Virus record (IMG/VR): IMGVR_UViG_3300046028_001578
Location: 486-64,485 of that record
Origin: a virus
Lineage: Duplodnaviria > Caudoviricetes
Direction: 5' to 3' (one strand)
Length of the DNA: 64,000 nt
Part shown: positions 1 to 64,000 of the stretch, piece by piece
Layout: the number at the start of each line of letters is the position of its first letter
How positions within the stretch are numbered: the stretch's first letter is position 1
The notes under the pieces: model-generated
What the model saw: the letters and a program-made list of their open reading frames with translations, nothing else
Database searches by the model: none
Told to the model about the DNA's origin: nothing
Program-made: the position numbers and the translations under genes

Positions 1-55
1 CGTTAATTAGTTTCTCTAACTCAGTATCAAACACCATGATAGTATCCTTTCTTAG

Positions 56-127
56 TGGGACAGAAGAGACTTGAACTCTTAACCAATCGGTTAAAAGCCG
101 ACTGCTCTACCATTGAGCTACAATCCC
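56..127 (-). tRNA. trnK: tRNA-Lys(UUU)
   Basis: Reverse complement GGGATTG-TA-GCTCAATGGTAGAGC-A-GTCGG-CTTTTAA-CCGAT...AAGAG-TTCAAGT-CTCTT-CTGTCCC-A folds as a cloverleaf; anticodon TTT; CCA not encoded. Confidence 0.93.
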
Positions 128-132
128 TATAG

Positions 133-205
133 TAGCACGGGTGGGAGTCGAACCCACACTACACAGATTTTAAGTCTGTAGACTCTGCCATTGGTCTACC
201 GTGCC
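133..205 (-). tRNA. trnL: tRNA-Leu(UAA) with short variable loop
   Basis: Acceptor GGCACGG/CCGTGCT-A, anticodon arm ACAGA-CTTAAAA-TCTGT, T arm GTGGG-TTCGACT-CCCAC; variable region only about 5 nt. Confidence 0.9.
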
Positions 206-208
206 ATA

Positions 209-259
209 GGTAGGATACATAGCATGATAGGGTCAAAGCCTATTGTATATGCACCTACC
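209..259 (-). ncRNA. armless tRNA-like hairpin with a Gln(UUG)-type anticodon loop
   Basis: GGTAGG-TGCATA-TACA-ATAGG-CTTTGAC-CCTAT-CATGC-TATGTA-T-CCTACC: 12-bp bulged stem, 5-bp stem and 7-nt loop; lies between two tRNAs. Confidence 0.5.
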
Positions 260-263
260 AAAG

Positions 264-337
264 CGTCCCTGACTGGACTCGAACCAGTAACCTATCGGGT
301 AGAAACCGATGCCTCTATCCAATTGAGATACAAGGAC
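264..337 (-). tRNA. trnR: tRNA-Arg(UCU)
   Basis: Acceptor GTCCTTG/CAGGGAC-G, anticodon arm ATCGG-TTTCTAC-CCGAT, T arm ACTGG-TTCGAGT-CCAGT. Confidence 0.93.
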
Positions 338-343
338 AGTGGT

Positions 344-775
344 TTAAAGTTCATCAACATGCACTTCAATAACATCAGCAAGTCTATCGAATGACATACC
401 ATGATCATTCAGTTCTGCCAAAGAGTCTTGTGCATGTGATGCATTAGTGAATCGTCCAAGTGCATCATGCATACCTGCCCATTCACGAACACGCAATGGT
501 AACACAAGGCTATCATTATCATAGACAGTAATAGAGTCATCACCTATACTCAACATCTGAGTGTGTTGAAGGAATACATCTGACTTACGAGTCACAACTT
601 GAACATCTAACTCATCCGGATTCTGTTGCATATACAGATCACACAGTACACCAAGGCAGCAGTACATACATGTCCCATTAATATCTGTGGCATGTAGTTT
701 ACCTGTTCCTTGTTGATAAGTACCAGACTTAAGAGCATCAACCCATTGCTTAGCAATATCAATCTTCATTGTCAT
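344..775 (-). CDS. conserved phage hypothetical protein (WxxALxSGxYxQG...CCLGV...LND motif)
   Basis: ORF track 344..808; start moved to ATG 775 behind GAGGAAG; motif pattern recognised from phage hypotheticals. Confidence 0.75.
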   Translation of the reverse strand: MTMKIDIAKQWVDALKSGTYQQGTGKLHATDINGTCMYCCLGVLCDLYMQQNPDELDVQVVTRKSDVFLQHTQMLSIGDDSITVYDNDSLVLPLRVREWAGMHDALGRFTNASHAQDSLAELNDHGMSFDRLADVIEVHVDEL

Positions 776-1037
776 CTTCCTCATAGTTAGGATCAATAGA
801 GAGAACACGCTTCATCTCAGTAATATATTCATGACCTGCCGTAATCATTGCTCCCTCTAGATCTTCAGGATCAAAGGTAGCATACCCATCAGTCTCAAGA
901 TAATGTTTAGGATCTAGTTCCATTTCTTCAGGTGTCCACATAGCAACGGCATAGCCTTGCTTACGGATCCAAGAGAATGCTCGGAATACATTGGCATCAA
1001 CACTAACACTCTTATCATACTCAAAGATATCAGTCAT
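759..1037 (-). CDS. early hypothetical protein, paralog of 1030..1254
   Basis: Start MTDIF behind AAGGG; shares W(I/L)RxxG(Y/F)AV-x3-TP(E/D)(E/D) motif with its neighbour. Confidence 0.7.
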   Translation of the reverse strand: MTDIFEYDKSVSVDANVFRAFSWIRKQGYAVAMWTPEEMELDPKHYLETDGYATFDPEDLEGAMITAGHEYITEMKRVLSIDPNYEEDDNED

Positions 1038-1254
1038 TGTAGTACCCTTCTTTAATCCATTCGATGTAGTTAAGACCAGCGGCTTGCATCTCAAGCTCGA
1101 TTGTTTCTGTATTAATCTTATCCTGTTTAGGTTCAACTTCTAAATCATCAGGCGTAAGTATAGTAACAGCAAACCCATGAAGACGGAGCCAATCATACAT
1201 ACGATCAGCAGTCTCATAGATAGTTTCATTAGCATCTAAGTCGGGTAAGATCAT
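1030..1254 (-). CDS. early hypothetical protein, paralog of 759..1037
   Basis: ORF with AAAGGA RBS; paralogous motif. Confidence 0.75.
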   Translation of the reverse strand: MILPDLDANETIYETADRMYDWLRLHGFAVTILTPDDLEVEPKQDKINTETIELEMQAAGLNYIEWIKEGYYND

Positions 1255-1267
1255 AAGGTTCCTTTAA

Positions 1268-1343
1268 TAGAAGGGGCGGGAGTTGCACCCACATACTCAC
1301 ACTTATAAGGTGTGCGCTATAACTTCGTTTCAGCCACCCTTCT
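1268..1343 (-). tRNA. trnI: tRNA-Ile(UAU)
   Basis: Acceptor AGAAGGG/CCCTTCT-A, anticodon arm CACAC-CTTATAA-GTGTG, T arm GTGGG-TGCAACT-CCCGC (non-canonical TGC T-loop), enlarged D loop. Confidence 0.8.
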
Positions 1344-1347
1344 CTGT

Positions 1348-1566
1348 TTACTTCTTCTTCTTCTTGAGAGGAACAGTTCTGTTATCCATACGCATACCAC
1401 TAATTTGGTTGTCTAATATTTGACACCACTTAATCAAACCATCACATCGTTCATTAACTTCATGCAGTCGAGTATCGTAATGTTTACGACTTAAGATGTC
1501 ACTAACAATATTGATAACAACATGTGTAATAAATCCAAACATTAGAATCAGTAGCGGAATATCCAT
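1348..1566 (-). CDS. small membrane-anchored hypothetical protein
   Basis: N-terminal hydrophobic helix; start coupled to upstream stop (TAATG). Confidence 0.7.
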   Translation of the reverse strand: MDIPLLILMFGFITHVVINIVSDILSRKHYDTRLHEVNERCDGLIKWCQILDNQISGMRMDNRTVPLKKKKK

Positions 1567-1778
1567 TAGTCTTCTTCTCCATTAATATCAGGTAGTTCTT
1601 CAGTCCATTCATAAGTTGGTGGGATATACCAGTCTTCAGGGATCATGCCACTAACATATGATTTAAAATTAGCATGCATATTCTTAGTCCATGCATCAAA
1701 CTTATCAGCGGGAACCTCACCAACATCAATACCCTTCTCAGTAAGAAGGGCGATCATATATGCGGTGATGATATCCAT
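1566..1778 (-). CDS. early hypothetical protein
   Basis: TAATG-coupled ORF in a tightly packed minus-strand array. Confidence 0.7.
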   Translation of the reverse strand: MDIITAYMIALLTEKGIDVGEVPADKFDAWTKNMHANFKSYVSGMIPEDWYIPPTYEWTEELPDINGEED

Positions 1779-1993
1779 TAGTCGATACTAATTGAAAGGG
1801 AGATATCAGAGACAGCATCATCAACCAACTCAGTAACCTTCTCACTAACAGCATCCTTGATAAGGTACTTACAATCACTACTCTCAAGGTATGCGGTAAC
1901 AGCATGCTCACAGATTAGATTAATCTTATCCGTCAAGTCCTTAGTGATCAGGTTAACAAGCGTAGCAGCAGCAGTTTCAATATCAGTCTTCAT
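1778..1993 (-). CDS. early hypothetical protein
   Basis: ATGA-coupled ORF with GGAG RBS. Confidence 0.7.
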   Translation of the reverse strand: MKTDIETAAATLVNLITKDLTDKINLICEHAVTAYLESSDCKYLIKDAVSEKVTELVDDAVSDISLSISID

Positions 1994-2208
1994 GATTGTG
2001 TCTCCAATAGGTGGTCGAATTGACCAATGAATAGTTCTTCATCTTCGGTAAGATAGAATTTGTTATGTGTCATAGTATCAAAGTCATTCAACATACGCTG
2101 AGCATCATCTCTCTTCTTAGGATCTTCGATCCAAAGAAAGAATACATCAGCAACTTCATTAATAAATTTAATATTGTCTGATATAACAGTACTACTAGAG
2201 GGTGACAT
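1990..2208 (-). CDS. early hypothetical protein
   Basis: TAATG-coupled ORF with AGGAG RBS. Confidence 0.7.
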   Translation of the reverse strand: MSPSSSTVISDNIKFINEVADVFFLWIEDPKKRDDAQRMLNDFDTMTHNKFYLTEDEELFIGQFDHLLETQS

Positions 2209-2471
2209 TAGTCTGCTCCTGATGGTAAGGTGTCATAGGTATCCTCTTCACCACGGTAAGGTGTAAGAGGGTTGAAGTTCAACTCTTCAATAACATTATC
2301 TAACAATTCTTTTACCTCACTATAGTCAACTATAGTAGGGTAGAAGTCATGAATATGTACAGCACCCATCTCCCATTCACCATCTTGAATAGTCCATTGT
2401 ATACTAAAGTCTACATCAATGTTACCATGCTCTTCACTATAGATATTCATAGTGTGATTATTAATTCTCAT
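2208..2471 (-). CDS. acidic early hypothetical protein
   Basis: AAAGGA RBS directly downstream of the promoter copy at 2492-2512. Confidence 0.75.
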   Translation of the reverse strand: MRINNHTMNIYSEEHGNIDVDFSIQWTIQDGEWEMGAVHIHDFYPTIVDYSEVKELLDNVIEELNFNPLTPYRGEEDTYDTLPSGAD

Positions 2472-2491
2472 CCAAGGTTCCTTTCTTCGTA

Positions 2492-2512
2492 CTTATAGTA
2501 GCCCCAACTATT
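2492..2512 (-). promoter_or_regulatory. putative phage RNAP promoter AATAGTTGGGGCTACTATAAG
   Basis: 13-bp core ATAGTTGGGGCTA repeated exactly at 4 loci in the same orientation; T7/SP6-like CTATA-purine 3' end. Confidence 0.8.
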
Positions 2513-2569
2513 CGGCAGGTTGCCGATAGTGCAAGGCTTTGTGTTTCCCCGGCGCACACCGGATACCAT

Positions 2570-2770
2570 CTAGGATTGTTGTAGGTTAGTACGCACCCTA
2601 CCCATATGGTCTTCGTCCCCATCGGCAACGGCTTTACCATAATTTGTATACCACCATCCATAGGATAGGGCATCTGTCTTGTCTCTGAATCCATTTACAT
2701 ATACCCCATCAACGGTGACATTATACCACATCTCTCCTTGATACAACGCCTTGACAATCTCATACTTCAT
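2570..2770 (-). CDS. early hypothetical protein
   Basis: ORF track; GAGG RBS; overlaps an alternative-frame ORF 2461..2694. Confidence 0.55.
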   Translation of the reverse strand: MKYEIVKALYQGEMWYNVTVDGVYVNGFRDKTDALSYGWWYTNYGKAVADGDEDHMGRVRTNLQQS

Positions 2771-2906
2771 CTGCAGTTACCTCATCAATGTAATATGAAT
2801 AAGGAAAGTGTTGCATTGCATCAGTAATCATTATCAATGCATTGTCTGCATCTTGTGAGTCAACATCATCAATCTCTGGGATCTCTACAACCATATAGAT
2901 TTTCAT
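2760..2906 (-). CDS. 48-aa acidic hypothetical protein (MKIYMVVEIPEIDDVD...)
   Basis: Read by hand; fills the gap, ATGA-coupled to the upstream gene; below ORF-track cutoff. Confidence 0.6.
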   Translation of the reverse strand: MKIYMVVEIPEIDDVDSQDADNALIMITDAMQHFPYSYYIDEVTADEV

Positions 2907-3091
2907 GGGTTCACCATTGGGTAAGAGTATAGTTCAATGTCAGCACCTGCATATGTCAGCCCAAGCGTAATAGCATAACGCTTAGCGTCATGCTTACTGT
3001 CAAGGATAAGACGCACTTGTCCATTCATCTTTACTACATAGCATGGGCTAGTAGTCTGTTTAGTCTTAGACTTCTTCTTCAAGGTTTTCAT
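2903..3091 (-). CDS. basic early hypothetical protein
   Basis: Start MKTLKKK behind GGAG. Confidence 0.65.
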   Translation of the reverse strand: MKTLKKKSKTKQTTSPCYVVKMNGQVRLILDSKHDAKRYAITLGLTYAGADIELYSYPMVNP

Positions 3092-3272
3092 ATTTGTCTC
3101 CAAAGATAATGGCGATGATCTCAACATCTCTATATAGATAACGCAATCCCTTACTTACTTGTTTAGTAGACCCAGCCAATACAAAGTGTGAGCATTCAAT
3201 AAAGATCTCACCCTCTCCTTTAATGGATGGGTTATATACAACAACAACATTATACGGGGCTAACTCTTGCAC
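3066..3272 (-). CDS. early hypothetical protein, probable paralog of 3272..3445
   Basis: GTG start behind GGAGG. Confidence 0.65.
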   Translation of the reverse strand: MQELAPYNVVVVYNPSIKGEGEIFIECSHFVLAGSTKQVSKGLRYLYRDVEIIAIIFGDKYENLEEEV

Positions 3273-3445
3273 TAGTCCTCCAGTTGGTCAAAGATAACAG
3301 AACGGAGATGATCCTTACGCTTACTATAGATGTAACCGATAGAGATGATTACATCTAACCGATCCACAGCCCATAGACTCATGAACTCTTGTTGTAACAT
3401 TTCATCTCTATCATCATAGATAATCAGTACATTCCATAGTGTCAT
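3272..3445 (-). CDS. 57-aa early hypothetical protein (MTLWNVLIIYDD...)
   Basis: Read by hand; ATGA-coupled, GGAGG RBS. Confidence 0.65.
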   Translation of the reverse strand: MTLWNVLIIYDDRDEMLQQEFMSLWAVDRLDVIISIGYIYSKRKDHLRSVIFDQLED

Positions 3446-3666
3446 TGCGTAGCCTCCGGATACACCATGTTAGTAAACATATTAGTATACACACCACACA
3501 ATGCACCAATGGTAGCAATGTTACTCATGTGTGCAATCTCATACTCCGCATCGGTATCAAAACTATCACGATAGTTGTGATTTAAATTAGTACCATACTC
3601 ACTAATGGATTCCCGAAGGAGACACAGTACTACTAGCACATCCTCTCCTTCAATAGTTACTTTCAT
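3442..3666 (-). CDS. early hypothetical protein
   Basis: Start MKVTIEG behind AAAGGA. Confidence 0.65.
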   Translation of the reverse strand: MKVTIEGEDVLVVLCLLRESISEYGTNLNHNYRDSFDTDAEYEIAHMSNIATIGALCGVYTNMFTNMVYPEATQ

Positions 3667-3772
3667 CAGAGTCCTTTCGATTGATTGCTTTGTTCTCTTC
3701 AACACAGTACAGTAGGCATGCTACAATGAGCACACCAATAGCACCACCAATACAAGGTAGAAAGAAACTCAT
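3650..3772 (-). CDS. 40-aa single-TM peptide (MSFFLPCIGGAIGVLIVACLL...)
   Basis: Read by hand; ATGA-coupled, GAGG RBS, hydrophobic helix. Confidence 0.55.
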   Translation of the reverse strand: MSFFLPCIGGAIGVLIVACLLYCVEENKAINRKDSDESNY

Positions 3773-4008
3773 ACCTCTACCTCCGTCCACTTACTAACAC
3801 CATTCATCTCATTGATAGTCTTCTTAAGTGAGTCTACATTCTGTTCCAATTTGCCTACCAAAGCGGCATAATACTTAAGGGTATTAGTAAACCCGTCATT
3901 GCCCATCTTCAAGACAGCATTATCATCCTTCAGTTTATTATTATCTTCGACTAACTTCGTAATGAGATCAGTCAAATCAACAACCATCTTCTTAATATCA
4001 GTAGACAT
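3769..4008 (-). CDS. coiled-coil early protein
   Basis: Heptad pattern; GGAGG RBS. Confidence 0.7.
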   Translation of the reverse strand: MSTDIKKMVVDLTDLITKLVEDNNKLKDDNAVLKMGNDGFTNTLKYYAALVGKLEQNVDSLKKTINEMNGVSKWTEVEV

Positions 4009-4312
4009 TGCAGTCCTCCCGTAGTTTGATAATCAGGTTGGCTTGGTTGTCATTACAAGCCCTGAAGTAATTCAGTTTAGCAGCCAAGTCCTCATTACTA
4101 TTAGCGAGAATAGTATTAGCCTCGGTTAACTTATCAATCCTCTTAGCCAAGTCTTCATTAGACTTGACAAGCATAGCATTAGTCTTGTCTAACTTACCAA
4201 CCTCACCTGCTAACTCATGAACCTTTGACAAGAGAGTAAGTTCCTTCTTCTCAAGGTATACAATGTACGCTTGTGCTGCAGTCAACATCTTCTTTACTTC
4301 TGTTTCGTTCAT
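3998..4312 (-). CDS. coiled-coil early protein with internal repeat
   Basis: Start MNETEV behind AAAGGAG; repeat KLxxxNxxLxxSNEDLA twice. Confidence 0.7.
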   Translation of the reverse strand: MNETEVKKMLTAAQAYIVYLEKKELTLLSKVHELAGEVGKLDKTNAMLVKSNEDLAKRIDKLTEANTILANSNEDLAAKLNYFRACNDNQANLIIKLREDCNVY

Positions 4313-4322
4313 AGTGTCTCCT

Positions 4323-4508
4323 TTAGATTGACCAAGATACAAGACGCTTAGTTGCCATACTAACAACCTCAACATCATCTAACACCATGTTAGTATGGTT
4401 GCGGATATACTCCAAGCATTGGTCGTATGATCCAGTGCATACATGTGCTCCCTTATACTCCACCTTAAACGAATACTTAAACGAGTAATCTGGTGTGTTA
4501 ATTTCCAT
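4323..4508 (-). CDS. early hypothetical protein
   Basis: TAATG-coupled ORF. Confidence 0.65.
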   Translation of the reverse strand: MEINTPDYSFKYSFKVEYKGAHVCTGSYDQCLEYIRNHTNMVLDDVEVVSMATKRLVSWSI

Positions 4509-4735
4509 TAGATACCCTTTACAATGTTTGCGTACATAACAGTCTCTGATCGGCGAAGATCATAGTCTTCACTAATGCCATCGAGGAACTTAAATGCCTC
4601 ATTAGTATCAATGAAGTCCACATTATTGAGGGGATCATTGATCGGGTATACAGTACACCCACCACCTTGGCATGGTGCAATCTGTCGCAACACAATAACC
4701 TGACCAGCCTTAAAGTATGCTTCGATAACACTCAT
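4508..4735 (-). CDS. early hypothetical protein, probable paralog of 4732..4986
   Basis: ATGA-coupled; AAGGAG RBS. Confidence 0.7.
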   Translation of the reverse strand: MSVIEAYFKAGQVIVLRQIAPCQGGGCTVYPINDPLNNVDFIDTNEAFKFLDGISEDYDLRRSETVMYANIVKGI

Positions 4736-4986
4736 AGTGTCTCCTTCTTAATGATGTAAAGGTAACCTTCAAACTTAATATCAAAGGAGTCATTGGACAT
4801 TTCTCTTGCCCACTCAAATACACCTTCAAGAGTATCAAACTCTAGTGCATTGATGACATAAGAACCCTCACCCTTATAGGCGAAGACCTCAAAGCCTTTA
4901 ACACATGACTCAACAATGATACGAGTGCCAGACTTAAACTCCATCTCCACAGTCGGATCCCACTCAGCCTTATCGCCACTATACAT
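4732..4986 (-). CDS. early hypothetical protein
   Basis: Start MYSGD behind AAGGAG. Confidence 0.7.
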   Translation of the reverse strand: MYSGDKAEWDPTVEMEFKSGTRIIVESCVKGFEVFAYKGEGSYVINALEFDTLEGVFEWAREMSNDSFDIKFEGYLYIIKKETL

Positions 4987-5024
4987 ATCATTCTCCTTGT
5001 TAAAGAAAGAAAGCAAACCATACG

Positions 5025-5244
5025 AAAGATATACCATAGGTTTCCCTACGGCATACCGTGATAGGAAATAGATTCACTAGGCAACTATCATACCTAGTGA
5101 ATAGTTATTCTGTATGCCTACGACAAGCATAGTATCGGTAACTAACCTTTGCTGAGTCTTAACGGATTAGTAGTCAGCAACTACCTTGTATTGAGGAGGA
5201 TACAAGCGACCAAAGATATACCATAGGTTTCCCTACGGTATACC
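5025..5244 (-). repeat. 33-bp direct repeat (5025-5057 and 5212-5244), each copy a GAAA-tetraloop hairpin
   Basis: aaagatataccataggtttccctacgg(c/t)atacc occurs twice; minus strand reads TAT(A/G)CCGTAGG-GAAA-CCTATGGTATA. Confidence 0.85.
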
Positions 5245-5247
5245 ATA

Positions 5248-5541
5248 TTAGATATTAGCAATGGCTTCGGTTGGAACATCAGCCCGAACCCATACTGCCT
5301 TCTGCTTATCGTATCCAACATGGACTGTCAGATCCTTAACACACCACATACTACGCTCCGAACATTCCGGCGGGCATACTCGGATGCCATACTTCTTGTG
5401 GAGGACAGACGCACACAGATCATACTTCTTGCCAGTTACTTTGGCAAGATACTTTGCAGCGATAGCCGCATCCTGCATAGTCCCGGAGGCAATCGCACGC
5501 TTGACATAATCAGTCAGTACCGAGTGTTGGTAAGCCTTCAT
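5248..5541 (-). CDS. immediate-early hypothetical protein
   Basis: AAGGAG RBS; GC-richer than the genome average. Confidence 0.7.
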   Translation of the reverse strand: MKAYQHSVLTDYVKRAIASGTMQDAAIAAKYLAKVTGKKYDLCASVLHKKYGIRVCPPECSERSMWCVKDLTVHVGYDKQKAVWVRADVPTEAIANI

Positions 5542-5636
5542 AGTGATCTCCTTAAAGTTTGAGCGAATAGACGGTAGAGCATACCCTTGCAGGTATACCC
5601 TACCGTCTACTCCCTTGCGGAAGTAGCGGGTGATAC

Positions 5637-6083
5637 TTAGATCACGATACTGTCGAGGACATCTGCGAGGACATCCGTACGAACCTTCGGGGTATACCCC
5701 GGAGTCTCATTCTCGAAGCGCAGGGTAGGAAACTTGTAACTCAGATATTCCATAGCCCATTGGGTAAACTGCTTGGCAGTCTCCGAGGTTTCATCCTGCC
5801 GTCCACGCCACCGGAAATCTGCAGCGGGGATACCTGCCTTGCCCAACAAGACAGACAGCATACTGTACTTGGTGCTGCAGTTCGGAGGCATGATATACGC
5901 GATACTCTCCATGAAGAGAGGCATGATACGCTGCGAGACTTTACCGTTCTCAGTGAACACCTTAACATCCTTGAGGTTACCATTAATCAGGGTAACATTT
6001 CCGTCTAGTGCCTCTTGGAAAGCACCTGCGAGGTTACAGGCATGGGCGCAACGATGAAACAAGTCGTATGAAAGTTCTTCCAT
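5637..6083 (-). CDS. first early gene, hypothetical (MEELSYDLFH...)
   Basis: ATG 6083 behind GGAG; the ORF-track upstream extension runs through hairpins. Confidence 0.7.
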   Translation of the reverse strand: MEELSYDLFHRCAHACNLAGAFQEALDGNVTLINGNLKDVKVFTENGKVSQRIMPLFMESIAYIMPPNCSTKYSMLSVLLGKAGIPAADFRWRGRQDETSETAKQFTQWAMEYLSYKFPTLRFENETPGYTPKVRTDVLADVLDSIVI

Positions 6084-6099
6084 ATTATATTCTCCGTTA

Positions 6100-7060
6100 A
6101 GTTTGAATCCGCATACCACGGTGGTATCGGCTAGGCGCACACCCTTGCGAGTGTACCCTAGCCGATATACCCCACCTTCCCGAAAGAAGGCAGGGTATAC
6201 CGGATTCTGTAACATTCTGTGTATATATACGCGTAACTTGCTAGGGTTACCGTACGGACAGGGTTATTGTAAACCCCCATCCACTATACCCCCCGTGCTG
6301 TGCATCGGGGTTTCCTTTACTGCGAATGACACCCTAGCCGCTAGGTTGTTCGCGTATACTTGGGCTTCGGGATACTGCAGCCGGGGTTGATCCGGCTTAG
6401 GGAATGGCACAGTTCACGCGCAGGTATTGCACCTGCTATTGTGGTGTAGTAAACATTCTTCGTCTTGTCTACTAGTTGCTCCCCTACAGTACGCCTAACG
6501 CGTATACTTGTAAGCCGTTATCAAACTGAACGATCCCTATGGCATCTGATCGCTGACCCTAACGGTAAGATCTTAAGATTTCGCAGCATCAATCGCTGAT
6601 AAGGGTGAACGATTGAACCGTTGAAATTACCGCTCCCCACCCCCTACCCCCGTTATCGGACGCGCCGCGCCGGAGGGTGACGGGGGGTCGCGCCGCCGGG
6701 GTAAGGTAAGATACCCCTTCACTAATTTCTGACCCCTCTAGTCGATTTCTCAGGGATGCCCCTAGGTTGCCCTGAGCTGGGTTGTTTGTGTTGATGTCCT
6801 CCGGTAGCCCCAGAGGGATCCGGGGACCCCATAGGAAATCGACAAGGGATTAACCGGGGGGTAAACCCCGGAGTGCTCTATTCCTTAAATAATCCTAGAT
6901 CCCCTTTCGGGGACCTAGGACCTGTATGTTTATATAATATTGTAATTAACACTTAGGTTAACTAGGGTTACCCTTAGGTTACCTAAGGGACTATAGTGTA
7001 CTATATATTCAATAACATAATTTTAAAACCTATAGATTAACCTAAGGTATCCCTTAAGTA
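6100..7060. other. non-coding region containing probable genome termini / terminal repeat
   Basis: About 1 kb without credible genes between the last late gene and the first early gene; GC-rich block 6630-6716; short taggtta/cctaagg repeats 6950-7058 reminiscent of T7 end repeats. Confidence 0.6.
6887..6920 (-). terminator. hairpin, possible terminator
   Basis: TCCTAGGTCCCC-GAAA-GGGGATCTAGGA followed by TTATTT. Confidence 0.5.
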
Positions 7061-7061
7061 T

Positions 7062-7083
7062 CTATCTAGTAGCCCCAACTATT
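7062..7083 (-). promoter_or_regulatory. putative phage RNAP promoter near right end (phiOR-like)
   Basis: AATAGTTGGGGCTACTAGATAG just downstream of the last gene, pointing into the terminal region. Confidence 0.75.
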
Positions 7084-7116
7084 GGGCATTGACATGTCTT
7101 CCACCTTTGGGTGGGG

Positions 7117-10100
7117 TTATGGTTTATTGATACGCTTTAGTAAATCAGCTAGGGGCGCAGATGTACCAGCTGCATTACCTTCTGCGAAAGGAATACTAGG
7201 GGAACCCTTAGGTTGTCCCATGAATGCATTAGCCTTACGGTATGCCTCGCCCTCTTGTGCAAGATTCCTAGTGGCAGTAGGTATAGACCCACTAAACATT
7301 CTAGAGGCATCACTTGATACACTCTGGTTCATCTTATTAGCATAAGGTGTTGCTGGTCTTTGAACAACATTAAGATATCGTTCCAGACCTGCCTTCTCAT
7401 CTAAAGCTAAAGACTCTTCTAGGATTCTTACGGGAACCGCAAGAGGTGATTTATTAATTAAAGCTGGACCTATAATAGAAGCATTGGTTAAACCTCCCAA
7501 TGCTGTAGGGATATCGCCTTCCTTAATAGCACTGTAAGCTTTAGATAAACCCTTGTCTGTTCTGCTGAACATTGAAGAAATAACACCAAGACCGGGAGTA
7601 CTGAGTTCCATTGTTGGACTAAAGAGACTTCCACCTGATACCTTATTCAATGCCATTTCAAACACTGAGTTAGCAATTCCAAACAGAGGAATGGAGTGTG
7701 CTACTCTAGTAAGGATGCTAGCAGGGTTATCAACCATCTCCTTAGCAATGTCTGAGACATCTCTACCCATTAACCATTCCTTAATCATATTAACGAATCC
7801 GTCAATAGCTGCATAGGCTGCTAAGAACTTTAGATATCCAAGACTACTCTTGTTTGAATAGTCAACAATACGACCATCATGGAAAGCTCTAAGCCACCCG
7901 GTAAGAGCATAGATTACTCTACCAAGGGAACTACGACTTTCCATATCTGTCATCTTGTTTAAGCCGTATGGCTCTGGTGCTCTCTTTCGAGCAATCTCTG
8001 CTTCGATAGCATGCATGTAACTTTTTACTGCGCTATCTAAGGTATCAACATTAATACCATCTACAGGTCTTCTACGAACATCTTCAGCCAGTCTTTGAAG
8101 CTCATGGAAGTTAACTCTACCTTCTTTGTCACCAACCTTATCTATTGCCCATTCCAAATGAGTAAGCACTTCAGTTGTATTTAAACCATACTTAAGATAC
8201 ATGAGTGCTTCATGAGGATCTTTACCAAACCCAATCTCTCTAGCTAGACCAGCAAACTTCTTCCATAGAGTTCTTTCTGCTCGTGCAGATTTCAGAGAAG
8301 CTTCTAAGTAATTAGTAAACAACTGTCTATTAGCGGGATCTTCCATTGCTTTAATAAGCTTTTGGATTCTTCCTTTTTTAAGATTAGTAAAGATATCTCT
8401 TTGCATTTCATGTTTAGCTAACTGACGAACAAAGTTAGTTATCTGTGCAAGAGAACCAAAAGACTGTGCTCCTCGCTCTACTTTTTCAGCCAACTGTCCA
8501 GCCTTGTTATCATACTTGGGTTTTAGATTTGTATTGAATACATCTACTGTAGAATCAATCTCATAAGCTCCTTTGTTTAGTTGCTCAATATATCTATTGC
8601 TCATTTCAGGCATTAGACTTTGAAGACTAAAACTAATATCCCCAATTGGAGAATTTAAGAAAGCTGATTTAGATGAACGGTACTTACCAAAGATATGTTT
8701 AAAAGCTTCAGCTGCTGTTTTAGGATAGTCTACCACATTCGTATGTGTTAAGACATTTACAACTTCAGGACCAGCACTTAACCAAAAGCCGGGTGAGGTT
8801 GCAATACGAGCAAGAGTTAAACCACCTTCAGCCACAGTACCAGCAGAAGTTTTTTCTGAATAGGGTAATGTATTAACATTAGATCTATACTCTTCTCTAA
8901 GGCGAGTAATACCACGCTTTAAAGATTCCTGAGCAGCTTTGGTTCTTCGCTCTGACCAGCCTTCTTTCTTTGCTCGTGCATCTAAAGATTTGCTTTCATA
9001 TTCTAAACCAACATTAAGAGCATCTTCAATTGTAGTACCAGTACGACCAAACATACGATCTAGTTCTTTTTGGAATAACAACTCTGTGAGTCTACCACTT
9101 AAGAAGAAGTGTTGAGCTTCTGCTAGATTAGTACGGATAATACTTTTTAGGATACCAGTAGTATCAGCTAAGATTTCTTCAGGAGTTAAACCAGCAATGG
9201 CTAATTGAACATCTTCTCGTTGATCCATTTTTAAGAGTGGTCTATCTTGACCCTTAGTTTCAATGTATCGACCACGCTTCATCTTATGTTCCAGTAGTTC
9301 AAGCATTTCAACTCTAACTAACTCTTGGTTATTTAAAGCCTTCTGCCAGCGTGGTGTATACATAGAAGTATCACCACTAACTGCTGTATCATAAATTAAA
9401 AGATCAGCAGGAGATAGATCGGCTCTAGCCTTTGGAACTCGGTATGGAGTTACAACACTATTTGATTCAATAACAAAGGTATTGTAAGGATCACCGTGTC
9501 TTGCTAGGGATGCAATCGTGCTTGTTGTAGGTCCACCCAAAGATCCATCTATCTTAAGAATCTTAAGAGTCTCTGCAGATAGTGATCTACTGCCGGGTCC
9601 ATTAGAGAAGGTGCGGTTTCTTAATAATAAACCACCAGTGTCTCCTCCACCAACAGCATTAGCATCTAGCCAACCAAGAACAATTAAAGTATTAAGATCT
9701 AGTCTATCTCCCATCTTACGCTGTCTACGGGAAGTAGCTAGGGCTTCTAACACAGCAGTTGTATCAGCAGCACTCATACGATTTAGTTTCTCATGATCAA
9801 GCTGGACATTCATCCAAGTCTTAGGATCATAAGGATTACCATTAACATCATATGCAACACCTAGTTCTGTTTCTCTACTAAGCCGGAGGAATAGATCTTT
9901 AGTTCTAAAGTCTATATCCACTAGATTAAGTATTGAGGGTAAGATATCTTTTGCTGCAGCTTCTTCCATACCCATATCTTTAACTAAGCCAGCAACAGTA
10001 ATCTCTTCTCCCTTGGCAATCTTTTCCCACATATAGTTCTGGAATCGCTCCATTACTTTTGTAGTACCACCAAAGTTTTTTAAGACATCTAACTGAGCCG

Positions 10101-13100
10101 ATGCTAGTCTAAGTAAGATACGACTTTCCATACCTTTAGCAGATAGGAGAGTCTGAATTGGAATCTCACCGGGAGCAACTAATAGACCCGTTACATTACG
10201 AGTACCATCCATTAGTGATGCAAAGACTCTTATGATTGGAAAATCACTTCTAAAAGTATCACCAAGTCTAGATGCTCCTTGAAGAATATTAACTAAACTA
10301 CTTGTACTTGCTTGCCACCAATTTCGTTCTGCTCTATTGCTACCACCAAAGATATGACCAATAAAACTAGACATGCGTAAAGGCATAGCCATTCTTTTAG
10401 CAACAGATAAAAGACTAGCAAGAGTTGCTTTTTCTTTTGAGACAACTTCTTCAGTCTTAGCTGGAACTTCAGGTATAGCAGGTGCAACAGGTTTAGTTGG
10501 ATCTACAGGCTCAGTAGGTTTAGTTGGATCTACAGGCTCAGTAGGTTTAGGAGGACTTACTTCGTCAACAGGTTTTGCTGTTGGTGTTGGCTTTTCCTCA
10601 GCTACTGGTTCTGGGAAAGGCGATGGTTCAACAACCTTAACCATCTTTCTTTTCTTTCCAACTATTTTATATTCTCCGTCTACTGATCTAATTTCAACAT
10701 CAACCCCAAGAAGAACTGGTGCTAAGTATTCTCTATGAATCTTTTTTGCAGCTGTTTCTAAAAGAGCTGAATCCGACAGTCTTTTATAACCGGGATCAGT
10801 AGCAATGCGTTTTAACTCTGCTGCTCGTAATGTATCTACAGTCTTCCAGAATTCATTTACTTTATCTTGACCAAACTTAGTTAAATTAGATTTTTGAATT
10901 GAATCATTAATACTAACATAGATAGAGAAAAGTTTTTGGAATAGAGGAGTTGCAGATGTTTTGGCTCCCCCAGTATCAAACCCTTTCATGACTGTCCAAT
11001 ATGCTTTCTGGAAATGACTGAGGAACTTAACATCAATACCGTTGGCTCTAGCCAAAGCAGCATCTTCATTGACAACACGCTCAAAGTTAATGTGCTCTTC
11101 AGTCTCAACAAGTGGAGTCTTAACTGGCTTTGGAGCTGGTTTCTTAACTACATTGACTACTGGTGTAGCTTCTGTAATTTTAGGTGGATCAACCTTTGCA
11201 ATAGTTGTTACACCATCCTTCATAACCAAAGTTCCATCAGAATCTTCAATACGAGCAGAGCCAAGTGAAGTTGCTTCAGTCTTAGGTTTAACTAATACTT
11301 CACCCTCTGTTGTAGTTGTAACAACATCCTTGTCAGGCACTGCTAGTGCTTCTTTAACTAAAGGATCAGTATGATTAGCAATAAGTTTATCAGCAGCTTC
11401 AGCGGTCATAACCTCAGGACCAATTTGTTTACCATCAGCATTGGTCAGTGTATAAACAACTGTAGTGTTTGCTGGTGGTACTGCTTCAGGAATGGGAACT
11501 TCCTTTTTCTTTGCTTTTGAACGAAGTGCCATTGCATCAGTTACTTGAGTAGCAACCATCTGTTTAATCATTTCTGGAGCTACTGGAGTTACAACTGGTT
11601 GCGGCTCTATTTTTGTTAACTTAGGAACTTCAGTTAAAGCTCTAATTTTATTAGCTAATGGACCAGTAGGATTTAAGTTACCGTCTTTCATACCCTCAAA
11701 ACCTTCAAGGATATCTCGCGGAGTTAACTTTAACATAGCTTGTACTTCACCTAATTTAGCTAATGAAGCAGATCTAATTTCTTGAACCCTAGAAATTTCT
11801 AAAGGTCTACCAAAGATTACTTCAGATTTTGTTGCTAATTCTGCATCAGTTGGAATTGCTTTTCTAGCACCACCTGCTAAAGTTGTTGTACCTCTTACAA
11901 GATAATCCCATAGTTTTCTTTGATCTTCATCAAAAAGTTTAGTGAGAGTTTTAGCATTGGGATCTAAGAAACGCATAAAGGAATCTACTTGATATAAGAA
12001 AGTTCCTCTTACCATATCCTGAGTTTTAGCAGGGGCAACTTCTTTTTCTCCTGCAGTAGTTACAATGGGCATGCTAACAACTTCTAATTCAAAAGTTTCT
12101 CCAGATACAGTAGTCTTTCCCGTTGACTCAGTATTGCGTGGCTTAGTTGTTTCTAGTTCAAAGTTAATTGCTAAGAGTTCATCTTGAAGGTCTTTTGCTG
12201 TTTCTTTATCCCCAGATTCAATAGCTTTTTGTAGTTTAGCTTCAGCAGTTTTTTTAAGTTTTTCTAATTTAGTAATGCCAGGAACCTTTAAGTTCTGACC
12301 TTTTCCTTGTATATCTTTTAAAGCATTTTTAGCAGAAGTAACTAAAAGTTTACGAAGATCTGTAACATTCGTTAGTCCACCACTTGCTATTAAACTTTCA
12401 AAATACAAATCACCATCCTTTGTTTTTTCTGTAAAGGATAATAGCTTTGATTGTATTGCATCTAAAGCATTTGCTAAATTTTTAGTGTCACCTAGTACCA
12501 TTCGTAATACCAACTTACCTTGAGGATGAGCAGGATTAGTTAAATCACCTAAGTGTTTTAAAATATTATCCATTGTTAGGATAACAGAATCGGAAGCTTC
12601 AGGTACATCACTAGCATAATCTTTAAGAGTTCTAGTTTTTTTACCTGCAGTTACTGGTGCTTTTGGTTCAGCAACTTTTTCTTTTACTAAAGACCATTTC
12701 TGGATATTCTTATCATAATACAACTTATTATTTTTTACTAAAGTACTTAGTAACTTTACTGCTTCAAATGGATCATTAGATCTACTGATAGCTGCTAATG
12801 TAAATGGATCAATGATATCCATAATACCAGTTATAGCAGTTGCTGCATCTTTTTTTGTAACAGTATCCAAGGCAGCTGCAAAGCCTTCAGTCGTAAATGG
12901 AATTACACCCCTATCAACTGAAACTTCTGTTTCATTTTTAGGTTTTATTTCACTAGGTCTGACTTTTGGTTTGTTTGCTATCTGTGCTGCAAGATGTGCT
13001 ACAAGAATATCAGCATCAACTGCTGCTAAACTTATTATATCTACAAGACCGTTGGGAGTCACAAGTCCATGTTTTAAAGTGCCTTTAACTCTAAATACAA

Positions 13101-16100
13101 CTGAGTTACTTGTTGTAAAATCACTCTGTAATTGTCGTAAAAGAGGTTGCCATTCTGACTCATTAAAAAGAACTGGACTATCTTTATGTCCTTTACCTGT
13201 ATACTGCATCATCATCATTGCTACTGTATTATGTATACTATTATAAGGTAGAAATGTTTGACGGCTAGTATCCTCTGTATCTAGAGTTGAAATATAAGTT
13301 GAGCCTACATTGGTTTTATCCGCAACTAATGCTTTAAAGATTCTTTGATGAAATTCAGTTTCTTCTAATAGTTTTAAAAAGAAAACAAAATCATACAAAC
13401 TTTTTGTGAATCTAGGACCCATAGGCTCGTCAACAACAAGAGTTTTTCCATGTGCTTTTAATAAAGTATATGCTCCTAGTGCATGTGGGGTGTCAACGAT
13501 TATATCTTCTATAAATTGAAATTCTGCTTTAGTAAATGAAACCCGACTTTTTGCACCTGTTATTACATCTTTAATTGGGAGATTATTCCAATACGCAATT
13601 GATCCAACTGTGGAGTTAAAAACATCATCTCTTGCATTATACAAATCAAAGAAAACTTTACTAACACTAAGTTCTGGTTGTAGTAAAGTTTGTGTTCTTT
13701 GCATTTCCATTATTAAAGGTTGTGCAGCTCTAAAATAATGAGACTCATCTAATACATAAACAACATCTATCACCCGGTCTAGAATATCCTCTATAATGTT
13801 AAACATAAAATGTTTTTGACTTGGAGTAAATGATGCTACTAATTCGGCTTGTCCCCTAGCAAAAACAAATTGTGAGTAAGTTTCAACAAATAATTCTTCA
13901 GCGTTTTTAAAAAAGTATGGAATCTGATAAGTACGCATAAGATCAGTTGTACCAAATATTGGTGCTTTGCTAATTTCCTGATTATACAGTTCCAGCATTT
14001 CTATATATTTTGTAGGTCCAAAAGATTCATGTATAATTGCATGTCCAATTTCATGAAGAAATGTTTTTGCAGTTAAAGAAGAAGGAGTATTTACAGTAGC
14101 TGCATTAGCCTTTTTTATGCTTTCAGTAAATATAACAAGTTTAATATTTGCAGGATCGGTTACATAATCAAATGCACCTATAGCAATACTGTTAGGATCA
14201 GCATCAAACACATATTTTACATCAAAAGCTTTTGAATCAAAATCAAACTCTAAAGCTACTGCCAATAAAATTGTTCTATCTTCTTTAGACATTATACCAT
14301 GAACATCAACCATGTCATTTATAAAATCAAAAAATCTTATGGAATTAACCTCTGCCATTATAGTTGGAGCTTTATCGCTAACTATCTTTAAAAAATTGTA
14401 ATGGTTTTGTGCTAGTTGTTGAATCTTAGCTTTTTTTTCTGCACTCATTGTTCGTTTAACAACTCTTTGAACTATCTTAGTAATCTTAGCAATTTTGTTA
14501 GTTTGAATTCCGGCAATGCTTGCTTTGACAACACCTGCAGTTTCTTCTGATATTCTACCTGTAACAGCATTCTCAAGCGTAGCAGCATCAACTGCTGCTG
14601 AAACTTCGGGAGGAAGGTTATCTGGCTTCTGCTTTGTTCGGGCTGCTTCTAACAACTGTGCTGCTACAGAATCTGCAGCTGCATTACGCGTTGCTGCAGA
14701 GACTGCAGTATCACGAGCAATAGCAACACGATCTGCTACGGGTTGACCACGAAGTGAGGTATAGAATTCTTTTCGTTCTACCTTGGTTAACTGCTTAATA
14801 GAATTAGTAAGCCATCGCTTACGATCTCGTTCTAGTTTAGTATAGAATGTTTCTCTATCTTTAGGAAGAGCCTTTCCACTATGTCCAGCTGTTTCTGCTG
14901 CTTTAGCTTCTGTAATACGAGCTTCAGCATCAATAAGAATTCTAGCTCTACTAGTTGGACTCATGTTAAAGATAGTTGAACCATCATTACCAATCGTATC
15001 ATTAGCTGCAACATCCGCATTAGTTCGTCTACCTAGTTCAGATAGGAACTCTAATGAGTTACTGATTGTTCTATTAAGACCCATACGACTAGCGTACTGC
15101 GCTCTAGTTTCATTATCCAATCTAGCCATCTGAGATGACACAGGCTTAGAGGCAGCAGCGTCAGCAGTGTCAGCAGCCCTAGCTCCTGCACGGTTAACTT
15201 GAGTTTGTGTCTCTGTTGCAAGGTCATCTATAGTTGGTTTGGTGTCCTTCATTAAGGCTTCATTAATTACAACCTCTGCGGGTTGTTTATTTAATAATGT
15301 GCCAGCTCTTGTTTTAATACTACCGAAAGCATCTGCAAGTTCACCAAAGGGAGTATTCTTAAAGGTAAAGCTCCGCTCACCTCTAACTGTTATTGGTTGT
15401 ACTCCCGGAAGTCTTATTGTTTGTTTAACACCAAATAAACCACTGGATAACGCACCTGTTAAAGAACTTAGTATAGAACTACCTGCAAATAAAACAGAGC
15501 CAGTAATTGCACCATGTCCAAAAGATTCAAAGACTCTATAGTTATCAAACTCAATCTGAGCTTCTGGGTCAGCGTATTCAAGGGCAGCTGCATAAGCCAT
15601 TTCACTTTCTTGAACGGCTATATCATGCAATGCACTGATGCTACCTAAGGAAGCAGCACTAGCTCCTAAGCGTACAAAGATAGAAGAATTAGCAAGGTAT
15701 GCAGGGTGTGCTCCAATTGGTAATGTTGTTAATGCACCAAAGACTTTACCAGTTGCACCAACAACTCTTCGGGCGTTAATAGCAGACATTGTGCCTGTTT
15801 TAACTAACTGATAAGCAGTAGCTTTACCTAAAGTCTGTCCTAGTAAAGCACCACCAACTTTTACTAATCCACCAACAGCACCTGTTGTTAACATAAAAGG
15901 AACAAAGTCTGGTGTTAATACCATTCCTTCCGCAAATGGAACTATGGTTCGTAGTGTAGATTTTGTTAACCAATTTGCATTAGCAGTATAGTTAGCAATA
16001 CGACTTTGAATATTAGATACTGTCATAGCTCGTTTAATATAGAACTCTGCTTCATCTGCATTTCTAGCAGAGATAACCATCTCTAAAGAAATACCATTAT

Positions 16101-16926
16101 CAAACATAGCTTCTCTAATAATAGGATCTTTTGTTTTTTCTTCAAACCATGCCTGTGCGTTGAAGTTTGTATCTTTTCTAACAAGCATCTGTTCAATGTC
16201 AGCTGTATCTTTCGGCATCAATCCGTTACGCTCTTCTTCAGGAGTACGCCAAGCATCAGCAGCGGTGGCTGTATACCACTTCCAAACGCCACCAGCAATA
16301 GCTTGTGTGTCTCTATTAGAGGCTTCCTGTACATCTAATATACCATAAGTTTTGGGTGCAGATTGTGCTTTACGAACAGAAGCAAAAGTTAAATAATCTA
16401 TAGTTTCTTTAATTCGTAATTGGTTTTGTGTTAATGCTAGCGGATCAACAATTGCACCCGCTGGTTCATTATTCATCAACAGAGTCAAACGCTCTCGTGC
16501 CGTTTGAATCCCTTCTTCAGTTAACTGGCTATCTCCATACAGAATTCGTTGAACCGGACTTCTTGCTAAAAAGAGTGCTTTAATAGCAGCACCTTTTATG
16601 GGATCATTAAAAAGTTTTTTATCTGTTATTCCCCACACATTTGCAAGATTAAACAATGATTCATACGAACCTTGTGTAGCTCCTACATTAGCTTCTAAAT
16701 CATTTATATTTCGCCAAGTATCAAATGCTTCTTGTCTTCTTGCATATGCGTCACGATCCCATATATCTCTAGTATCTATCCATCTAGAGGGGGAATTAAA
16801 AAAGGTTGGTATGTTTCTATTTGCAGTGGGTAGCCCACGAAACTCAGCATCTTTAACTTCTAGTGATAAAGGTGTTTGATCTGGGGTTTGTAACGGTTTA
16901 GCTGATAGGTTAATATAATCAGACAT
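7117..16926 (-). CDS. giant (3269 aa) internal virion / ejection polyprotein with zincin HExxH and sigma-70-like modules
   Basis: Last gene of the core-protein cluster (T7 gp16-like position); hydrophobic helices near aa 340-500 and near the C terminus; FLHEIGH...EELFVE; sigma region 2/4-like motifs at about aa 1467-1728. Confidence 0.7.
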   Translation of the reverse strand: MSDYINLSAKPLQTPDQTPLSLEVKDAEFRGLPTANRNIPTFFNSPSRWIDTRDIWDRDAYARRQEAFDTWRNINDLEANVGATQGSYESLFNLANVWGITDKKLFNDPIKGAAIKALFLARSPVQRILYGDSQLTEEGIQTARERLTLLMNNEPAGAIVDPLALTQNQLRIKETIDYLTFASVRKAQSAPKTYGILDVQEASNRDTQAIAGGVWKWYTATAADAWRTPEEERNGLMPKDTADIEQMLVRKDTNFNAQAWFEEKTKDPIIREAMFDNGISLEMVISARNADEAEFYIKRAMTVSNIQSRIANYTANANWLTKSTLRTIVPFAEGMVLTPDFVPFMLTTGAVGGLVKVGGALLGQTLGKATAYQLVKTGTMSAINARRVVGATGKVFGALTTLPIGAHPAYLANSSIFVRLGASAASLGSISALHDIAVQESEMAYAAALEYADPEAQIEFDNYRVFESFGHGAITGSVLFAGSSILSSLTGALSSGLFGVKQTIRLPGVQPITVRGERSFTFKNTPFGELADAFGSIKTRAGTLLNKQPAEVVINEALMKDTKPTIDDLATETQTQVNRAGARAADTADAAASKPVSSQMARLDNETRAQYASRMGLNRTISNSLEFLSELGRRTNADVAANDTIGNDGSTIFNMSPTSRARILIDAEARITEAKAAETAGHSGKALPKDRETFYTKLERDRKRWLTNSIKQLTKVERKEFYTSLRGQPVADRVAIARDTAVSAATRNAAADSVAAQLLEAARTKQKPDNLPPEVSAAVDAATLENAVTGRISEETAGVVKASIAGIQTNKIAKITKIVQRVVKRTMSAEKKAKIQQLAQNHYNFLKIVSDKAPTIMAEVNSIRFFDFINDMVDVHGIMSKEDRTILLAVALEFDFDSKAFDVKYVFDADPNSIAIGAFDYVTDPANIKLVIFTESIKKANAATVNTPSSLTAKTFLHEIGHAIIHESFGPTKYIEMLELYNQEISKAPIFGTTDLMRTYQIPYFFKNAEELFVETYSQFVFARGQAELVASFTPSQKHFMFNIIEDILDRVIDVVYVLDESHYFRAAQPLIMEMQRTQTLLQPELSVSKVFFDLYNARDDVFNSTVGSIAYWNNLPIKDVITGAKSRVSFTKAEFQFIEDIIVDTPHALGAYTLLKAHGKTLVVDEPMGPRFTKSLYDFVFFLKLLEETEFHQRIFKALVADKTNVGSTYISTLDTEDTSRQTFLPYNSIHNTVAMMMMQYTGKGHKDSPVLFNESEWQPLLRQLQSDFTTSNSVVFRVKGTLKHGLVTPNGLVDIISLAAVDADILVAHLAAQIANKPKVRPSEIKPKNETEVSVDRGVIPFTTEGFAAALDTVTKKDAATAITGIMDIIDPFTLAAISRSNDPFEAVKLLSTLVKNNKLYYDKNIQKWSLVKEKVAEPKAPVTAGKKTRTLKDYASDVPEASDSVILTMDNILKHLGDLTNPAHPQGKLVLRMVLGDTKNLANALDAIQSKLLSFTEKTKDGDLYFESLIASGGLTNVTDLRKLLVTSAKNALKDIQGKGQNLKVPGITKLEKLKKTAEAKLQKAIESGDKETAKDLQDELLAINFELETTKPRNTESTGKTTVSGETFELEVVSMPIVTTAGEKEVAPAKTQDMVRGTFLYQVDSFMRFLDPNAKTLTKLFDEDQRKLWDYLVRGTTTLAGGARKAIPTDAELATKSEVIFGRPLEISRVQEIRSASLAKLGEVQAMLKLTPRDILEGFEGMKDGNLNPTGPLANKIRALTEVPKLTKIEPQPVVTPVAPEMIKQMVATQVTDAMALRSKAKKKEVPIPEAVPPANTTVVYTLTNADGKQIGPEVMTAEAADKLIANHTDPLVKEALAVPDKDVVTTTTEGEVLVKPKTEATSLGSARIEDSDGTLVMKDGVTTIAKVDPPKITEATPVVNVVKKPAPKPVKTPLVETEEHINFERVVNEDAALARANGIDVKFLSHFQKAYWTVMKGFDTGGAKTSATPLFQKLFSIYVSINDSIQKSNLTKFGQDKVNEFWKTVDTLRAAELKRIATDPGYKRLSDSALLETAAKKIHREYLAPVLLGVDVEIRSVDGEYKIVGKKRKMVKVVEPSPFPEPVAEEKPTPTAKPVDEVSPPKPTEPVDPTKPTEPVDPTKPVAPAIPEVPAKTEEVVSKEKATLASLLSVAKRMAMPLRMSSFIGHIFGGSNRAERNWWQASTSSLVNILQGASRLGDTFRSDFPIIRVFASLMDGTRNVTGLLVAPGEIPIQTLLSAKGMESRILLRLASAQLDVLKNFGGTTKVMERFQNYMWEKIAKGEEITVAGLVKDMGMEEAAAKDILPSILNLVDIDFRTKDLFLRLSRETELGVAYDVNGNPYDPKTWMNVQLDHEKLNRMSAADTTAVLEALATSRRQRKMGDRLDLNTLIVLGWLDANAVGGGDTGGLLLRNRTFSNGPGSRSLSAETLKILKIDGSLGGPTTSTIASLARHGDPYNTFVIESNSVVTPYRVPKARADLSPADLLIYDTAVSGDTSMYTPRWQKALNNQELVRVEMLELLEHKMKRGRYIETKGQDRPLLKMDQREDVQLAIAGLTPEEILADTTGILKSIIRTNLAEAQHFFLSGRLTELLFQKELDRMFGRTGTTIEDALNVGLEYESKSLDARAKKEGWSERRTKAAQESLKRGITRLREEYRSNVNTLPYSEKTSAGTVAEGGLTLARIATSPGFWLSAGPEVVNVLTHTNVVDYPKTAAEAFKHIFGKYRSSKSAFLNSPIGDISFSLQSLMPEMSNRYIEQLNKGAYEIDSTVDVFNTNLKPKYDNKAGQLAEKVERGAQSFGSLAQITNFVRQLAKHEMQRDIFTNLKKGRIQKLIKAMEDPANRQLFTNYLEASLKSARAERTLWKKFAGLAREIGFGKDPHEALMYLKYGLNTTEVLTHLEWAIDKVGDKEGRVNFHELQRLAEDVRRRPVDGINVDTLDSAVKSYMHAIEAEIARKRAPEPYGLNKMTDMESRSSLGRVIYALTGWLRAFHDGRIVDYSNKSSLGYLKFLAAYAAIDGFVNMIKEWLMGRDVSDIAKEMVDNPASILTRVAHSIPLFGIANSVFEMALNKVSGGSLFSPTMELSTPGLGVISSMFSRTDKGLSKAYSAIKEGDIPTALGGLTNASIIGPALINKSPLAVPVRILEESLALDEKAGLERYLNVVQRPATPYANKMNQSVSSDASRMFSGSIPTATRNLAQEGEAYRKANAFMGQPKGSPSIPFAEGNAAGTSAPLADLLKRINKP
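10489..10550. repeat. 27-bp tandem repeat (2.3 copies) encoding PTKPTEPVD linker
   Basis: aggtttagttggatctacaggctcagt twice plus a partial copy. Confidence 0.9.
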
Positions 16927-16962
16927 TCAGTGCCTTTCTGGGAGCATTGCGCCATGAATAGG

Positions 16963-19900
16963 TTATTTGTTTAGTAGTCTTAATAGGTAATCTTTGGTAA
17001 GTTGTTTACGATTTTCAATAGCAGTCTTGTCTGCACTTCGTCCAGTTGGTAGTACCCACTTTTCAAAGTAAGCAATCTTGAATTGAACACCATAAAATTT
17101 ATCATTCATTGTGGTAGTTATAATATAATCTAAAGAAGGACCAATGTAAGGATACTTTGGATCCTTCTTTAAATCAGTAGCTACTTCTTGTAATTCTTTT
17201 TTGAATGCCGAATTAAAAGCAATAACTTCTGGAAGTTCTTGAAATACCCCAGTTTGGTTCTTTGGTTGTAAAGCCTTTACTTCATTATTAGTTAAAGACA
17301 TGTGGCGTATTACATCTTGTCCTGTTAGTGGAAAAGATTCTAATGCCATTTGAGGTATAATTTTACTAGGATCAGTTTCATTAGTAGCACTGCCAACTAA
17401 TCGCATTTGGAATTCAAATGCTACGGGATTCCAGCCATCCTTAGTAAACTGTCGGATACGCTTTACAGACGCAGCATCGTAGTCCTTATAAACAACTGTA
17501 GCATCTACATCATCTTTTGTCAAAATTTCTAAAGCTACATTTACTTGTTGTTGAGCAATGGGAGAGCCATAGCTTTCTCGTAATACCTTTGTAGACTCAC
17601 TACCACTATAAGTAGTAGGTGTCAATGGCAAACGATACTTATCAGGAATACGGTTTATATCTGTAATATTTGGATCGGCATACTCCAGCGTATTAGGTAA
17701 GTAACCATTATCTAACCAGAAATGTTTCCAATCAATACTAGCAGCTAAGTATGCATCCTTTGGATCTACATCAATTCCATCAAGGTTTAAGGCTTCACGG
17801 AATTCTTTATACTTAGCAGTGTACTCAGCTTCATACTTTGAAGGAAGAATTGTAGTATCGGTTCTTGGATTAGATACATTAAAATAAGTGTTGTCTATTA
17901 ACTGTTCTACAACTGCCTTAGCTTTACCTGCTAAATCTCTTTTAGTTTGCTGATAAGTGAAAGCATTTGTAAATCTTTGAGTATATGAATTATCATCTTC
18001 TGAGCTTTGTTTACCCCCAAGAAGTAATGTCATAGGTGCATCATAAACATCTTTTGGTATTACATCCTTACTAATATAAATATCTTCTGTTCTAGCTTCT
18101 TGAAACACACTATATCCTAACACACCTGCTGCTTTAATTTGATCAAAGTATGTGGGTGAACTTGGATTGACTAGAACTTTACCAGCTTTTCTGCCAGAAG
18201 GAATAGAAAAAGTTCCCTTTGGTATAGAAATACCTAGTTCTTCTTCAGCTTCTTTAGCTGCAACATCATTCCAATCAGTAATTGGTTTTATATTTAAAAC
18301 CTTAGCTTTAACAATACCAAACATATAGGCAGCAACATCTGTATTAGTCTTTGCTCCTTTGGCTATAGCAGCTTCATACATTAAAGGTATGTTCCGATTT
18401 GTAAACAGATTACGAGTACCACCAGTAGATAACTCAGTTTTTAGAATATCTGTGGTTTCTTTAAGTTCTGGTATACTTTTTGATGCTGTAACAAAAGTAT
18501 CTACATTCAGTTTAAACCAAGTCGTAAACTCAGTAAGACTACCTATAGGTACACTACCACTCTCACCAAAAATAGAAATCATTTGTTTATTTGATACAGC
18601 AGATGCATTATTAATATAAACAGAATTATCTTGTGGTGTTTTGTATGGTGCTGTATCAGCATAAGATAACACAGAACTTCTTATTGGTTTAGTTTCATCT
18701 GAATTAACCTCTGCTACTGTAGTAGCAATACCACTATCTTTTAGATCTTGTCCAAATGCTAAAGCCTCTGGTGAACCTTGAGGATATGAAGGTAACGATA
18801 AAGCTGGTTGGTTTGTTACTCTATTTTTTGGAGTAAACCTATCATTTATAAAAGATGTACTTACAATAACTTCTTTAAGTAGATTAGATTGTGTGCCATC
18901 TTTGTTAATTAATGTTTTAGATGGAAGAGTTTTAAAACTAATTGGAATACCACCGTTCTCTGAGTTAATATACGCAGAGTTATTACCAGTTAAATCTATT
19001 TCCATACCCCATTTTGACGCGTCATCTAAATCTGCTATAACAATTTTAGCTAATTCTAGTTTTCGATCCATAGAATCAGTAGGTTTACCACCATACCGAG
19101 CTTGTATACTAGGACTACATGCTGCAGCTAAGCGGACAATATCGACTGCAGGAGGATAAGTTCCAGTGTTAACACTATTTTGATTTGTTCTTACACCTTT
19201 GAGTTGCGAAGCTACTAAATCAAACAATTGCTCATCAACATCTGGTATAATACTTTGTGCTGTATCAACTAGGTTAACATCCATTTTTTGCATGGTGTTA
19301 GGACTACGCAAAGCTGTCATGGCATCTGGCGTTTCTAATACATTTTTAACTAGAGTTGCTTGTTGTTCTTTTCTTTTTTTAGGGTCTTTTATAAATGGAG
19401 GTATCCAACCATAACCCTCTTGTCTTAAAGCAACTAAGCTTCCATCATCGGTTTCTAAAGTAACTATACCCATTCTACTTTTTGTATTTAAGCTATAAGA
19501 AGTAACAAGAGTTTTTAATTTATCCTCATCTAGTTGTCCATTAGTGTTTTCATAGAAACTTGGATTTGCAAGTATGTCTGCCATAGCAAACATTACAGCT
19601 GCTTTAATATCAGGACTACCTTGAAATAGCGTAGCAATATTTTTATTATCTCCAGGCGTTGCATCAACAATAAACTCTTCACCTTTTAAAGTCACTGCGT
19701 TTGAAGTATAAGCAGCCATAAAAGCTTTATGTTCGTCACTATCTGGTACTAAATCAAATATAGTAGCAGCTATTTGTAATGCCACATTATTGCGAAACTG
19801 AACATCATTTGCAAGACTCATAGGGGCTTGTTTTGCTTTTCTTACACCACCTATATTCGGCATCTCTAACTCAGTTACATACTCTAAAACTTGTAGTCTA

Positions 19901-21168
19901 GATGTATCTGTCATTGCCTGTAGTTTACTTATTTGTTCAAAAGGCATTCCTTCATTTACAGCTTCTCTAAGTAACAATGCTAGACTGTGATCTGCTTTAG
20001 ATAACTCTAACTCACTAATAGCATGAGCTAAATGTGCTGTTGGAATTTGACTCAGTACTTTACCATTTAACCATAGTTGTTGTGGAGACTGGGCTGAAGA
20101 ATTACTAAGAGAAAACTTAATTTTCTTTTTCCAATCTTGACCAATTTCTCCAGTAACAGTAACTGAAAAGTTGTCCTCATAATAAGGATTTCCTTGTATC
20201 CTTGACCACAATATATCCATTTCTTCTTTGGTTAGAGAATCCAAATTAGATTCAGGATTTAAATATGTTCTACCCTCTTTATCCATAATTACAAGAGGAA
20301 TACCATTACTATCAGGTCTTGGTTGTTGTTTTCCTTCTACAATATCAAAACCAAACTTAGTTCCATTTTCATTTAGATATTCAGGTCCACCTTCATCAAA
20401 AAACAATGGAAGCTTACCACTACTTATTCTATCAAATATAATATCTTTGTTAGTCTGTTTTCTAACACCATTCTTAACACCCATGCGATCTTCTATTTCT
20501 GTTTGTTTTCCAACATAAGTAGAGATAGCATCCCACTCAGTCTTACGAACAGTTGTTTCAATATCTCTATCAGCTTTTCTAGATAGGACTGCTAAGCGTT
20601 GGTAAGCAGAACCTAATGATTTAATCGGGCTTTTAGTTTCATCCCAGTAATCAATAGCTGGTTGGAATAAAGAACCTTGTCCATTTTCTAAAGCAAGATT
20701 AGCTTGTTTTTTCCACTCAGTTCGATGTTCTCTAATATTTGTTATTGTCTGTTCAATACTTGTAGTTGATTCTTCAGTTGGACCTGTTACTTTAACTCCT
20801 GCTTGTATGCTTTGTAACTTATCATACTCTGCACTAATTTTAGCTTGGAACTCATCACTTAAATCAACAACAGCATTACCCTTAGATGTAATCAAATGAT
20901 CAATTACAGCACCAAAGGTTTCATTGGCAATTTTAAATCCACTTTCTCCAAGTGCATACCAATCAATATCAGCACCCTCAATTCCAATAGGCTGTTGTGC
21001 AAATTGGGTTGGAGTTTCCTTGTATAGGTTAATAGACTCAGGAGGAGTAAACCCACCCTTAGGTCCTGTTTCAAAGACAGTCTGCTCTAAAGGGTCTAGT
21101 GTTTTCTTACCGAGTAAATTACTTAATTCCTTCTGCATATTCGTATCAGCCATTGGTTGTATCTCCAA
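16963..21168 (-). CDS. putative internal virion protein (gp15-like position), 1401 aa
   Basis: Size and position in the core cluster; no catalytic motif recognised. Confidence 0.6.
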   Translation of the reverse strand: MEIQPMADTNMQKELSNLLGKKTLDPLEQTVFETGPKGGFTPPESINLYKETPTQFAQQPIGIEGADIDWYALGESGFKIANETFGAVIDHLITSKGNAVVDLSDEFQAKISAEYDKLQSIQAGVKVTGPTEESTTSIEQTITNIREHRTEWKKQANLALENGQGSLFQPAIDYWDETKSPIKSLGSAYQRLAVLSRKADRDIETTVRKTEWDAISTYVGKQTEIEDRMGVKNGVRKQTNKDIIFDRISSGKLPLFFDEGGPEYLNENGTKFGFDIVEGKQQPRPDSNGIPLVIMDKEGRTYLNPESNLDSLTKEEMDILWSRIQGNPYYEDNFSVTVTGEIGQDWKKKIKFSLSNSSAQSPQQLWLNGKVLSQIPTAHLAHAISELELSKADHSLALLLREAVNEGMPFEQISKLQAMTDTSRLQVLEYVTELEMPNIGGVRKAKQAPMSLANDVQFRNNVALQIAATIFDLVPDSDEHKAFMAAYTSNAVTLKGEEFIVDATPGDNKNIATLFQGSPDIKAAVMFAMADILANPSFYENTNGQLDEDKLKTLVTSYSLNTKSRMGIVTLETDDGSLVALRQEGYGWIPPFIKDPKKRKEQQATLVKNVLETPDAMTALRSPNTMQKMDVNLVDTAQSIIPDVDEQLFDLVASQLKGVRTNQNSVNTGTYPPAVDIVRLAAACSPSIQARYGGKPTDSMDRKLELAKIVIADLDDASKWGMEIDLTGNNSAYINSENGGIPISFKTLPSKTLINKDGTQSNLLKEVIVSTSFINDRFTPKNRVTNQPALSLPSYPQGSPEALAFGQDLKDSGIATTVAEVNSDETKPIRSSVLSYADTAPYKTPQDNSVYINNASAVSNKQMISIFGESGSVPIGSLTEFTTWFKLNVDTFVTASKSIPELKETTDILKTELSTGGTRNLFTNRNIPLMYEAAIAKGAKTNTDVAAYMFGIVKAKVLNIKPITDWNDVAAKEAEEELGISIPKGTFSIPSGRKAGKVLVNPSSPTYFDQIKAAGVLGYSVFQEARTEDIYISKDVIPKDVYDAPMTLLLGGKQSSEDDNSYTQRFTNAFTYQQTKRDLAGKAKAVVEQLIDNTYFNVSNPRTDTTILPSKYEAEYTAKYKEFREALNLDGIDVDPKDAYLAASIDWKHFWLDNGYLPNTLEYADPNITDINRIPDKYRLPLTPTTYSGSESTKVLRESYGSPIAQQQVNVALEILTKDDVDATVVYKDYDAASVKRIRQFTKDGWNPVAFEFQMRLVGSATNETDPSKIIPQMALESFPLTGQDVIRHMSLTNNEVKALQPKNQTGVFQELPEVIAFNSAFKKELQEVATDLKKDPKYPYIGPSLDYIITTTMNDKFYGVQFKIAYFEKWVLPTGRSADKTAIENRKQLTKDYLLRLLNK

Positions 21169-22189
21169 ACATATTAGGGTATTTAGACATTGCTGTATAA
21201 ATACTTTCTGTTAGTTCTTTTGTTGTTTTAATTCGACCAGAAGTAATCTCACCACGAAGACCACGATATACTTGGTCCTTTGATGAAGACTCTGGGTTAA
21301 CTGCAAAGGCTTCATTCCATCTATCAATGTTATAATGACCTGCCTCTAATAACTTAGAGACTTCCATTGCAGACTGTCTCTCTTGACTAGAGATCACACT
21401 GCGTTGGGAATAGATCTTATTCTCAATAGCTTCTTTAATTGGCTGTGTTGCTGACTCTTTAACTAAGACTTGCTCAGCAAACGAAGGAGAACCATAGGGA
21501 TCATTAGGCATAGCTTGCTTACGATCCTGTAAACCAAAGCTTGGAATAAAAGTACCATTCTCATCATAGATACCAATACGACCATTGACTACAGAGGCTA
21601 CATCAAACAAGTTCATTTGTTCTAGCTTCATAAAGTCAGAAGAATGTTGGTCAGTAGACACATCAGGGTCTAGTTCATTCTTCATAAGGAACTGATTAAC
21701 CTTACCACTCAATGAGTTAGAGTAGACCTGACTAGCCTTGCTGAAGTTAGCCGTAGCCACTACAGTTGATAGCTTAGCCAACTCAGGGGCTAAGGCTGCT
21801 CTTGCCCATTCAGGGGAGTTAGCCATACGATCTCGTAGGAAGAACTCCTTACTTGAGACACCACTGATATTGTTCAACTCAATAAGACTAGTGTTGATAA
21901 AGTCACTGGTTGCTCCATCTTTACCAGCTGGATGCATCTTCTCGTATTCCTTCCAAAAGTAATTCCTACTATTGTTGGAAAGACTGTCGAGGGAGTTATT
22001 CTTCTTCCAGTAATTGAATCTATTCTGTGCGTTAGTAGGATACATCTTAGTTGCTAACTCTGTGATCTGATTAATTTTAGCAATGTCTTGCTTGTCAATC
22101 ATGTCCTCAGTGTTAACCGCATCAACGGCATTAGTGTTTGTTTCAGTTGCAATCTGTTGCAATGAAGAGTATAAATCTTTTTTAGCCAT
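21146..22189 (-). CDS. putative internal virion protein, 347 aa
   Basis: Lies between the gp14-like gene and the large core genes; AAAGGA RBS. Confidence 0.55.
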   Translation of the reverse strand: MAKKDLYSSLQQIATETNTNAVDAVNTEDMIDKQDIAKINQITELATKMYPTNAQNRFNYWKKNNSLDSLSNNSRNYFWKEYEKMHPAGKDGATSDFINTSLIELNNISGVSSKEFFLRDRMANSPEWARAALAPELAKLSTVVATANFSKASQVYSNSLSGKVNQFLMKNELDPDVSTDQHSSDFMKLEQMNLFDVASVVNGRIGIYDENGTFIPSFGLQDRKQAMPNDPYGSPSFAEQVLVKESATQPIKEAIENKIYSQRSVISSQERQSAMEVSKLLEAGHYNIDRWNEAFAVNPESSSKDQVYRGLRGEITSGRIKTTKELTESIYTAMSKYPNMFGDTTNG

Positions 22190-22200
22190 TTGTTATCCTT

Positions 22201-22947
22201 TTAAAAACGCATATCATTTATATTTCCAAAAGTTGGCATTGGCGGCAGACTACCCATGCCCATTAAACCACCTGAGCCACCAGCAGCAGGTGGCTTATCT
22301 CCACCACTGCCATACTTCATCTGAGCTTGAAGACCAACAGATGCTCCCTGCAGACCAGCTTGAATTAAACCCGTGGTCAATGCAGTTGAGGAGTTGTTAG
22401 CAATACCACCCTTAGATGGGATGAAGACTCCAAGGTCTGGAGCAAAGGCATTGCCTCGCTGTCCTAGTCTTGTTTGTTGTTGTGTGATAATATCTTGATA
22501 GGCACTACGATGATTTAGCTTAAGGGCTACCATGTTGCTACCTAATGCTTCAATGTTCTGACGAAGCATTGCTCTAGCCGTTCCACTACTTCCAGTAATA
22601 CCACGGCTTGTCATTGAAGAGATGAACTGTGCATTGACCTGTGAGGTTTGCTTGCTTAGTGTACTCTTTTGATTTGAGAATGACTTGTCTAAATAGTATT
22701 CTGATAATGCTCGTTCAGTTGCAGCACCCTTTTCAATCTGAGCACTACGCTGAAGGTTGGCTTGGAACTCTCGCATAACATTTCTGTCTTGCGTTGCCTT
22801 CTGCCATTGGTTCTGAAAGTTTGCATTCCTTTGCTGGATCTCTGCTGCTTGTGCTGCTGCGTCAGCTTGGCTAGCTGACCCCAATGCACCCATAACGCCA
22901 GAGGCTAAAGATAGTACGCCCATTCCGACTGCTACTCCTACACCCAT
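22201..22947 (-). CDS. internal virion protein B-like (T7 gp14-like)
   Basis: Gly/Ala-rich hydrophobic N terminus, Gln-rich coiled coil, xxRGITGSS motif typical of gp14-like proteins. Confidence 0.7.
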   Translation of the reverse strand: MGVGVAVGMGVLSLASGVMGALGSASQADAAAQAAEIQQRNANFQNQWQKATQDRNVMREFQANLQRSAQIEKGAATERALSEYYLDKSFSNQKSTLSKQTSQVNAQFISSMTSRGITGSSGTARAMLRQNIEALGSNMVALKLNHRSAYQDIITQQQTRLGQRGNAFAPDLGVFIPSKGGIANNSSTALTTGLIQAGLQGASVGLQAQMKYGSGGDKPPAAGGSGGLMGMGSLPPMPTFGNINDMRF

Positions 22948-23435
22948 TTGAGTCCTCTTTCTAAGAAGGATAAGATATCTGGTATTGAATCTGTGAGATC
23001 CTCAGTACTTACCCGCATTATTTTATTTTGATTTTGATTGTTGAGCCACTCATTTAAATAAGTAGCATGCTCGTAGAATATATCTACTGGATTGATTAGA
23101 GTAGCAAAAACAGGATGTAGTTCACACTCATCTTTAAAGACTTTGTACATACTATACATCTGAGCTAGCTTATCTTTTCTTTCTAAGACAACAATATGAG
23201 ATATTCGATTTGTGTTAAGGGTTATTAAATCAGGATACCATAGTTTTACAATATGGTTATTTAATTGTTTAGGGTCTAGTGTGTTTGTTTCCCAGTATCC
23301 CTTAGGATTGTGTTTAGGAACAACCATGTTATTGAATGCCTCCCCTATGATGGGGAGTCCTGCCTTCTTAGCACTCTGCATTACGAATGAAGTACCAGTA
23401 CGGGGACCAATACCTGTTACAACAGCTATACTCAT
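22938..23435 (-). CDS. sulfotransferase-family P-loop protein
   Basis: 5'-PSB-like loop VTGIGPRTGTS, NPKGYWE, 3'-PB-like VVLER...QMYS. Confidence 0.7.
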   Translation of the reverse strand: MSIAVVTGIGPRTGTSFVMQSAKKAGLPIIGEAFNNMVVPKHNPKGYWETNTLDPKQLNNHIVKLWYPDLITLNTNRISHIVVLERKDKLAQMYSMYKVFKDECELHPVFATLINPVDIFYEHATYLNEWLNNQNQNKIMRVSTEDLTDSIPDILSFLERGLKWV

Positions 23436-25117
23436 GAACGATTTCTTTTTAATATAGATTTACCGAACTTACTCTTTGGGATGTCCGTTCCATTCAACAA
23501 GATAGCACCAGAAAGCCTAGTACCTAGAATACCAAGTGCTCTTTTGTTTCCCATCCAATCCTTAATTTGATTCTTGTAGTCTTCCTGTTGTTTGTAAATC
23601 AATTCTCTATCTGGATCAATAGCCAAAGCATTAACCCAATGGGACACAGCAGCACTCAGTACATCAACACGGTCATCATGCTTAAGAGCACCCCGTTTGT
23701 TCTGTAGTCGAGTGATCTGCATCTGATTCTCTTTGTCTTGGATAACTCCAACATCAAACACAAGACGGTGTTGTGCCATGATTGGCTCAAGTGTACTTAA
23801 AATTCTATTCTCCTTAGAGCCTGTAACCTTGTACTCTTCAATTCCAATCTGTCCACAACTCTGTGCAATGACAGGTTGGATGATCTTACCGAACATACCA
23901 TCACCATAGTTAGACTCATACTTAACAAGGTTAATCTTGTATTGATTAATAAGCTTACAGATCTTCATCAGGGTAACACTATCGTATCCTCCTTGAATGC
24001 CTGTCAATTCATGTATCACAATATAACCATGAGCAAAGGAAGCCACACATAGAGCTGTCTCATCCGCACCACGACCTGAGGGATCTATGAATAAGACCGT
24101 CTGATTGTAGGGAACAAAGGATGGCTCAATATGCATAGGCTCATAAACAAGATCACCCTTCATACCAAATGAAGAGACTCTCTTATTCACAACACTCTTA
24201 GCATGAACTACCTTGACTGGGAAGACCTGTGGATCTACATCCAATACAATTAAATCTTCTAATCTAAGGGGGTATCTTTTGACATCTGAAGTCGATGTCT
24301 TAAGCTTGTAGTGTAAATCAAAGTTGGTCGGACCAATCTTCGCTTCAATTTCAGCAAGCTTTTCTGTGGGAAATCTTTCAGGCTGAGTCGATTCTCCCGG
24401 CTCAAAGCCCAGACCAAGAATATATTCATCAACATTTTCTATCTCTTCGGGGTTAGTTAAGTCTGGCATGACAGCCGGAAACTTAACGGTGGGGTAAATC
24501 CCACCTAATTTATTATATACAGAGTCTTTAGATTGTGGTGTACCCAAGAATCGGATACTAGCCACATCAACTTTATTTACTACATTCTCTAACTCCAAGC
24601 ATCTCTCCCAGAGTTTCTCTCTAGCCTGAGGGGAGTCAGAGTTTTCTACAATCTCAACATCATCACCAATAATCTGATCAGCATGTAGACCTGTGATCTG
24701 TGAGGTAATACCCTTAGCAGTTACTGACAGATCCTGTCCGAACTGGGTACGGGTATGTACATTAAAACCAAAGGCACTATCCTTGTCATTCTCTAATGGC
24801 TCAAGATCCTTCATGTAAGGAACCTGAGTTAGGATAGCTCTTGTTTGAAACACAAACTTAATAGCTCGGTCAGCCCCTGCTGATAATACAAGTATTGTAG
24901 TATTGTGATTCAACAAGAGTAACCATGAGACATAGCATGCCATGATAACGGACTTGCCGTCACCACGCCCTGCCTGTAGGAGCATATCCTTAGTTCCTAC
25001 TTGGAGCCGATGTGCCATAGCGTATTGCTTAGGGGTAGGTTGACCCAAGCCTAGGTACTTGAAACAAAAGTAAAGATGGTTTCTAAAGTCTTCTAGGACT
25101 TCTGGGGGAGCTTTCAT
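23432..25117 (-). CDS. terL: terminase large subunit (T7 gp19-like)
   Basis: Walker A QAGRGDGKS, Walker B IIGDDVE, LGTPQ, nuclease IDPSGRGADET and HDDRVD. Confidence 0.97.
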   Translation of the reverse strand: MKAPPEVLEDFRNHLYFCFKYLGLGQPTPKQYAMAHRLQVGTKDMLLQAGRGDGKSVIMACYVSWLLLLNHNTTILVLSAGADRAIKFVFQTRAILTQVPYMKDLEPLENDKDSAFGFNVHTRTQFGQDLSVTAKGITSQITGLHADQIIGDDVEIVENSDSPQAREKLWERCLELENVVNKVDVASIRFLGTPQSKDSVYNKLGGIYPTVKFPAVMPDLTNPEEIENVDEYILGLGFEPGESTQPERFPTEKLAEIEAKIGPTNFDLHYKLKTSTSDVKRYPLRLEDLIVLDVDPQVFPVKVVHAKSVVNKRVSSFGMKGDLVYEPMHIEPSFVPYNQTVLFIDPSGRGADETALCVASFAHGYIVIHELTGIQGGYDSVTLMKICKLINQYKINLVKYESNYGDGMFGKIIQPVIAQSCGQIGIEEYKVTGSKENRILSTLEPIMAQHRLVFDVGVIQDKENQMQITRLQNKRGALKHDDRVDVLSAAVSHWVNALAIDPDRELIYKQQEDYKNQIKDWMGNKRALGILGTRLSGAILLNGTDIPKSKFGKSILKRNRS

Positions 25118-25240
25118 GGGCTTCCTTTCTAAACCCCCTAGCAGGGGTTATAAACGGTTTCTCAGTCAATGGGCTATCTTGCTAGCCCAAGTACAATCAA
25201 ATGGTTCCTAAGGGCATTCCTGCCCCTAGGAACCGTTGTT

Positions 25241-25465
25241 TTAAATCTGGGTAGACTTAAATTTGAATGGCATCTTAGCCTTCATAGCACTCTCTAGGGT
25301 ATCTAGGGAGGTAGTAGGGATGCCATCTAGAGCTTCCCGGTTGTCGTTGACCACGCCACGAATGACTTGGTACAGACCGGGGGTACTCTTTGTATCGTCC
25401 TGAAGATCGTCTAGAAGACGCTCAATAAGACGAGCATTTAATTGAGTGATAAGTTCTTTATTCAC
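25241..25465 (-). CDS. terS: terminase small subunit (T7 gp18-like)
   Basis: 74 aa, upstream of terL, TPGLYQVIR...DN motif and PF near the C terminus. Confidence 0.75.
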   Translation of the reverse strand: MNKELITQLNARLIERLLDDLQDDTKSTPGLYQVIRGVVNDNREALDGIPTTSLDTLESAMKAKMPFKFKSTQI

Positions 25466-25575
25466 TTCTTCTTAAACAGCTCAGGCAGCTTGCTCACTGG
25501 AACGACTGATCCAGCGATATAGCCAACCACGCAAAGAAGACATGCAAACCAAATTGAACCAATAAATGATGCCAT
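25462..25575 (-). CDS. 37-aa single-TM peptide, possible lysis component
   Basis: Start MASFIG behind AAGGA; hydrophobic helix and basic C terminus. Confidence 0.6.
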   Translation of the reverse strand: MASFIGSIWFACLLCVVGYIAGSVVPVSKLPELFKKK

Positions 25576-25579
25576 AATA

Positions 25580-26050
25580 TTATCCTTGTACTTTCTTATA
25601 TGCAGCATCGAAGGCAGGATCTCCTGCTCTGAATGCTGCGATTGCTTCTCTAATGGTAGTAGGATCTGATTCGTCCTTGGCTTCAGCAAGCAACTTAGCT
25701 TGTTGAATCTTCTTCTCTGGGATAAACAACCCAAGAGAATATACTACCTTCTTAATTAATGTACCAATTCCTGTGTACCACAAGAGTACACATACACCTA
25801 ATATAGCTAAAGCAATAAAGCCGTAACTAAGTAGGTCTGCCCACCAAGGGGTACTGTCTTTAATGTTACCTAAGACACCAGCAATATCCTCAGATTCACC
25901 AAGGATATTACGGGCATGTTTGTGGGCGACTACGATGTCATTTGTATTTAATATCTGTAAAGCATTTGTTTGAATCTTATAAGTGCTTGTAGATATCTCA
26001 TTAACAGATGAACATCCTGTAAGAAAAACTAGTAAGAATATCTTACGCAT
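25580..26050 (-). CDS. lipoprotein with internal TM helix, possible unimolecular spanin
   Basis: Signal peptide with lipobox LTGC (Cys13) and a TM segment at about aa 73-100. Confidence 0.6.
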   Translation of the reverse strand: MRKIFLLVFLTGCSSVNEISTSTYKIQTNALQILNTNDIVVAHKHARNILGESEDIAGVLGNIKDSTPWWADLLSYGFIALAILGVCVLLWYTGIGTLIKKVVYSLGLFIPEKKIQQAKLLAEAKDESDPTTIREAIAAFRAGDPAFDAAYKKVQG

Positions 26051-26304
26051 TAATTCCTTTCCAGCATCTCAATACGATACCGTAGTTCCTTCAACTCAAC
26101 CATCACAGCCACCATGTTCTTTCCTAATTCAATATCAGTCTTAACTAGATCTCTAGTTATGTCTTTTAATAGAAGAAGTTCTGCCATGCTGTTGTCGATT
26201 TGAGCCTCCCTTTTGCCTAGGCGTATAATAACAGTAACTACCCCAATGGTGAGAATAGCTAATTGCAATACCGAAACATAGATACCAATGTTATTCTCAT
26301 TCAT
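26050..26304 (-). CDS. holin-like membrane protein (one TM plus coiled coil)
   Basis: N-terminal TM; position directly after the tail fibre. Confidence 0.5.
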   Translation of the reverse strand: MNENNIGIYVSVLQLAILTIGVVTVIIRLGKREAQIDNSMAELLLLKDITRDLVKTDIELGKNMVAVMVELKELRYRIEMLERN

Positions 26305-26314
26305 AGGTTATTCC

Positions 26315-29300
26315 TTAAGCTATACGCATTAAAACATATTCAATAGTTGCTCCACCACCATTATTAAGTGTGAATGTAGTACCACCTACACCACCAGTTA
26401 AAACACTTCCTACAGATACTCTAGTAAATGTTCCAGTAGTAGTCATAGAATTAGAATCTATACGATAAGCTAGCATTGTTGCAATTGGATCTACAGTTGC
26501 AAATAACGCAGATTTGGTATAGGCAAAAGTTGTACTACCCGCTGTTAGTTTTTGCTCAAGAATTATAATTTGATGACCCTCAAGTACAGTAAGAGATGTA
26601 TTTCTAGCACCACCCGATGAATGGAATATTGGAAAATATTTTGGTACATTAACAGTCATACCACTAGTAGTAATAACGGCAGCCGCAGCCAGGGTTATTG
26701 CTCCTATTACATATTGTCTTATAGGAACCTGCATAAGCAGTTTTTTAATTGGAAGGCTAGCATTAGTATCACTTATACTATCTATAGCACCATCAACATA
26801 AGTCTTATTAGTTAAATGGTTTCCAGTAGTTGGTGCTGTAGCAGCAGTAATTGCTGCGGTTGTAACAGTTAAACTACCACCAATAGCAGAAGCACCTGAA
26901 ACACTTATACCACCTGAATTAACAGCAAGACCACCTTGATAAATAGTAACTTGCTTAGCGAATGAAGCACTACCACTATTTAAAATCTCGAAATTAGTAG
27001 CACCTGCAAAGCCCGTAACACTAAAGTTACCAAGAGAAGAACCAAAGGTTTGACTATTTGCACCTGCGTTGCCACCAGTAAGGGTCATAAACCCTGAAGT
27101 AGCGGTACTGATTGCAGTATCCATTGCACTCTTAGTAATAATTGCATCCGCTAGGGTGGGAGCCGTAGATGGACTGTAAACCAAGAATGCCTTACCGGAT
27201 ACTGGAGCACGAAGAACAAGATCACCAACAGCATAAGTACCAGCACTAGCAGTAGAAATAGCTTCTAGTGTAGAATCTGTTGTACCGAGTTTAAGCTTAG
27301 TGCCTGTAGTCTTAAATGTAATAGCATCACATGAAAGTGTACCTAAAGTACTAGCACCCGCTGTTAAGGTATTTGTAGAACAATCCACATTAGCTAGCAA
27401 GCTGATCTTACCTGTTCCAGCAGGATCTAGAATAAGATCTAGATTGCCTGTTGTTGTTAGTGTATTAGCCGCAGCACTAGTAATTATAACAGATCCAAGT
27501 GTGGCTCCAGCAAATGTTGGAGTAGCAGCAGTGTGGATGTTCTGTGGTAAACTTAGAGTTGGCGTAGTAGTACCAGTTACAGTTACTTGATTGGCTGTAC
27601 CAGTAACACTAGTAACACCAGTATTATTAAAGGTAACAGTATCAGTAGTAGCATCAGTAGTTATACTCATACCAGTACCAGCAGCAAGTGTTAAAGTATC
27701 TGTTGTGGTATCGACAACAACATTGGATTGACCAGCTACAGCAATAGTTCCAAAGATATTTGGAGCTACTGCCGAATTAGTAATAGTAATTGTTGAACCC
27801 GAACCAGTAACAGTAATACCACTTCCTGCAGTTAGATTGAGTGTACTAGAGTTTGTAGCAGCGGTAACAGATGTTCCACTAGATGGGGTGATGGTTTTAA
27901 AGATAGCTTGTGAGCTACCCTTATCAGTATTAGTAATACTAATACCAGCACCTTCACTGCCGCTTCCGGTAACTGCAACACCATCACTGCCCGTAGCAGT
28001 TGCAACATAGTTTCCAGTAGTATCAGTACCAAGAGCAACAGAGTTAGCGGCTATTGTTGTAGCTATAGAAACAGCAGCAGAGCCATCAAAATTAACTGTA
28101 CCAGTAACATCACCAGTAAGGGCAATGGCACGAGTAGTAGCTAGCTGAGTAGCAGTTGCTGCATTTCCCGTAAGTGGGGAATCAGTAAATGCCAAATCCT
28201 TAGTAGCAGCACCAACACGCAGTTTCAGTGTATTTGATTCCCACCAAAGATCACCCGCTGTAGGTGAGGTAGGAGCAGAGCCACCAACAAAGCGTATAGG
28301 AGCTAGAGAGGTAGTACTACCGGGTAGTTGAATCATCCCAGTCATTGTTCCACCAGCACGAGCCAACGCATTGTTTGCCGTAGTAGCAACCGCAGGAACT
28401 GTAGTACTTTCAAGCGTTGTTACTCTTGCAGTTGCAGTAACTAGAGCAGAGTTAGTGGCTACAGCATAATCATTAACAGTTTTTATAGCAGAAGAAGTCG
28501 CTGCTGTATCAGTAAGTGTAGAGGCTAGTGAACTAGAGAGGTTTACAGCAGCAACACCGGATGTAATAGTAAGTCCTGTACCCTGCTTAATACCACCTAA
28601 TACGGTAGAAGTAGCAGGAACAACAGAAAGTACACCAGAACCATTGATGCTAAGACCACTATCATTGCCTGTACTAATCTGTACTAAACCAAGAGCACCT
28701 GTTGTAGCTGCATCTCTATAAGCAATTTGCTTAGTAGCTGAGGTTGTTCTAAACTGTAAGACATCATTAAGATTCCATAGGTCACCGTTAACCAATGTAC
28801 CAAGGGTTGCAGCCGAAGGAGGAATAGATAGAGAAGCTATTGCCGTAGTTGCAGTAGCAGTCCTTAGCTTACCTGTCATCTGAATAGTACCGTCAATAAG
28901 CATACTGGCTAGTCTTAGTGTATTAACAGAGGTAGCCGAAGCAGCAGTCGTGCTGCTGGTTGTATTAACTGTATCAGTCAGATTAACCGCAGCAACACCA
29001 GCTGTAATGGTAAGTCCTGTGCCTTGCTTAATACCACCAAGTTGTGTCGTAGTTGCAGCTGGTAAAGATAAAGCACCTGTTGAGGTGTTTAAACTTAAGC
29101 CACTTGTGGCAACAGCATCAACCATGACTTGACCAAGGGTAGCATTACCCGCAGTAGGATAAGTAACATTTACTATGCCACCAGAGCCAGCAGCTAAGCC
29201 TGTGCCTAGCTTTAAACCGCCTAGTTGTGAAGCAGTACCAATAGGTAAAGACAACGCACCTGTTGAGGTGTTAAGACTTAAACCACTAGTTGCAACTAGA

Positions 29301-32300
29301 GCAACCATAACCTGACCAAGGGTAGCAGTGCCAGCAGTAGGATAAGTAACATTTACTATGCCACCAGAGCCAGCAGCTAAACCTGTGCCTAGTTTGACAG
29401 CACCAAGTTGAGTTGCAGTTGCAGGAATAAGTGCAAGATCACCAAGACCTGTTACACTGATACCACCATCATTTCCGGAAGCAATAGATACTAAACCAGT
29501 TGAACTAGTTGTAGCAAGACCACCAGAAACAACGCGAGATAAACCAAAGTTTCTAATTGTGATGCTTCCTGTTGGGGTAGCACTAACATATACATTTAGT
29601 ACTTTAGTTGCTCCACCACTAGTATCTAAGAAGAAGTATCCATCATATACAGTACCAGCCGTAGCATCTAATGCATTAGGAGTGAAGACTCTAGTGCCAC
29701 CCTCAGCATCAATCAGAATCATTGCTGAACTGGTTGCGTATATTGGGTTTGTAGGATCTACAAAATTAAAGCGATAGCGTATAAAGCTTGTAGTTGCTGG
29801 TGTTGTAGATGCAATGGCAGTAGCAGATGCCCAAGTTTGTTTAAACACTTGAGGAGTAGCCGTACCAACAATAGAACCACCAGCATTTAGAACAGCTGTT
29901 TCAACATAACCAAAGTTAACGGCATCATTAGCTGCCAAAGAACCAGCAGGGCGCATAATCATATCAGTGAGATATTTATTACCCGCACTTAAATTGGATC
30001 CGGTAGCAAAGATTGCATTAGCTTCTAAGTAACTCTTTGTAACAACATCTTGAGCAGCTGTTGGATTCACTACATTAATAATCTTCTTAGTCCCGGCACT
30101 TAGCGCACCTCCGGATAAGAAGACTGAATTGGTAGCAAGTCGATTATCAATAGTAGTATTAAGACCTGAAGTTAATGTGTAGTTTGTGTCTACATAATTC
30201 TTCGTTGCTGCATCTTGAGCCAGAGTCGGATCAACTACATTAATAATCTTCTTAGTCCCGGCACTTAGCGAACCTGCGGATAAGAAGACTGAATTGGTAG
30301 CAAGTCTTGCATCTATCGGTGTATTGATAGCTGAGGTTAGAGTATAATTAGTGTCTACATAATTCTTAGTTGCTGCATCCTGAGCCGAAGTAGGATCTAC
30401 AACCGCAGTAATTCTTTTAGTACCTGCACTGAGCACAGCACCAGACAAGAAGACTGAGTTAGTAGCAAGTCTAGCATCTATCGGCGTATTAAGAGTTGCT
30501 GTAGTTGTGTAACTAGCTAGAGCAGTATCAACATATAGCTTATTAGCTGCATGACTATCCACTGTTGGTGTAGCAACACCAAAGATATTTTGAGCTACTG
30601 AAGATCTTAGGGCAGTAAAGCGGCTATTGACTGAATCCCAGAATGGAGCATTCGCTTGAATCTGCGTCAGTGCAGCAGCATTGAAACCACTAAGACTTTG
30701 GAAATTATCCACTACATATTTCTTAGTGGCTGCATCTTGATCACTTACGGGATTAAGTACATTACTAATTAACTTAGTACCTGCATTAAAGAAAGCACCA
30801 ACCCCAAGAGATAGTGCTCTTGCATCAATAAGAGTATTAGTGTTAGTACTAAAATTACTGATATGTGCTGTTGATATGGCTACAGAGTTTGCAGCCACAG
30901 TGACTCGTCCCTTAGTATCTACAGTGAATGTAGGAATAGTAGTAGTACTACCATAACTACCCGCTGAAGATGTAGCTAAAGGTGGAATCAAAGCATCAGC
31001 AAAAGGTGAAGTAGTAATACTAATAGCTGAAGCAGATAATGCAGGAATATCTCCACTAGTAATAGCTCTTTGGCTAATAGCAGTTATTCTTCCCTTAGTA
31101 TCTACTGTGATATCTTTTACAGGCTGCGTACTATACGCTCCTGCTGTGATAGTAGCAATAGTATTTAGACATGTGTCTGGGAGAACGAATGCACCGGGAG
31201 TTGCAGGATCAATCTTACTAAGGATAATACCTGAAGGTATAAAGCTTACTGGAAGAGCTGATTGACCTGCGGTTACTGTATCTAATTTTGCAACTAAAAT
31301 AGAACCGTCAGCAATAGCATCTTTTGGTAAGATATAACTTTGGGATAAAGCATTACTCAATTTACTTAATGGAATACTACCGGGAAGGTCATCAATGCCC
31401 ATATTTCTATGGCTAGTGGTAGTTACACGACCTTTATTATCATACGCAACTTGTAACATATTGTTGGTATTAGATGCCGTAGCTTGACCATATGTACCAG
31501 CACCAGTAACGGATGTAGTAGGTAAATCATTTACTTCAATTGATCTGTTAGCAGCTGCAGTTAGATTACCCTTAGCATCTACCGTAAAGCGTGTGAGTGC
31601 ATTGGCACTAACACCACTAATAGCTCCATAAGAACCAGCGGTAACAGCAGTATTTGGTAAATCACTTGTTGTAATAGTAGCAGTACTAATAGAAGTAATA
31701 CGACCCTTGGTATCTGCTGCGACTGTAAGCAGTTTACCTGTCCCACCATATGATTGTGCGACTAGACCAGATACAACTGGAAGATCATCGACCGTCATAT
31801 TTCTATGGGTTAGGCTGCTTAAGATACCCTTGCTATTAACAGTAGCAGACACCATGTTATTGGTATTGCTTGCTGTTAGCTGTCCAAAAGTACCAACAGA
31901 TGTAGTTAAAGTACTAGGAAGATTCTCTAAAGGGAAGGTATAAGTTTGTCCTATTGCTGAACTTAGTTTAGACAGTGGGATAGCATTAGGAAGTCTAGCA
32001 ATAGCTACTGTGCCGGAAGTTAAGTTGTCAGCATTATTTAACTGACTTAAGTTTACAGCATCAGTTGCCGCAGTACCGGGAGATAAATTTGTAATTTTAT
32101 AATCTGTTGCAACACCCGGAAGTCTGGTTGTAAAGTCACCAGTAAATGTTGGTGTTCCAGCAACTAGACCTGTACGATAGATTGCACCTTTGGTTACAGC
32201 ATTTTTTACTGCTAACACATTGGCAATAAATGTACCACCTGAGTAGGCGATATTATCTTGACCCGTAAAGAATGTTCCAGTATCAGTAATTTCTTTACTA

Positions 32301-32986
32301 CCTACATCCTTAATAAAGTTATTATTCATTTTCAAATCGCCGTTCCCTAAGAAGGGACCGTCAACTGCATTCTCGTCATACTTAAGAATAATTTCATTAC
32401 GAATCTTAGCAACAACTTCTTGTACTAAATACTTTAACTGATCAAACTGTAGGTTTAACTGTGTTGTAGTTAAGCGAGTACCGGGTGCAAAGGTTACAAT
32501 GCTATTGAGTGATACAGTCTTTCTACGAATAAAAACTTTATCATACTGTCGAACTGGCGGTCCGGAAGTTGTATTTGCTTGCAGTAGTGGGATGTCAACA
32601 TACTGGTCATTCCCATTTGCATCTTTTAAAGTTAGTGAAAAAGAACGGCTTTCAGGATAAAACTTAAAAGGATTGTAAGATGAGCCAACAAGAATTGTAC
32701 TTAAATCAATAAAGGTCAATACCTTGGTTTGTTCATTGATTGTGTACCAATTTTTTGGGAAGATGAATAACTGTCTTCGGTCTGCAATTGTAAATACATT
32801 TGTTCCAAAATTAGTATCAGCTCCAGTATCAAAGACTCTCTCGACTTCAATCTGATCAATAAGCGGGACATTCGGTAAGAATGCCATTGTACTTAAATCA
32901 AAAGTACCACTTGCTACAGATGAATTATTATTTGAGTCATAGATGAGTGTTGTCTGTGCTATATGTAAGTTATCATATGTTGTCAT
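26315..32986 (-). CDS. tail fibre protein, 2223 aa
   Basis: T7 gp17-like N-terminal adaptor (VFIRRKT...VTFAPGTRLTTTQLN...QLKYLVQE); repeats VDxKGRxT, DAATKxYVD and LGGIKxGxGL. Confidence 0.9.
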   Translation of the reverse strand: MTTYDNLHIAQTTLIYDSNNNSSVASGTFDLSTMAFLPNVPLIDQIEVERVFDTGADTNFGTNVFTIADRRQLFIFPKNWYTINEQTKVLTFIDLSTILVGSSYNPFKFYPESRSFSLTLKDANGNDQYVDIPLLQANTTSGPPVRQYDKVFIRRKTVSLNSIVTFAPGTRLTTTQLNLQFDQLKYLVQEVVAKIRNEIILKYDENAVDGPFLGNGDLKMNNNFIKDVGSKEITDTGTFFTGQDNIAYSGGTFIANVLAVKNAVTKGAIYRTGLVAGTPTFTGDFTTRLPGVATDYKITNLSPGTAATDAVNLSQLNNADNLTSGTVAIARLPNAIPLSKLSSAIGQTYTFPLENLPSTLTTSVGTFGQLTASNTNNMVSATVNSKGILSSLTHRNMTVDDLPVVSGLVAQSYGGTGKLLTVAADTKGRITSISTATITTSDLPNTAVTAGSYGAISGVSANALTRFTVDAKGNLTAAANRSIEVNDLPTTSVTGAGTYGQATASNTNNMLQVAYDNKGRVTTTSHRNMGIDDLPGSIPLSKLSNALSQSYILPKDAIADGSILVAKLDTVTAGQSALPVSFIPSGIILSKIDPATPGAFVLPDTCLNTIATITAGAYSTQPVKDITVDTKGRITAISQRAITSGDIPALSASAISITTSPFADALIPPLATSSAGSYGSTTTIPTFTVDTKGRVTVAANSVAISTAHISNFSTNTNTLIDARALSLGVGAFFNAGTKLISNVLNPVSDQDAATKKYVVDNFQSLSGFNAAALTQIQANAPFWDSVNSRFTALRSSVAQNIFGVATPTVDSHAANKLYVDTALASYTTTATLNTPIDARLATNSVFLSGAVLSAGTKRITAVVDPTSAQDAATKNYVDTNYTLTSAINTPIDARLATNSVFLSAGSLSAGTKKIINVVDPTLAQDAATKNYVDTNYTLTSGLNTTIDNRLATNSVFLSGGALSAGTKKIINVVNPTAAQDVVTKSYLEANAIFATGSNLSAGNKYLTDMIMRPAGSLAANDAVNFGYVETAVLNAGGSIVGTATPQVFKQTWASATAIASTTPATTSFIRYRFNFVDPTNPIYATSSAMILIDAEGGTRVFTPNALDATAGTVYDGYFFLDTSGGATKVLNVYVSATPTGSITIRNFGLSRVVSGGLATTSSTGLVSIASGNDGGISVTGLGDLALIPATATQLGAVKLGTGLAAGSGGIVNVTYPTAGTATLGQVMVALVATSGLSLNTSTGALSLPIGTASQLGGLKLGTGLAAGSGGIVNVTYPTAGNATLGQVMVDAVATSGLSLNTSTGALSLPAATTTQLGGIKQGTGLTITAGVAAVNLTDTVNTTSSTTAASATSVNTLRLASMLIDGTIQMTGKLRTATATTAIASLSIPPSAATLGTLVNGDLWNLNDVLQFRTTSATKQIAYRDAATTGALGLVQISTGNDSGLSINGSGVLSVVPATSTVLGGIKQGTGLTITSGVAAVNLSSSLASTLTDTAATSSAIKTVNDYAVATNSALVTATARVTTLESTTVPAVATTANNALARAGGTMTGMIQLPGSTTSLAPIRFVGGSAPTSPTAGDLWWESNTLKLRVGAATKDLAFTDSPLTGNAATATQLATTRAIALTGDVTGTVNFDGSAAVSIATTIAANSVALGTDTTGNYVATATGSDGVAVTGSGSEGAGISITNTDKGSSQAIFKTITPSSGTSVTAATNSSTLNLTAGSGITVTGSGSTITITNSAVAPNIFGTIAVAGQSNVVVDTTTDTLTLAAGTGMSITTDATTDTVTFNNTGVTSVTGTANQVTVTGTTTPTLSLPQNIHTAATPTFAGATLGSVIITSAAANTLTTTGNLDLILDPAGTGKISLLANVDCSTNTLTAGASTLGTLSCDAITFKTTGTKLKLGTTDSTLEAISTASAGTYAVGDLVLRAPVSGKAFLVYSPSTAPTLADAIITKSAMDTAISTATSGFMTLTGGNAGANSQTFGSSLGNFSVTGFAGATNFEILNSGSASFAKQVTIYQGGLAVNSGGISVSGASAIGGSLTVTTAAITAATAPTTGNHLTNKTYVDGAIDSISDTNASLPIKKLLMQVPIRQYVIGAITLAAAAVITTSGMTVNVPKYFPIFHSSGGARNTSLTVLEGHQIIILEQKLTAGSTTFAYTKSALFATVDPIATMLAYRIDSNSMTTTGTFTRVSVGSVLTGGVGGTTFTLNNGGGATIEYVLMRIA
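29030..30500. repeat. near-identical intragenic direct repeats in the fibre (periods about 183 bp and 165 bp)
   Basis: aagtaacatttactatgccaccagagccagcagctaa at 29161 and 29344; actacattaataatcttcttagtcccggcacttagcg at 30069 and 30234. Confidence 0.85.
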
Positions 32987-32997
32987 ATGTGTCTCCG

Positions 32998-35900
32998 TTA
33001 AGTGTCAATGGTTGTATATTTCTGTTTAAACTTACCCTTAAACTCCATGTTCGTAATATTAACTGGAGTTGGGTATTCACTGGTAATTCTAATAGTAGTT
33101 GAATCTGAGTATCCAAGAATCTTAGATACAAATTCACCTTGCTTTTGAAATATCTCTAGAGGTAAAGTATCTTCATAGATTGTATACTCCGGTCTTGTTG
33201 GAATATAGCTTGTTGTGAATGCGGGTCTACCTCTATGGGTTACTTCAATATCATATGGTCCAGTGAAGTAGTGTCTAAAGATAGCACTACGGATATTCAA
33301 TACACCATCTATAATATTATTATTTTCATCGCGTACAAACAGAGTACTGAGTTCTACATTCATCTTAAACTTAACACCAATGTATACATAGTAATTATTG
33401 ATTGCATAGTTTGCACCAATAACTACAATCTCTGTATACTGTCCACCATTAGCATCTGTTTTATTAGTGACACTAAAAGGTTGTATAGCTACATTACTTA
33501 AATCTTCACTATCAGGAGTGCCGTTATTTAAATATCCCTTAAAAAGAACAACAAAGTATTTATCTATTTCAATTATGTTAGTATGTCCCGGTATACGATA
33601 AGTAGTAGTAGCTGTGTATGGATCATATTTAGCATTGTAATTAACAGCTTGTGAATCTGAGTTAATAATTTTCATCTTAAACATTCGATCAAGACGAGGA
33701 ATATACACATCTTCATTTAACATATAGTTACGATAAAGATAATATTTATAAGTTTCACTACCAGCACTAGTTTCTCGTTTACTGACAACATACATGTTAT
33801 TAGAAAAGCACTGCAGTGTCTCAATAGAATCTGTAGCATCTAAAATGTAACGATAGAATGAATTCTGTACAACCCTATCCCCACTAAACCGATTGACATA
33901 CCCATAAATATGATTCCGCTGGTCATCATCTACAAACAGTAGTGTGTCCTGTGCGGGGGCTGTGGCTGCAGTCCTGTAGTTCTTTGGTAGATAGCCAGCT
34001 GCTGTGCTTGAAACCTCTACAGCAGAAGCGTAGCCCATTGTACCCTTACCCGTAAACAGGAAGAGCTTCTGGGAATCAAAGAAGTATAGTCGTGACCCAA
34101 TAAACTGTGGGTCTAGGATAGGCGCAGTACCATAGTAGGTAACCGGGGCTACCGCTACATTGCTTGGCGACAGTTCCATACCTGCGGCAGACATCAATTG
34201 GAATTGGATGTTAGCCTTGGTATTGATAAACATATACTCTTCAAAGGGAGTCATACTTGTGATCTCACAGTAGCTATTTGAGGAGACACGAATGTCAATA
34301 GGATCTGTAGTAATAATGTTATTTGAATCTTTAAGGAAGAGTGATTCATATTCACCCATCTCAGATGAGAAAATAACATCATCAGCAGAGAACCACAGTC
34401 TATCTTTAAAGACTGCGATAGAGTTAATCTTTACATGCTTTAGGCTCTTGCGGTCTACGGTCTTAAAGATACTCGGTCCCGGATTAGTTGTCTTGTCACC
34501 TGTGGTTCTAGCAGACCATTGAATTGGTTCCATGTTCCATGCGGTTACATTCGATGCAGCAATAGATACCACAAGTTTCTGTGGCATTCTTCGGGGATCA
34601 ATGTAAGAGTGTTCATCGGGTGTTCTAATCTTTTGGAGATAAGGTCTACCTGTTGTAGTAATTTCAGTTGTATGGACTACACCTCCAGTTGTTCCAGAGT
34701 AAGTATAAATACCTCTAGTTGCATCTGAAGGGCTATAGTAATAAGTTTGCTCAGCTGGATTCCAACTAATAACTCTATAGTATCCACTTGTTGTATTAAG
34801 ATATGGATTAAGTGTGAAGAAGATTTTACCACGACCCTTGATAATACCACTGAGAAGAGTATCGCTGTCATAGAGAGACTCAAGCATTTGCTTGGCAGTA
34901 TCATCTGTAGTACTAGTTAGTTTAGCATTATTAGAAAACCAATCATCTTTTTCAGGAGGCAATCTAATATCAGATAAATCATTAACACGACTTCCTAAGT
35001 AAGCTTGAGCTGTATTATAGTAATAGTAATCATCAGCAGAAATATAGTCTGCATTAGTTATGGCAATACTATAAGTAGATGAATTGGTTATTGCTGTTGA
35101 ATAAACACTACTTACTGTGGCAGTTTGTGTGCCACCATCGTAACTAACAATAGTTCTTACTTGCCCACTATTAGTACCACCAGTAATAGTTATTGTTTGT
35201 CCGACATAAGCGTTAGTTACTATAGAGGCACTAGCTGCTAATTTAATAGTTGAGGTGGAACCACTTACGGCTGTGCCTGTAACAAGAAGACTGCTAATAT
35301 CAATAGTATAACGAGATGTGGCATCTGGAGTTATACTCCAAGTTGACACTGTTGCACTTCTTGTTGATCCTACATAATCTTGAATTACTTTAGTTTGTCC
35401 TGATCCAACTCCAGATGTTATTGTAATTGTCATCCAATTATAAGAATCATCCTTATCACTAGAACTACTATCTAATGTAATAGTAGTAGCTGATCCAGCT
35501 GCTGCTTTACCTATTAATAATGCAGGTCGGAAGCCAAGTAAAACATCATCGGTAGTAGCCGCTAAGCCGTCTGTACCTGTGTCAAATACCTTGGCAACCT
35601 TAACTGCCGTATAGTATTTAATCTTACGACCATTGATATCATCAGTTCCAGTTACTACACCATCAAGATCAAATAACTTACCTTCAACATCAGAACTAAA
35701 TCCCGCTCGTACATTCTTATTAAGAACAACGACACTTGATCCTAGCGATACAGCCTTAAGGGCTTCCTTGGCTGTCTTGTTATTGGGGTTATGTGTGATG
35801 TATGCACGGCTGTCTGTCTTAACAACACCAGTGGCATTGGTCTGATCAGCAGGAGTTAAATCTTCCCATGTACCTGTAGGGTAGACTCTGAAGATATAGA

Positions 35901-36270
35901 ATAACTTTTCAGCATCACTTGTTGCACTAAAATCAATGACAACAAGGAATGTATTCTCTTCATTAATACTGTACCAATAATACCATAGATCATGGTTTGC
36001 TGGAACAGCGGCTAAAGAATATAAATCTAATCGAATAGTGGTTGATGAGGTATCCCATGAGGTAGCCTCTGCTGCAGTCTTCTGCGGTACAATCTCAAAG
36101 CCGGGTCGCTTCTCAAAGTTACGCTCTAGGGAAACTAAAGCATTATCAATATTCTCTGCTTCGTTTGGTTGCCGTCTATTAGGCGACTGTCTGCCAACAG
36201 AGTTGGTTGTGAAGACAGGAACTTTGGTTGAGGCATAGCCAGCCTGTGGGCTGCGTCTGCGAATAGCCAT
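32998..36270 (-). CDS. tail tubular protein B / nozzle (T7 gp12-like), enlarged
   Basis: GRQSPNRR, EKRPG, FKDRLWF, DPIDI motifs; position after tube A. Confidence 0.9.
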   Translation of the reverse strand: MAIRRRSPQAGYASTKVPVFTTNSVGRQSPNRRQPNEAENIDNALVSLERNFEKRPGFEIVPQKTAAEATSWDTSSTTIRLDLYSLAAVPANHDLWYYWYSINEENTFLVVIDFSATSDAEKLFYIFRVYPTGTWEDLTPADQTNATGVVKTDSRAYITHNPNNKTAKEALKAVSLGSSVVVLNKNVRAGFSSDVEGKLFDLDGVVTGTDDINGRKIKYYTAVKVAKVFDTGTDGLAATTDDVLLGFRPALLIGKAAAGSATTITLDSSSSDKDDSYNWMTITITSGVGSGQTKVIQDYVGSTRSATVSTWSITPDATSRYTIDISSLLVTGTAVSGSTSTIKLAASASIVTNAYVGQTITITGGTNSGQVRTIVSYDGGTQTATVSSVYSTAITNSSTYSIAITNADYISADDYYYYNTAQAYLGSRVNDLSDIRLPPEKDDWFSNNAKLTSTTDDTAKQMLESLYDSDTLLSGIIKGRGKIFFTLNPYLNTTSGYYRVISWNPAEQTYYYSPSDATRGIYTYSGTTGGVVHTTEITTTGRPYLQKIRTPDEHSYIDPRRMPQKLVVSIAASNVTAWNMEPIQWSARTTGDKTTNPGPSIFKTVDRKSLKHVKINSIAVFKDRLWFSADDVIFSSEMGEYESLFLKDSNNIITTDPIDIRVSSNSYCEITSMTPFEEYMFINTKANIQFQLMSAAGMELSPSNVAVAPVTYYGTAPILDPQFIGSRLYFFDSQKLFLFTGKGTMGYASAVEVSSTAAGYLPKNYRTAATAPAQDTLLFVDDDQRNHIYGYVNRFSGDRVVQNSFYRYILDATDSIETLQCFSNNMYVVSKRETSAGSETYKYYLYRNYMLNEDVYIPRLDRMFKMKIINSDSQAVNYNAKYDPYTATTTYRIPGHTNIIEIDKYFVVLFKGYLNNGTPDSEDLSNVAIQPFSVTNKTDANGGQYTEIVVIGANYAINNYYVYIGVKFKMNVELSTLFVRDENNNIIDGVLNIRSAIFRHYFTGPYDIEVTHRGRPAFTTSYIPTRPEYTIYEDTLPLEIFQKQGEFVSKILGYSDSTTIRITSEYPTPVNITNMEFKGKFKQKYTTIDT

Positions 36271-36947
36271 TAAAAACCTCCAGTGCGAAAGTATCTAAAC
36301 CGATTTGGATCACTTAAACTACGAGAACGCTGTGCTGAGCTTCTAGGCATACTGTACATACCGAAGATGCTTTTCTTCTTGTCATTTACATCCGCTGCTT
36401 TGCTCTTAAGGGCAAAGAGTTGCTCTTGGTATCCCAAGAAAGCATCAGTAGCTTCATCACCCTGAGTAATACTCTGGTAGTGACGCATAGCAGTAGCCAT
36501 GATGGCTCTCTGTACTGCAGTCTCTAGATTCTCCCAAGGTAGTTTCATAGTCAGTTCAATATAATACGGACCATTAGTGGCTTGCCATATATCTGTATCA
36601 TCAGTAATGTTCCACAGACGCATTGGAGATGTATTATTCAAAACTCTTGCTTTGATAAGATAACCATCTTTATTTGTATGTTGTGACACTAATTCAGCAG
36701 CTAAGATACCAGATTCATCTCCATCGGGAGTAGGTAGTGCAATATAACCATCGGTTACTAGACCAAACTCACGGGTAAACTTATTACCCGATAGTCCACG
36801 CATCTGATGATCCATACTTGCTTGCTCTAAAAGTGTGTCTGCAATTCCTGTATCAATACCCGACTCACCCTCAAGGTCGGCTACAAGGTTTTCACCTGAA
36901 GCCAGTAGCATATGATTAATTGCTTGTAGCTTTGTTATTAAGCCCAT
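36270..36947 (-). CDS. tail tubular protein A (T7 gp11-like)
   Basis: TKLQAINHMLLASGE motif; start ATG 36947 behind AAGGAGG. Confidence 0.9.
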   Translation of the reverse strand: MGLITKLQAINHMLLASGENLVADLEGESGIDTGIADTLLEQASMDHQMRGLSGNKFTREFGLVTDGYIALPTPDGDESGILAAELVSQHTNKDGYLIKARVLNNTSPMRLWNITDDTDIWQATNGPYYIELTMKLPWENLETAVQRAIMATAMRHYQSITQGDEATDAFLGYQEQLFALKSKAADVNDKKKSIFGMYSMPRSSAQRSRSLSDPNRFRYFRTGGF

Positions 36948-36970
36948 AGTAGCCTCCTTTAAATTGTTAG

Positions 36971-37008
36971 AAAAAACCCACCGACTCCCACTTAAGGGAG
37001 CCGGGGGT
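36971..37008 (-). terminator. intrinsic terminator after capsid gene (T-phi-like)
   Basis: ACCCCCGGCTCCC-TTAAGT-GGGAGTCGGTGGGT followed by a U run. Confidence 0.85.
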
Positions 37009-37079
37009 AGATAAACGATCACCTCCGATTCAAACTAGTACTAATAATAGAAACTTGTTATGAAGGAGAGTGGTAATCA

Positions 37080-38267
37080 TTAGCTTGTTACAGCGTATTC
37101 TGCAGCAAAACCACCAGTCCAGTTACCAGCGGTAGTGGATGAGAGGTATGTTGCAATGTCAGCACGAAGATCAGCAGCAGCCGCAGCTGAGCCAGCGGTG
37201 ATGAGCTTGACCATCTCAGGCTTGATGATACCAGTACCCTTAAGCATGCTGCCTACGGTGAACTGAGTATTACGGCGAACATCCTGTACGGTGTCAACCT
37301 TCATGCCCATGAGGGATAGACCAGCAATCGACTCTGCTTGGAAGATGATACCAAAGATACCAAATTGTGAGCAGTTAAGATTGTACTTTGAACCACCAAT
37401 GTTATTGGCTTCGGTGGTGTGGTTAATCTTTGGGATATGATTGGTCTTAATAATCTTGACACCCATGTAATCAAGAGAGTCAGTCATCATGTTCATGCCA
37501 GTAGTCATATCAGGAGCAACAAGAGCACCCTGAGAAAGATTAACATTGTTAGTCAGTGCTCGTGGAATACCAAGAGCACGGATGACTTGGAAGACCTTTG
37601 GAGGTACAGCGCAATAGACGCTGCCAACACCAATATCATTCTCCTGACAAACAACGAGGTAATCCTCGATAGCTTGGAGAACCTTGAGTCCTTCGACATC
37701 AGTAGCTGCTGCAACACTTGCAATGGTGTCTGCAATCTGGCTTGGTACATGGAAAGCAGCCGCTGCAAGACCACGAGGATCCGAAGCGAGTGCTGGAACT
37801 GAACCTGCAGCAACGAGTGCCATCAGAATCTGACGGTCGCGGGTGCTAGCAAGGGTGAGTCCAGCCTGACGAGCCAACTCAGAGCGGTAATCCCACTGAG
37901 TAACGAGCAAGTCAACATTGTCAGTTTCAAAGTGAGCAGCCATAGGACGCTTATCAAGATTGACCTTGATAGTGGTGCTCTTGTTGTCAGAGGTATCACC
38001 ACCGAGTTCAATACCAGCATTCCACGATGGGTTCAGACCAACAGTACCAGTGATTGGGAACTCGTATGAGAAACCACCAGTGAGGGTCTTATTCGTAATG
38101 AGGTTTTCAAATACATTGAACTGATCGTATGCATTGATTACTTCGCCAGACCAGAGTGGGAGCCAGAGCTTATTAACGCCAGCTACGCCACCCGAAGTTT
38201 CGGCTGAGACATCACTCCGTGTTAGAGCGAGGTCGCCAGCAGCAATATTATGTCCTGAAAATGCCAT
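37080..38267 (-). CDS. major capsid protein (T7 gp10-like)
   Basis: LWLPLWSGEVINAY, FPITG, WDYRSELARQAGLTLA..RDR motifs. Confidence 0.95.
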   Translation of the reverse strand: MAFSGHNIAAGDLALTRSDVSAETSGGVAGVNKLWLPLWSGEVINAYDQFNVFENLITNKTLTGGFSYEFPITGTVGLNPSWNAGIELGGDTSDNKSTTIKVNLDKRPMAAHFETDNVDLLVTQWDYRSELARQAGLTLASTRDRQILMALVAAGSVPALASDPRGLAAAAFHVPSQIADTIASVAAATDVEGLKVLQAIEDYLVVCQENDIGVGSVYCAVPPKVFQVIRALGIPRALTNNVNLSQGALVAPDMTTGMNMMTDSLDYMGVKIIKTNHIPKINHTTEANNIGGSKYNLNCSQFGIFGIIFQAESIAGLSLMGMKVDTVQDVRRNTQFTVGSMLKGTGIIKPEMVKLITAGSAAAAADLRADIATYLSSTTAGNWTGGFAAEYAVTS

Positions 38268-38328
38268 AGTAGTATTCTTTCTTAAAAAAGATCATATCAT
38301 TCATATCAAATTGTAAGACAAAAAAGTT

Positions 38329-38454
38329 CTCAACCGTTCGATTATTCCTAAGGGAGTCTTTTTGTTGAGTGAGTTTAGCCAAGGGTTATCCATTACCATA
38401 AAGGGGGATTTACCCTTTGGCTAACCTCAGTCGATCCGTTGTCTTGTTACGGAT
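38329..38454 (-). promoter_or_regulatory. structured capsid-gene leader (three stem-loops)
   Basis: Paired segments ATCCGT/ACGGAT, TTAGCCAAAGGGT/ACCCTTGGCTAA and CTCAAC/GTTGAG. Confidence 0.55.
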
Positions 38455-39383
38455 TATTTGGGTAATTTTTCAAAGTTAGTACGCATCATCCGCTGCTCAA
38501 CATAAGCACGATACTTAGGATCGGCATTGAAGCCCGGATGATTACGCTCTGCAGAGAACTCACGCTTAGTTTGGTAAGCAGTAAATCCCTGTTGAGTCGA
38601 TGCAATAGGGATCTGCCCTCTTGCGGTTGGCTTGGGTTCTGCACTCTTGCTTGTCTGTGTGGTCTTAGCATACTTAGCCTGAAGCCCATAGAGGGCTACA
38701 TCCCAAGATGCTGATGCTAGGTTCTGATTGACTGAAGCTTGTTCTGCAGCACTGAGGTTCTTGCTAGCCCAGACAAAGAGTTTACTCAACTCTTCCCGAC
38801 CACCAACTAACTCAGATGCCTTAGTATAAGCCATCTCAATCTTAGCCTTCTGTCCCTGCATATATTCATTAACAACATAATCAGGAAGACCAGTCTTCTT
38901 CTTAATGACTTCCAATGTCTCAGCCGAAAGATCATTGTTGGCGGTGAACTCAATGGTCCACTGCTTCCAATCATCTGAGGATGCCGGGATATTTTCTACC
39001 TTGGCTACCTCTTCAACCTTGTTCTCTGGAATCTTTAAGACCTCTGGTAACAAAGGAATTACTTCCTTCACAGGTTCTACCACAGGTTGTCCCGTAACTG
39101 GATTAGTAGTTGACGGGGTTGCTTCATACTTCTTCTTCAGGTCTGCAACTTCTTGTCGTGACTGAGTGTATCCTTTTTGAGCAGTCTTTAAACTCTCAAA
39201 CCAAGCTCCGGCATCCTTGAAGTTTTCAGGGACAGCCATACCTTGGTTTCTTACATAAGCATCAAAGGCTACTTTCTCACGAACAAGCTGAGCATCCTCT
39301 GGAGTCGATGTAAGAGATTGTTCCGAAGACATGACTGGAGTCTCGGAGGATTGTTCCATCATATCGGGAGTCTCTTCATTCAT
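38454..39383 (-). CDS. capsid scaffolding protein (T7 gp9-like)
   Basis: PENFKD, VGGREE..KLFVWA, DPKYRAYVEQR motifs; directly upstream of capsid. Confidence 0.9.
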   Translation of the reverse strand: MNEETPDMMEQSSETPVMSSEQSLTSTPEDAQLVREKVAFDAYVRNQGMAVPENFKDAGAWFESLKTAQKGYTQSRQEVADLKKKYEATPSTTNPVTGQPVVEPVKEVIPLLPEVLKIPENKVEEVAKVENIPASSDDWKQWTIEFTANNDLSAETLEVIKKKTGLPDYVVNEYMQGQKAKIEMAYTKASELVGGREELSKLFVWASKNLSAAEQASVNQNLASASWDVALYGLQAKYAKTTQTSKSAEPKPTARGQIPIASTQQGFTAYQTKREFSAERNHPGFNADPKYRAYVEQRMMRTNFEKLPK

Positions 39384-39404
39384 ATTGTGTATCTTTCGTT
39401 AAAT

Positions 39405-39500
39405 TTAATAAGGCTTCTTCTTGGAAGCGGCTTTCTTAACTGCCATCTTCTTGTCCATCTTCTTATCCATCATCATCTTCTTAGCTGGTTTCTTCTTCAT
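39405..39500 (-). CDS. 31-aa Lys/Met-rich basic peptide (MKKKPAKKMMMDKK...)
   Basis: Read by hand; AAAGGA RBS. Confidence 0.65.
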   Translation of the reverse strand: MKKKPAKKMMMDKKMDKKMAVKKAASKKKPY

Positions 39501-39547
39501 AGTATTCCTTTCTTATAAATAATTGTGTTAGGCTATAGAGTTATAGA

Positions 39548-40072
39548 TTAACCAATAGAGCAATAATTGTACAAGATGTTAGCGTATGCTGCTGTGGCTG
39601 TAGCTGAGATAAAATCAACCTCAACATGGGAACATCCAAACACTGGAACAACTATTGATGCTACCGACAGCACAGCAGCGTTATTAATTAATGTGTTTGC
39701 ACCCATGCCAGCGGTTGCTGTGATACCATGTACACCTTTAAGGGCAACAGAGTTGTTAGTAATCATTGTAGAAGCCTGAACTCCCGCAATTGAACCTACA
39801 AACAACAGTGTTGGATAGTAATTATTACCTAGTTTCGACCAACCTGTTACTCGAAAGCCAGCACTAGTTGCGAAGCTGAGCAGTAAAGGATGAATACGCA
39901 CATGTGTATAGGAACCTGAGGGAATAATTAAACTTGTGGCATCACTTGCCATAGAGGTTAGTGTCGTGTGTTCGTTATAAGCCGTTGTGGAATTAATGTT
40001 GTCAGTAGTTATTCCAACAAACATATCCTCTCTTGCTTGTTTTGTTTGAGACATTGTGTGTGTATGAATCAT
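39548..40072 (-). CDS. putative virion beta-rich protein
   Basis: ORF in structural module; Thr/Ala/Ser-rich. Confidence 0.6.
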   Translation of the reverse strand: MIHTHTMSQTKQAREDMFVGITTDNINSTTAYNEHTTLTSMASDATSLIIPSGSYTHVRIHPLLLSFATSAGFRVTGWSKLGNNYYPTLLFVGSIAGVQASTMITNNSVALKGVHGITATAGMGANTLINNAAVLSVASIVVPVFGCSHVEVDFISATATAAYANILYNYCSIG

Positions 40073-40170
40073 TATTTTTTATCTTTCTTTGGGTACACTA
40101 TCTTTGCAGCGTCCTTACCCGTGCATGTAGTAGTCTTACCACAATTACATTTGTATGTTGTCTTTGCCAT
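40072..40170 (-). CDS. 32-aa basic Cys-containing peptide (MAKTTYKCNCGKTTTC...)
   Basis: Read by hand; TAATG-coupled to the next gene. Confidence 0.55.
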   Translation of the reverse strand: MAKTTYKCNCGKTTTCTGKDAAKIVYPKKDKK

Positions 40171-40173
40171 GTT

Positions 40174-40896
40174 TTATCCGTATGCTTTCATTTCAAGTTG
40201 TCCTTTGCCGCCAACTGCACCTCCATATGACGCTCCGGATTTTGCATAGCCGCCACCACCGCCACCACCCGGTTGTGTACCCGCTGTCGGAGGAGTGTTG
40301 GTAGCGTGAAGTCCACCCAATCCTTTTGTTGTTCCACCTCCGCTAGCAGGGTTTCCTCCATCTTTACCGTCCTGAGCGACAGTAGCAGAAGAAGTACCAC
40401 CAACCCCATTATTTCCATTTTGGTTTGACAAGTTTCCGTTTGTGGCACTTCCACCACCGGCACCAGTACCACTCCCCCCACCAAAACCACCTCCTGCTAC
40501 GGGTGCAGGGGAAAAATTTAAAATGGTCGTTACACCCCGAAGATGGGAATTGAGGGACGTACCCGCCGCGTTTGCGGTCACCGCACCTCCGTTTGAAATA
40601 TTGAAGTAAATTAAATCTCCAGACGCGAGGTTGCTTGAATAGCGATGTCGGCATCTAGCACCACCACCACCGCCACCGCCACCCGATATAACTGCTGGTT
40701 GTCCTCCTCTGCCGCCGCCAGCAGGTTGATAAAAACCATTTTGACCACCGCCACCGCCGCCGTACATATCCACTTCGATATAAACCGTTCCTGCTGGAAC
40801 CGTGTACACATTATCTAAATTGTTAGTAAAAAGTGTAGTTCCTAGCAGAAGGCGCGAGTTTGCTCGTTGACTTCCGATGTAAGCGGCACCAATCAT
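40174..40896 (-). CDS. glycine-rich virion/fibre-associated protein
   Basis: YTVPAG..IEVDMYGGGGGG and PGGGGGGG motifs of Gly-rich phage fibre domains. Confidence 0.75.
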   Translation of the reverse strand: MIGAAYIGSQRANSRLLLGTTLFTNNLDNVYTVPAGTVYIEVDMYGGGGGGQNGFYQPAGGGRGGQPAVISGGGGGGGGARCRHRYSSNLASGDLIYFNISNGGAVTANAAGTSLNSHLRGVTTILNFSPAPVAGGGFGGGSGTGAGGGSATNGNLSNQNGNNGVGGTSSATVAQDGKDGGNPASGGGTTKGLGGLHATNTPPTAGTQPGGGGGGGYAKSGASYGGAVGGKGQLEMKAYG

Positions 40897-41549
40897 GCGA
40901 ATGCCAAACCGCCGACAAAGCCAAGAGTTCTAGTGCCGTCATTAATAAAGGTAATTACATCAACACCGCTATTTGACAGAGTTGGATCTACGCCTCCGGG
41001 GAAAAGAATGTCGGGATGCCATGAACCTGTCGAGCCGTTCATTAACCCACCATTCACAAAAATAACGGTAGTGGCTCGACCACTCGCGCCATTATAATTA
41101 TACGCATAAGCGTTTTGCGTTCCAGTTGCGGATCCAGTAACAGTCTGAATGTTTCCTTGAGCCGGATCTACATATATAGATCGCAGTGTTCCTGCGGCGT
41201 AGACCTTGGAATCAACAACGGTCACTGATCCCGCAAGCGTGAGTCCTGAACTGCCGCCAGTTATTTTTGTACACGCGAATCCTTTTATAGAATCTCGTTG
41301 AACAATCGTGCTTGCTGTGTCAGCATCTGTAGCCGTTGTATAAGCATTGCCTAAAGTTCCACTTGTAATATCAGCAGCAGAATGCGTGTGGGTGTTGTTA
41401 CTGCTGACTTCAACAACAGAGCCATTGCCCTTCTTCAAGTAGACCTTGCCATCTGCGGTGTTGATAGCTAACTCGCCCAACGATAATGATCCCGCCGCTG
41501 GTATAGATGATGCTGTTGCGCTTCTTTTAAGCTGAATTATATTTGCCAT
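40893..41549 (-). CDS. fibre-like protein with Mtd/hyaluronidase-type N-terminal module
   Basis: IQLKRS...GELAINTADGKVY; C-terminal FPGG.DPTLS..GVDVITF fibre domain. Confidence 0.75.
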   Translation of the reverse strand: MANIIQLKRSATASSIPAAGSLSLGELAINTADGKVYLKKGNGSVVEVSSNNTHTHSAADITSGTLGNAYTTATDADTASTIVQRDSIKGFACTKITGGSSGLTLAGSVTVVDSKVYAAGTLRSIYVDPAQGNIQTVTGSATGTQNAYAYNYNGASGRATTVIFVNGGLMNGSTGSWHPDILFPGGVDPTLSNSGVDVITFINDGTRTLGFVGGLAFA

Positions 41550-41557
41550 TAGTTACC

Positions 41558-42994
41558 TTAATAAGAACCACCGTCAATGGTGCTGTCTGTGTATAAACCA
41601 TTTGTAACTGTACTTGCATTACCAATCAAAGCACCACGGAAATTAGTCGCTTCGATGTCACCCTTAGTGCCAGAGAAAACTTCGGTTGTATTGGTTGCGT
41701 CTGGGATAAAGGTTAGATATCCAGTTGAATCGTCAAATCCAAAGAAGCCAACCTTTGCCGAAGCTCCATTGTGCCACCTAAATTCTACTCCGCGATCCTT
41801 GCTATCATCTGATGCAGGAGCGGTGTCACCACCAAGAGTAATGATGGGGTCATCAAGAGTCGTTGTGGTTGCATTAACTGTAGTAGTAGTGCCGTTGACT
41901 ACTAGGTTGCCGCCAATAGTAACATTTCCTGTAGATGAAATAATATCACAGCCAATTGTTCCTGTGAATGTTGGACTTGCTGAAAGAACAGCCGAGCCAG
42001 TTCCGGTACTGGTAGTAACGCCCGTACCGCCCTGTCCAACCGTCAGTGCAGTTGTCAAACCACCAAGGGATGTAATGTCAGTGTTTGCACCCCGCGAGGC
42101 AATACCTGCCGAAGCAAAACTATTGGCTCCAATACCACCTTGCGCTACAGTTAGTGGAGTTGTTAAACCAGTAATAGATGTAATGTCGGAGTTTGCTCCA
42201 CGCAAAGCAATACCTGCCGAAGCAAGTGTACTAAATCCAGTACCTCCGCTACCAACAGGAAGAATACCGCTTACACTTGTTGCTAAACTTACTCCAGAAG
42301 ACGATCCTGTACCACCTTGTGATACAGCCAGTGGGGTTGTTAAACCAGTAATAGATGTAATGTCGGAGTTTGCACCTTTAAGAGCCAAGCCTGAAGAAGC
42401 AAGCGAACTGAATCCCGTACCACCATTTGCAATAGGCAGAATACCACTTACACTTGTTCCTAAAGCTACGCCAGAAGATGTTCCTGTTCCACCGTTTGCA
42501 ACAGGAAGAATTCCACTTACACTTGTTGCTAAACTTACTCCAGAAGCCGACCCGGTACCGCCCTGCGCTACAGTCAGTGGAGTTGTTAAACCAGTAATAG
42601 ATGTGATGTCGGAATTAGCTCCCTTGAGAGCAAAGCCTGTAGCCGCAAGTGTACTAAATCCAGTACCACCATTTGCAACACCCAGAACACCAGTTACACC
42701 TGTAGTTAATGGCAGACTAGTACAATTAGTCAGGGTGCCAGATCCGGGAGTTCCAAGTACAACACCACCAGTGAATGTTTTAACACCTGCAATAGTTTGT
42801 GCAGTACTTCCAAGAGAAACAAAAGCACCAAGTCCTCCGATTGGAAGAACAGTAGTAGCAGTTCCTCCTGCCCCACCAGTGCCTTCTCCGTAGTAAAGAA
42901 TATCTGTTCCTTCTGTGTACGCCAGCTCTGCATTTGCAAGTGAGGTTGGTGCGGCGTTTCCTGTACTTCGCTTAATTCTAATTGTGTTTGCCAT
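41558..42994 (-). CDS. fibre-like repeat protein with Mtd-type N terminus
   Basis: IRIKRS...AELAY; four GAN(S/T)DITS...GGTG repeats; ends IDGGSY. Confidence 0.8.
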   Translation of the reverse strand: MANTIRIKRSTGNAAPTSLANAELAYTEGTDILYYGEGTGGAGGTATTVLPIGGLGAFVSLGSTAQTIAGVKTFTGGVVLGTPGSGTLTNCTSLPLTTGVTGVLGVANGGTGFSTLAATGFALKGANSDITSITGLTTPLTVAQGGTGSASGVSLATSVSGILPVANGGTGTSSGVALGTSVSGILPIANGGTGFSSLASSGLALKGANSDITSITGLTTPLAVSQGGTGSSSGVSLATSVSGILPVGSGGTGFSTLASAGIALRGANSDITSITGLTTPLTVAQGGIGANSFASAGIASRGANTDITSLGGLTTALTVGQGGTGVTTSTGTGSAVLSASPTFTGTIGCDIISSTGNVTIGGNLVVNGTTTTVNATTTTLDDPIITLGGDTAPASDDSKDRGVEFRWHNGASAKVGFFGFDDSTGYLTFIPDATNTTEVFSGTKGDIEATNFRGALIGNASTVTNGLYTDSTIDGGSY

Positions 42995-43012
42995 AATTTT
43001 CCTTAATTTTCC

Positions 43013-43528
43013 TTAGTAATTTCCACCATCAAGTAGTGGGATAGTTGTAGTTATCGTAACATTATTTGAGCCATCAAAATTTGCATTGCCAGTTGCCTCG
43101 CCTCCAAGACTTATTGTTCTTGTAGTCAGTAACTGTGAAGCAGTGCTTGTGTTTCCTGCAATAGTATTAGAGACAGTCAGATTAGTAAGAGTTCCAAGTG
43201 TTGTTAAACTAGATGAAACAACATTAGATGCAAGGGTTGTACCTGTAAGACTTGCTGCAGCTGTTGTACCAGCTGGACCCGTAGGTCCTGCAACAGTACT
43301 TGCTGCACCTGCAGGACCTGTAGGTCCTGTTGCACCCGGAGGTCCTGTAACACCTGTCGGTCCTGGAATTCCTGTATAGTAAGAAAGAGATGCCCATGCT
43401 GTAGTACCATCTCCAGCCTTAATAAGGTTTGTATCAGTTTCAAATCCTAATTCTCCAATAATTAAAATTGGATTAGCAGCAGTCCATTGTGCAGCAGTAC
43501 CACGCCTTATTTGAATCTTAGATGCCAT
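43013..43528 (-). CDS. fibre-like protein with Mtd-type N terminus and short collagen-like stretch
   Basis: IQIRRGTAAQW...GELGFETDT..KAGDG.TAW; GPT/GPA triplets; ends LDGGNY. Confidence 0.8.
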   Translation of the reverse strand: MASKIQIRRGTAAQWTAANPILIIGELGFETDTNLIKAGDGTTAWASLSYYTGIPGPTGVTGPPGATGPTGPAGAASTVAGPTGPAGTTAAASLTGTTLASNVVSSSLTTLGTLTNLTVSNTIAGNTSTASQLLTTRTISLGGEATGNANFDGSNNVTITTTIPLLDGGNY

Positions 43529-43770
43529 TAAGGTGTACCTCCATCTATAGTTGTTATATTACTATAGTTATCACTAGGAAAGCCACCATCAATTATTCCT
43601 GCGCTTGCTACAGTTGCTGCTGCCCATGCGCTTCCATTCCACTGAGGTACTTGGTTTAAAGTAGCTCCACTTTGAGTCAAACTTGATAATGGATGTGTGT
43701 GTAACTGTAAGAGGGTTTCTATTTTTTTATTAAATAATTGCTGTTGTTGTAATGCTTGGCTTGAACTCAT
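43528..43770 (-). CDS. small fibre-associated protein
   Basis: QVPQWNGSAW and two IDGG motifs. Confidence 0.65.
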   Translation of the reverse strand: MSSSQALQQQQLFNKKIETLLQLHTHPLSSLTQSGATLNQVPQWNGSAWAAATVASAGIIDGGFPSDNYSNITTIDGGTP

Positions 43771-44066
43771 TACTTACATTTTCTATTTTTGGGGCATGAT
43801 GTCTTAGACTTACCGGGTCCACCCCATAGGTCTTTGCATGCCCAGTATTTAGCAGTGAGTTTATTGCTTGCTGAATCACACTTATGTCTAGCCTTGAAAG
43901 ACTTACGAGCTTCAGGACTATAGTTGTTACCATAACCTGCTGCCCCATAATGAATGATCTTCTCTTGCCCATTAGCACAAGCCTTTACTACCCGTTTCTT
44001 ATTCGGGTTAGGAGACTTAGTAGGTTTGTTACAAGACATGCTAGCTTTATTAACTTTCTTAGCCAT
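43770..44066 (-). CDS. conserved basic phage protein (RKSFKARHKC...AKYWA family)
   Basis: Start MAKKV behind GGAGG; motif recognised from cyanophage and large-DNA-virus hypotheticals. Confidence 0.75.
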   Translation of the reverse strand: MAKKVNKASMSCNKPTKSPNPNKKRVVKACANGQEKIIHYGAAGYGNNYSPEARKSFKARHKCDSASNKLTAKYWACKDLWGGPGKSKTSCPKNRKCK

Positions 44067-45672
44067 TAGGTTGTCCTCCTGTAAATGCAGACATGTCAGC
44101 ACCTGAGTTCTGTAGAACATTCATGATACCTTGTCCACCATTTTGTGCAAGATCCTGTTGTCCTGCCTGTGCCATGATGTTACCCATTGCTCCAGCAGTT
44201 GCCTGTGTGGAAGCCTGAGTCATCTGCTGCTGAGCCTGTTGCTGTTGCATCATCATCTGCTCTTGTTGAATATCTTCAGCTGAGCGTACCCAATTACGGG
44301 CATCAAAGCCAAGAGAAGTAATCAATGCTCTAGCATACTCTTCCCATTTAAATGCAGCGGCTGCTTGCTCAGGTAGATTGCGAACCATCTCGCCCATCTG
44401 CATAAGCTTTTGCAAATCAGTATCACGACTTAAGGCTTGAAGACCAGTAATTACTTCAATGGTTAATACACCTTCAGCATCAAAGAATTGTTCATACATT
44501 CTTGTATCAAGTTCTTCGCTTTCAATCATTAAAAATATAGATCGTCTAACAATTGGTTCCATAAGATCTCTAGCGATAGCACTGAATGCGCCACCCAAGA
44601 CTGTCTCAAGTTCAGAACCAATCATACGAACAGCCGTAGCAGTCACGCGGTCACCACTTGGTAGTGAGGAGGCAGACATTAAGAATGCCTGACCAATTTC
44701 TCTACGCATAGTTTCAACAGCGGTCTGAGCGGCTGAGATTTGTGGGTTCATTGTCTGTGAGGGTGATAGCACGAATACATCTGCTTGTCTCACGGGGATC
44801 CATGAGCCATTGGGTGCATCAGCAACATCATCTACCTCAGTAATACCGGATGGATCAATGCCCATCCAGAAGGCTGAGGCTGCTGCCATGCCATCAAGCA
44901 ATGCCTTAGTGTAACCATCAAGACTTGATAGGTCGCCTAGGATATCTTCGCAGTGCGATCTCCCGTAGTTTTCTCCGGGTATGCCGTACCACCGTAGTAC
45001 CGTCACAGGACATACTTCGTAGACACCGCTTGTCAGTAGGTTCCCATCGCTGTCTTCCTTTTTGTACTTCCATAGGTTGTCCTCCTTGAGATATTGACAA
45101 TATGTTTTTTTGTAACCTCTCTTAGCGGATTCGGGTAAAGAGAAGTGAGGACTAATTGCTTCTGGATCTACAAGATCATATTCAATATGAATAATTTCAT
45201 TGACATCTCCAGCAACAGTACGCTGTACAGCATAGTTATCTAGACGAGTAACTCTAAACTTAAAGTCATCCATCTCATGTACTAAACAATCTCCAACTAC
45301 AATTAAATTTTGTATTGTTTGAAAGATTGTTTCTCTTAGGTTAGTACCAATAAGTTTGCGATAGACTTGATAACTCATAGTCTCAAGATACTGTCCAATT
45401 TCTGCGGTTGGTTCTACACCAGACCGAAGACCAAATTTAAAAAAGGGTGTGTCATTCAAAGGCATCATTGCTGATAGCATTCGACTAGCTAATGAAGTCA
45501 CACCTCTTGCACCAACAGATGATGTTGGCTGTGGTAGTTCCATCTCTTCAGTCCAACCCGCAGGTGGGAGAAGACTTGGAACAGTTAGTGCGGCACATAG
45601 CCGAGCACGGTATAGTTTAGATGTTCGCATTGCATCTAACATTCGGAAGCGTTCAACAAGATTGTTTGTCAT
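44059..45672 (-). CDS. portal / head-tail connector (T7 gp8-like)
   Basis: SVGARGVTSLASR, RW...GENYGRS, DRVTATAVR...ELETVLGG motifs. Confidence 0.97.
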   Translation of the reverse strand: MTNNLVERFRMLDAMRTSKLYRARLCAALTVPSLLPPAGWTEEMELPQPTSSVGARGVTSLASRMLSAMMPLNDTPFFKFGLRSGVEPTAEIGQYLETMSYQVYRKLIGTNLRETIFQTIQNLIVVGDCLVHEMDDFKFRVTRLDNYAVQRTVAGDVNEIIHIEYDLVDPEAISPHFSLPESAKRGYKKTYCQYLKEDNLWKYKKEDSDGNLLTSGVYEVCPVTVLRWYGIPGENYGRSHCEDILGDLSSLDGYTKALLDGMAAASAFWMGIDPSGITEVDDVADAPNGSWIPVRQADVFVLSPSQTMNPQISAAQTAVETMRREIGQAFLMSASSLPSGDRVTATAVRMIGSELETVLGGAFSAIARDLMEPIVRRSIFLMIESEELDTRMYEQFFDAEGVLTIEVITGLQALSRDTDLQKLMQMGEMVRNLPEQAAAAFKWEEYARALITSLGFDARNWVRSAEDIQQEQMMMQQQQAQQQMTQASTQATAGAMGNIMAQAGQQDLAQNGGQGIMNVLQNSGADMSAFTGGQPNG

Positions 45673-45682
45673 TTACACTCCT

Positions 45683-46015
45683 TTATGTAGATACACCATT
45701 GTATAGTGCGGAATAAAAATCTAATGCCTTGGCGTTATCACCTTGAATACCGTTAGTACCTTGTGCTTCAGCTTGTGACTGAGCTTCCATAATTGCTTCT
45801 TGTTCTGCAGCGGTAGATGTCTGGACTTCTGCTTGTTCGTCTGCCTTGGTTCTAGCCATAGCAATAGCTTCTCTAGCAACACGGCGAGTCTCAGCATCTT
45901 CTGCTGCTTTTCTACGCTCTTCTTCTTGTTCCTTTTGGAAGGCGCGTTCGTCATCCATTAGTTTCTTTTGTTCATCATATGTCATACCACCACTAATACT
46001 AGGGCTTCCACCCAT
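45683..46015 (-). CDS. virion assembly protein (T7 gp7.3-like position)
   Basis: MGGSP N terminus, helical; immediately upstream of portal. Confidence 0.6.
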   Translation of the reverse strand: MGGSPSISGGMTYDEQKKLMDDERAFQKEQEEERRKAAEDAETRRVAREAIAMARTKADEQAEVQTSTAAEQEAIMEAQSQAEAQGTNGIQGDNAKALDFYSALYNGVST

Positions 46016-46016
46016 A

Positions 46017-46208
46017 TTACTTGCCTCCTTGCTGTTGCTTTAGCACAGCTTTTAATTTGTTTACGACTTCTATTTGCCCTGCCCTATATGCAGATCGTCT
46101 TGCAAACTTGCTTTCTTCACAGTCAGCATCGTATTCAAGGGGCTTGTATAGTTCTTCCAGAATTTTTATCAGGTCTGGATCTATTCTCGGATACTTTTCT
46201 GATTTCAT
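46017..46208 (-). CDS. conserved small protein (T7 gp6.5-like)
   Basis: LIKILEELY...AYRAGQIEVVNKL motif. Confidence 0.7.
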   Translation of the reverse strand: MKSEKYPRIDPDLIKILEELYKPLEYDADCEESKFARRSAYRAGQIEVVNKLKAVLKQQQGGK

Positions 46209-46323
46209 TTCTTAACTCTTCTATTTGAATATACAGATCTTTGATTAACTGTTTAACTTCAGGTAGATCTATTGGGGTAGATAGAGCTAAGCGAGTCTTT
46301 GATTGTTGAATGTTAGTAATCAT
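46135..46323 (-). CDS. hypothetical protein
   Basis: ATGA-coupled; overlaps next gene. Confidence 0.45.
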   Translation of the reverse strand: MITNIQQSKTRLALSTPIDLPEVKQLIKDLYIQIEELRNEIRKVSENRSRPDKNSGRTIQAP

Positions 46324-47219
46324 TTCTTTTTAGTTGCTTTCTTTACAGCCTTAGCTGCCTCTTGAGTTGCTTTCTTTACAGCCTTAGCTGCAGCTTCAGC
46401 TTCTTTCTTTGCAGCCTTAGCTGCAGCTTCAGCTTCTTTCTTTGTAACTTTTGTTAAAAACTCATTACCTTTGGTAATAGCTTTATTTAAAGTTTTTTGT
46501 TGTTCCTCAAGCGTTGCTGCATATTTAGCACTTTCCCTTTGTTGTAAAGTAGTGTCTAATTTAAACCGCATTGCTTCTGTGTCTTTTACAATCTGTAATC
46601 TTTGTGCTGCTTCTTCTTCTGATAGTTTATAACTATAGATAGGCTTTCGATTCGCATCATAAGAAATAGTTTTATTCTTACCTTTAGCTTTTTTATATGC
46701 ATTCATATCAAACCCAGCATCAGCACTAGTAATAAAACCTTTACTTAGGGTTGAAGATTTATTAATTACTGATTGAATGTATTGGTCTTGAATAGCAAGT
46801 TTTTGTGATTCACCTTTTTGTTTTACAAACTCAGCAATATTTTGTTGTTGTGTATCAACTGCTTCATTTTGTTTTTCAACAACAGAAATCTGTTCATCAG
46901 TTTGTCTCTTTGCTTCAGTCTCTGCATTAAATACATAGAATGCTTGATCAGCGTTTGCTGTTGTAGCATCTTCACCTAAAGTGAATTTGATATCTTTCAT
47001 TTTTTTATAGAGAGGATTATAGATATCCGCAAAGTTAGGTAAGTCTTGCTTAGTCAGAGCAGTCTCTCCAGTAGAAGCTAAATAGGAGTCTTGTCCTACA
47101 TTTGCCATATCTAAAAGACCACCCTGAACACCAGCAAGATTTGCATTTAGTTCTGTTAGTTGTGTATTATAGTTTGCAATAGCTGTTGTTGTTTCAGCTG
47201 CTGTTTTCTTTTGTGCCAT
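46320..47219 (-). CDS. hypothetical coiled-coil protein with Ala/Lys-rich C-terminal repeats
   Basis: AAKAAKKEAEAAAKAVKKA repeats. Confidence 0.75.
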   Translation of the reverse strand: MAQKKTAAETTTAIANYNTQLTELNANLAGVQGGLLDMANVGQDSYLASTGETALTKQDLPNFADIYNPLYKKMKDIKFTLGEDATTANADQAFYVFNAETEAKRQTDEQISVVEKQNEAVDTQQQNIAEFVKQKGESQKLAIQDQYIQSVINKSSTLSKGFITSADAGFDMNAYKKAKGKNKTISYDANRKPIYSYKLSEEEAAQRLQIVKDTEAMRFKLDTTLQQRESAKYAATLEEQQKTLNKAITKGNEFLTKVTKKEAEAAAKAAKKEAEAAAKAVKKATQEAAKAVKKATKKK

Positions 47220-47222
47220 TAT

Positions 47223-49112
47223 TTATCCTGTTAAATCTATTATCTCACAAGCTCCTGCAGTACAGGCTAAGGAGTGAGATGATGTTGTTGTGTCTGTCTT
47301 CTCGTATAAAGAGAGATGATTAAAGTCTACATCTATAACAGGAAACGAATTGTAAGTTTCTAGTGATATAGATTCAAAGGGAGCTTGTGCATAGATATGA
47401 TCTGACTTGGGTAAGAAAGATATACCAGAGATCTTATCAAAGTTTTCCCATACCCATTGTCCAACAGGTAGGAATTCATTGTCAGCATAGTTAACAGTAA
47501 TGCTTGGCTTGTGCTGACAGTAGTGCTCTTGATAGGTTAACCATAAGTTAAGATGATCAATAGCGGATAGTTCATTCTGAGTTAGTGATCCAGATGGAGC
47601 AGCCTGAACAAAGGTAAAGACTGCAGTTGAATCGGCATTCATTACACAGTCTTCTACTGGTACTTGGGCATCTCTCATCATGAAGTAGAGTGGATCCTTC
47701 TTGTCGATACGAACTCTTCTAAAGTAATGCTCAGCATACCGGGGATGCAATCCACTGGCTGACGAAGCAAGACATGAAGTTGTACCTTCTGGTTTAATAC
47801 AAGTAATTGATTTACTTGGGTTGATACCCAGCTTCTTAGACCAGTCAAGGTTAGTCTTGATGGCTGTCTCTCGTAGATCCTCAAGGACATACTTAAGTCT
47901 GCCATGTCCTAGTAGACCGGACATCAACTTGTTATCAAAGATACCTGTCATGGATACACCAAGCAGTCTCTCTTCTTCACAGTTATCCTGCCATGTCTTA
48001 TCCTTGGCTAGGTATGGGAAGTAAGTGAACATGCTTTGGATAGTACCAATGATGGTAGCCATTTCAATTTTCTTTTCTAACGACTCTTGTGTATCAGTTG
48101 CATTGACAACAACAGTAGATAGATTACAGAATTGATTGGGGCGTAGGATGATCTCACTACATGGATTCGTTCCATAGTAATGATCCTCACCACGCTCTGC
48201 CTTGACAGCAATGTTCTTCATTGCATCACGATTACAAAGACCACGCTCTCCACTATGGGAGTTGTATAAGTCTGTCCACTCTTCGAGGAACTGACCCATT
48301 GATGGTCTGCCATTGTAGATGGCTGAGTTGTTTGCTAAGGCACGATGACTTGATGTCTGCCACCACGCACCACTCTTGCAAGTAGCCATCTCACGGTCTG
48401 CTAGGTCGCTTAGAGAGATCATAGCGGAGCGGCGTACACCACCCACGATGACTGACTGAGCAATCTTGCAGCAGATATCATGGCACTCAAGGGGCGTAAG
48501 TCTACGACCTTGGGCAGAATAGAATGTCTGTACTACAAATCTAAAGACTTCTTCTAGTGGGGCAGGACCGCTTGCTCTACCACCAAAGGTCTTTAGTCTT
48601 TCACCTGACTTACGAATCTTACTTGTGTCCCACTTAATGTGGATACCCTTATAAAGATTGTCAAGTAAGTTGTTAAGTGCATCACACCAACCCTCGCGGC
48701 TATCCTCAACAAACATAACTGTATCAAACATCTTATGTATTGTTGGAATAGTTCCAAGTTTGTCCGTGCATCTACGCTCAACCGTATAGCCTACTCCAGT
48801 ACCACACATAAGAATGTACATGAGGTTAGAGAAGGAAGTTGTTTTATTAATCTCAATGTATGAGCAATTGTATAGGGCAGTATGATCACGATCCAATGCT
48901 GGACCTGCGGTCATCAACCCACGCATACTTGGCAGTACTTCTAGATTAAGGATAGCATCTCTGATATCTGTCCGTGTCAGAAGGACAGGGGCTTTACCAG
49001 TAAAGTAATTCCACCATCTATCGACAGTCTCATCCCAAGTCTCTCTACGATTTTCTTTATCAAGCCAACGACTGTAACGACTGATAGCAATAAACTTTTG
49101 AAATGTATCCAT
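47223..49112 (-). CDS. nrdJ: class II (adenosylcobalamin-dependent) ribonucleotide reductase
   Basis: PSMRGL, YNCSY, VGGVRRSA, GTNPCSEI, IKPEGT, C-terminal ACTAGAC. Confidence 0.93.
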   Translation of the reverse strand: MDTFQKFIAISRYSRWLDKENRRETWDETVDRWWNYFTGKAPVLLTRTDIRDAILNLEVLPSMRGLMTAGPALDRDHTALYNCSYIEINKTTSFSNLMYILMCGTGVGYTVERRCTDKLGTIPTIHKMFDTVMFVEDSREGWCDALNNLLDNLYKGIHIKWDTSKIRKSGERLKTFGGRASGPAPLEEVFRFVVQTFYSAQGRRLTPLECHDICCKIAQSVIVGGVRRSAMISLSDLADREMATCKSGAWWQTSSHRALANNSAIYNGRPSMGQFLEEWTDLYNSHSGERGLCNRDAMKNIAVKAERGEDHYYGTNPCSEIILRPNQFCNLSTVVVNATDTQESLEKKIEMATIIGTIQSMFTYFPYLAKDKTWQDNCEEERLLGVSMTGIFDNKLMSGLLGHGRLKYVLEDLRETAIKTNLDWSKKLGINPSKSITCIKPEGTTSCLASSASGLHPRYAEHYFRRVRIDKKDPLYFMMRDAQVPVEDCVMNADSTAVFTFVQAAPSGSLTQNELSAIDHLNLWLTYQEHYCQHKPSITVNYADNEFLPVGQWVWENFDKISGISFLPKSDHIYAQAPFESISLETYNSFPVIDVDFNHLSLYEKTDTTTSSHSLACTAGACEIIDLTG

Positions 49113-49624
49113 TAGACTCCTGTACTCCCAAACTTACCTTCGCCTCGCACAGTAAACGGAAGTTTATCTACAGAGACAAACTGGAATTGTGTGACGGGCA
49201 TCAAGGCAATCTGTGCAACACGATCACCCCGTTTAAGAGTGTGTGTTATTGTTGAATTGTTAATAAGTGGTAACCAAATCTCACCACGATAATCAGAATC
49301 AATGACACCAACTGAGTTGGCTAAGTTAATTCCTTTGTTAGAAAGACCTGATCTCATAAAGAGTAATCCTACATAGCCCTCAGGGATAGCTAGGCTAACC
49401 CCTGTGGGTACTCTAGTTACTACTCCGGGGAGTAGCGTAGTGTCCGTAGTGATCTTAAGATCAGCTCCGGCTGCACCCTTGGTATGATAGGCTGGAGCAC
49501 AGTCTCTATCATGGAGTACCATAGGGATCTTAGAATTGCTATGGGTATAAGTAGAAGTATTGTAATTGTTTGGATTAGCAATAGTTAAAGACTCAGTGTT
49601 GTATTGGTTTACATCAGTGTTCAT
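49112..49624 (-). CDS. dut: dUTPase (trimeric)
   Basis: AAGADL, RSGL, GVIDSDYRGE, GDRVAQ, RGEGKFGSTG. Confidence 0.97.
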   Translation of the reverse strand: MNTDVNQYNTESLTIANPNNYNTSTYTHSNSKIPMVLHDRDCAPAYHTKGAAGADLKITTDTTLLPGVVTRVPTGVSLAIPEGYVGLLFMRSGLSNKGINLANSVGVIDSDYRGEIWLPLINNSTITHTLKRGDRVAQIALMPVTQFQFVSVDKLPFTVRGEGKFGSTGV

Positions 49625-50393
49625 TAGTGTTCCCTTGAGTATCACTCTTAGTAGCCCCAACTATTGGGTCAAACAATAGTACGGACTTAGTTTTCTTGTT
49701 ATATTCACCATGTCTAAGGATGCGGACACACCTAGCCATAGCGAGACAGTAATCATATCCATATCTATCCATTTCCTGAGGCTTAGCTTGGTCATAAGCT
49801 GCCAATACGGCGGCTGTCCAGTTCCTTGGATGAACATACTTAAGCCACTTCTCTGCCTTGGCAGGTCCCCACTTCCAGATACCGGGGATATTATCAGTCG
49901 TATCACCCATGATCCACTGCTTGTGGAAGTTAAAGTCAGCGGTATAAGTATCAAGTTCCAGAGGTTTAACTTCTTTGTCTGGGTTCCAATGCCACCCCGG
50001 TACAGACCGGAGATCCTTGTCAATGGTCACAGCAATAGCCTTGTTACCCGAAGCCATGAGTCCCATAATATCATCAGCCTCTAGGGTAGGAACAAAGAGT
50101 ATATCATTCTGTTTAATTAAATCAACAGCGTATGATAAACTATCTGGTGCTTGTTTCTTTACATCCCGATGGGCTTTATATTGTTCCCATACCTGTCTAC
50201 GGAAGTTATCCTTACGATCACAGGAGATAGCCACATATACTTTCGTTACCCCTACTGGAGTCCATGCCTTGACATCGTGTTCGATGCGTTCCGCAAGGTA
50301 CTCAATGCCCTCTTGGTCTGCCCAAAAGGCAGCACGATAGGCAATGATGTCTCCATCAAGTACAGCAACATCAGGTCTTGGTTGGCTTGTCAT
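49614..50393 (-). CDS. 5'-3' exonuclease (T7 gp6-like)
   Basis: LDGDIIAY, YKAHR, LEADD, DKDL, GDTTDNIPG. Confidence 0.95.
   Translation of the reverse strand: MTSQPRPDVAVLDGDIIAYRAAFWADQEGIEYLAERIEHDVKAWTPVGVTKVYVAISCDRKDNFRRQVWEQYKAHRDVKKQAPDSLSYAVDLIKQNDILFVPTLEADDIMGLMASGNKAIAVTIDKDLRSVPGWHWNPDKEVKPLELDTYTADFNFHKQWIMGDTTDNIPGIWKWGPAKAEKWLKYVHPRNWTAAVLAAYDQAKPQEMDRYGYDYCLAMARCVRILRHGEYNKKTKSVLLFDPIVGATKSDTQGNTNEH
49645..49665 (-). promoter_or_regulatory. putative phage RNAP promoter AATAGTTGGGGCTACTAAGAG
   Basis: Core repeat; embedded in the exonuclease 3' end just upstream of dUTPase. Confidence 0.8.
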
Positions 50394-51111
50394 TATCTTC
50401 CTTGTCTATAATAAGTTCCATAATTTCTTTGAACACCGCATCTCCATCAGGTAGTCTGTCTTCTCTTGAGGATAGACATAACTCACAGTTGCACAGGGCA
50501 TCTAACATTGATTCGGCAAGTAGGTGAAACCACTCGTCAAACTTTGCTTGGCACTTGGTTTTAAATGCCGCCTCAGTTTCTTCATTCTTTAGAGTGTAGT
50601 GAAACATATCTTCATATTGTTTGTTGCCTGTCTCAATAGCAATAGCTAATGCTTCAGACTCATGTGTTCTCCACTCAGCAAACTCCTCAGGGAGTTCACG
50701 CTCACCTGCTGATACAAAGACTGTGAGAGCACGGATGTCACGAGCAGCAGCGATCTCATTGGTATAACGACAGTCATCAACAATGATAACCTTCTCATGC
50801 CAAATAGATGGGTCAGCCTTTAGGGCAGTTTGTTCTTCCTCATAGAGTTTCTTAATCTTGTTTCTGAATTCTTTAACCCAGTAGTCTGGATCTTGTTCTC
50901 TCATAGTAGAGCCAAGGGTTTGACAGAACTCACGATACTCTTCTTGATTGGTATCTTTAGTGTATCCCTTCTTAGCCGCTTCCTCTTTAAGAGCAGCAGC
51001 AAAGGGAACAATCACTGGTGTATACTTATTGTTATAAGCGTACTCACTGATCCACTTTGCTAGTGTTGTCTTCCCGACTCTTGCCTGTCCACCGATCATT
51101 ATCGTTATCAT
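50371..51111 (-). CDS. deoxynucleoside monophosphate kinase (T4 gp1-like)
   Basis: GQARVGKTT, FAAALK, YWV, DDCRYTNE, HESE. Confidence 0.85.
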   Translation of the reverse strand: MITIMIGGQARVGKTTLAKWISEYAYNNKYTPVIVPFAAALKEEAAKKGYTKDTNQEEYREFCQTLGSTMREQDPDYWVKEFRNKIKKLYEEEQTALKADPSIWHEKVIIVDDCRYTNEIAAARDIRALTVFVSAGERELPEEFAEWRTHESEALAIAIETGNKQYEDMFHYTLKNEETEAAFKTKCQAKFDEWFHLLAESMLDALCNCELCLSSREDRLPDGDAVFKEIMELIIDKEDNDKPTKT

Positions 51112-51547
51112 GTAAGCTTTCCCATAATTGTTTTGGAGTGAATAGATCAGGGATATCCCAACCTTTGAATTGTAAGTAGCTGCATATAAAAGTAATACAG
51201 TTGGTTGGTTTGTTCATCCCTATGAACTGACCTATAGTAGTATATGCTAACATCATATAGCTATTAAGTGGTTTATATTTATAGGCAAAGATAATATCTT
51301 CTTCGTCTATCTCAAAAGAACCTAGATCAAACTCATAGTACTTAGTTAAATTTAATTGTTTAAGTGCGGATAAACGCATTACTTTTACTGGTCTTCTATC
51401 AACTACTACAAAAGCAAATGGTATACTCAGATCAAACTCAATGTGAGCATGAGTATGACGGCTCCAAGATAGTAAACGAACGGCATAGTACCGCCACCCT
51501 TGTACCTTCTTGAAGTTATAAAATACAATTCTTCCATTAACTTTCAT
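51044..51547 (-). CDS. permuted papain-like (NlpC/P60, YiiX-type) hydrolase
   Basis: N-terminal SRHTHAHI His motif, C-terminal NCITF Cys, TPKQLW. Confidence 0.6.
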   Translation of the reverse strand: MKVNGRIVFYNFKKVQGWRYYAVRLLSWSRHTHAHIEFDLSIPFAFVVVDRRPVKVMRLSALKQLNLTKYYEFDLGSFEIDEEDIIFAYKYKPLNSYMMLAYTTIGQFIGMNKPTNCITFICSYLQFKGWDIPDLFTPKQLWESLHDNDNDRWTGKSREDNTSKVDQ

Positions 51548-51869
51548 AGAAGATCGGCATCCCTAGATATGTAGCTAGTGAATGTTCAACCCTCGCACCT
51601 TCCGAATGCTCCCAACCACAGAGCATTACCATCCCAGTACACTGAAGGATAGCATCAATGTCACGCTTCATGCAAGCACGAAGATGATCTAATGAATCCT
51701 CAACAGTAGAGGGATCAAACCCCTCATCCTCATCCATCTTAGCAGGATTGTGGATCTTAGTTACCGCAGGATTCTTAGTCCATTTCTTCTCAGCTTTATA
51801 GAAAGCCTCAAAGTTATGGTTAGGATATCCTCTCATAGGACCAGCAATATATAATTCTAACTTAGACAT
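51537..51869 (-). CDS. DUF4406 / nucleoside 2-deoxyribosyltransferase-like protein
   Basis: YIAGPMRG, NPA, MLCGWEHSEGARVE. Confidence 0.85.
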   Translation of the reverse strand: MSKLELYIAGPMRGYPNHNFEAFYKAEKKWTKNPAVTKIHNPAKMDEDEGFDPSTVEDSLDHLRACMKRDIDAILQCTGMVMLCGWEHSEGARVEHSLATYLGMPIFYES

Positions 51870-51877
51870 GTGTCTCC

Positions 51878-53569
51878 TTAATGTGTATCAGCCCAGCACT
51901 TACCAATGCAGTACTCTGCATCAATACGAATATTCATCTTTAACATCTCACCTGCTGCCGTAGCAGCGGCAGTAACAGCCTTACCAAATTCATCTGCAGT
52001 ATCTACCGGACATGAGTACTGTAGTTCGTCATGCACATAAGCCAACTGCTTGGCTCCTGCTGGCTTGATAGACTTGAATGCCTCGACCATCCAGTACTTG
52101 CTTACGATAGCTCCTGAACCCTGCAGCAGGGTGTTGAGGGCAGCGTGTTCGCTACGCACGGGTACACGCCTACCATCAGGCAGGAGCACACCCTTGTGCT
52201 TGAGTGCCTCATACTTTACCATGTCCTGTACCTTAGTAAGGGCAGGGATTTCTTTCTGAAAGCGTTCTCGTAATCCTCTAGCCTCACCAATACTACAACT
52301 ACAAACTAAAGCAATCTTCTTGTCACCCGCACCATAGAGGTACGCATAGATAAAAGACTTTGCTAATGCTCGTGAGCTGAGTCCAGCTGCCTTCTGATTG
52401 TGTGTATGAATGTCTCCTGTTAGGAGTACTTTACCATATTCACCGTTGTCATACTTAGCCATGAAGTGGGCAAGCATACGAAGCTCTAGCCCCGACAAGT
52501 CAGCACCAACTAACACCTGCTTGGGATCACATAGCCAGAGTTCTCTTGCTCTGTGATCACCACTTACCTGTGCTATGTTGGGCTGACTATGAGTACAACG
52601 ACCTGTCGCTGCACCCTGTGGATTGATGTTGCCATGTATACGCTTGTCTCGACTATTGATTGATCGACTGTTCCAGTCCTCAACCATACCCATTAACTTG
52701 ATTGCATTGAAGTACTTTACGAGTGTCTTTGCTTCTGGATAATCTAACACAGCCAACACGGATTCATCTACCTTTGGGTTACCCTTCTCAGTTTCTTGTG
52801 GTTTCCATCCATATCTTTCGATAAGACGGTTAGCTATTTGTTGTCGAGAACCGGGGTTAAAGGTATCTACTTTGTCTTTGAGTCTCTTGCCTGTCTTGGG
52901 CGAGTGCCTAATGATAATCCGGTCAGGGAAGACTTGACGCATTTCATCTTCGATACCAAGTTTTTCCAGCATAAGGTTTTTATACAACTCTTCTCCGGCA
53001 TCAAGGTCATAATTAAATCCATTGCACACTTGCTCCATTAAAATTGTAGATACTGTATGCTCAAAGGCTACAATATTTTTGTTGTCTGATATAAAACTCT
53101 TTTGTTTATTGAAGATAGCTTCGCCAAGTCGAGTGTCCTGCTGACAGTACTTGCCCATCTCTAGGTTGTAACTAGTCCAGCCTAAGGTATACTCTGACTT
53201 AGGAAAGTTAAGATGTATACCCCATGACTTAAGTGAGTTGTCTTTGAATGGGTGGGTGTTGATGTCTGGATGCATTAGCTTACTGATGATAAGTGTATCA
53301 ACAATACGCTTAGGCATAGTCATATTGTACAGCCTACGCATGACTGGGTAGTCATACCCCAAGATGTTGTGACCGATAATAACATCAAATTGTTTGAGGT
53401 AATTTACAAGCTCAGGCATCTGATGTTCTAACCAAAGTACTGGTTCTTGATTAGGAATCTTGGTAGCTGCACATAATACACGAGTAACTTCCTTGTGAGG
53501 ATTACCTTTAGAATCTAATACTAACTCAGCTAAACCATTTCCTTCAATATCAAGTACACATACTTTCAT
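51878..53569 (-). CDS. family A DNA polymerase (T7 gp5-like)
   Basis: Exo motifs LDIEG, GHNILGYD, YCQQD; polymerase motifs ADLSGLELR, AKSFIYAYLYG, VHDELQ. Confidence 0.97.
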   Translation of the reverse strand: MKVCVLDIEGNGLAELVLDSKGNPHKEVTRVLCAATKIPNQEPVLWLEHQMPELVNYLKQFDVIIGHNILGYDYPVMRRLYNMTMPKRIVDTLIISKLMHPDINTHPFKDNSLKSWGIHLNFPKSEYTLGWTSYNLEMGKYCQQDTRLGEAIFNKQKSFISDNKNIVAFEHTVSTILMEQVCNGFNYDLDAGEELYKNLMLEKLGIEDEMRQVFPDRIIIRHSPKTGKRLKDKVDTFNPGSRQQIANRLIERYGWKPQETEKGNPKVDESVLAVLDYPEAKTLVKYFNAIKLMGMVEDWNSRSINSRDKRIHGNINPQGAATGRCTHSQPNIAQVSGDHRARELWLCDPKQVLVGADLSGLELRMLAHFMAKYDNGEYGKVLLTGDIHTHNQKAAGLSSRALAKSFIYAYLYGAGDKKIALVCSCSIGEARGLRERFQKEIPALTKVQDMVKYEALKHKGVLLPDGRRVPVRSEHAALNTLLQGSGAIVSKYWMVEAFKSIKPAGAKQLAYVHDELQYSCPVDTADEFGKAVTAAATAAGEMLKMNIRIDAEYCIGKCWADTH

Positions 53570-55299
53570 TAGAACTCCTGTTGTTGTTCGGGTTCAAACA
53601 CTACTGAGCCATCCTCAGCAATAGCGAATCCAATTTCTTCTAGTCTGCCTGACACATGGTCATAATATAATGTACTTGCAATACCTGCTCGACCAGTCAA
53701 ACGATTCTTGAGTACACGCACTAGTGTGGTGTTAGCAATCTTCTCGTCTGTGTTCTGTCGATCTCTCTCTAGGGCAATGACTGTGTTGGGTACAGATGCC
53801 AATGCACCGGAGCCACGCAGATCTTGCAGGGTAATACGATCACCCTCTTCGTATGCCTTGTCACTCTTCTTGAGTTGTGATACGATGTCTACATGCACAC
53901 CTGTACGCACAGCAATAGCACGGAGTTCCTTCATGAGTGTATCAATAATGATACGCTCTGAGTTACCACCCTCGACATCCTTAGTCTGCATACTCATAAG
54001 TCCTGCAGCAGCGGCGGTAATATGGTCAAGCACAATGACATCTACCTTGAGGGAGGTTGCCATGAACTCCATACGAGCCAGCAGATTAGCCATTGCACTG
54101 TTACCTAAGTGGTCATACACATAGAAGTTTGTGCCACACAGTTGTGCCTTAGCTGCTGCGTATTCCTCATCAGTAAGATCATCAACCATAGCCATGTTGA
54201 TTTGTTTCTTGCCAAGCATGGTACGCAATTCATTCATCATTCGTCCTGCTCTAATAGCACGGACTGGTTTGTTAAGTATCAAGCTGATCATATCATCCAT
54301 AGTTTCCTGTGGAGATTCCTCAAGCATGATACACCCAACACTACGACCCTCTACTAAGTGATGCATCATAAGCTCACGAAGTATAGTAGACTTACCAGAC
54401 CCAGTACCGGATGCCCATAGTGTAATCTCTCCACTACGCTGACCAATCAGGAACTCTGATAGACCATCGTAAGGAAAGGGATAGACACGAGCATGGTTCA
54501 TAGCCTGTGAGTCTGTAATAACTTTAGAGATGTGCATGATCTCATCAGGAGAATACTGCTGTGCTTCCCATAGTGCTGATACCAATTGCTTGGTCTGAGC
54601 ATTCATGTAGCACTCACTAGCATCCTTGTATGGGAGCTTAGCAATCTTGCACTTACCCGGAGGTAGTAGATCAGCAACTTCCATAGTAGCCTTCTGTCCT
54701 GCATCATCCATATCAAAGCATAGGACAACTTCAGCGTATGAGTTAATGAACTCAAGATTCTCTTTGATAGACTTGGCTGCAGAGGTAGCACCATTGGGGA
54801 TAGACACAACAGCCCATGTACCACCGAGTACTTGGTTGACTGTCATACAATCAATCTCACCCTCAGTAATGATAAGCCGCTTGCCTCCTGCCTTCCATAG
54901 GTTCTGACCAAAGAGTTCTAAACCTTTGGCACTACCACGCCAAGCAAACTGTTTGTTAGGACCACGAAGGTGTTGTCCTAATAGCTCACCACTTTGATAG
55001 TAGTTAGCAATGTGTACTTCCTTACCATTGATCTTGGCTACCTGATAGCCATACATGCGGCAAGTCTTTTCCGTAACGCCGCGATCCTCAAGATCAATGT
55101 AAGAACCAGTGAGCACTTTAAATTCTTTAGGGGTTGTTGTAGTAAGTTCATCTGTCATCTCTGTTCCTTTAGAAGAGCGGTAATACTTGCATTTAAAACA
55201 ATACACATGATCATCATAGACTGCAAGGTTGTCACCACTACGATCTGCACCATTCTGTACACAGCGTGGACACTCAGTCTTGCTTTGGAATAGACTCAT
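53569..55299 (-). CDS. primase-helicase (T7 gp4-like)
   Basis: Zn finger CPRC...YCFKC, TOPRIM TEGEID/FDMD, Walker A GTGSGKST, LDHI, LRGSG, KNRLTG. Confidence 0.97.
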   Translation of the reverse strand: MSLFQSKTECPRCVQNGADRSGDNLAVYDDHVYCFKCKYYRSSKGTEMTDELTTTTPKEFKVLTGSYIDLEDRGVTEKTCRMYGYQVAKINGKEVHIANYYQSGELLGQHLRGPNKQFAWRGSAKGLELFGQNLWKAGGKRLIITEGEIDCMTVNQVLGGTWAVVSIPNGATSAAKSIKENLEFINSYAEVVLCFDMDDAGQKATMEVADLLPPGKCKIAKLPYKDASECYMNAQTKQLVSALWEAQQYSPDEIMHISKVITDSQAMNHARVYPFPYDGLSEFLIGQRSGEITLWASGTGSGKSTILRELMMHHLVEGRSVGCIMLEESPQETMDDMISLILNKPVRAIRAGRMMNELRTMLGKKQINMAMVDDLTDEEYAAAKAQLCGTNFYVYDHLGNSAMANLLARMEFMATSLKVDVIVLDHITAAAAGLMSMQTKDVEGGNSERIIIDTLMKELRAIAVRTGVHVDIVSQLKKSDKAYEEGDRITLQDLRGSGALASVPNTVIALERDRQNTDEKIANTTLVRVLKNRLTGRAGIASTLYYDHVSGRLEEIGFAIAEDGSVVFEPEQQQEF

Positions 55300-55555
55300 T
55301 TAAATCAATTGATCCGATCTTTGCTAGCTTGATAAGAAACTCTGGGCTAAAACAAAAGCTTGCTATAGCCTGATCTTCATCTGTTCGATATCCATTAGGA
55401 TCCTCAGATTCGTAAACAATAAAGTTAACATTCTTATTAGACATCTGAATGCGTAAGTACAACCTATCATCTCCTCCAATACCAGCAGCATCAGAGTGTA
55501 CTATAAAAGAACCAACAGGAAAATTCATTTGCAACCATCCATCTAGTTCACTCAT
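55274..55555 (-). CDS. hypothetical protein
   Basis: ORF packed between neighbours. Confidence 0.65.
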   Translation of the reverse strand: MSELDGWLQMNFPVGSFIVHSDAAGIGGDDRLYLRIQMSNKNVNFIVYESEDPNGYRTDEDQAIASFCFSPEFLIKLAKIGSIDLNESIPKQD

Positions 55556-55757
55556 CTTTACCCTTGCCCCACCCTAAGGTGGTGTTGTGTGACATCCGAT
55601 TAAACTCAGATCTAATTAATGCTTTGATATCGTTACGCTCGTCAACCAATTTATCATACTTGTTTTGACTTGTCGTACCATCCGTTTCAATACGCCCAAG
55701 CTTGTGACTAAGTGCTGCCAGATCATATACCAGTTCTTCGAGTTCATTTAGATTCAT
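55548..55757 (-). CDS. hypothetical protein
   Basis: ORF track; packed. Confidence 0.6.
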   Translation of the reverse strand: MNLNELEELVYDLAALSHKLGRIETDGTTSQNKYDKLVDERNDIKALIRSEFNRMSHNTTLGWGKGKDE

Positions 55758-55902
55758 CTTTATTTATTTCTTTTGGTTTACCAAAGATAGCTTCATAATT
55801 TTTTTCATAAGTTTCACGATCAACGGGGCGATACTTATCACCCTTACCTGACTGTGACTTGTCACGCTTCTTAGCTTTGAGCCAAGGTTTATCTTTTGCC
55901 AA
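55744..55902 (-). CDS. 52-aa basic protein (GKGDKYRPVD...YEAIFGK)
   Basis: Read by hand; TTG start behind AAAGGAGG; motif common in small phage proteins. Confidence 0.65.
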   Translation of the reverse strand: MAKDKPWLKAKKRDKSQSGKGDKYRPVDRETYEKNYEAIFGKPKEINKDESK

Positions 55903-56095
55903 TTGAATCCTCCTTTATTAGGTATCCCCATTGTCTTAGTTTAGCTGCTTGCTTTAGTGTTATCCTACCATGCAAGGAGTCATATGCTATCAGTTCAGCA
56001 CGGGCAGCATCACGTTCTTCTTGCAGGAGTGTGATTAAATCTTGTTGAGAAGTTCCTTCCATATGGGAAGTATTGGGCGGTTTTAAATCATCCAT
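55889..56095 (-). CDS. hypothetical protein
   Basis: Start MDDLK; packed. Confidence 0.55.
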   Translation of the reverse strand: MDDLKPPNTSHMEGTSQQDLITLLQEERDAARAELIAYDSLHGRITLKQAAKLRQWGYLIKEDSIGKR

Positions 56096-56438
56096 CAAAC
56101 ATACCTTCCTCATTTGAGAATATTATCTTATCAAAGACATGAGCACACCAAGGCATACAGAACTTGCATGGTCTTGCCATACCTAGCTTGCCTGTCTTAC
56201 TAAATCTAAAGTTATATAATATCATGCGGTCAGTAGGGGTTTTAATCTTACGGAAGGCATCCAACTCAGAGTGTAGGTATGGGTACATGTAACCATACTT
56301 TACAGTTTTGGGGTGTGTCTTCCAATTATTACTACCTATAGCCAACAATTGTGATTTCCTTACAATCAAACTAATGTGTGCTCTATCCCTGTCAACCGTT
56401 GAGGCGACATGATAGGCTAGATTAACCCAGCGATCCAT
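56088..56438 (-). CDS. zinc-dependent cytidine/dCMP-type deaminase
   Basis: HSE...ARPCKFC deaminase motif; adjacent to thyX. Confidence 0.85.
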   Translation of the reverse strand: MDRWVNLAYHVASTVDRDRAHISLIVRKSQLLAIGSNNWKTHPKTVKYGYMYPYLHSELDAFRKIKTPTDRMILYNFRFSKTGKLGMARPCKFCMPWCAHVFDKIIFSNEEGMFDG

Positions 56439-57081
56439 TTAATGCCATCCATGATATGGGGAATGCTCTAGCACAGCAATCAGATATTGCAAGTGCTACT
56501 TGTCGGCACTCATCCTGTGCGTGTGGGTCAAGACGGAGCTGACATACCCTGTTGAAACCATAGAGTGAACCAGTCCAATACCACTCAGTCATCATAGACT
56601 GTGGTAGTACTGTCCTTGCTTGCTCAGGACAGACACCCTCATACAGCATGAGCTTGTAAGTACTGAGAGAAGATTTAATTGATTCATTATAACACTGTTG
56701 TACTAATGCGCTATCCTTCACATACTCAGAGGAGGAGCCTTGCTTCTTGTTCTCTGCTGCTGCCCTCCAGTTACTCTGTGGTGACCAGAAGGTAGGCTCA
56801 TAGTCTACATACCGTCTACTAACTTCGTTCCATGCGAAGCCAACCTGATGCTTGGCTAGCTGCCTTGCAACAAAGATCGGAGCCTTGATATGGAACTGCA
56901 GGGTACAATGGGCAAACGGACTCCAATGCTTATGCTTAGCGAGATAAGTAATAAGCTTTATATTCTGTAGCTCAGTGTAGTTGGCTGCTTCCTTAGCGAA
57001 AGAAACACGAGCAGCATCTACTACGGTATTATCACTACCCATTTTGAGTAAGTGTTTTACGGACATCTCTTCGTATATCAT
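56422..57081 (-). CDS. thyX: flavin-dependent thymidylate synthase
   Basis: AARVSF, HWSPF, ARQLAKH...NEVSRRY, EQARTVLP, LR..PHAQ. Confidence 0.97.
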   Translation of the reverse strand: MIYEEMSVKHLLKMGSDNTVVDAARVSFAKEAANYTELQNIKLITYLAKHKHWSPFAHCTLQFHIKAPIFVARQLAKHQVGFAWNEVSRRYVDYEPTFWSPQSNWRAAAENKKQGSSSEYVKDSALVQQCYNESIKSSLSTYKLMLYEGVCPEQARTVLPQSMMTEWYWTGSLYGFNRVCQLRLDPHAQDECRQVALAISDCCARAFPISWMALNGSLG

Positions 57082-57113
57082 ACTTTTGTTTCTCCGATAA
57101 GTGTTTTACTTAG

Positions 57114-57147
57114 AAAAAAGGAAGGGGGATTTCTCCCCCTCCCTTCC
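57114..57147 (-). terminator. intrinsic terminator-like hairpin
   Basis: GGGAGGGGGA-GAAA-TCCCCCTTCC followed by TTTTTT. Confidence 0.75.
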
Positions 57148-57230
57148 TATGGTGGTGACAATAAAGTCAACGGATCTATCTCAGTCAACAAGTGCCGGAC
57201 TGCAGGGACTAAGACCGATCAATACACCAG

Positions 57231-57623
57231 TTATAGGTTGCTTACTGACAGAGTGAAGTAACCATCTTCACCTGTTGCTGCCCATTGCTTTGTTACATTT
57301 AGGGAAATGATTTGAGAGTCATCTTCCCAAACCTTCTTGTTCATTGTATCAAGTATAGCTTTAGCAAAGTTATCAATATCAGGGCGAGGAGCATCTAACT
57401 CAGTAGACTTAGGCTTCTTAACATAGAGTTCAATGTCAACAGCAAGAGAACCAGTAAGGGGTACTAGGTCTGTGCCTAGTATATCCCATACTACCTCTGC
57501 TGCTTTCTCTCTGAACTCTTTATAAGTACCTGTATAATACGCTCCCCATTTACCGACCCTAGGTCTTGATGCGGCAACTGGATTCAGATTAAATCTCCAT
57601 TGATTAGAATGGGAGATCTTCAT
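57231..57623 (-). CDS. rusA: RusA-family Holliday junction resolvase
   Basis: PVAASRPR, RPDIDNFAKAILD, WEDDSQI; start MKISH overlaps the SSB tail. Confidence 0.9.
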   Translation of the reverse strand: MKISHSNQWRFNLNPVAASRPRVGKWGAYYTGTYKEFREKAAEVVWDILGTDLVPLTGSLAVDIELYVKKPKSTELDAPRPDIDNFAKAILDTMNKKVWEDDSQIISLNVTKQWAATGEDGYFTLSVSNL

Positions 57624-58146
57624 CCTCTGTTTCCTCAACATCAACAAGTGTTGGTATAGCCTTAGATGGAGCAGCGGTTGACACAAAGCCACCATCTACT
57701 GCATCAAAACCTGAACCACCTGTAATGTTGTTGGCATTCTTCTCAATGATCTGAATGCCATTTAAGTACACACTAAGACTATTGTCCCGTGTGATAATAC
57801 ATGGTGCAAGTTTAAGTCTTACCTTATCTCCACCAAACGGTACGGTATCGGTTGGGGTAGCCTGTGAATCAACACAAGGGAACTTACCTTCCTCTACATG
57901 TACTCGGCTCTTAGCCTTGAAGGTACGCAATCCATCCTTCTCCATGATACCATTGATCTTAGTAGCACCTGACTTCTTAAGGATATCCTTGAGAACCTTA
58001 TCAAGTGTCTTGTCTAAGACAACAGTAATGTTATGGTTGGCAGATGCCTCACCGAAAGCAATGTCTGGCTTAAGTAGATTGCTCCACTTAACTTCGACTA
58101 CTTCAGTTACAAACTGTGGCATCTTCTTTAACTTGCTCTTGTTCAT
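57604..58146 (-). CDS. single-stranded DNA-binding protein (T7 gp2.5-like)
   Basis: KPD, SVYLNGIQII, acidic tail ending EDEDLPF. Confidence 0.9.
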   Translation of the reverse strand: MNKSKLKKMPQFVTEVVEVKWSNLLKPDIAFGEASANHNITVVLDKTLDKVLKDILKKSGATKINGIMEKDGLRTFKAKSRVHVEEGKFPCVDSQATPTDTVPFGGDKVRLKLAPCIITRDNSLSVYLNGIQIIEKNANNITGGSGFDAVDGGFVSTAAPSKAIPTLVDVEETEDEDLPF

Positions 58147-58339
58147 TCGTAGTTTCCTTATTTAATGATGCGTTGATATTGTCAACTTGCATATTCAAAT
58201 CCATTACAATAGTATTCATGCCAGATGCGAGTTGACTTAAGCCAGCCGAAAGCTGACTAAGATACGCAACAACACTATCGGTACGGATAGCAGGAACTTG
58301 TTCCTTTGTTTCAGTCTCGGTATTAGTTTCAGTATTCAT
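58103..58339 (-). CDS. hypothetical coiled-coil protein
   Basis: AAAGGAGG RBS directly after a promoter copy. Confidence 0.7.
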   Translation of the reverse strand: MNTETNTETETKEQVPAIRTDSVVAYLSQLSAGLSQLASGMNTIVMDLNMQVDNINASLNKETTNEQEQVKEDATVCN

Positions 58340-58365
58340 ATTTCCTCCTTTCTAAAAAATAATAT

Positions 58366-58401
58366 CTTCTATAGCCCCAACTATAGGGCTTATTGGGGCT
58401 A
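58366..58401 (-). promoter_or_regulatory. putative phage RNAP promoter (TATAGTTGGGGCTATAGAAG) embedded in a 9-bp inverted repeat
   Basis: Core at 58372-58384; tagccccaa (58372-80) pairs with ttggggcta (58393-401). Confidence 0.75.
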
Positions 58402-58404
58402 ATG

Positions 58405-58974
58405 TTAAGTCTTTTGATTTACCACCATGTCTGTCCATGTAGGGATCCGGGCGAGGATGAACAGAGAAATCTCTGTGCCTTCCTTAAATCCTAGGATCTC
58501 ACATAAGACTGCACTATACATAGCAGCGTTGGGGTAAATGTTTTTCTGAGTTTGCTGACCAATAATACTCTTGATCTCTTGTATTCTAAAGTGATACCAC
58601 GGATGGTACGCTTCGATATAGTTTGCTACATCTTGCCAAGCCGGGTCAATGCCATCCTTATAGAATGAATTACCAAAGCCAGCAATAGGAATCTTCCTAT
58701 TAAGGAGGTCTACTATATCTCTAGTAGATGTGATCAACATCAGACGAGCCTCAGAGATGGGCGCATGATAGACACCAAGAGTTAGGATAGCCGAAGCTAA
58801 TGCATTCTCTAAGCGTCCTGTTGTACCACTTGCATTAAGACATGCCATTGAACTAGCGTTAGGATTATTCCTTGCTGAGTTAGCATGTGCTTCTATCACC
58901 ATGTTTAATAAGACTTGGTGATTAATAGAACCATGCGGTTCAACTACATAGGGTAGATCAACTGTTATTTTCAT
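58405..58974 (-). CDS. short citrate-synthase / citryl-CoA-lyase-like protein with divergent active site
   Basis: NASS, ALASAILTLG.YHA, IAGFGN..YK..DP, YPNAA, LFILAR...W align with citrate synthase C-terminal motifs. Confidence 0.75.
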   Translation of the reverse strand: MKITVDLPYVVEPHGSINHQVLLNMVIEAHANSARNNPNASSMACLNASGTTGRLENALASAILTLGVYHAPISEARLMLITSTRDIVDLLNRKIPIAGFGNSFYKDGIDPAWQDVANYIEAYHPWYHFRIQEIKSIIGQQTQKNIYPNAAMYSAVLCEILGFKEGTEISLFILARIPTWTDMVVNQKT

Positions 58975-59627
58975 AGTGGCATCAGTTCTAAATAGGGTGC
59001 GCCATTAATGACAACACCACAACTAATCACAGGCTTCTTGATATTGTTCTCACCATACTTCATGCCGATGTGCTTGCGGTCTACACCACAACCTACATTC
59101 ATACCGAAGATAGCATTGAGAGGGCTGACCTGCCAGTTAATACCAGCACATGAGTGATGATGCCCTGCTACAACGGACATACCAAGTGCCTTGGCTGTGT
59201 TGAATGATGGGTACATACTAGAGCCACCAGTACCATGATGATAGAAGACTCTATCAACGGTGTGGTTCTTTACCCATGACCACTTAGTATTGTAGACCTC
59301 ATTATAAGTCTTCAAGTAAAAGTCAGGGATACCTGCATCACCTGCAAGGCGAAGCACACGCTCATCATGGTTACCAATGGTAACTACCATGTTCTTAAAG
59401 GTAGACTTCCATTCCTTAATCTGTTCCATTGCATTGCGATACTCACTCACCGCACCCGGATGATCCGGATGCTTAGCATGGAAGCTAATGCAATGGTGAT
59501 CAACGATGTCACCGATATGTACGATGGTGTCACACTTATACTCTGCCTTGATATCCTTCACGAACTGAAGGTAACCATCAAGGACAGCAGGGAAATGTGT
59601 ATCACCTATTACTAATACTCTACTCAC
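58971..59627 (-). CDS. calcineurin-like metallophosphoesterase
   Basis: GDTH, GDIVD, GNHD, HG, GHHH. Confidence 0.92.
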   Translation of the reverse strand: MSRVLVIGDTHFPAVLDGYLQFVKDIKAEYKCDTIVHIGDIVDHHCISFHAKHPDHPGAVSEYRNAMEQIKEWKSTFKNMVVTIGNHDERVLRLAGDAGIPDFYLKTYNEVYNTKWSWVKNHTVDRVFYHHGTGGSSMYPSFNTAKALGMSVVAGHHHSCAGINWQVSPLNAIFGMNVGCGVDRKHIGMKYGENNIKKPVISCGVVINGAPYLELMPL

Positions 59628-59851
59628 TTATGGTTTCTCCACTTGTATGCATCTTTCCATTGTTGTGCAACGGATGGCATAGGCTCACGACCTGCTTCAA
59701 CAATAGGTGCATAGAGATCAATGAGTCCATCAAAGTGATCCTTCTGCAGTTGATTCCAACTATCGTAGAGATCACCATCTCTCCACTTCTGTCCTGTCAA
59801 TCGCCTATGTGGCTTCAAGTTCTGTAACACAGTCATCTTAATCGCTGTCAT
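59624..59851 (-). CDS. hypothetical protein
   Basis: Start MTAIK behind AAGGAG. Confidence 0.6.
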   Translation of the reverse strand: MTAIKMTVLQNLKPHRRLTGQKWRDGDLYDSWNQLQKDHFDGLIDLYAPIVEAGREPMPSVAQQWKDAYKWRNHK

Positions 59852-60077
59852 CAGGTTCTCCTTCAATAAAAATTTCTACATTCATGTTTGGTTGCGGCTC
59901 TATGTTTCGCATAGAGAAGTCTAGGTACGCAGCTTGTAAGAAGATATCACTAAGGGCTTCCGTTGGAAACCAAAAGGATATTCTCTTTTTCTTTTTAACA
60001 GATGCAGCTAAGGCAGTAAACAATCTTACTGCTTCTTCTAGATCACCCTCACTAGTAACTTTAAATACCTTAGTCAT
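59838..60077 (-). CDS. hypothetical protein
   Basis: ATGA-coupled to the RNAP gene. Confidence 0.65.
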   Translation of the reverse strand: MTKVFKVTSEGDLEEAVRLFTALAASVKKKKRISFWFPTEALSDIFLQAAYLDFSMRNIEPQPNMNVEIFIEGEPDDSD

Positions 60078-62545
60078 TGGAAGAAATACTCCGCATCTAA
60101 AACATCCTTAATGTTTAATGAACCAGTAGGTGGTGCATCAGGTACTGTAATCTTTAATGCTTGGGATACTTCGATCCGCATGTCATCTAATAGGTTGGTA
60201 GTGTGCATTGCACAGAACTCTTCATTAGTAAACATACGCATTAGATTAACATCAGGTGCAGGACAACCATATGAATCATGGATCATACTGAACTGTTCAA
60301 TACCAGCACCAACCATTCTATATATGGTACACCACATATGACTTGCATCAAGTGAGTGAATATAGTTAGGGGAGATGGCTAGATTAACTGAGCCACCATC
60401 AATTGTTTCCTTATCGGGTGAGCCAAAGTGTAACTCTTTCATATCGAATAGCTTAGCGACTGATCGTCTAGTTAGTATCTCATAGTATTGGTGTACTACT
60501 TTAAACCCACACGGGGTAGTCCACTCAACATTCTTACCTAGTTCACTAGCCATATCAGCCACCACCTTGAGCCATGCCTTGCCCTTGTTAGCCTCGACCA
60601 ATGTACCCTTGAGGGCAGCATCAATGAAGGTAGCTAACTCGACAACAGCACCAGCAATCTCATCCTTACCAACCCAATCAAGGTGACCCTCAGTCTTACA
60701 GTACCTGCGAATACCATAGAAGGTAACACCATAGGGATCAGTCATTACTGCTCTCTTACAAACAGAGCGGTCAATGTCACCCTCCCAATACTCTATAAAT
60801 TTTTTCGCCCATTTTCCATTGTTAGTATCTGCATCCTGTACTGACACCATGTTAGATGTCATCACATCCGCAACATACTGATACAGGTCTTCGGGCTTGT
60901 TAGTGTGTATGAGGTTAACCTTCTTGGCAAGGTAAGGGTCACGCATAAGTGCAGCCCAATGCTGAACACCGTTACATGAACCATCCATTTGCACAGGCAC
61001 TTGAGTTAACCCATCAGTACGACACAGATCAAAGACAGCAGCGATACGCTGGAAGCTTGGATTCTTTTTCTTCTTATGTGATACCCACTCAGAGCGGGTA
61101 ACATAGGGATCATCATTGATTCTCTTAAGCATGTCCATGTTATCATCGACCCACTTAACTCGTTGATCAAAGGTTGTCTTGTCCTGATCGAATAGATTAG
61201 CGACATGAATCTTTAACCAATACAAACCAATGGATGTTTGTTTTCTTGGCTGAGCAAACTGAATAAGACCACGATCAAAGTCACTTGACTGTGGGCTGAG
61301 TAGATCACATGCTGCATTAGCACGACCACGGAAGTCACATGTATAGATATGATAGAAGAACTTCAAAGGGATTAATGATTGTGCCAGTTTAATCCGGACA
61401 AGCATACGACCTCGTGATCGTTCTTCCTTATACCAATTGCTATAGGTTTCTTCCTTGAGCTGACACCACTTAGCCTTCTCTTCCTTAGTCCCATCCTTAG
61501 GATAGGGATCAGCAAAGTCAAAGGCTGAGAAGTCATACACGGGAAGGTTAGCATCTCGTGTGTTGTTCTTAAAGAGTGCAGTCATTATCTCTAGCACTCG
61601 CTCATTGATAGACCATTCGGTATGCATCATAGCATTAAGACCAGTGACTACTATCTCTGATGGAAGGCTACCATTCTGGTGTACCTTCTCATCCCACATC
61701 ACATCCTTAAACTTCTGTACTACAGGCTTACGGATATGGGGTAGTAGATTCCCACCACTACTACTTAGAGTATGTTTAATTGGTGGGATAATCATTGGTC
61801 GATACAGCAGGGCAGCGGTAGCAATCACATCCTGATGACGCTTATTAAGTTCACTCAATATGTCATCAGTAAAGGTAACTACTACACGCTCACTCCACCG
61901 CTTGCCTGTATGCTTACGAATGTTCTTTAAGTTAATGACTTCGGACATCTCCGCTATGCGTAGCATGTGATGACCAAAGTCTTCGCGTTGTTTCCTTGAG
62001 AAGGTTTTCTTATTAAGAGTACCCATCTTGTAGGCAAACGCCTTGCATCTCTTAGTAGTCCACTTCTTCTGGTAGTGGGATTGCTTGAGCCAATCCTCAC
62101 GGAATTGTTTCTTAGCCTGTTGATAGGCTACAATCTCCACTACCATCTCAGATATAACATGTGCTATGTGTTGAGCAGTAGGCAATGGGAACAGATCGTT
62201 CTCATACTTACGCTCCCAGAAGGCAGAGTTAAACCATTCGAGAATCAGTGATCTAATAGTAATGTCTGCCATCTTAGCAGCACCAACAGCAAACAAAGGG
62301 AATGCCCATTCAGGTGTCTTCCTATTCTGTGATACCGTATCTATCCATTGCTGGTAGAAGGGTGTAAGATGGATGACACATGCGTCAATCAATGTTTGCT
62401 CAGGGATACCCTCATCAGGGTTAGCATTGTATGCATCCCAGTATTTATGTTCCGATAGGCAAAGCATATCTTCCTCAGAGATAACTTGTAATGCAGTTCT
62501 TTTATCTTGTTCTTCTTTAGATAATGAATCCCAAAGTTTAGACAT
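60074..62545 (-). CDS. single-subunit DNA-directed RNA polymerase (T7 gp1-like)
   Basis: PMIIPP, DFRGR, DGSCNGVQH, RSVCKRAVMTDPYG, PNYIHSLDA, IHDSYG, YFF near the C terminus. Confidence 0.98.
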   Translation of the reverse strand: MSKLWDSLSKEEQDKRTALQVISEEDMLCLSEHKYWDAYNANPDEGIPEQTLIDACVIHLTPFYQQWIDTVSQNRKTPEWAFPLFAVGAAKMADITIRSLILEWFNSAFWERKYENDLFPLPTAQHIAHVISEMVVEIVAYQQAKKQFREDWLKQSHYQKKWTTKRCKAFAYKMGTLNKKTFSRKQREDFGHHMLRIAEMSEVINLKNIRKHTGKRWSERVVVTFTDDILSELNKRHQDVIATAALLYRPMIIPPIKHTLSSSGGNLLPHIRKPVVQKFKDVMWDEKVHQNGSLPSEIVVTGLNAMMHTEWSINERVLEIMTALFKNNTRDANLPVYDFSAFDFADPYPKDGTKEEKAKWCQLKEETYSNWYKEERSRGRMLVRIKLAQSLIPLKFFYHIYTCDFRGRANAACDLLSPQSSDFDRGLIQFAQPRKQTSIGLYWLKIHVANLFDQDKTTFDQRVKWVDDNMDMLKRINDDPYVTRSEWVSHKKKKNPSFQRIAAVFDLCRTDGLTQVPVQMDGSCNGVQHWAALMRDPYLAKKVNLIHTNKPEDLYQYVADVMTSNMVSVQDADTNNGKWAKKFIEYWEGDIDRSVCKRAVMTDPYGVTFYGIRRYCKTEGHLDWVGKDEIAGAVVELATFIDAALKGTLVEANKGKAWLKVVADMASELGKNVEWTTPCGFKVVHQYYEILTRRSVAKLFDMKELHFGSPDKETIDGGSVNLAISPNYIHSLDASHMWCTIYRMVGAGIEQFSMIHDSYGCPAPDVNLMRMFTNEEFCAMHTTNLLDDMRIEVSQALKITVPDAPPTGSLNIKDVLDAEYFFQ

Positions 62546-62560
62546 GCATCTCCTTAGTTA

Positions 62561-62821
62561 TTAACTCCGATCAACAGCAATCAGTGCATCACCATGATGC
62601 CTACGGATATAGGCAGCAAGCCGCTTATATACAGCAGGGGTACACTTGAAGCTGATATCAAACGCATTATTATAGAATGCATATCCCGATCCCTCATAGG
62701 CTGTCATAAATGTTGGATCAGTATCCATGATATCCTCACGGACATCAAGGTAATCAACAGTGCCATCAAAGATGAACACATAGTAATACTTCTTAGCCTT
62801 CTTAGTTTTTGTCTTAGTCAT
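62561..62821 (-). CDS. hypothetical protein
   Basis: AAGGA RBS. Confidence 0.65.
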   Translation of the reverse strand: MTKTKTKKAKKYYYVFIFDGTVDYLDVREDIMDTDPTFMTAYEGSGYAFYNNAFDISFKCTPAVYKRLAAYIRRHHGDALIAVDRS

Positions 62822-62919
62822 AATGTTTCCTTAAAGAGTGATACAGTAGCAGCAAACGCAATAGACAGTAATGCAATCCCAAACATAAGAACAAACATGA
62901 TAGTAATAAACTCGATCAT
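62818..62919 (-). CDS. 33-aa single-TM peptide
   Basis: Read by hand; MIEFITIMFVLMFG...; AAGGA RBS; ATGA overlap with next gene. Confidence 0.5.
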   Translation of the reverse strand: MIEFITIMFVLMFGIALLSIAFAATVSLFKETL

Positions 62920-62927
62920 GTTAATCC

Positions 62928-63908
62928 TTAGACAAGGGTGAGTGCAAACTTCATCACATCCAAAGTAGTCTCTTGATTCTTACCAAGGAGATTACTAAAG
63001 GCAGACGATTCAAACGATGGCTTACGACCACGAGCAGGGATACGATGCTGCAGTTCCTTAGTTACTGCATTAGCAGCAAGCCACAGGTTAGCACTACATC
63101 CATTTAACTCAGCCCGTTCAGCATCAAAGGTATCAGCCCACTTGCGGATAGTTACAGTAGCACGGAGATAGTTCTCATAGTCATCGGGTAATGTTGGATT
63201 AGCCACAACTGGCTCTTCAACCATACCCCATACATCCAACCAGAACTTCTGGATCTCTGACTTAGTAAGTTCCTTACGAACAAGAGTTTGTACCTTATCT
63301 TCAAAGAGTTTACCGGACATAGCGTAGAACTTAAGGGCTGATGCCATAGCCTCACGCTTCTTCTTCATGTCACCTGAGTGTACAATACGGAAGGACTTCT
63401 TACCACCTGCCATAGCCATGCTCAATGTATTCTGACATACGATACGAACAGTAGTAGGTAGTGCTTGCTCAGCAAGAGTACCATCATGACTGTTAATGAG
63501 TGCCATATACTGTGCGATAGGATCATGTCCATTGACACCATCAATCTCGCCTGTCTTACACAAGACAACCAAACGCTTACCACCACCCATACTTAGAGCA
63601 GACTCAATCTTAATGTCAGCACCAAGATTGTATGCCATCTCAAAGACTTCACTATTCTGTACGATCTGATAGTCAGGTGATTGAATAGACAAGATAGCAT
63701 TGTTGTCACTACGAACAATAGCATTGTAGTCATCAGAGGTAGCATCACCTGCGGTTACTGGACCAACCTTACTAACAGTCCAGTCAAGACCAGCAATCTT
63801 CATTGCCTCAGTAGGTGACATATCTTCCTGAATAACCAAGCCAAGTCCATGCCATGCGGCAGTCTTACTATAGACTGCACCATCAGTATCTGTAATGTTA
63901 TGTGCCAT
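62928..63908 (-). CDS. DUF932 family protein (TIGR03299-like)
   Basis: AWHGLG, AGLDW, YQIVQN, INSHDG, RIVCQNTL, NLWLAANAVT. Confidence 0.88.
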   Translation of the reverse strand: MAHNITDTDGAVYSKTAAWHGLGLVIQEDMSPTEAMKIAGLDWTVSKVGPVTAGDATSDDYNAIVRSDNNAILSIQSPDYQIVQNSEVFEMAYNLGADIKIESALSMGGGKRLVVLCKTGEIDGVNGHDPIAQYMALINSHDGTLAEQALPTTVRIVCQNTLSMAMAGGKKSFRIVHSGDMKKKREAMASALKFYAMSGKLFEDKVQTLVRKELTKSEIQKFWLDVWGMVEEPVVANPTLPDDYENYLRATVTIRKWADTFDAERAELNGCSANLWLAANAVTKELQHRIPARGRKPSFESSAFSNLLGKNQETTLDVMKFALTLV

Positions 63909-64000
63909 TAGTTTCCTTTAGGGTTCTCTTCATCACGGTCTTGTGTATCAAGATGCCGTATCTTAGTCCGCTTGTACGGAGGTAACTTCTTCTTTGGCTT

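Follow-up and report, generated by a model that had tools for sequence, protein, structure and literature searches.

The spacer between tRNA-Arg(UCU) and tRNA-Leu(UAA) on the minus strand of the analyzed phage DNA is occupied by a 51-nt hairpin whose upper part resembles the anticodon arm of a tRNA-Gln(UUG). The window, i.e., the whole stretch of DNA that was analyzed, comprises 64,000 nucleotides, and the hairpin extends from position 209 to 259. As judged from comparison with related phages, the hairpin appears to be a real, selected structured RNA and not a product of random decay. The reading that we favor, with a probability of roughly 40%, is that it represents a selectively kept and remodelled remnant of a tRNA-Gln(UUG), which would be released from the precursor, would not decode, and would most likely act via its anticodon-like loop.

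Structure and genomic setting of the hairpin

The phage is T7-like in layout, with genes for a single-subunit RNA polymerase, a primase-helicase, PolA, portal and terminase, all oriented on one strand. It originates from lake water, and its RNA polymerase is at most 27.9% identical to that of any GenBank phage. A megablast search of window positions 1-1500 against GenBank phages gave no match, and in a blastn search against GenBank phages the tRNA parts alone matched, covering at most 7% of the query. The phage encodes tRNAs for Lys(UUU), Leu(UAA), Arg(UCU), and Ile(UAU). All four tRNAs called by ARAGORN carry U34, which confirmed the original prediction that the U34 of the hairpin loop matches the real tRNAs. 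The codon usage of the phage (CAA for 59% of the Gln residues, TTA as top Leu codon, AGA as top Arg codon) accounts well enough for this set of tRNAs. The features of the locus are listed below in the order of transcription.

263..337, minus strand: tRNA-Arg(UCU), upstream neighbor (ARAGORN; Rfam 57.7 bits at 264-337)
260..263, minus strand: linker CUUU (4 nt) after tRNA-Arg
209..259, minus strand: whole hairpin, made up of the lower helix, the internal loop, the upper stem (5 bp), and the loop (7 nt) (sequence, RNAfold, model R1)
259-254 and 214-209, minus strand: outer stem, GGTAGG paired with CCTACC (sequence)
253-248 and 221-216, minus strand: second stem, TGCATA paired with TATGTA, one G.U (sequence)
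248..259, minus strand: 5' strand of the lower helix, 12 bp, GGUAGGUGCAUA (sequence, RNAfold)
244..247, minus strand: 5' side of the internal loop, UACA (TACA 247-244) (relatives compared)
239..243, minus strand: 5' strand of the upper helix, AUAGG (ATAGG 243-239), anticodon-stem-like
232..238, minus strand: 7-nt loop CUUUGAC, with UUG at 236-234, U33 at 237, and A37 at 233
227..231, minus strand: 3' strand of the upper helix, CCUAU (CCTAT 231-227)
222..226, minus strand: 3' side of the internal loop, CAUGC (CATGC 226-222); CAAGG in other lineages
209..221, minus strand: 3' strand of the lower helix, UAUGUA-U-CCUACC, with U215 (T215) bulged (relatives compared)
206..208, minus strand: junction UAU (TAT, 3 nt) directly 5' of tRNA-Leu, common to phages with a real tRNA-Gln at this place
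132..205, minus strand: tRNA-Leu(UAA), downstream neighbor, 74 nt, short variable loop (ARAGORN, Rfam)
55..127, minus strand: tRNA-Lys(UUU), last gene of the cluster (ARAGORN, Rfam)

The fold and the coordinates that had been described before (a 12-bp lower stem, a 4x5 internal loop, a 5-bp stem, and the loop CUUUGAC) were reproduced from the sequence and by RNAfold. In tRNA numbering, the loop CTTTGAC at positions 238-232 reads C32 U33 U34 U35 G36 A37 C38. RNAfold returned the same hairpin with two additional internal-loop bases paired and an energy of -18.8 kcal/mol (z = -3.07), and one of 200 shuffled sequences folded equally well. Within the genome this energy is unexceptional, with rank 455 among 12,788 minus-strand 60-nt windows in a sliding fold scan; the other strong hairpins revealed by the scan were perfect GC-rich stems of another design. 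The complementary strand forms a similar fold with -19.4 kcal/mol, and the sense and antisense energies were alike in four of seven sequences, leaving the strand undecided by energy. What raises the hairpin above chance is not its stability, but its conservation and covariation in relatives. The element is single-copy, since model R1 with filters switched off detected it with 74.5 bits and the next best match in the window scored 12.1 bits (E 2.6). As anticipated, standard scanners overlook it: neither ARAGORN nor Rfam made a call in the spacer, and for positions 190-280 Rfam gave no match even at E ≤ 10.

Relationship to tRNA-Gln(UUG) and conservation in related phages

A jumbo-phage contig carries a real tRNA-Gln(UUG) whose anticodon arm, together with its flanks, matches 22 nt of the hairpin (positions 245 to 224) without a difference. 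At the loci L458-L461 and L415, which belong to unrelated phages, a real tRNA-Gln(UUG) is located 2-3 nt upstream of tRNA-Leu with the same ..TAT|GGC junction. The tRNA-Leu of the window shares 70 of 74 positions with that of L458, and an identity of 66 out of 73 also occurs within this set of loci (90-95%). Since a real tRNA-Gln(UUG) occupies exactly this slot in unrelated phages, the element is probably derived from tRNA-Gln(UUG), as far as can be judged from the sequences. The original prediction had named relatives with a full tRNA-Gln in this place, together with random decay, as a sign of a pseudogene. The full gene does occur in this slot, but in unrelated phages; within the same phage family, a cloverleaf tRNA-Gln was found at the Arg-Leu site in none of six sequence types, and random decay is contradicted by compensatory changes in 12 of 18 pairs. 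A search of cellular species-representative genomes with a 20-mer of the arm gave no match and with a 17-mer 40 matches, none of which was located in a called tRNA. The element thus does not exactly reproduce any known host tRNA arm.

In the window clade, represented by nine sequences, the 57-nt spacer has a single variable column, whereas 75 of 480 columns vary in the adjoining coding sequence (window 329-808). The variable position is C214, which is U in two of eight close relatives and converts a G-C into a G.U pair, a change that preserves pairing in the transcribed sense only. A search with the 23-mer of the tRNA-Arg 3' end retrieved the same eight contigs and none further. A protein search with the neighboring PF26948 protein showed relatives at 77-87% identity; an alignment of PF26948 against metagenome contigs yielded distant homologs with at most 43% identity among the matches listed. 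Five lineages were distinguished in a terminase tree, and four of them contain the element in some form.

The second lineage (G001-G003 and G029) has a terminase about 78% identical to that of the window phage and tRNAs 71-87% identical to those of the window. The rest of its Arg-Leu spacer, which is 82-375 nt long, cannot be aligned, and a hairpin of like design is present 2-5 nt 5' of tRNA-Leu; its loop is unchanged, as are the ACA and CA.G bases of the internal loop. In G001-G003 the sequence of the lower helix has been replaced with pairing kept, and in G001, where an ORF is inserted after tRNA-Arg, the element has stayed with tRNA-Leu. The upper stem likewise differs at distance (AUAGG/CCUAU, GAUGG/CCAUC, GCGGG/CCCGC). 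The ACA of the 5' side of the internal loop was invariant in all seven sequences compared, and the first C of its 3' side was invariant, too. The stems of the second lineage have been rewritten almost entirely and still pair; in relatives, loop and stems of the hairpin behave as expected for a selected RNA.

The covariation for which the original prediction had asked in related phages was present. Changes on both sides were observed for 12 of 18 pairs, a number reached by one of 500 shuffles, and for four of the five pairs of the upper helix. The covariation score was 0.630 compared to 0.274 ± 0.051 for shuffled alignments (none of 500 as high) and at most 0.241 for slid controls, with 85.7% of the alignment cells paired; these statistics are weak, as they derive from six sequence types of four lineages in an alignment that was fitted to the model and contains two near-identical rows.

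Conservation of the loop itself, also proposed as a check, was seen in part. The loop is the same throughout the window clade and in the second lineage, and it is identical in four of the six sequence types if CUUUGAA is counted as one change, but two types deviate. A 5-bp stem with a 7-nt loop, U33, and a purine at position 37 was found in the window, G001, G002, and G003, the closing pair of the stem being A.C in G002. In G014, the loop is CCUUUAA (U33 and G36 changed, giving C33), the lower stem is weaker (9 bp), and the hairpin lies 50 nt from tRNA-Leu. G034 has the loop CUUUGUC with U37 and a different lower structure. For these two types, either the loop may be dispensable or the copies may be decaying. 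The lineage of G004 and G005 has a tRNA-Leu and no hairpin; four further fragments (G006, G009, G016, G027) lack any tRNA and are uninformative on presence or absence.

The element was also searched for outside this family. Among 34 records with 51-68% terminase identity, R1 gave one weak partial match (G052, 15.7 bits), which has no adjoining tRNA and was judged to be due to chance; the R1 scores of 15-17 bits in G025-G028 correspond to a different hairpin. In IMG/VR, 111 new loci with the same kind of tRNA-Leu were collected. In the 75 loci inspected (L305-L379), the 90 nt upstream of tRNA-Leu were free of anticodon-arm-like hairpins, and R1 gave no match in the 100 of the 111 loci to which it was applied. 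At nine other phage loci a tRNA-Arg is located at most 20 nt from the same kind of tRNA-Leu (eight within 5 nt, one at 11 nt) without a hairpin. At six other phage loci the same kind of tRNA-Leu is preceded by an unrelated hairpin whose basal GGTAGG..CCTACC stem is the same.

Alternative explanations

A purely structural processing hairpin, in which the fold would be important and the loop irrelevant, is a serious rival that we consider possible, but not probable. It could be an RNase III-type site or a self-contained fold preventing mispairing with the neighboring tRNAs in the precursor. The transcripts of T7 are separated at hairpins whose internal loop is asymmetric, as exemplified by R1.1, and the hairpin studied here partly resembles these in belonging to a T7-like phage with all genes on one strand, in its about two helical turns (total stacking of approximately 20-22 bp equivalents), and in its asymmetric internal loop between transcript units. 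The covariation of the stems, the tolerance of loop changes in two lineages, and the unrelated GGTAGG..CCTACC-based hairpins at six other loci agree with this explanation, too. However, in T7 the RNase III sites mark many gene boundaries, their upper stem is longer, with about 10 bp above the internal loop, and their loop sequence is not conserved. The hairpin has 12-13 bp, a 3-4 x 4-5 internal loop, and an upper stem of just 5 bp, far shorter than in the T7 sites, and its loop is conserved. A recurrence at several intergenic boundaries, as in T7, was not observed, the genome containing a sole R1 copy. Moreover, in the two intact lineages the loop and the internal loop are best conserved and the stems rewritten, which is the opposite of what a structural role predicts, and the nine loci with tRNA-Arg and tRNA-Leu 0-11 nt apart and hairpin-free indicate that the hairpin is not needed for processing. 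An unlikely explanation is that of a neutral relic, i.e., a tRNA-Gln pseudogene in the course of being lost, whose stem complementarity is refreshed by template-switch mutations without selection. The real tRNA-Gln in this slot in other phages, the degraded appearance of the G014 and G034 copies, and the loss of the element in one lineage would be in accord with a relic, and one report describes that hairpins can be created and maintained by template switching (bioRxiv 10.1101/2021.04.15.439925; PMC8794818). On the other hand, loop, internal loop, and architecture have persisted while the flanking spacer turned over fully and the tRNAs diverged to 71-87% identity. Also the difference between 1 of 57 variable columns in the window-clade spacer and 75 of 480 in the neighboring gene speaks against a relic, and conservation of unpaired bases is unexplained by template switching.

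The loop could instead have tRNA-Leu as partner, its UUUGA kissing the anticodon loop of tRNA-Leu (UUAAA or UCAAA) and thereby affecting maturation or protecting the anticodon. By eye, five contiguous pairs can be formed with tRNA-Leu(UAA or CAA) in the window, G001, G002, and G003, five in G014 when the register is shifted, and four in G034, and the element remained with tRNA-Leu in G001 despite the inserted ORF. Yet any Gln(UUG) loop complements any Leu(YAA) loop, and as the two genes are adjacent elsewhere, the complementarity may be inherited; loop position 36 and the wobble base of tRNA-Leu do not covary, and G004 and G005 possess a tRNA-Leu without a hairpin, all of which makes this partnership improbable. 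A promoter, an origin, or a tRNA-gene-derived attachment site acting at the DNA level is hardly probable either. The sequence can form a hairpin on both strands and, as is common for attachment sites, the arm has similarity to a portion of a tRNA gene, but the phage record lacks an integrase family, the element contains neither a T arm nor the 3' half of a tRNA, and no sigma-70-like promoter or terminator was found at the site. Its single copy is at odds with a promoter family of the phage RNA polymerase, its variable arms and conserved center are the reverse of a dimer-binding palindrome, and the only polymorphism keeps pairing in the transcribed sense only. Finally, the element had been suggested to be an armless tRNA, here a CCA-tailed and charged tRNA-Gln used by the ribosome, and this suggestion was not supported: a decoding armless tRNA is very unlikely. 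The 7-nt loop with U33, UUG, and A37, the role of CAA as the major Gln codon of the phage (59%), the length of the lower helix of about 12 bp, equal to acceptor plus T stem, and the fact that the neighboring tRNAs likewise lack an encoded CCA would all suit such a tRNA. The armless mitochondrial tRNAs of enoplean nematodes have about 45-55 nt and unpaired connectors, and their charging and decoding depend on mitochondrial factors that co-evolved with them. The hairpin shares with these tRNAs its derivation from a tRNA and the combination of an anticodon arm and a basal stem without D and T arms, but it belongs to a phage of bacteria that encodes no dedicated factors, and its connectors pair (UGCAUA/UAUGUA). 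The basal GGUAGG/CCUACC runs unbroken into these 6 bp, so that a straight hairpin with a continuous helix of 12-13 bp results in every intact variant, without an L or boomerang shape, and the 3' tail is UAU. ARAGORN called none of the six types in standard mode and none in the -mtx mode, run as a stricter setting; the -mt mode gave "Gln" in three of six, forced calls with mismatched acceptor stems, two of which overlap neighboring tRNAs. U33 or A37 has been lost in two lineages, and no tRNA-synt_1c (GlnRS/GluRS), GTP_EFTU, PolyA_pol (CCA-adding), or RNA-ligase families were found in the phage record (64.5 kb, 95% complete).

A possible role as anticodon-arm mimic and occurrence in RNA libraries

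According to our preferred reading of a selectively kept remnant, a tRNA-Gln(UUG) gene would once have been located directly upstream of tRNA-Leu and would have lost its D arm, T arm, and normal acceptor end, giving rise to one continuous helix of 12-13 bp. The anticodon arm would have been retained, with its 5-bp stem, the loop CUUUGAC, and flanking bases equivalent to tRNA positions 26 and 44. The hairpin would be transcribed together with the tRNAs and set free as a putatively stable RNA of 51-58 nt when tRNA-Arg is cut at its 3' end and RNase P cuts tRNA-Leu. Its position in the spacer agrees with such a release by processing of the flanking tRNAs, as originally envisaged. Given its shape and the absence of dedicated machinery, the RNA presumably has no adaptor role in translation. 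Since the loop and the internal-loop bases are conserved and the stems are not, the hairpin most likely works via its loop, which would offer a U-rich anticodon loop of the tRNA-Gln type to a factor reading anticodon arms. Most plausibly it would compete as a substrate of a host anticodon-loop nuclease or divert this nuclease as a decoy, and less plausibly it would titrate an enzyme modifying U34 or A37. Points against this reading are the altered loops of G014 and G034, the lineage that manages without the element, the comparable fold of the opposite strand, the lack of an exact match in called cellular tRNAs, and the codon usage, which already accounts for the tRNA set.

Tentatively, and with a rather low probability, the tRNA-Gln(UUG) gene might have been whittled down to the part recognized by a nuclease and might serve as a bulk, operon-made decoy soaking up a Cas13-, PrrC-, or PARIS-like defense nuclease, alongside the replacement tRNAs Lys(UUU), Leu(UAA), Arg(UCU), and Ile(UAU) of the phage. 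LshCas13a is reported to cleave preferentially the tRNAs Lys(UUU), Glu(UUC), Gln(UUG), and Thr(UGU) and also small anticodon-arm-like loops in other RNAs (PMC11042736), and Cas13b6 is reported to cut anticodon stem-loops in isolated form (PMC13692257). tRNA-Gln(UUG) is among the preferred substrates, and as arms on their own and similar small loops are cut, an RNA consisting of the arm only would be recognized by Cas13a or Cas13b, which provides a mechanistic precedent from other systems and not from this phage. For T5, the tRNA-Lys is reported to neutralize the tRNA-cleaving defense PARIS (PMC11464382). That case is similar in that a product of a tRNA cluster is proposed to counter anticodon-loop nucleases, and the window cluster includes a tRNA-Lys(UUU); it differs in that complete tRNAs of the T5 type replace the cleaved host tRNA, whereas the hairpin could only compete. 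In our literature search, no described phage RNA decoy against anticodon-loop nucleases was found.

Two other systems invite comparison with the hairpin as a non-tRNA RNA inside a phage tRNA operon and as a copy of a tRNA anticodon arm. In T4, the tRNA cluster is transcribed together with the stable RNAs "species 1 and 2", which are freed in the course of tRNA processing; to our knowledge, their function is still not known. These RNAs are larger than the hairpin and are not anticodon-arm mimics. The thrS operator is an anticodon-arm mimic in an mRNA leader that is bound by ThrRS and regulates translation of the synthetase, in contrast to the hairpin, which stands by itself within an array of tRNAs.

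Phage tRNA genes are currently read as helpers in codon usage and as spare parts against tRNA-cleaving immunity. The remnant proposed here would represent a third fate, in which a tRNA gene is neither kept whole nor deleted, but trimmed until just the anticodon arm is left, which is conserved from then on. If the arm is a mimic, it would be a small and easily synthesized RNA for finding the host factor that reads tRNA-Gln-type loops, and seemingly empty spacers of phage tRNA clusters would merit structural screening. If it acts as a decoy, this would be an RNA-based anti-defense mechanism of a kind that we did not find described in the literature searched. Even if it is just a processing hairpin, it would be a clean case of a tRNA gene reused as a structural element.

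The region occurs in RNA libraries, as seen from metatranscriptome contigs of four runs, which are blind to transcript ends, strand, and level, may include DNA carry-over, and are mute either way on a stable small RNA. A 290-nt contig (X19) spans window positions 124-412 and comprises tRNA-Leu, the hairpin, and tRNA-Arg in unprocessed form, and a 1,960-nt contig (X20), which stems from a diverged relative, has its end at window position 264, corresponding to the 3' end of tRNA-Arg.

The tRNA cluster and its spacer hairpin

The virus record comprises 64,485 bases, of which the window covers bases 486-64485, and is rated 95% complete. The sequence was found in runs labelled lake water or freshwater metagenome. 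All long ORFs are located on the minus strand, where a single-subunit RNA polymerase, a T7-type primase-helicase and a family A DNA polymerase are encoded as well as the portal, the major head protein and the large terminase. This set of RNA polymerase, primase-helicase, polymerase and structural genes gives the phage a T7-like layout; its RNA polymerase shares at most 27.9% identity with any GenBank phage RNA polymerase. Four tRNAs were called:

1268-1343, minus strand, tRNA-Ile(UAU)
263-337, minus strand, tRNA-Arg(UCU)
132-205, minus strand, tRNA-Leu(UAA)
55-127, minus strand, tRNA-Lys(UUU)

The 57-nt spacer between tRNA-Arg and tRNA-Leu consists of CUUU, a 51-nt hairpin (209-259, minus strand) and UAU. 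Sequence and RNAfold agreed with the predicted fold in all parts: a lower stem (GGUAGG/CCUACC plus UGCAUA/UAUGUA) with bulge U215, an internal loop of UACA facing CAUGC, and an upper stem AUAGG/CCUAU with the loop CUUUGAC. The energy of this fold was -18.8 kcal/mol (z = -3.07; rank 455 among 12,788 sliding 60-nt windows), and the opposite strand folded equally well. By our arithmetic, about 1 in 16 random 7-nt loops reads pyrimidine-U-NNN-purine. Fold energy alone does not lift the hairpin above chance; the case is carried by the relatives.

Conservation and covariation in related phages

Eight IMG/VR contigs whose neighbouring protein is 86-94% identical were compared with the window. Across these nine sequences the spacer had a single variable column, compared to 75 of 480 columns in the neighbouring coding sequence. 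The sole change, C214 to U in two of the eight relatives, converts a G-C pair to G.U on the transcribed strand and gives an A-C mismatch on the other.

A terminase search yielded 144 relatives, of which the best 80 were kept and their whole records scanned for tRNAs and with R1, a covariance model of the hairpin. The comparison covers six sequence types from four lineages. In the lineage of records G001-G003 and G029 (terminase about 78% identical to that of the window), the cluster order is Ile-Arg-(82 to 375 nt)-Leu(CAA)-Lys. Outside the hairpin this spacer was unalignable, and a hairpin of the same design lies 2-5 nt ahead of tRNA-Leu. Its loop is CUUUGAC (CUUUGAA in G002) and the internal-loop bases ACA and CA.G are shared with the window; the stems differ with pairing kept, the upper-stem variants being AUAGG/CCUAU, GAUGG/CCAUC, GCGGG/CCCGC and GCGGA/CCCGC. 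Between the window and G003 the tRNAs are 71-87% and the hairpins 62% identical, the hairpin identities clustering in the unpaired parts. In G001 the stretch from tRNA-Arg to the hairpin holds an inserted 104-codon ORF (contig L257, 1045-1359), and in G001-G003, including the L258 and L259 spacers, a second small hairpin of the GUAAGAAA..UUUCUUAC type immediately precedes the element.

In a model-based alignment of six sequences, both sides had changed at 12 of 18 pairs, which was equalled by one of 500 shuffles. The covariation score was 0.630 versus 0.274 ± 0.051, with slid controls at 0.241 or below, and 85.7% of cells were paired despite the ungapped alignment shifting the outer six pairs of the window out of register.

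The loop singled out by the original prediction is kept in the G001-G003/G029 lineage, with the single change in G002, and altered in two others, which carry deviant versions of the element. In G014 the loop is CCUUUAA, the upper stem contains a compensated A-U, the lower stem is weaker with 9 bp, and tRNA-Leu lies 50 nt away. G034 has GUAGG-CUUUGUC-CCUAC with ACA ahead, only a short basal stem and a small extra hairpin; its tRNA-Arg(UCU) homologue (contig L303, about 1405-1480) has about 21 extra nt inserted behind the anticodon arm and was not called by ARAGORN. In the G004/G005 lineage, whose records are complete or 90% complete, the element is absent and coding sequence directly precedes tRNA-Leu. 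The five lineages form an unresolved polytomy in the terminase tree.

Of 111 other phage loci that have the same kind of tRNA-Leu, 100 were covered with R1, and none of these gave a match. In six loci (L339, L353, L359, L372, L383 and L391) a 70-nt gap between tRNA-Ile and tRNA-Leu contains a different hairpin 16 nt before tRNA-Leu with a GNRA-capped inner stem, an 11-nt bulge and a basal stem that begins GGTAGG..CCTACC like that of the window element; this common base reflects either shared ancestry or coincidence.

Origin and possible function of the hairpin

ARAGORN in standard mode found no cloverleaf tRNA-Gln at the site in any of the six types of the window family. Its permissive mitochondrial mode forced calls in three, with mismatched acceptor stems and two overlapping the adjoining tRNAs. 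Complete tRNA-Gln(UUG) genes are present in other phages, 2-3 nt upstream of tRNA-Leu(UAA) in contigs L458-L461 and L415. The tRNA-Leu of these contigs matches that of the window at 70 of 74 and 66 of 73 positions, respectively (90-95%, against 78-82% for the window's own family), an indication that phages exchange tRNA modules, and TAT likewise precedes it. Moreover, 22 nt comprising the 17-nt arm, two bases before and three after are identical to the anticodon arm, position 26 and variable-loop start of a tRNA-Gln(UUG) on a 229-kb phage contig. Identity, Gln-Leu adjacency and the TAT junction place the hairpin in the tRNA-Gln slot of a Gln-Leu module, which appears to circulate among freshwater phages, and point to a tRNA-Gln(UUG) ancestor. 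A working ancestral tRNA-Gln(UUG) would fit the codon-matched tRNA set, CAA being the major Gln codon (59%) and the favoured TTA, AGA and ATA being matched by the other tRNAs. In L458-L461 and L415 the conserved module reads tRNA-Gln(UUG)-tRNA-Leu(UAA)-tRNA-Gly-tRNA-Asn.

No exact copy of the arm was found in cellular tRNAs of species-representative genomes. A T-arm-less tRNA-Gln(UUG)-like sequence adjoins tRNA-Asn on a Clostridia MAG contig (L446, 1255-1320, plus strand). It combines a D-arm-like hairpin with an acceptor stem of 7 bp that has CCA after it, and its 17-nt anticodon arm is identical to that of the window element. The 5' strand of its acceptor stem agrees with that of the complete tRNA-Gln on phage contig L016; the fold z of the sequence is only -1.31.

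The hairpin is conserved and covarying, has an anticodon-arm-like top and lies in the tRNA-Gln slot within a co-oriented tRNA array. It would be transcribed together with the tRNAs and freed by tRNA-Arg 3' maturation and RNase P cleavage of tRNA-Leu, the helix conferring stability. Since the unpaired bases of loop and internal loop are what the two intact lineages conserve, function through the loop is favoured, and the loop may mimic a U-rich, Gln-type anticodon arm. We tentatively assign a probability of about 0.4 to an arm mimic derived from tRNA-Gln that is under selection and acts via its loop. The most concrete candidate readers would be defence nucleases cutting anticodon loops; the specific version, a decoy for such a nuclease, is unlikely as it stands. 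LshCas13a prefers tRNAs Lys(UUU), Glu(UUC), Gln(UUG) and Thr(UGU) and cleaves small arm-like loops of other RNAs as well (PMC11042736), and Cas13b6 cleaves isolated anticodon stem-loops (PMC13692257). By analogy, these cases offer a precedent for a decoy, not evidence for this phage. No description of a phage armless tRNA, an anticodon-arm mimic or tRNA-like hairpin, or an anticodon-nuclease decoy was found among the open-access full texts searched.

A hairpin with a purely structural part in processing or insulation would suit the T7-like background. It would also be consistent with a helix of about two turns interrupted by an internal loop, with the tolerated loop changes of G014 and G034, and with the distinct hairpin built on the same basal stem in the six other loci. 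However, stems should then be conserved and loops free to vary, the two intact lineages show the reverse, and we consider this reading somewhat unlikely. Improbable is a neutral relic whose pairing is maintained by template-switch mutation, a reported mechanism; this leaves both the conserved unpaired bases and the survival of the element amid spacer turnover unexplained. Loop-loop pairing with tRNA-Leu is possible on paper, but such complementarity is inherent to any Gln/Leu pair, and this partnership is very improbable.

Several other roles were rejected. The proposed armless, decoding tRNA did not hold up: the supposed connectors pair and make the molecule a straight hairpin, two lineages have lost U33 or A37, and the phage record contains no GlnRS/GluRS, EF-Tu-type, CCA-adding or RNA-ligase families. 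An attachment site is excluded by the absence of an integrase from the record and of a tRNA 3' half from the element, and a promoter or terminator by the absence of consensus features at the site and the single R1 match in the window. The neighbouring tRNAs do not need the hairpin for processing, as tRNA-Arg lies no more than 20 nt from this tRNA-Leu in nine other phage loci (no more than 5 nt in eight of these hairpin-less loci).

Further features of the phage genome

The anticodon UAU of tRNA-Ile (1268-1343, minus strand) is kept across the phage family; in most bacteria AUA is decoded via a modified CAU anticodon instead. The tRNA-Leu (132-205, minus strand), named by ARAGORN from the anticodon alone, is of a UAA/CAA kind of 73-75 nt with a 5-nt variable loop and class I shape, which occurs in more than 120 further IMG/VR contigs. 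Bacterial tRNA-Leu has a long variable arm.

Three giant ORFs had no PHROG family match:

7117-16926, minus strand, 3,269 codons
16963-21168, minus strand, 1,401 codons
26315-32986, minus strand, 2,223 codons

Between a 192-codon ORF and the 3,269-codon gene, very strong GC-rich hairpins follow one another over positions 5560-6900 (minus strand; -25 to -40 kcal/mol per 60 nt, genome GC 41%). Several have GCAA- or GAAA-type loops, and the run may represent a structured RNA or else a series of terminators or processing sites. Finally, in a 189-residue protein (58405-58974, minus strand) the citrate synthase domain (PF00285, E 5e-12) is matched over its C-terminal part only, which is unusual for a phage.
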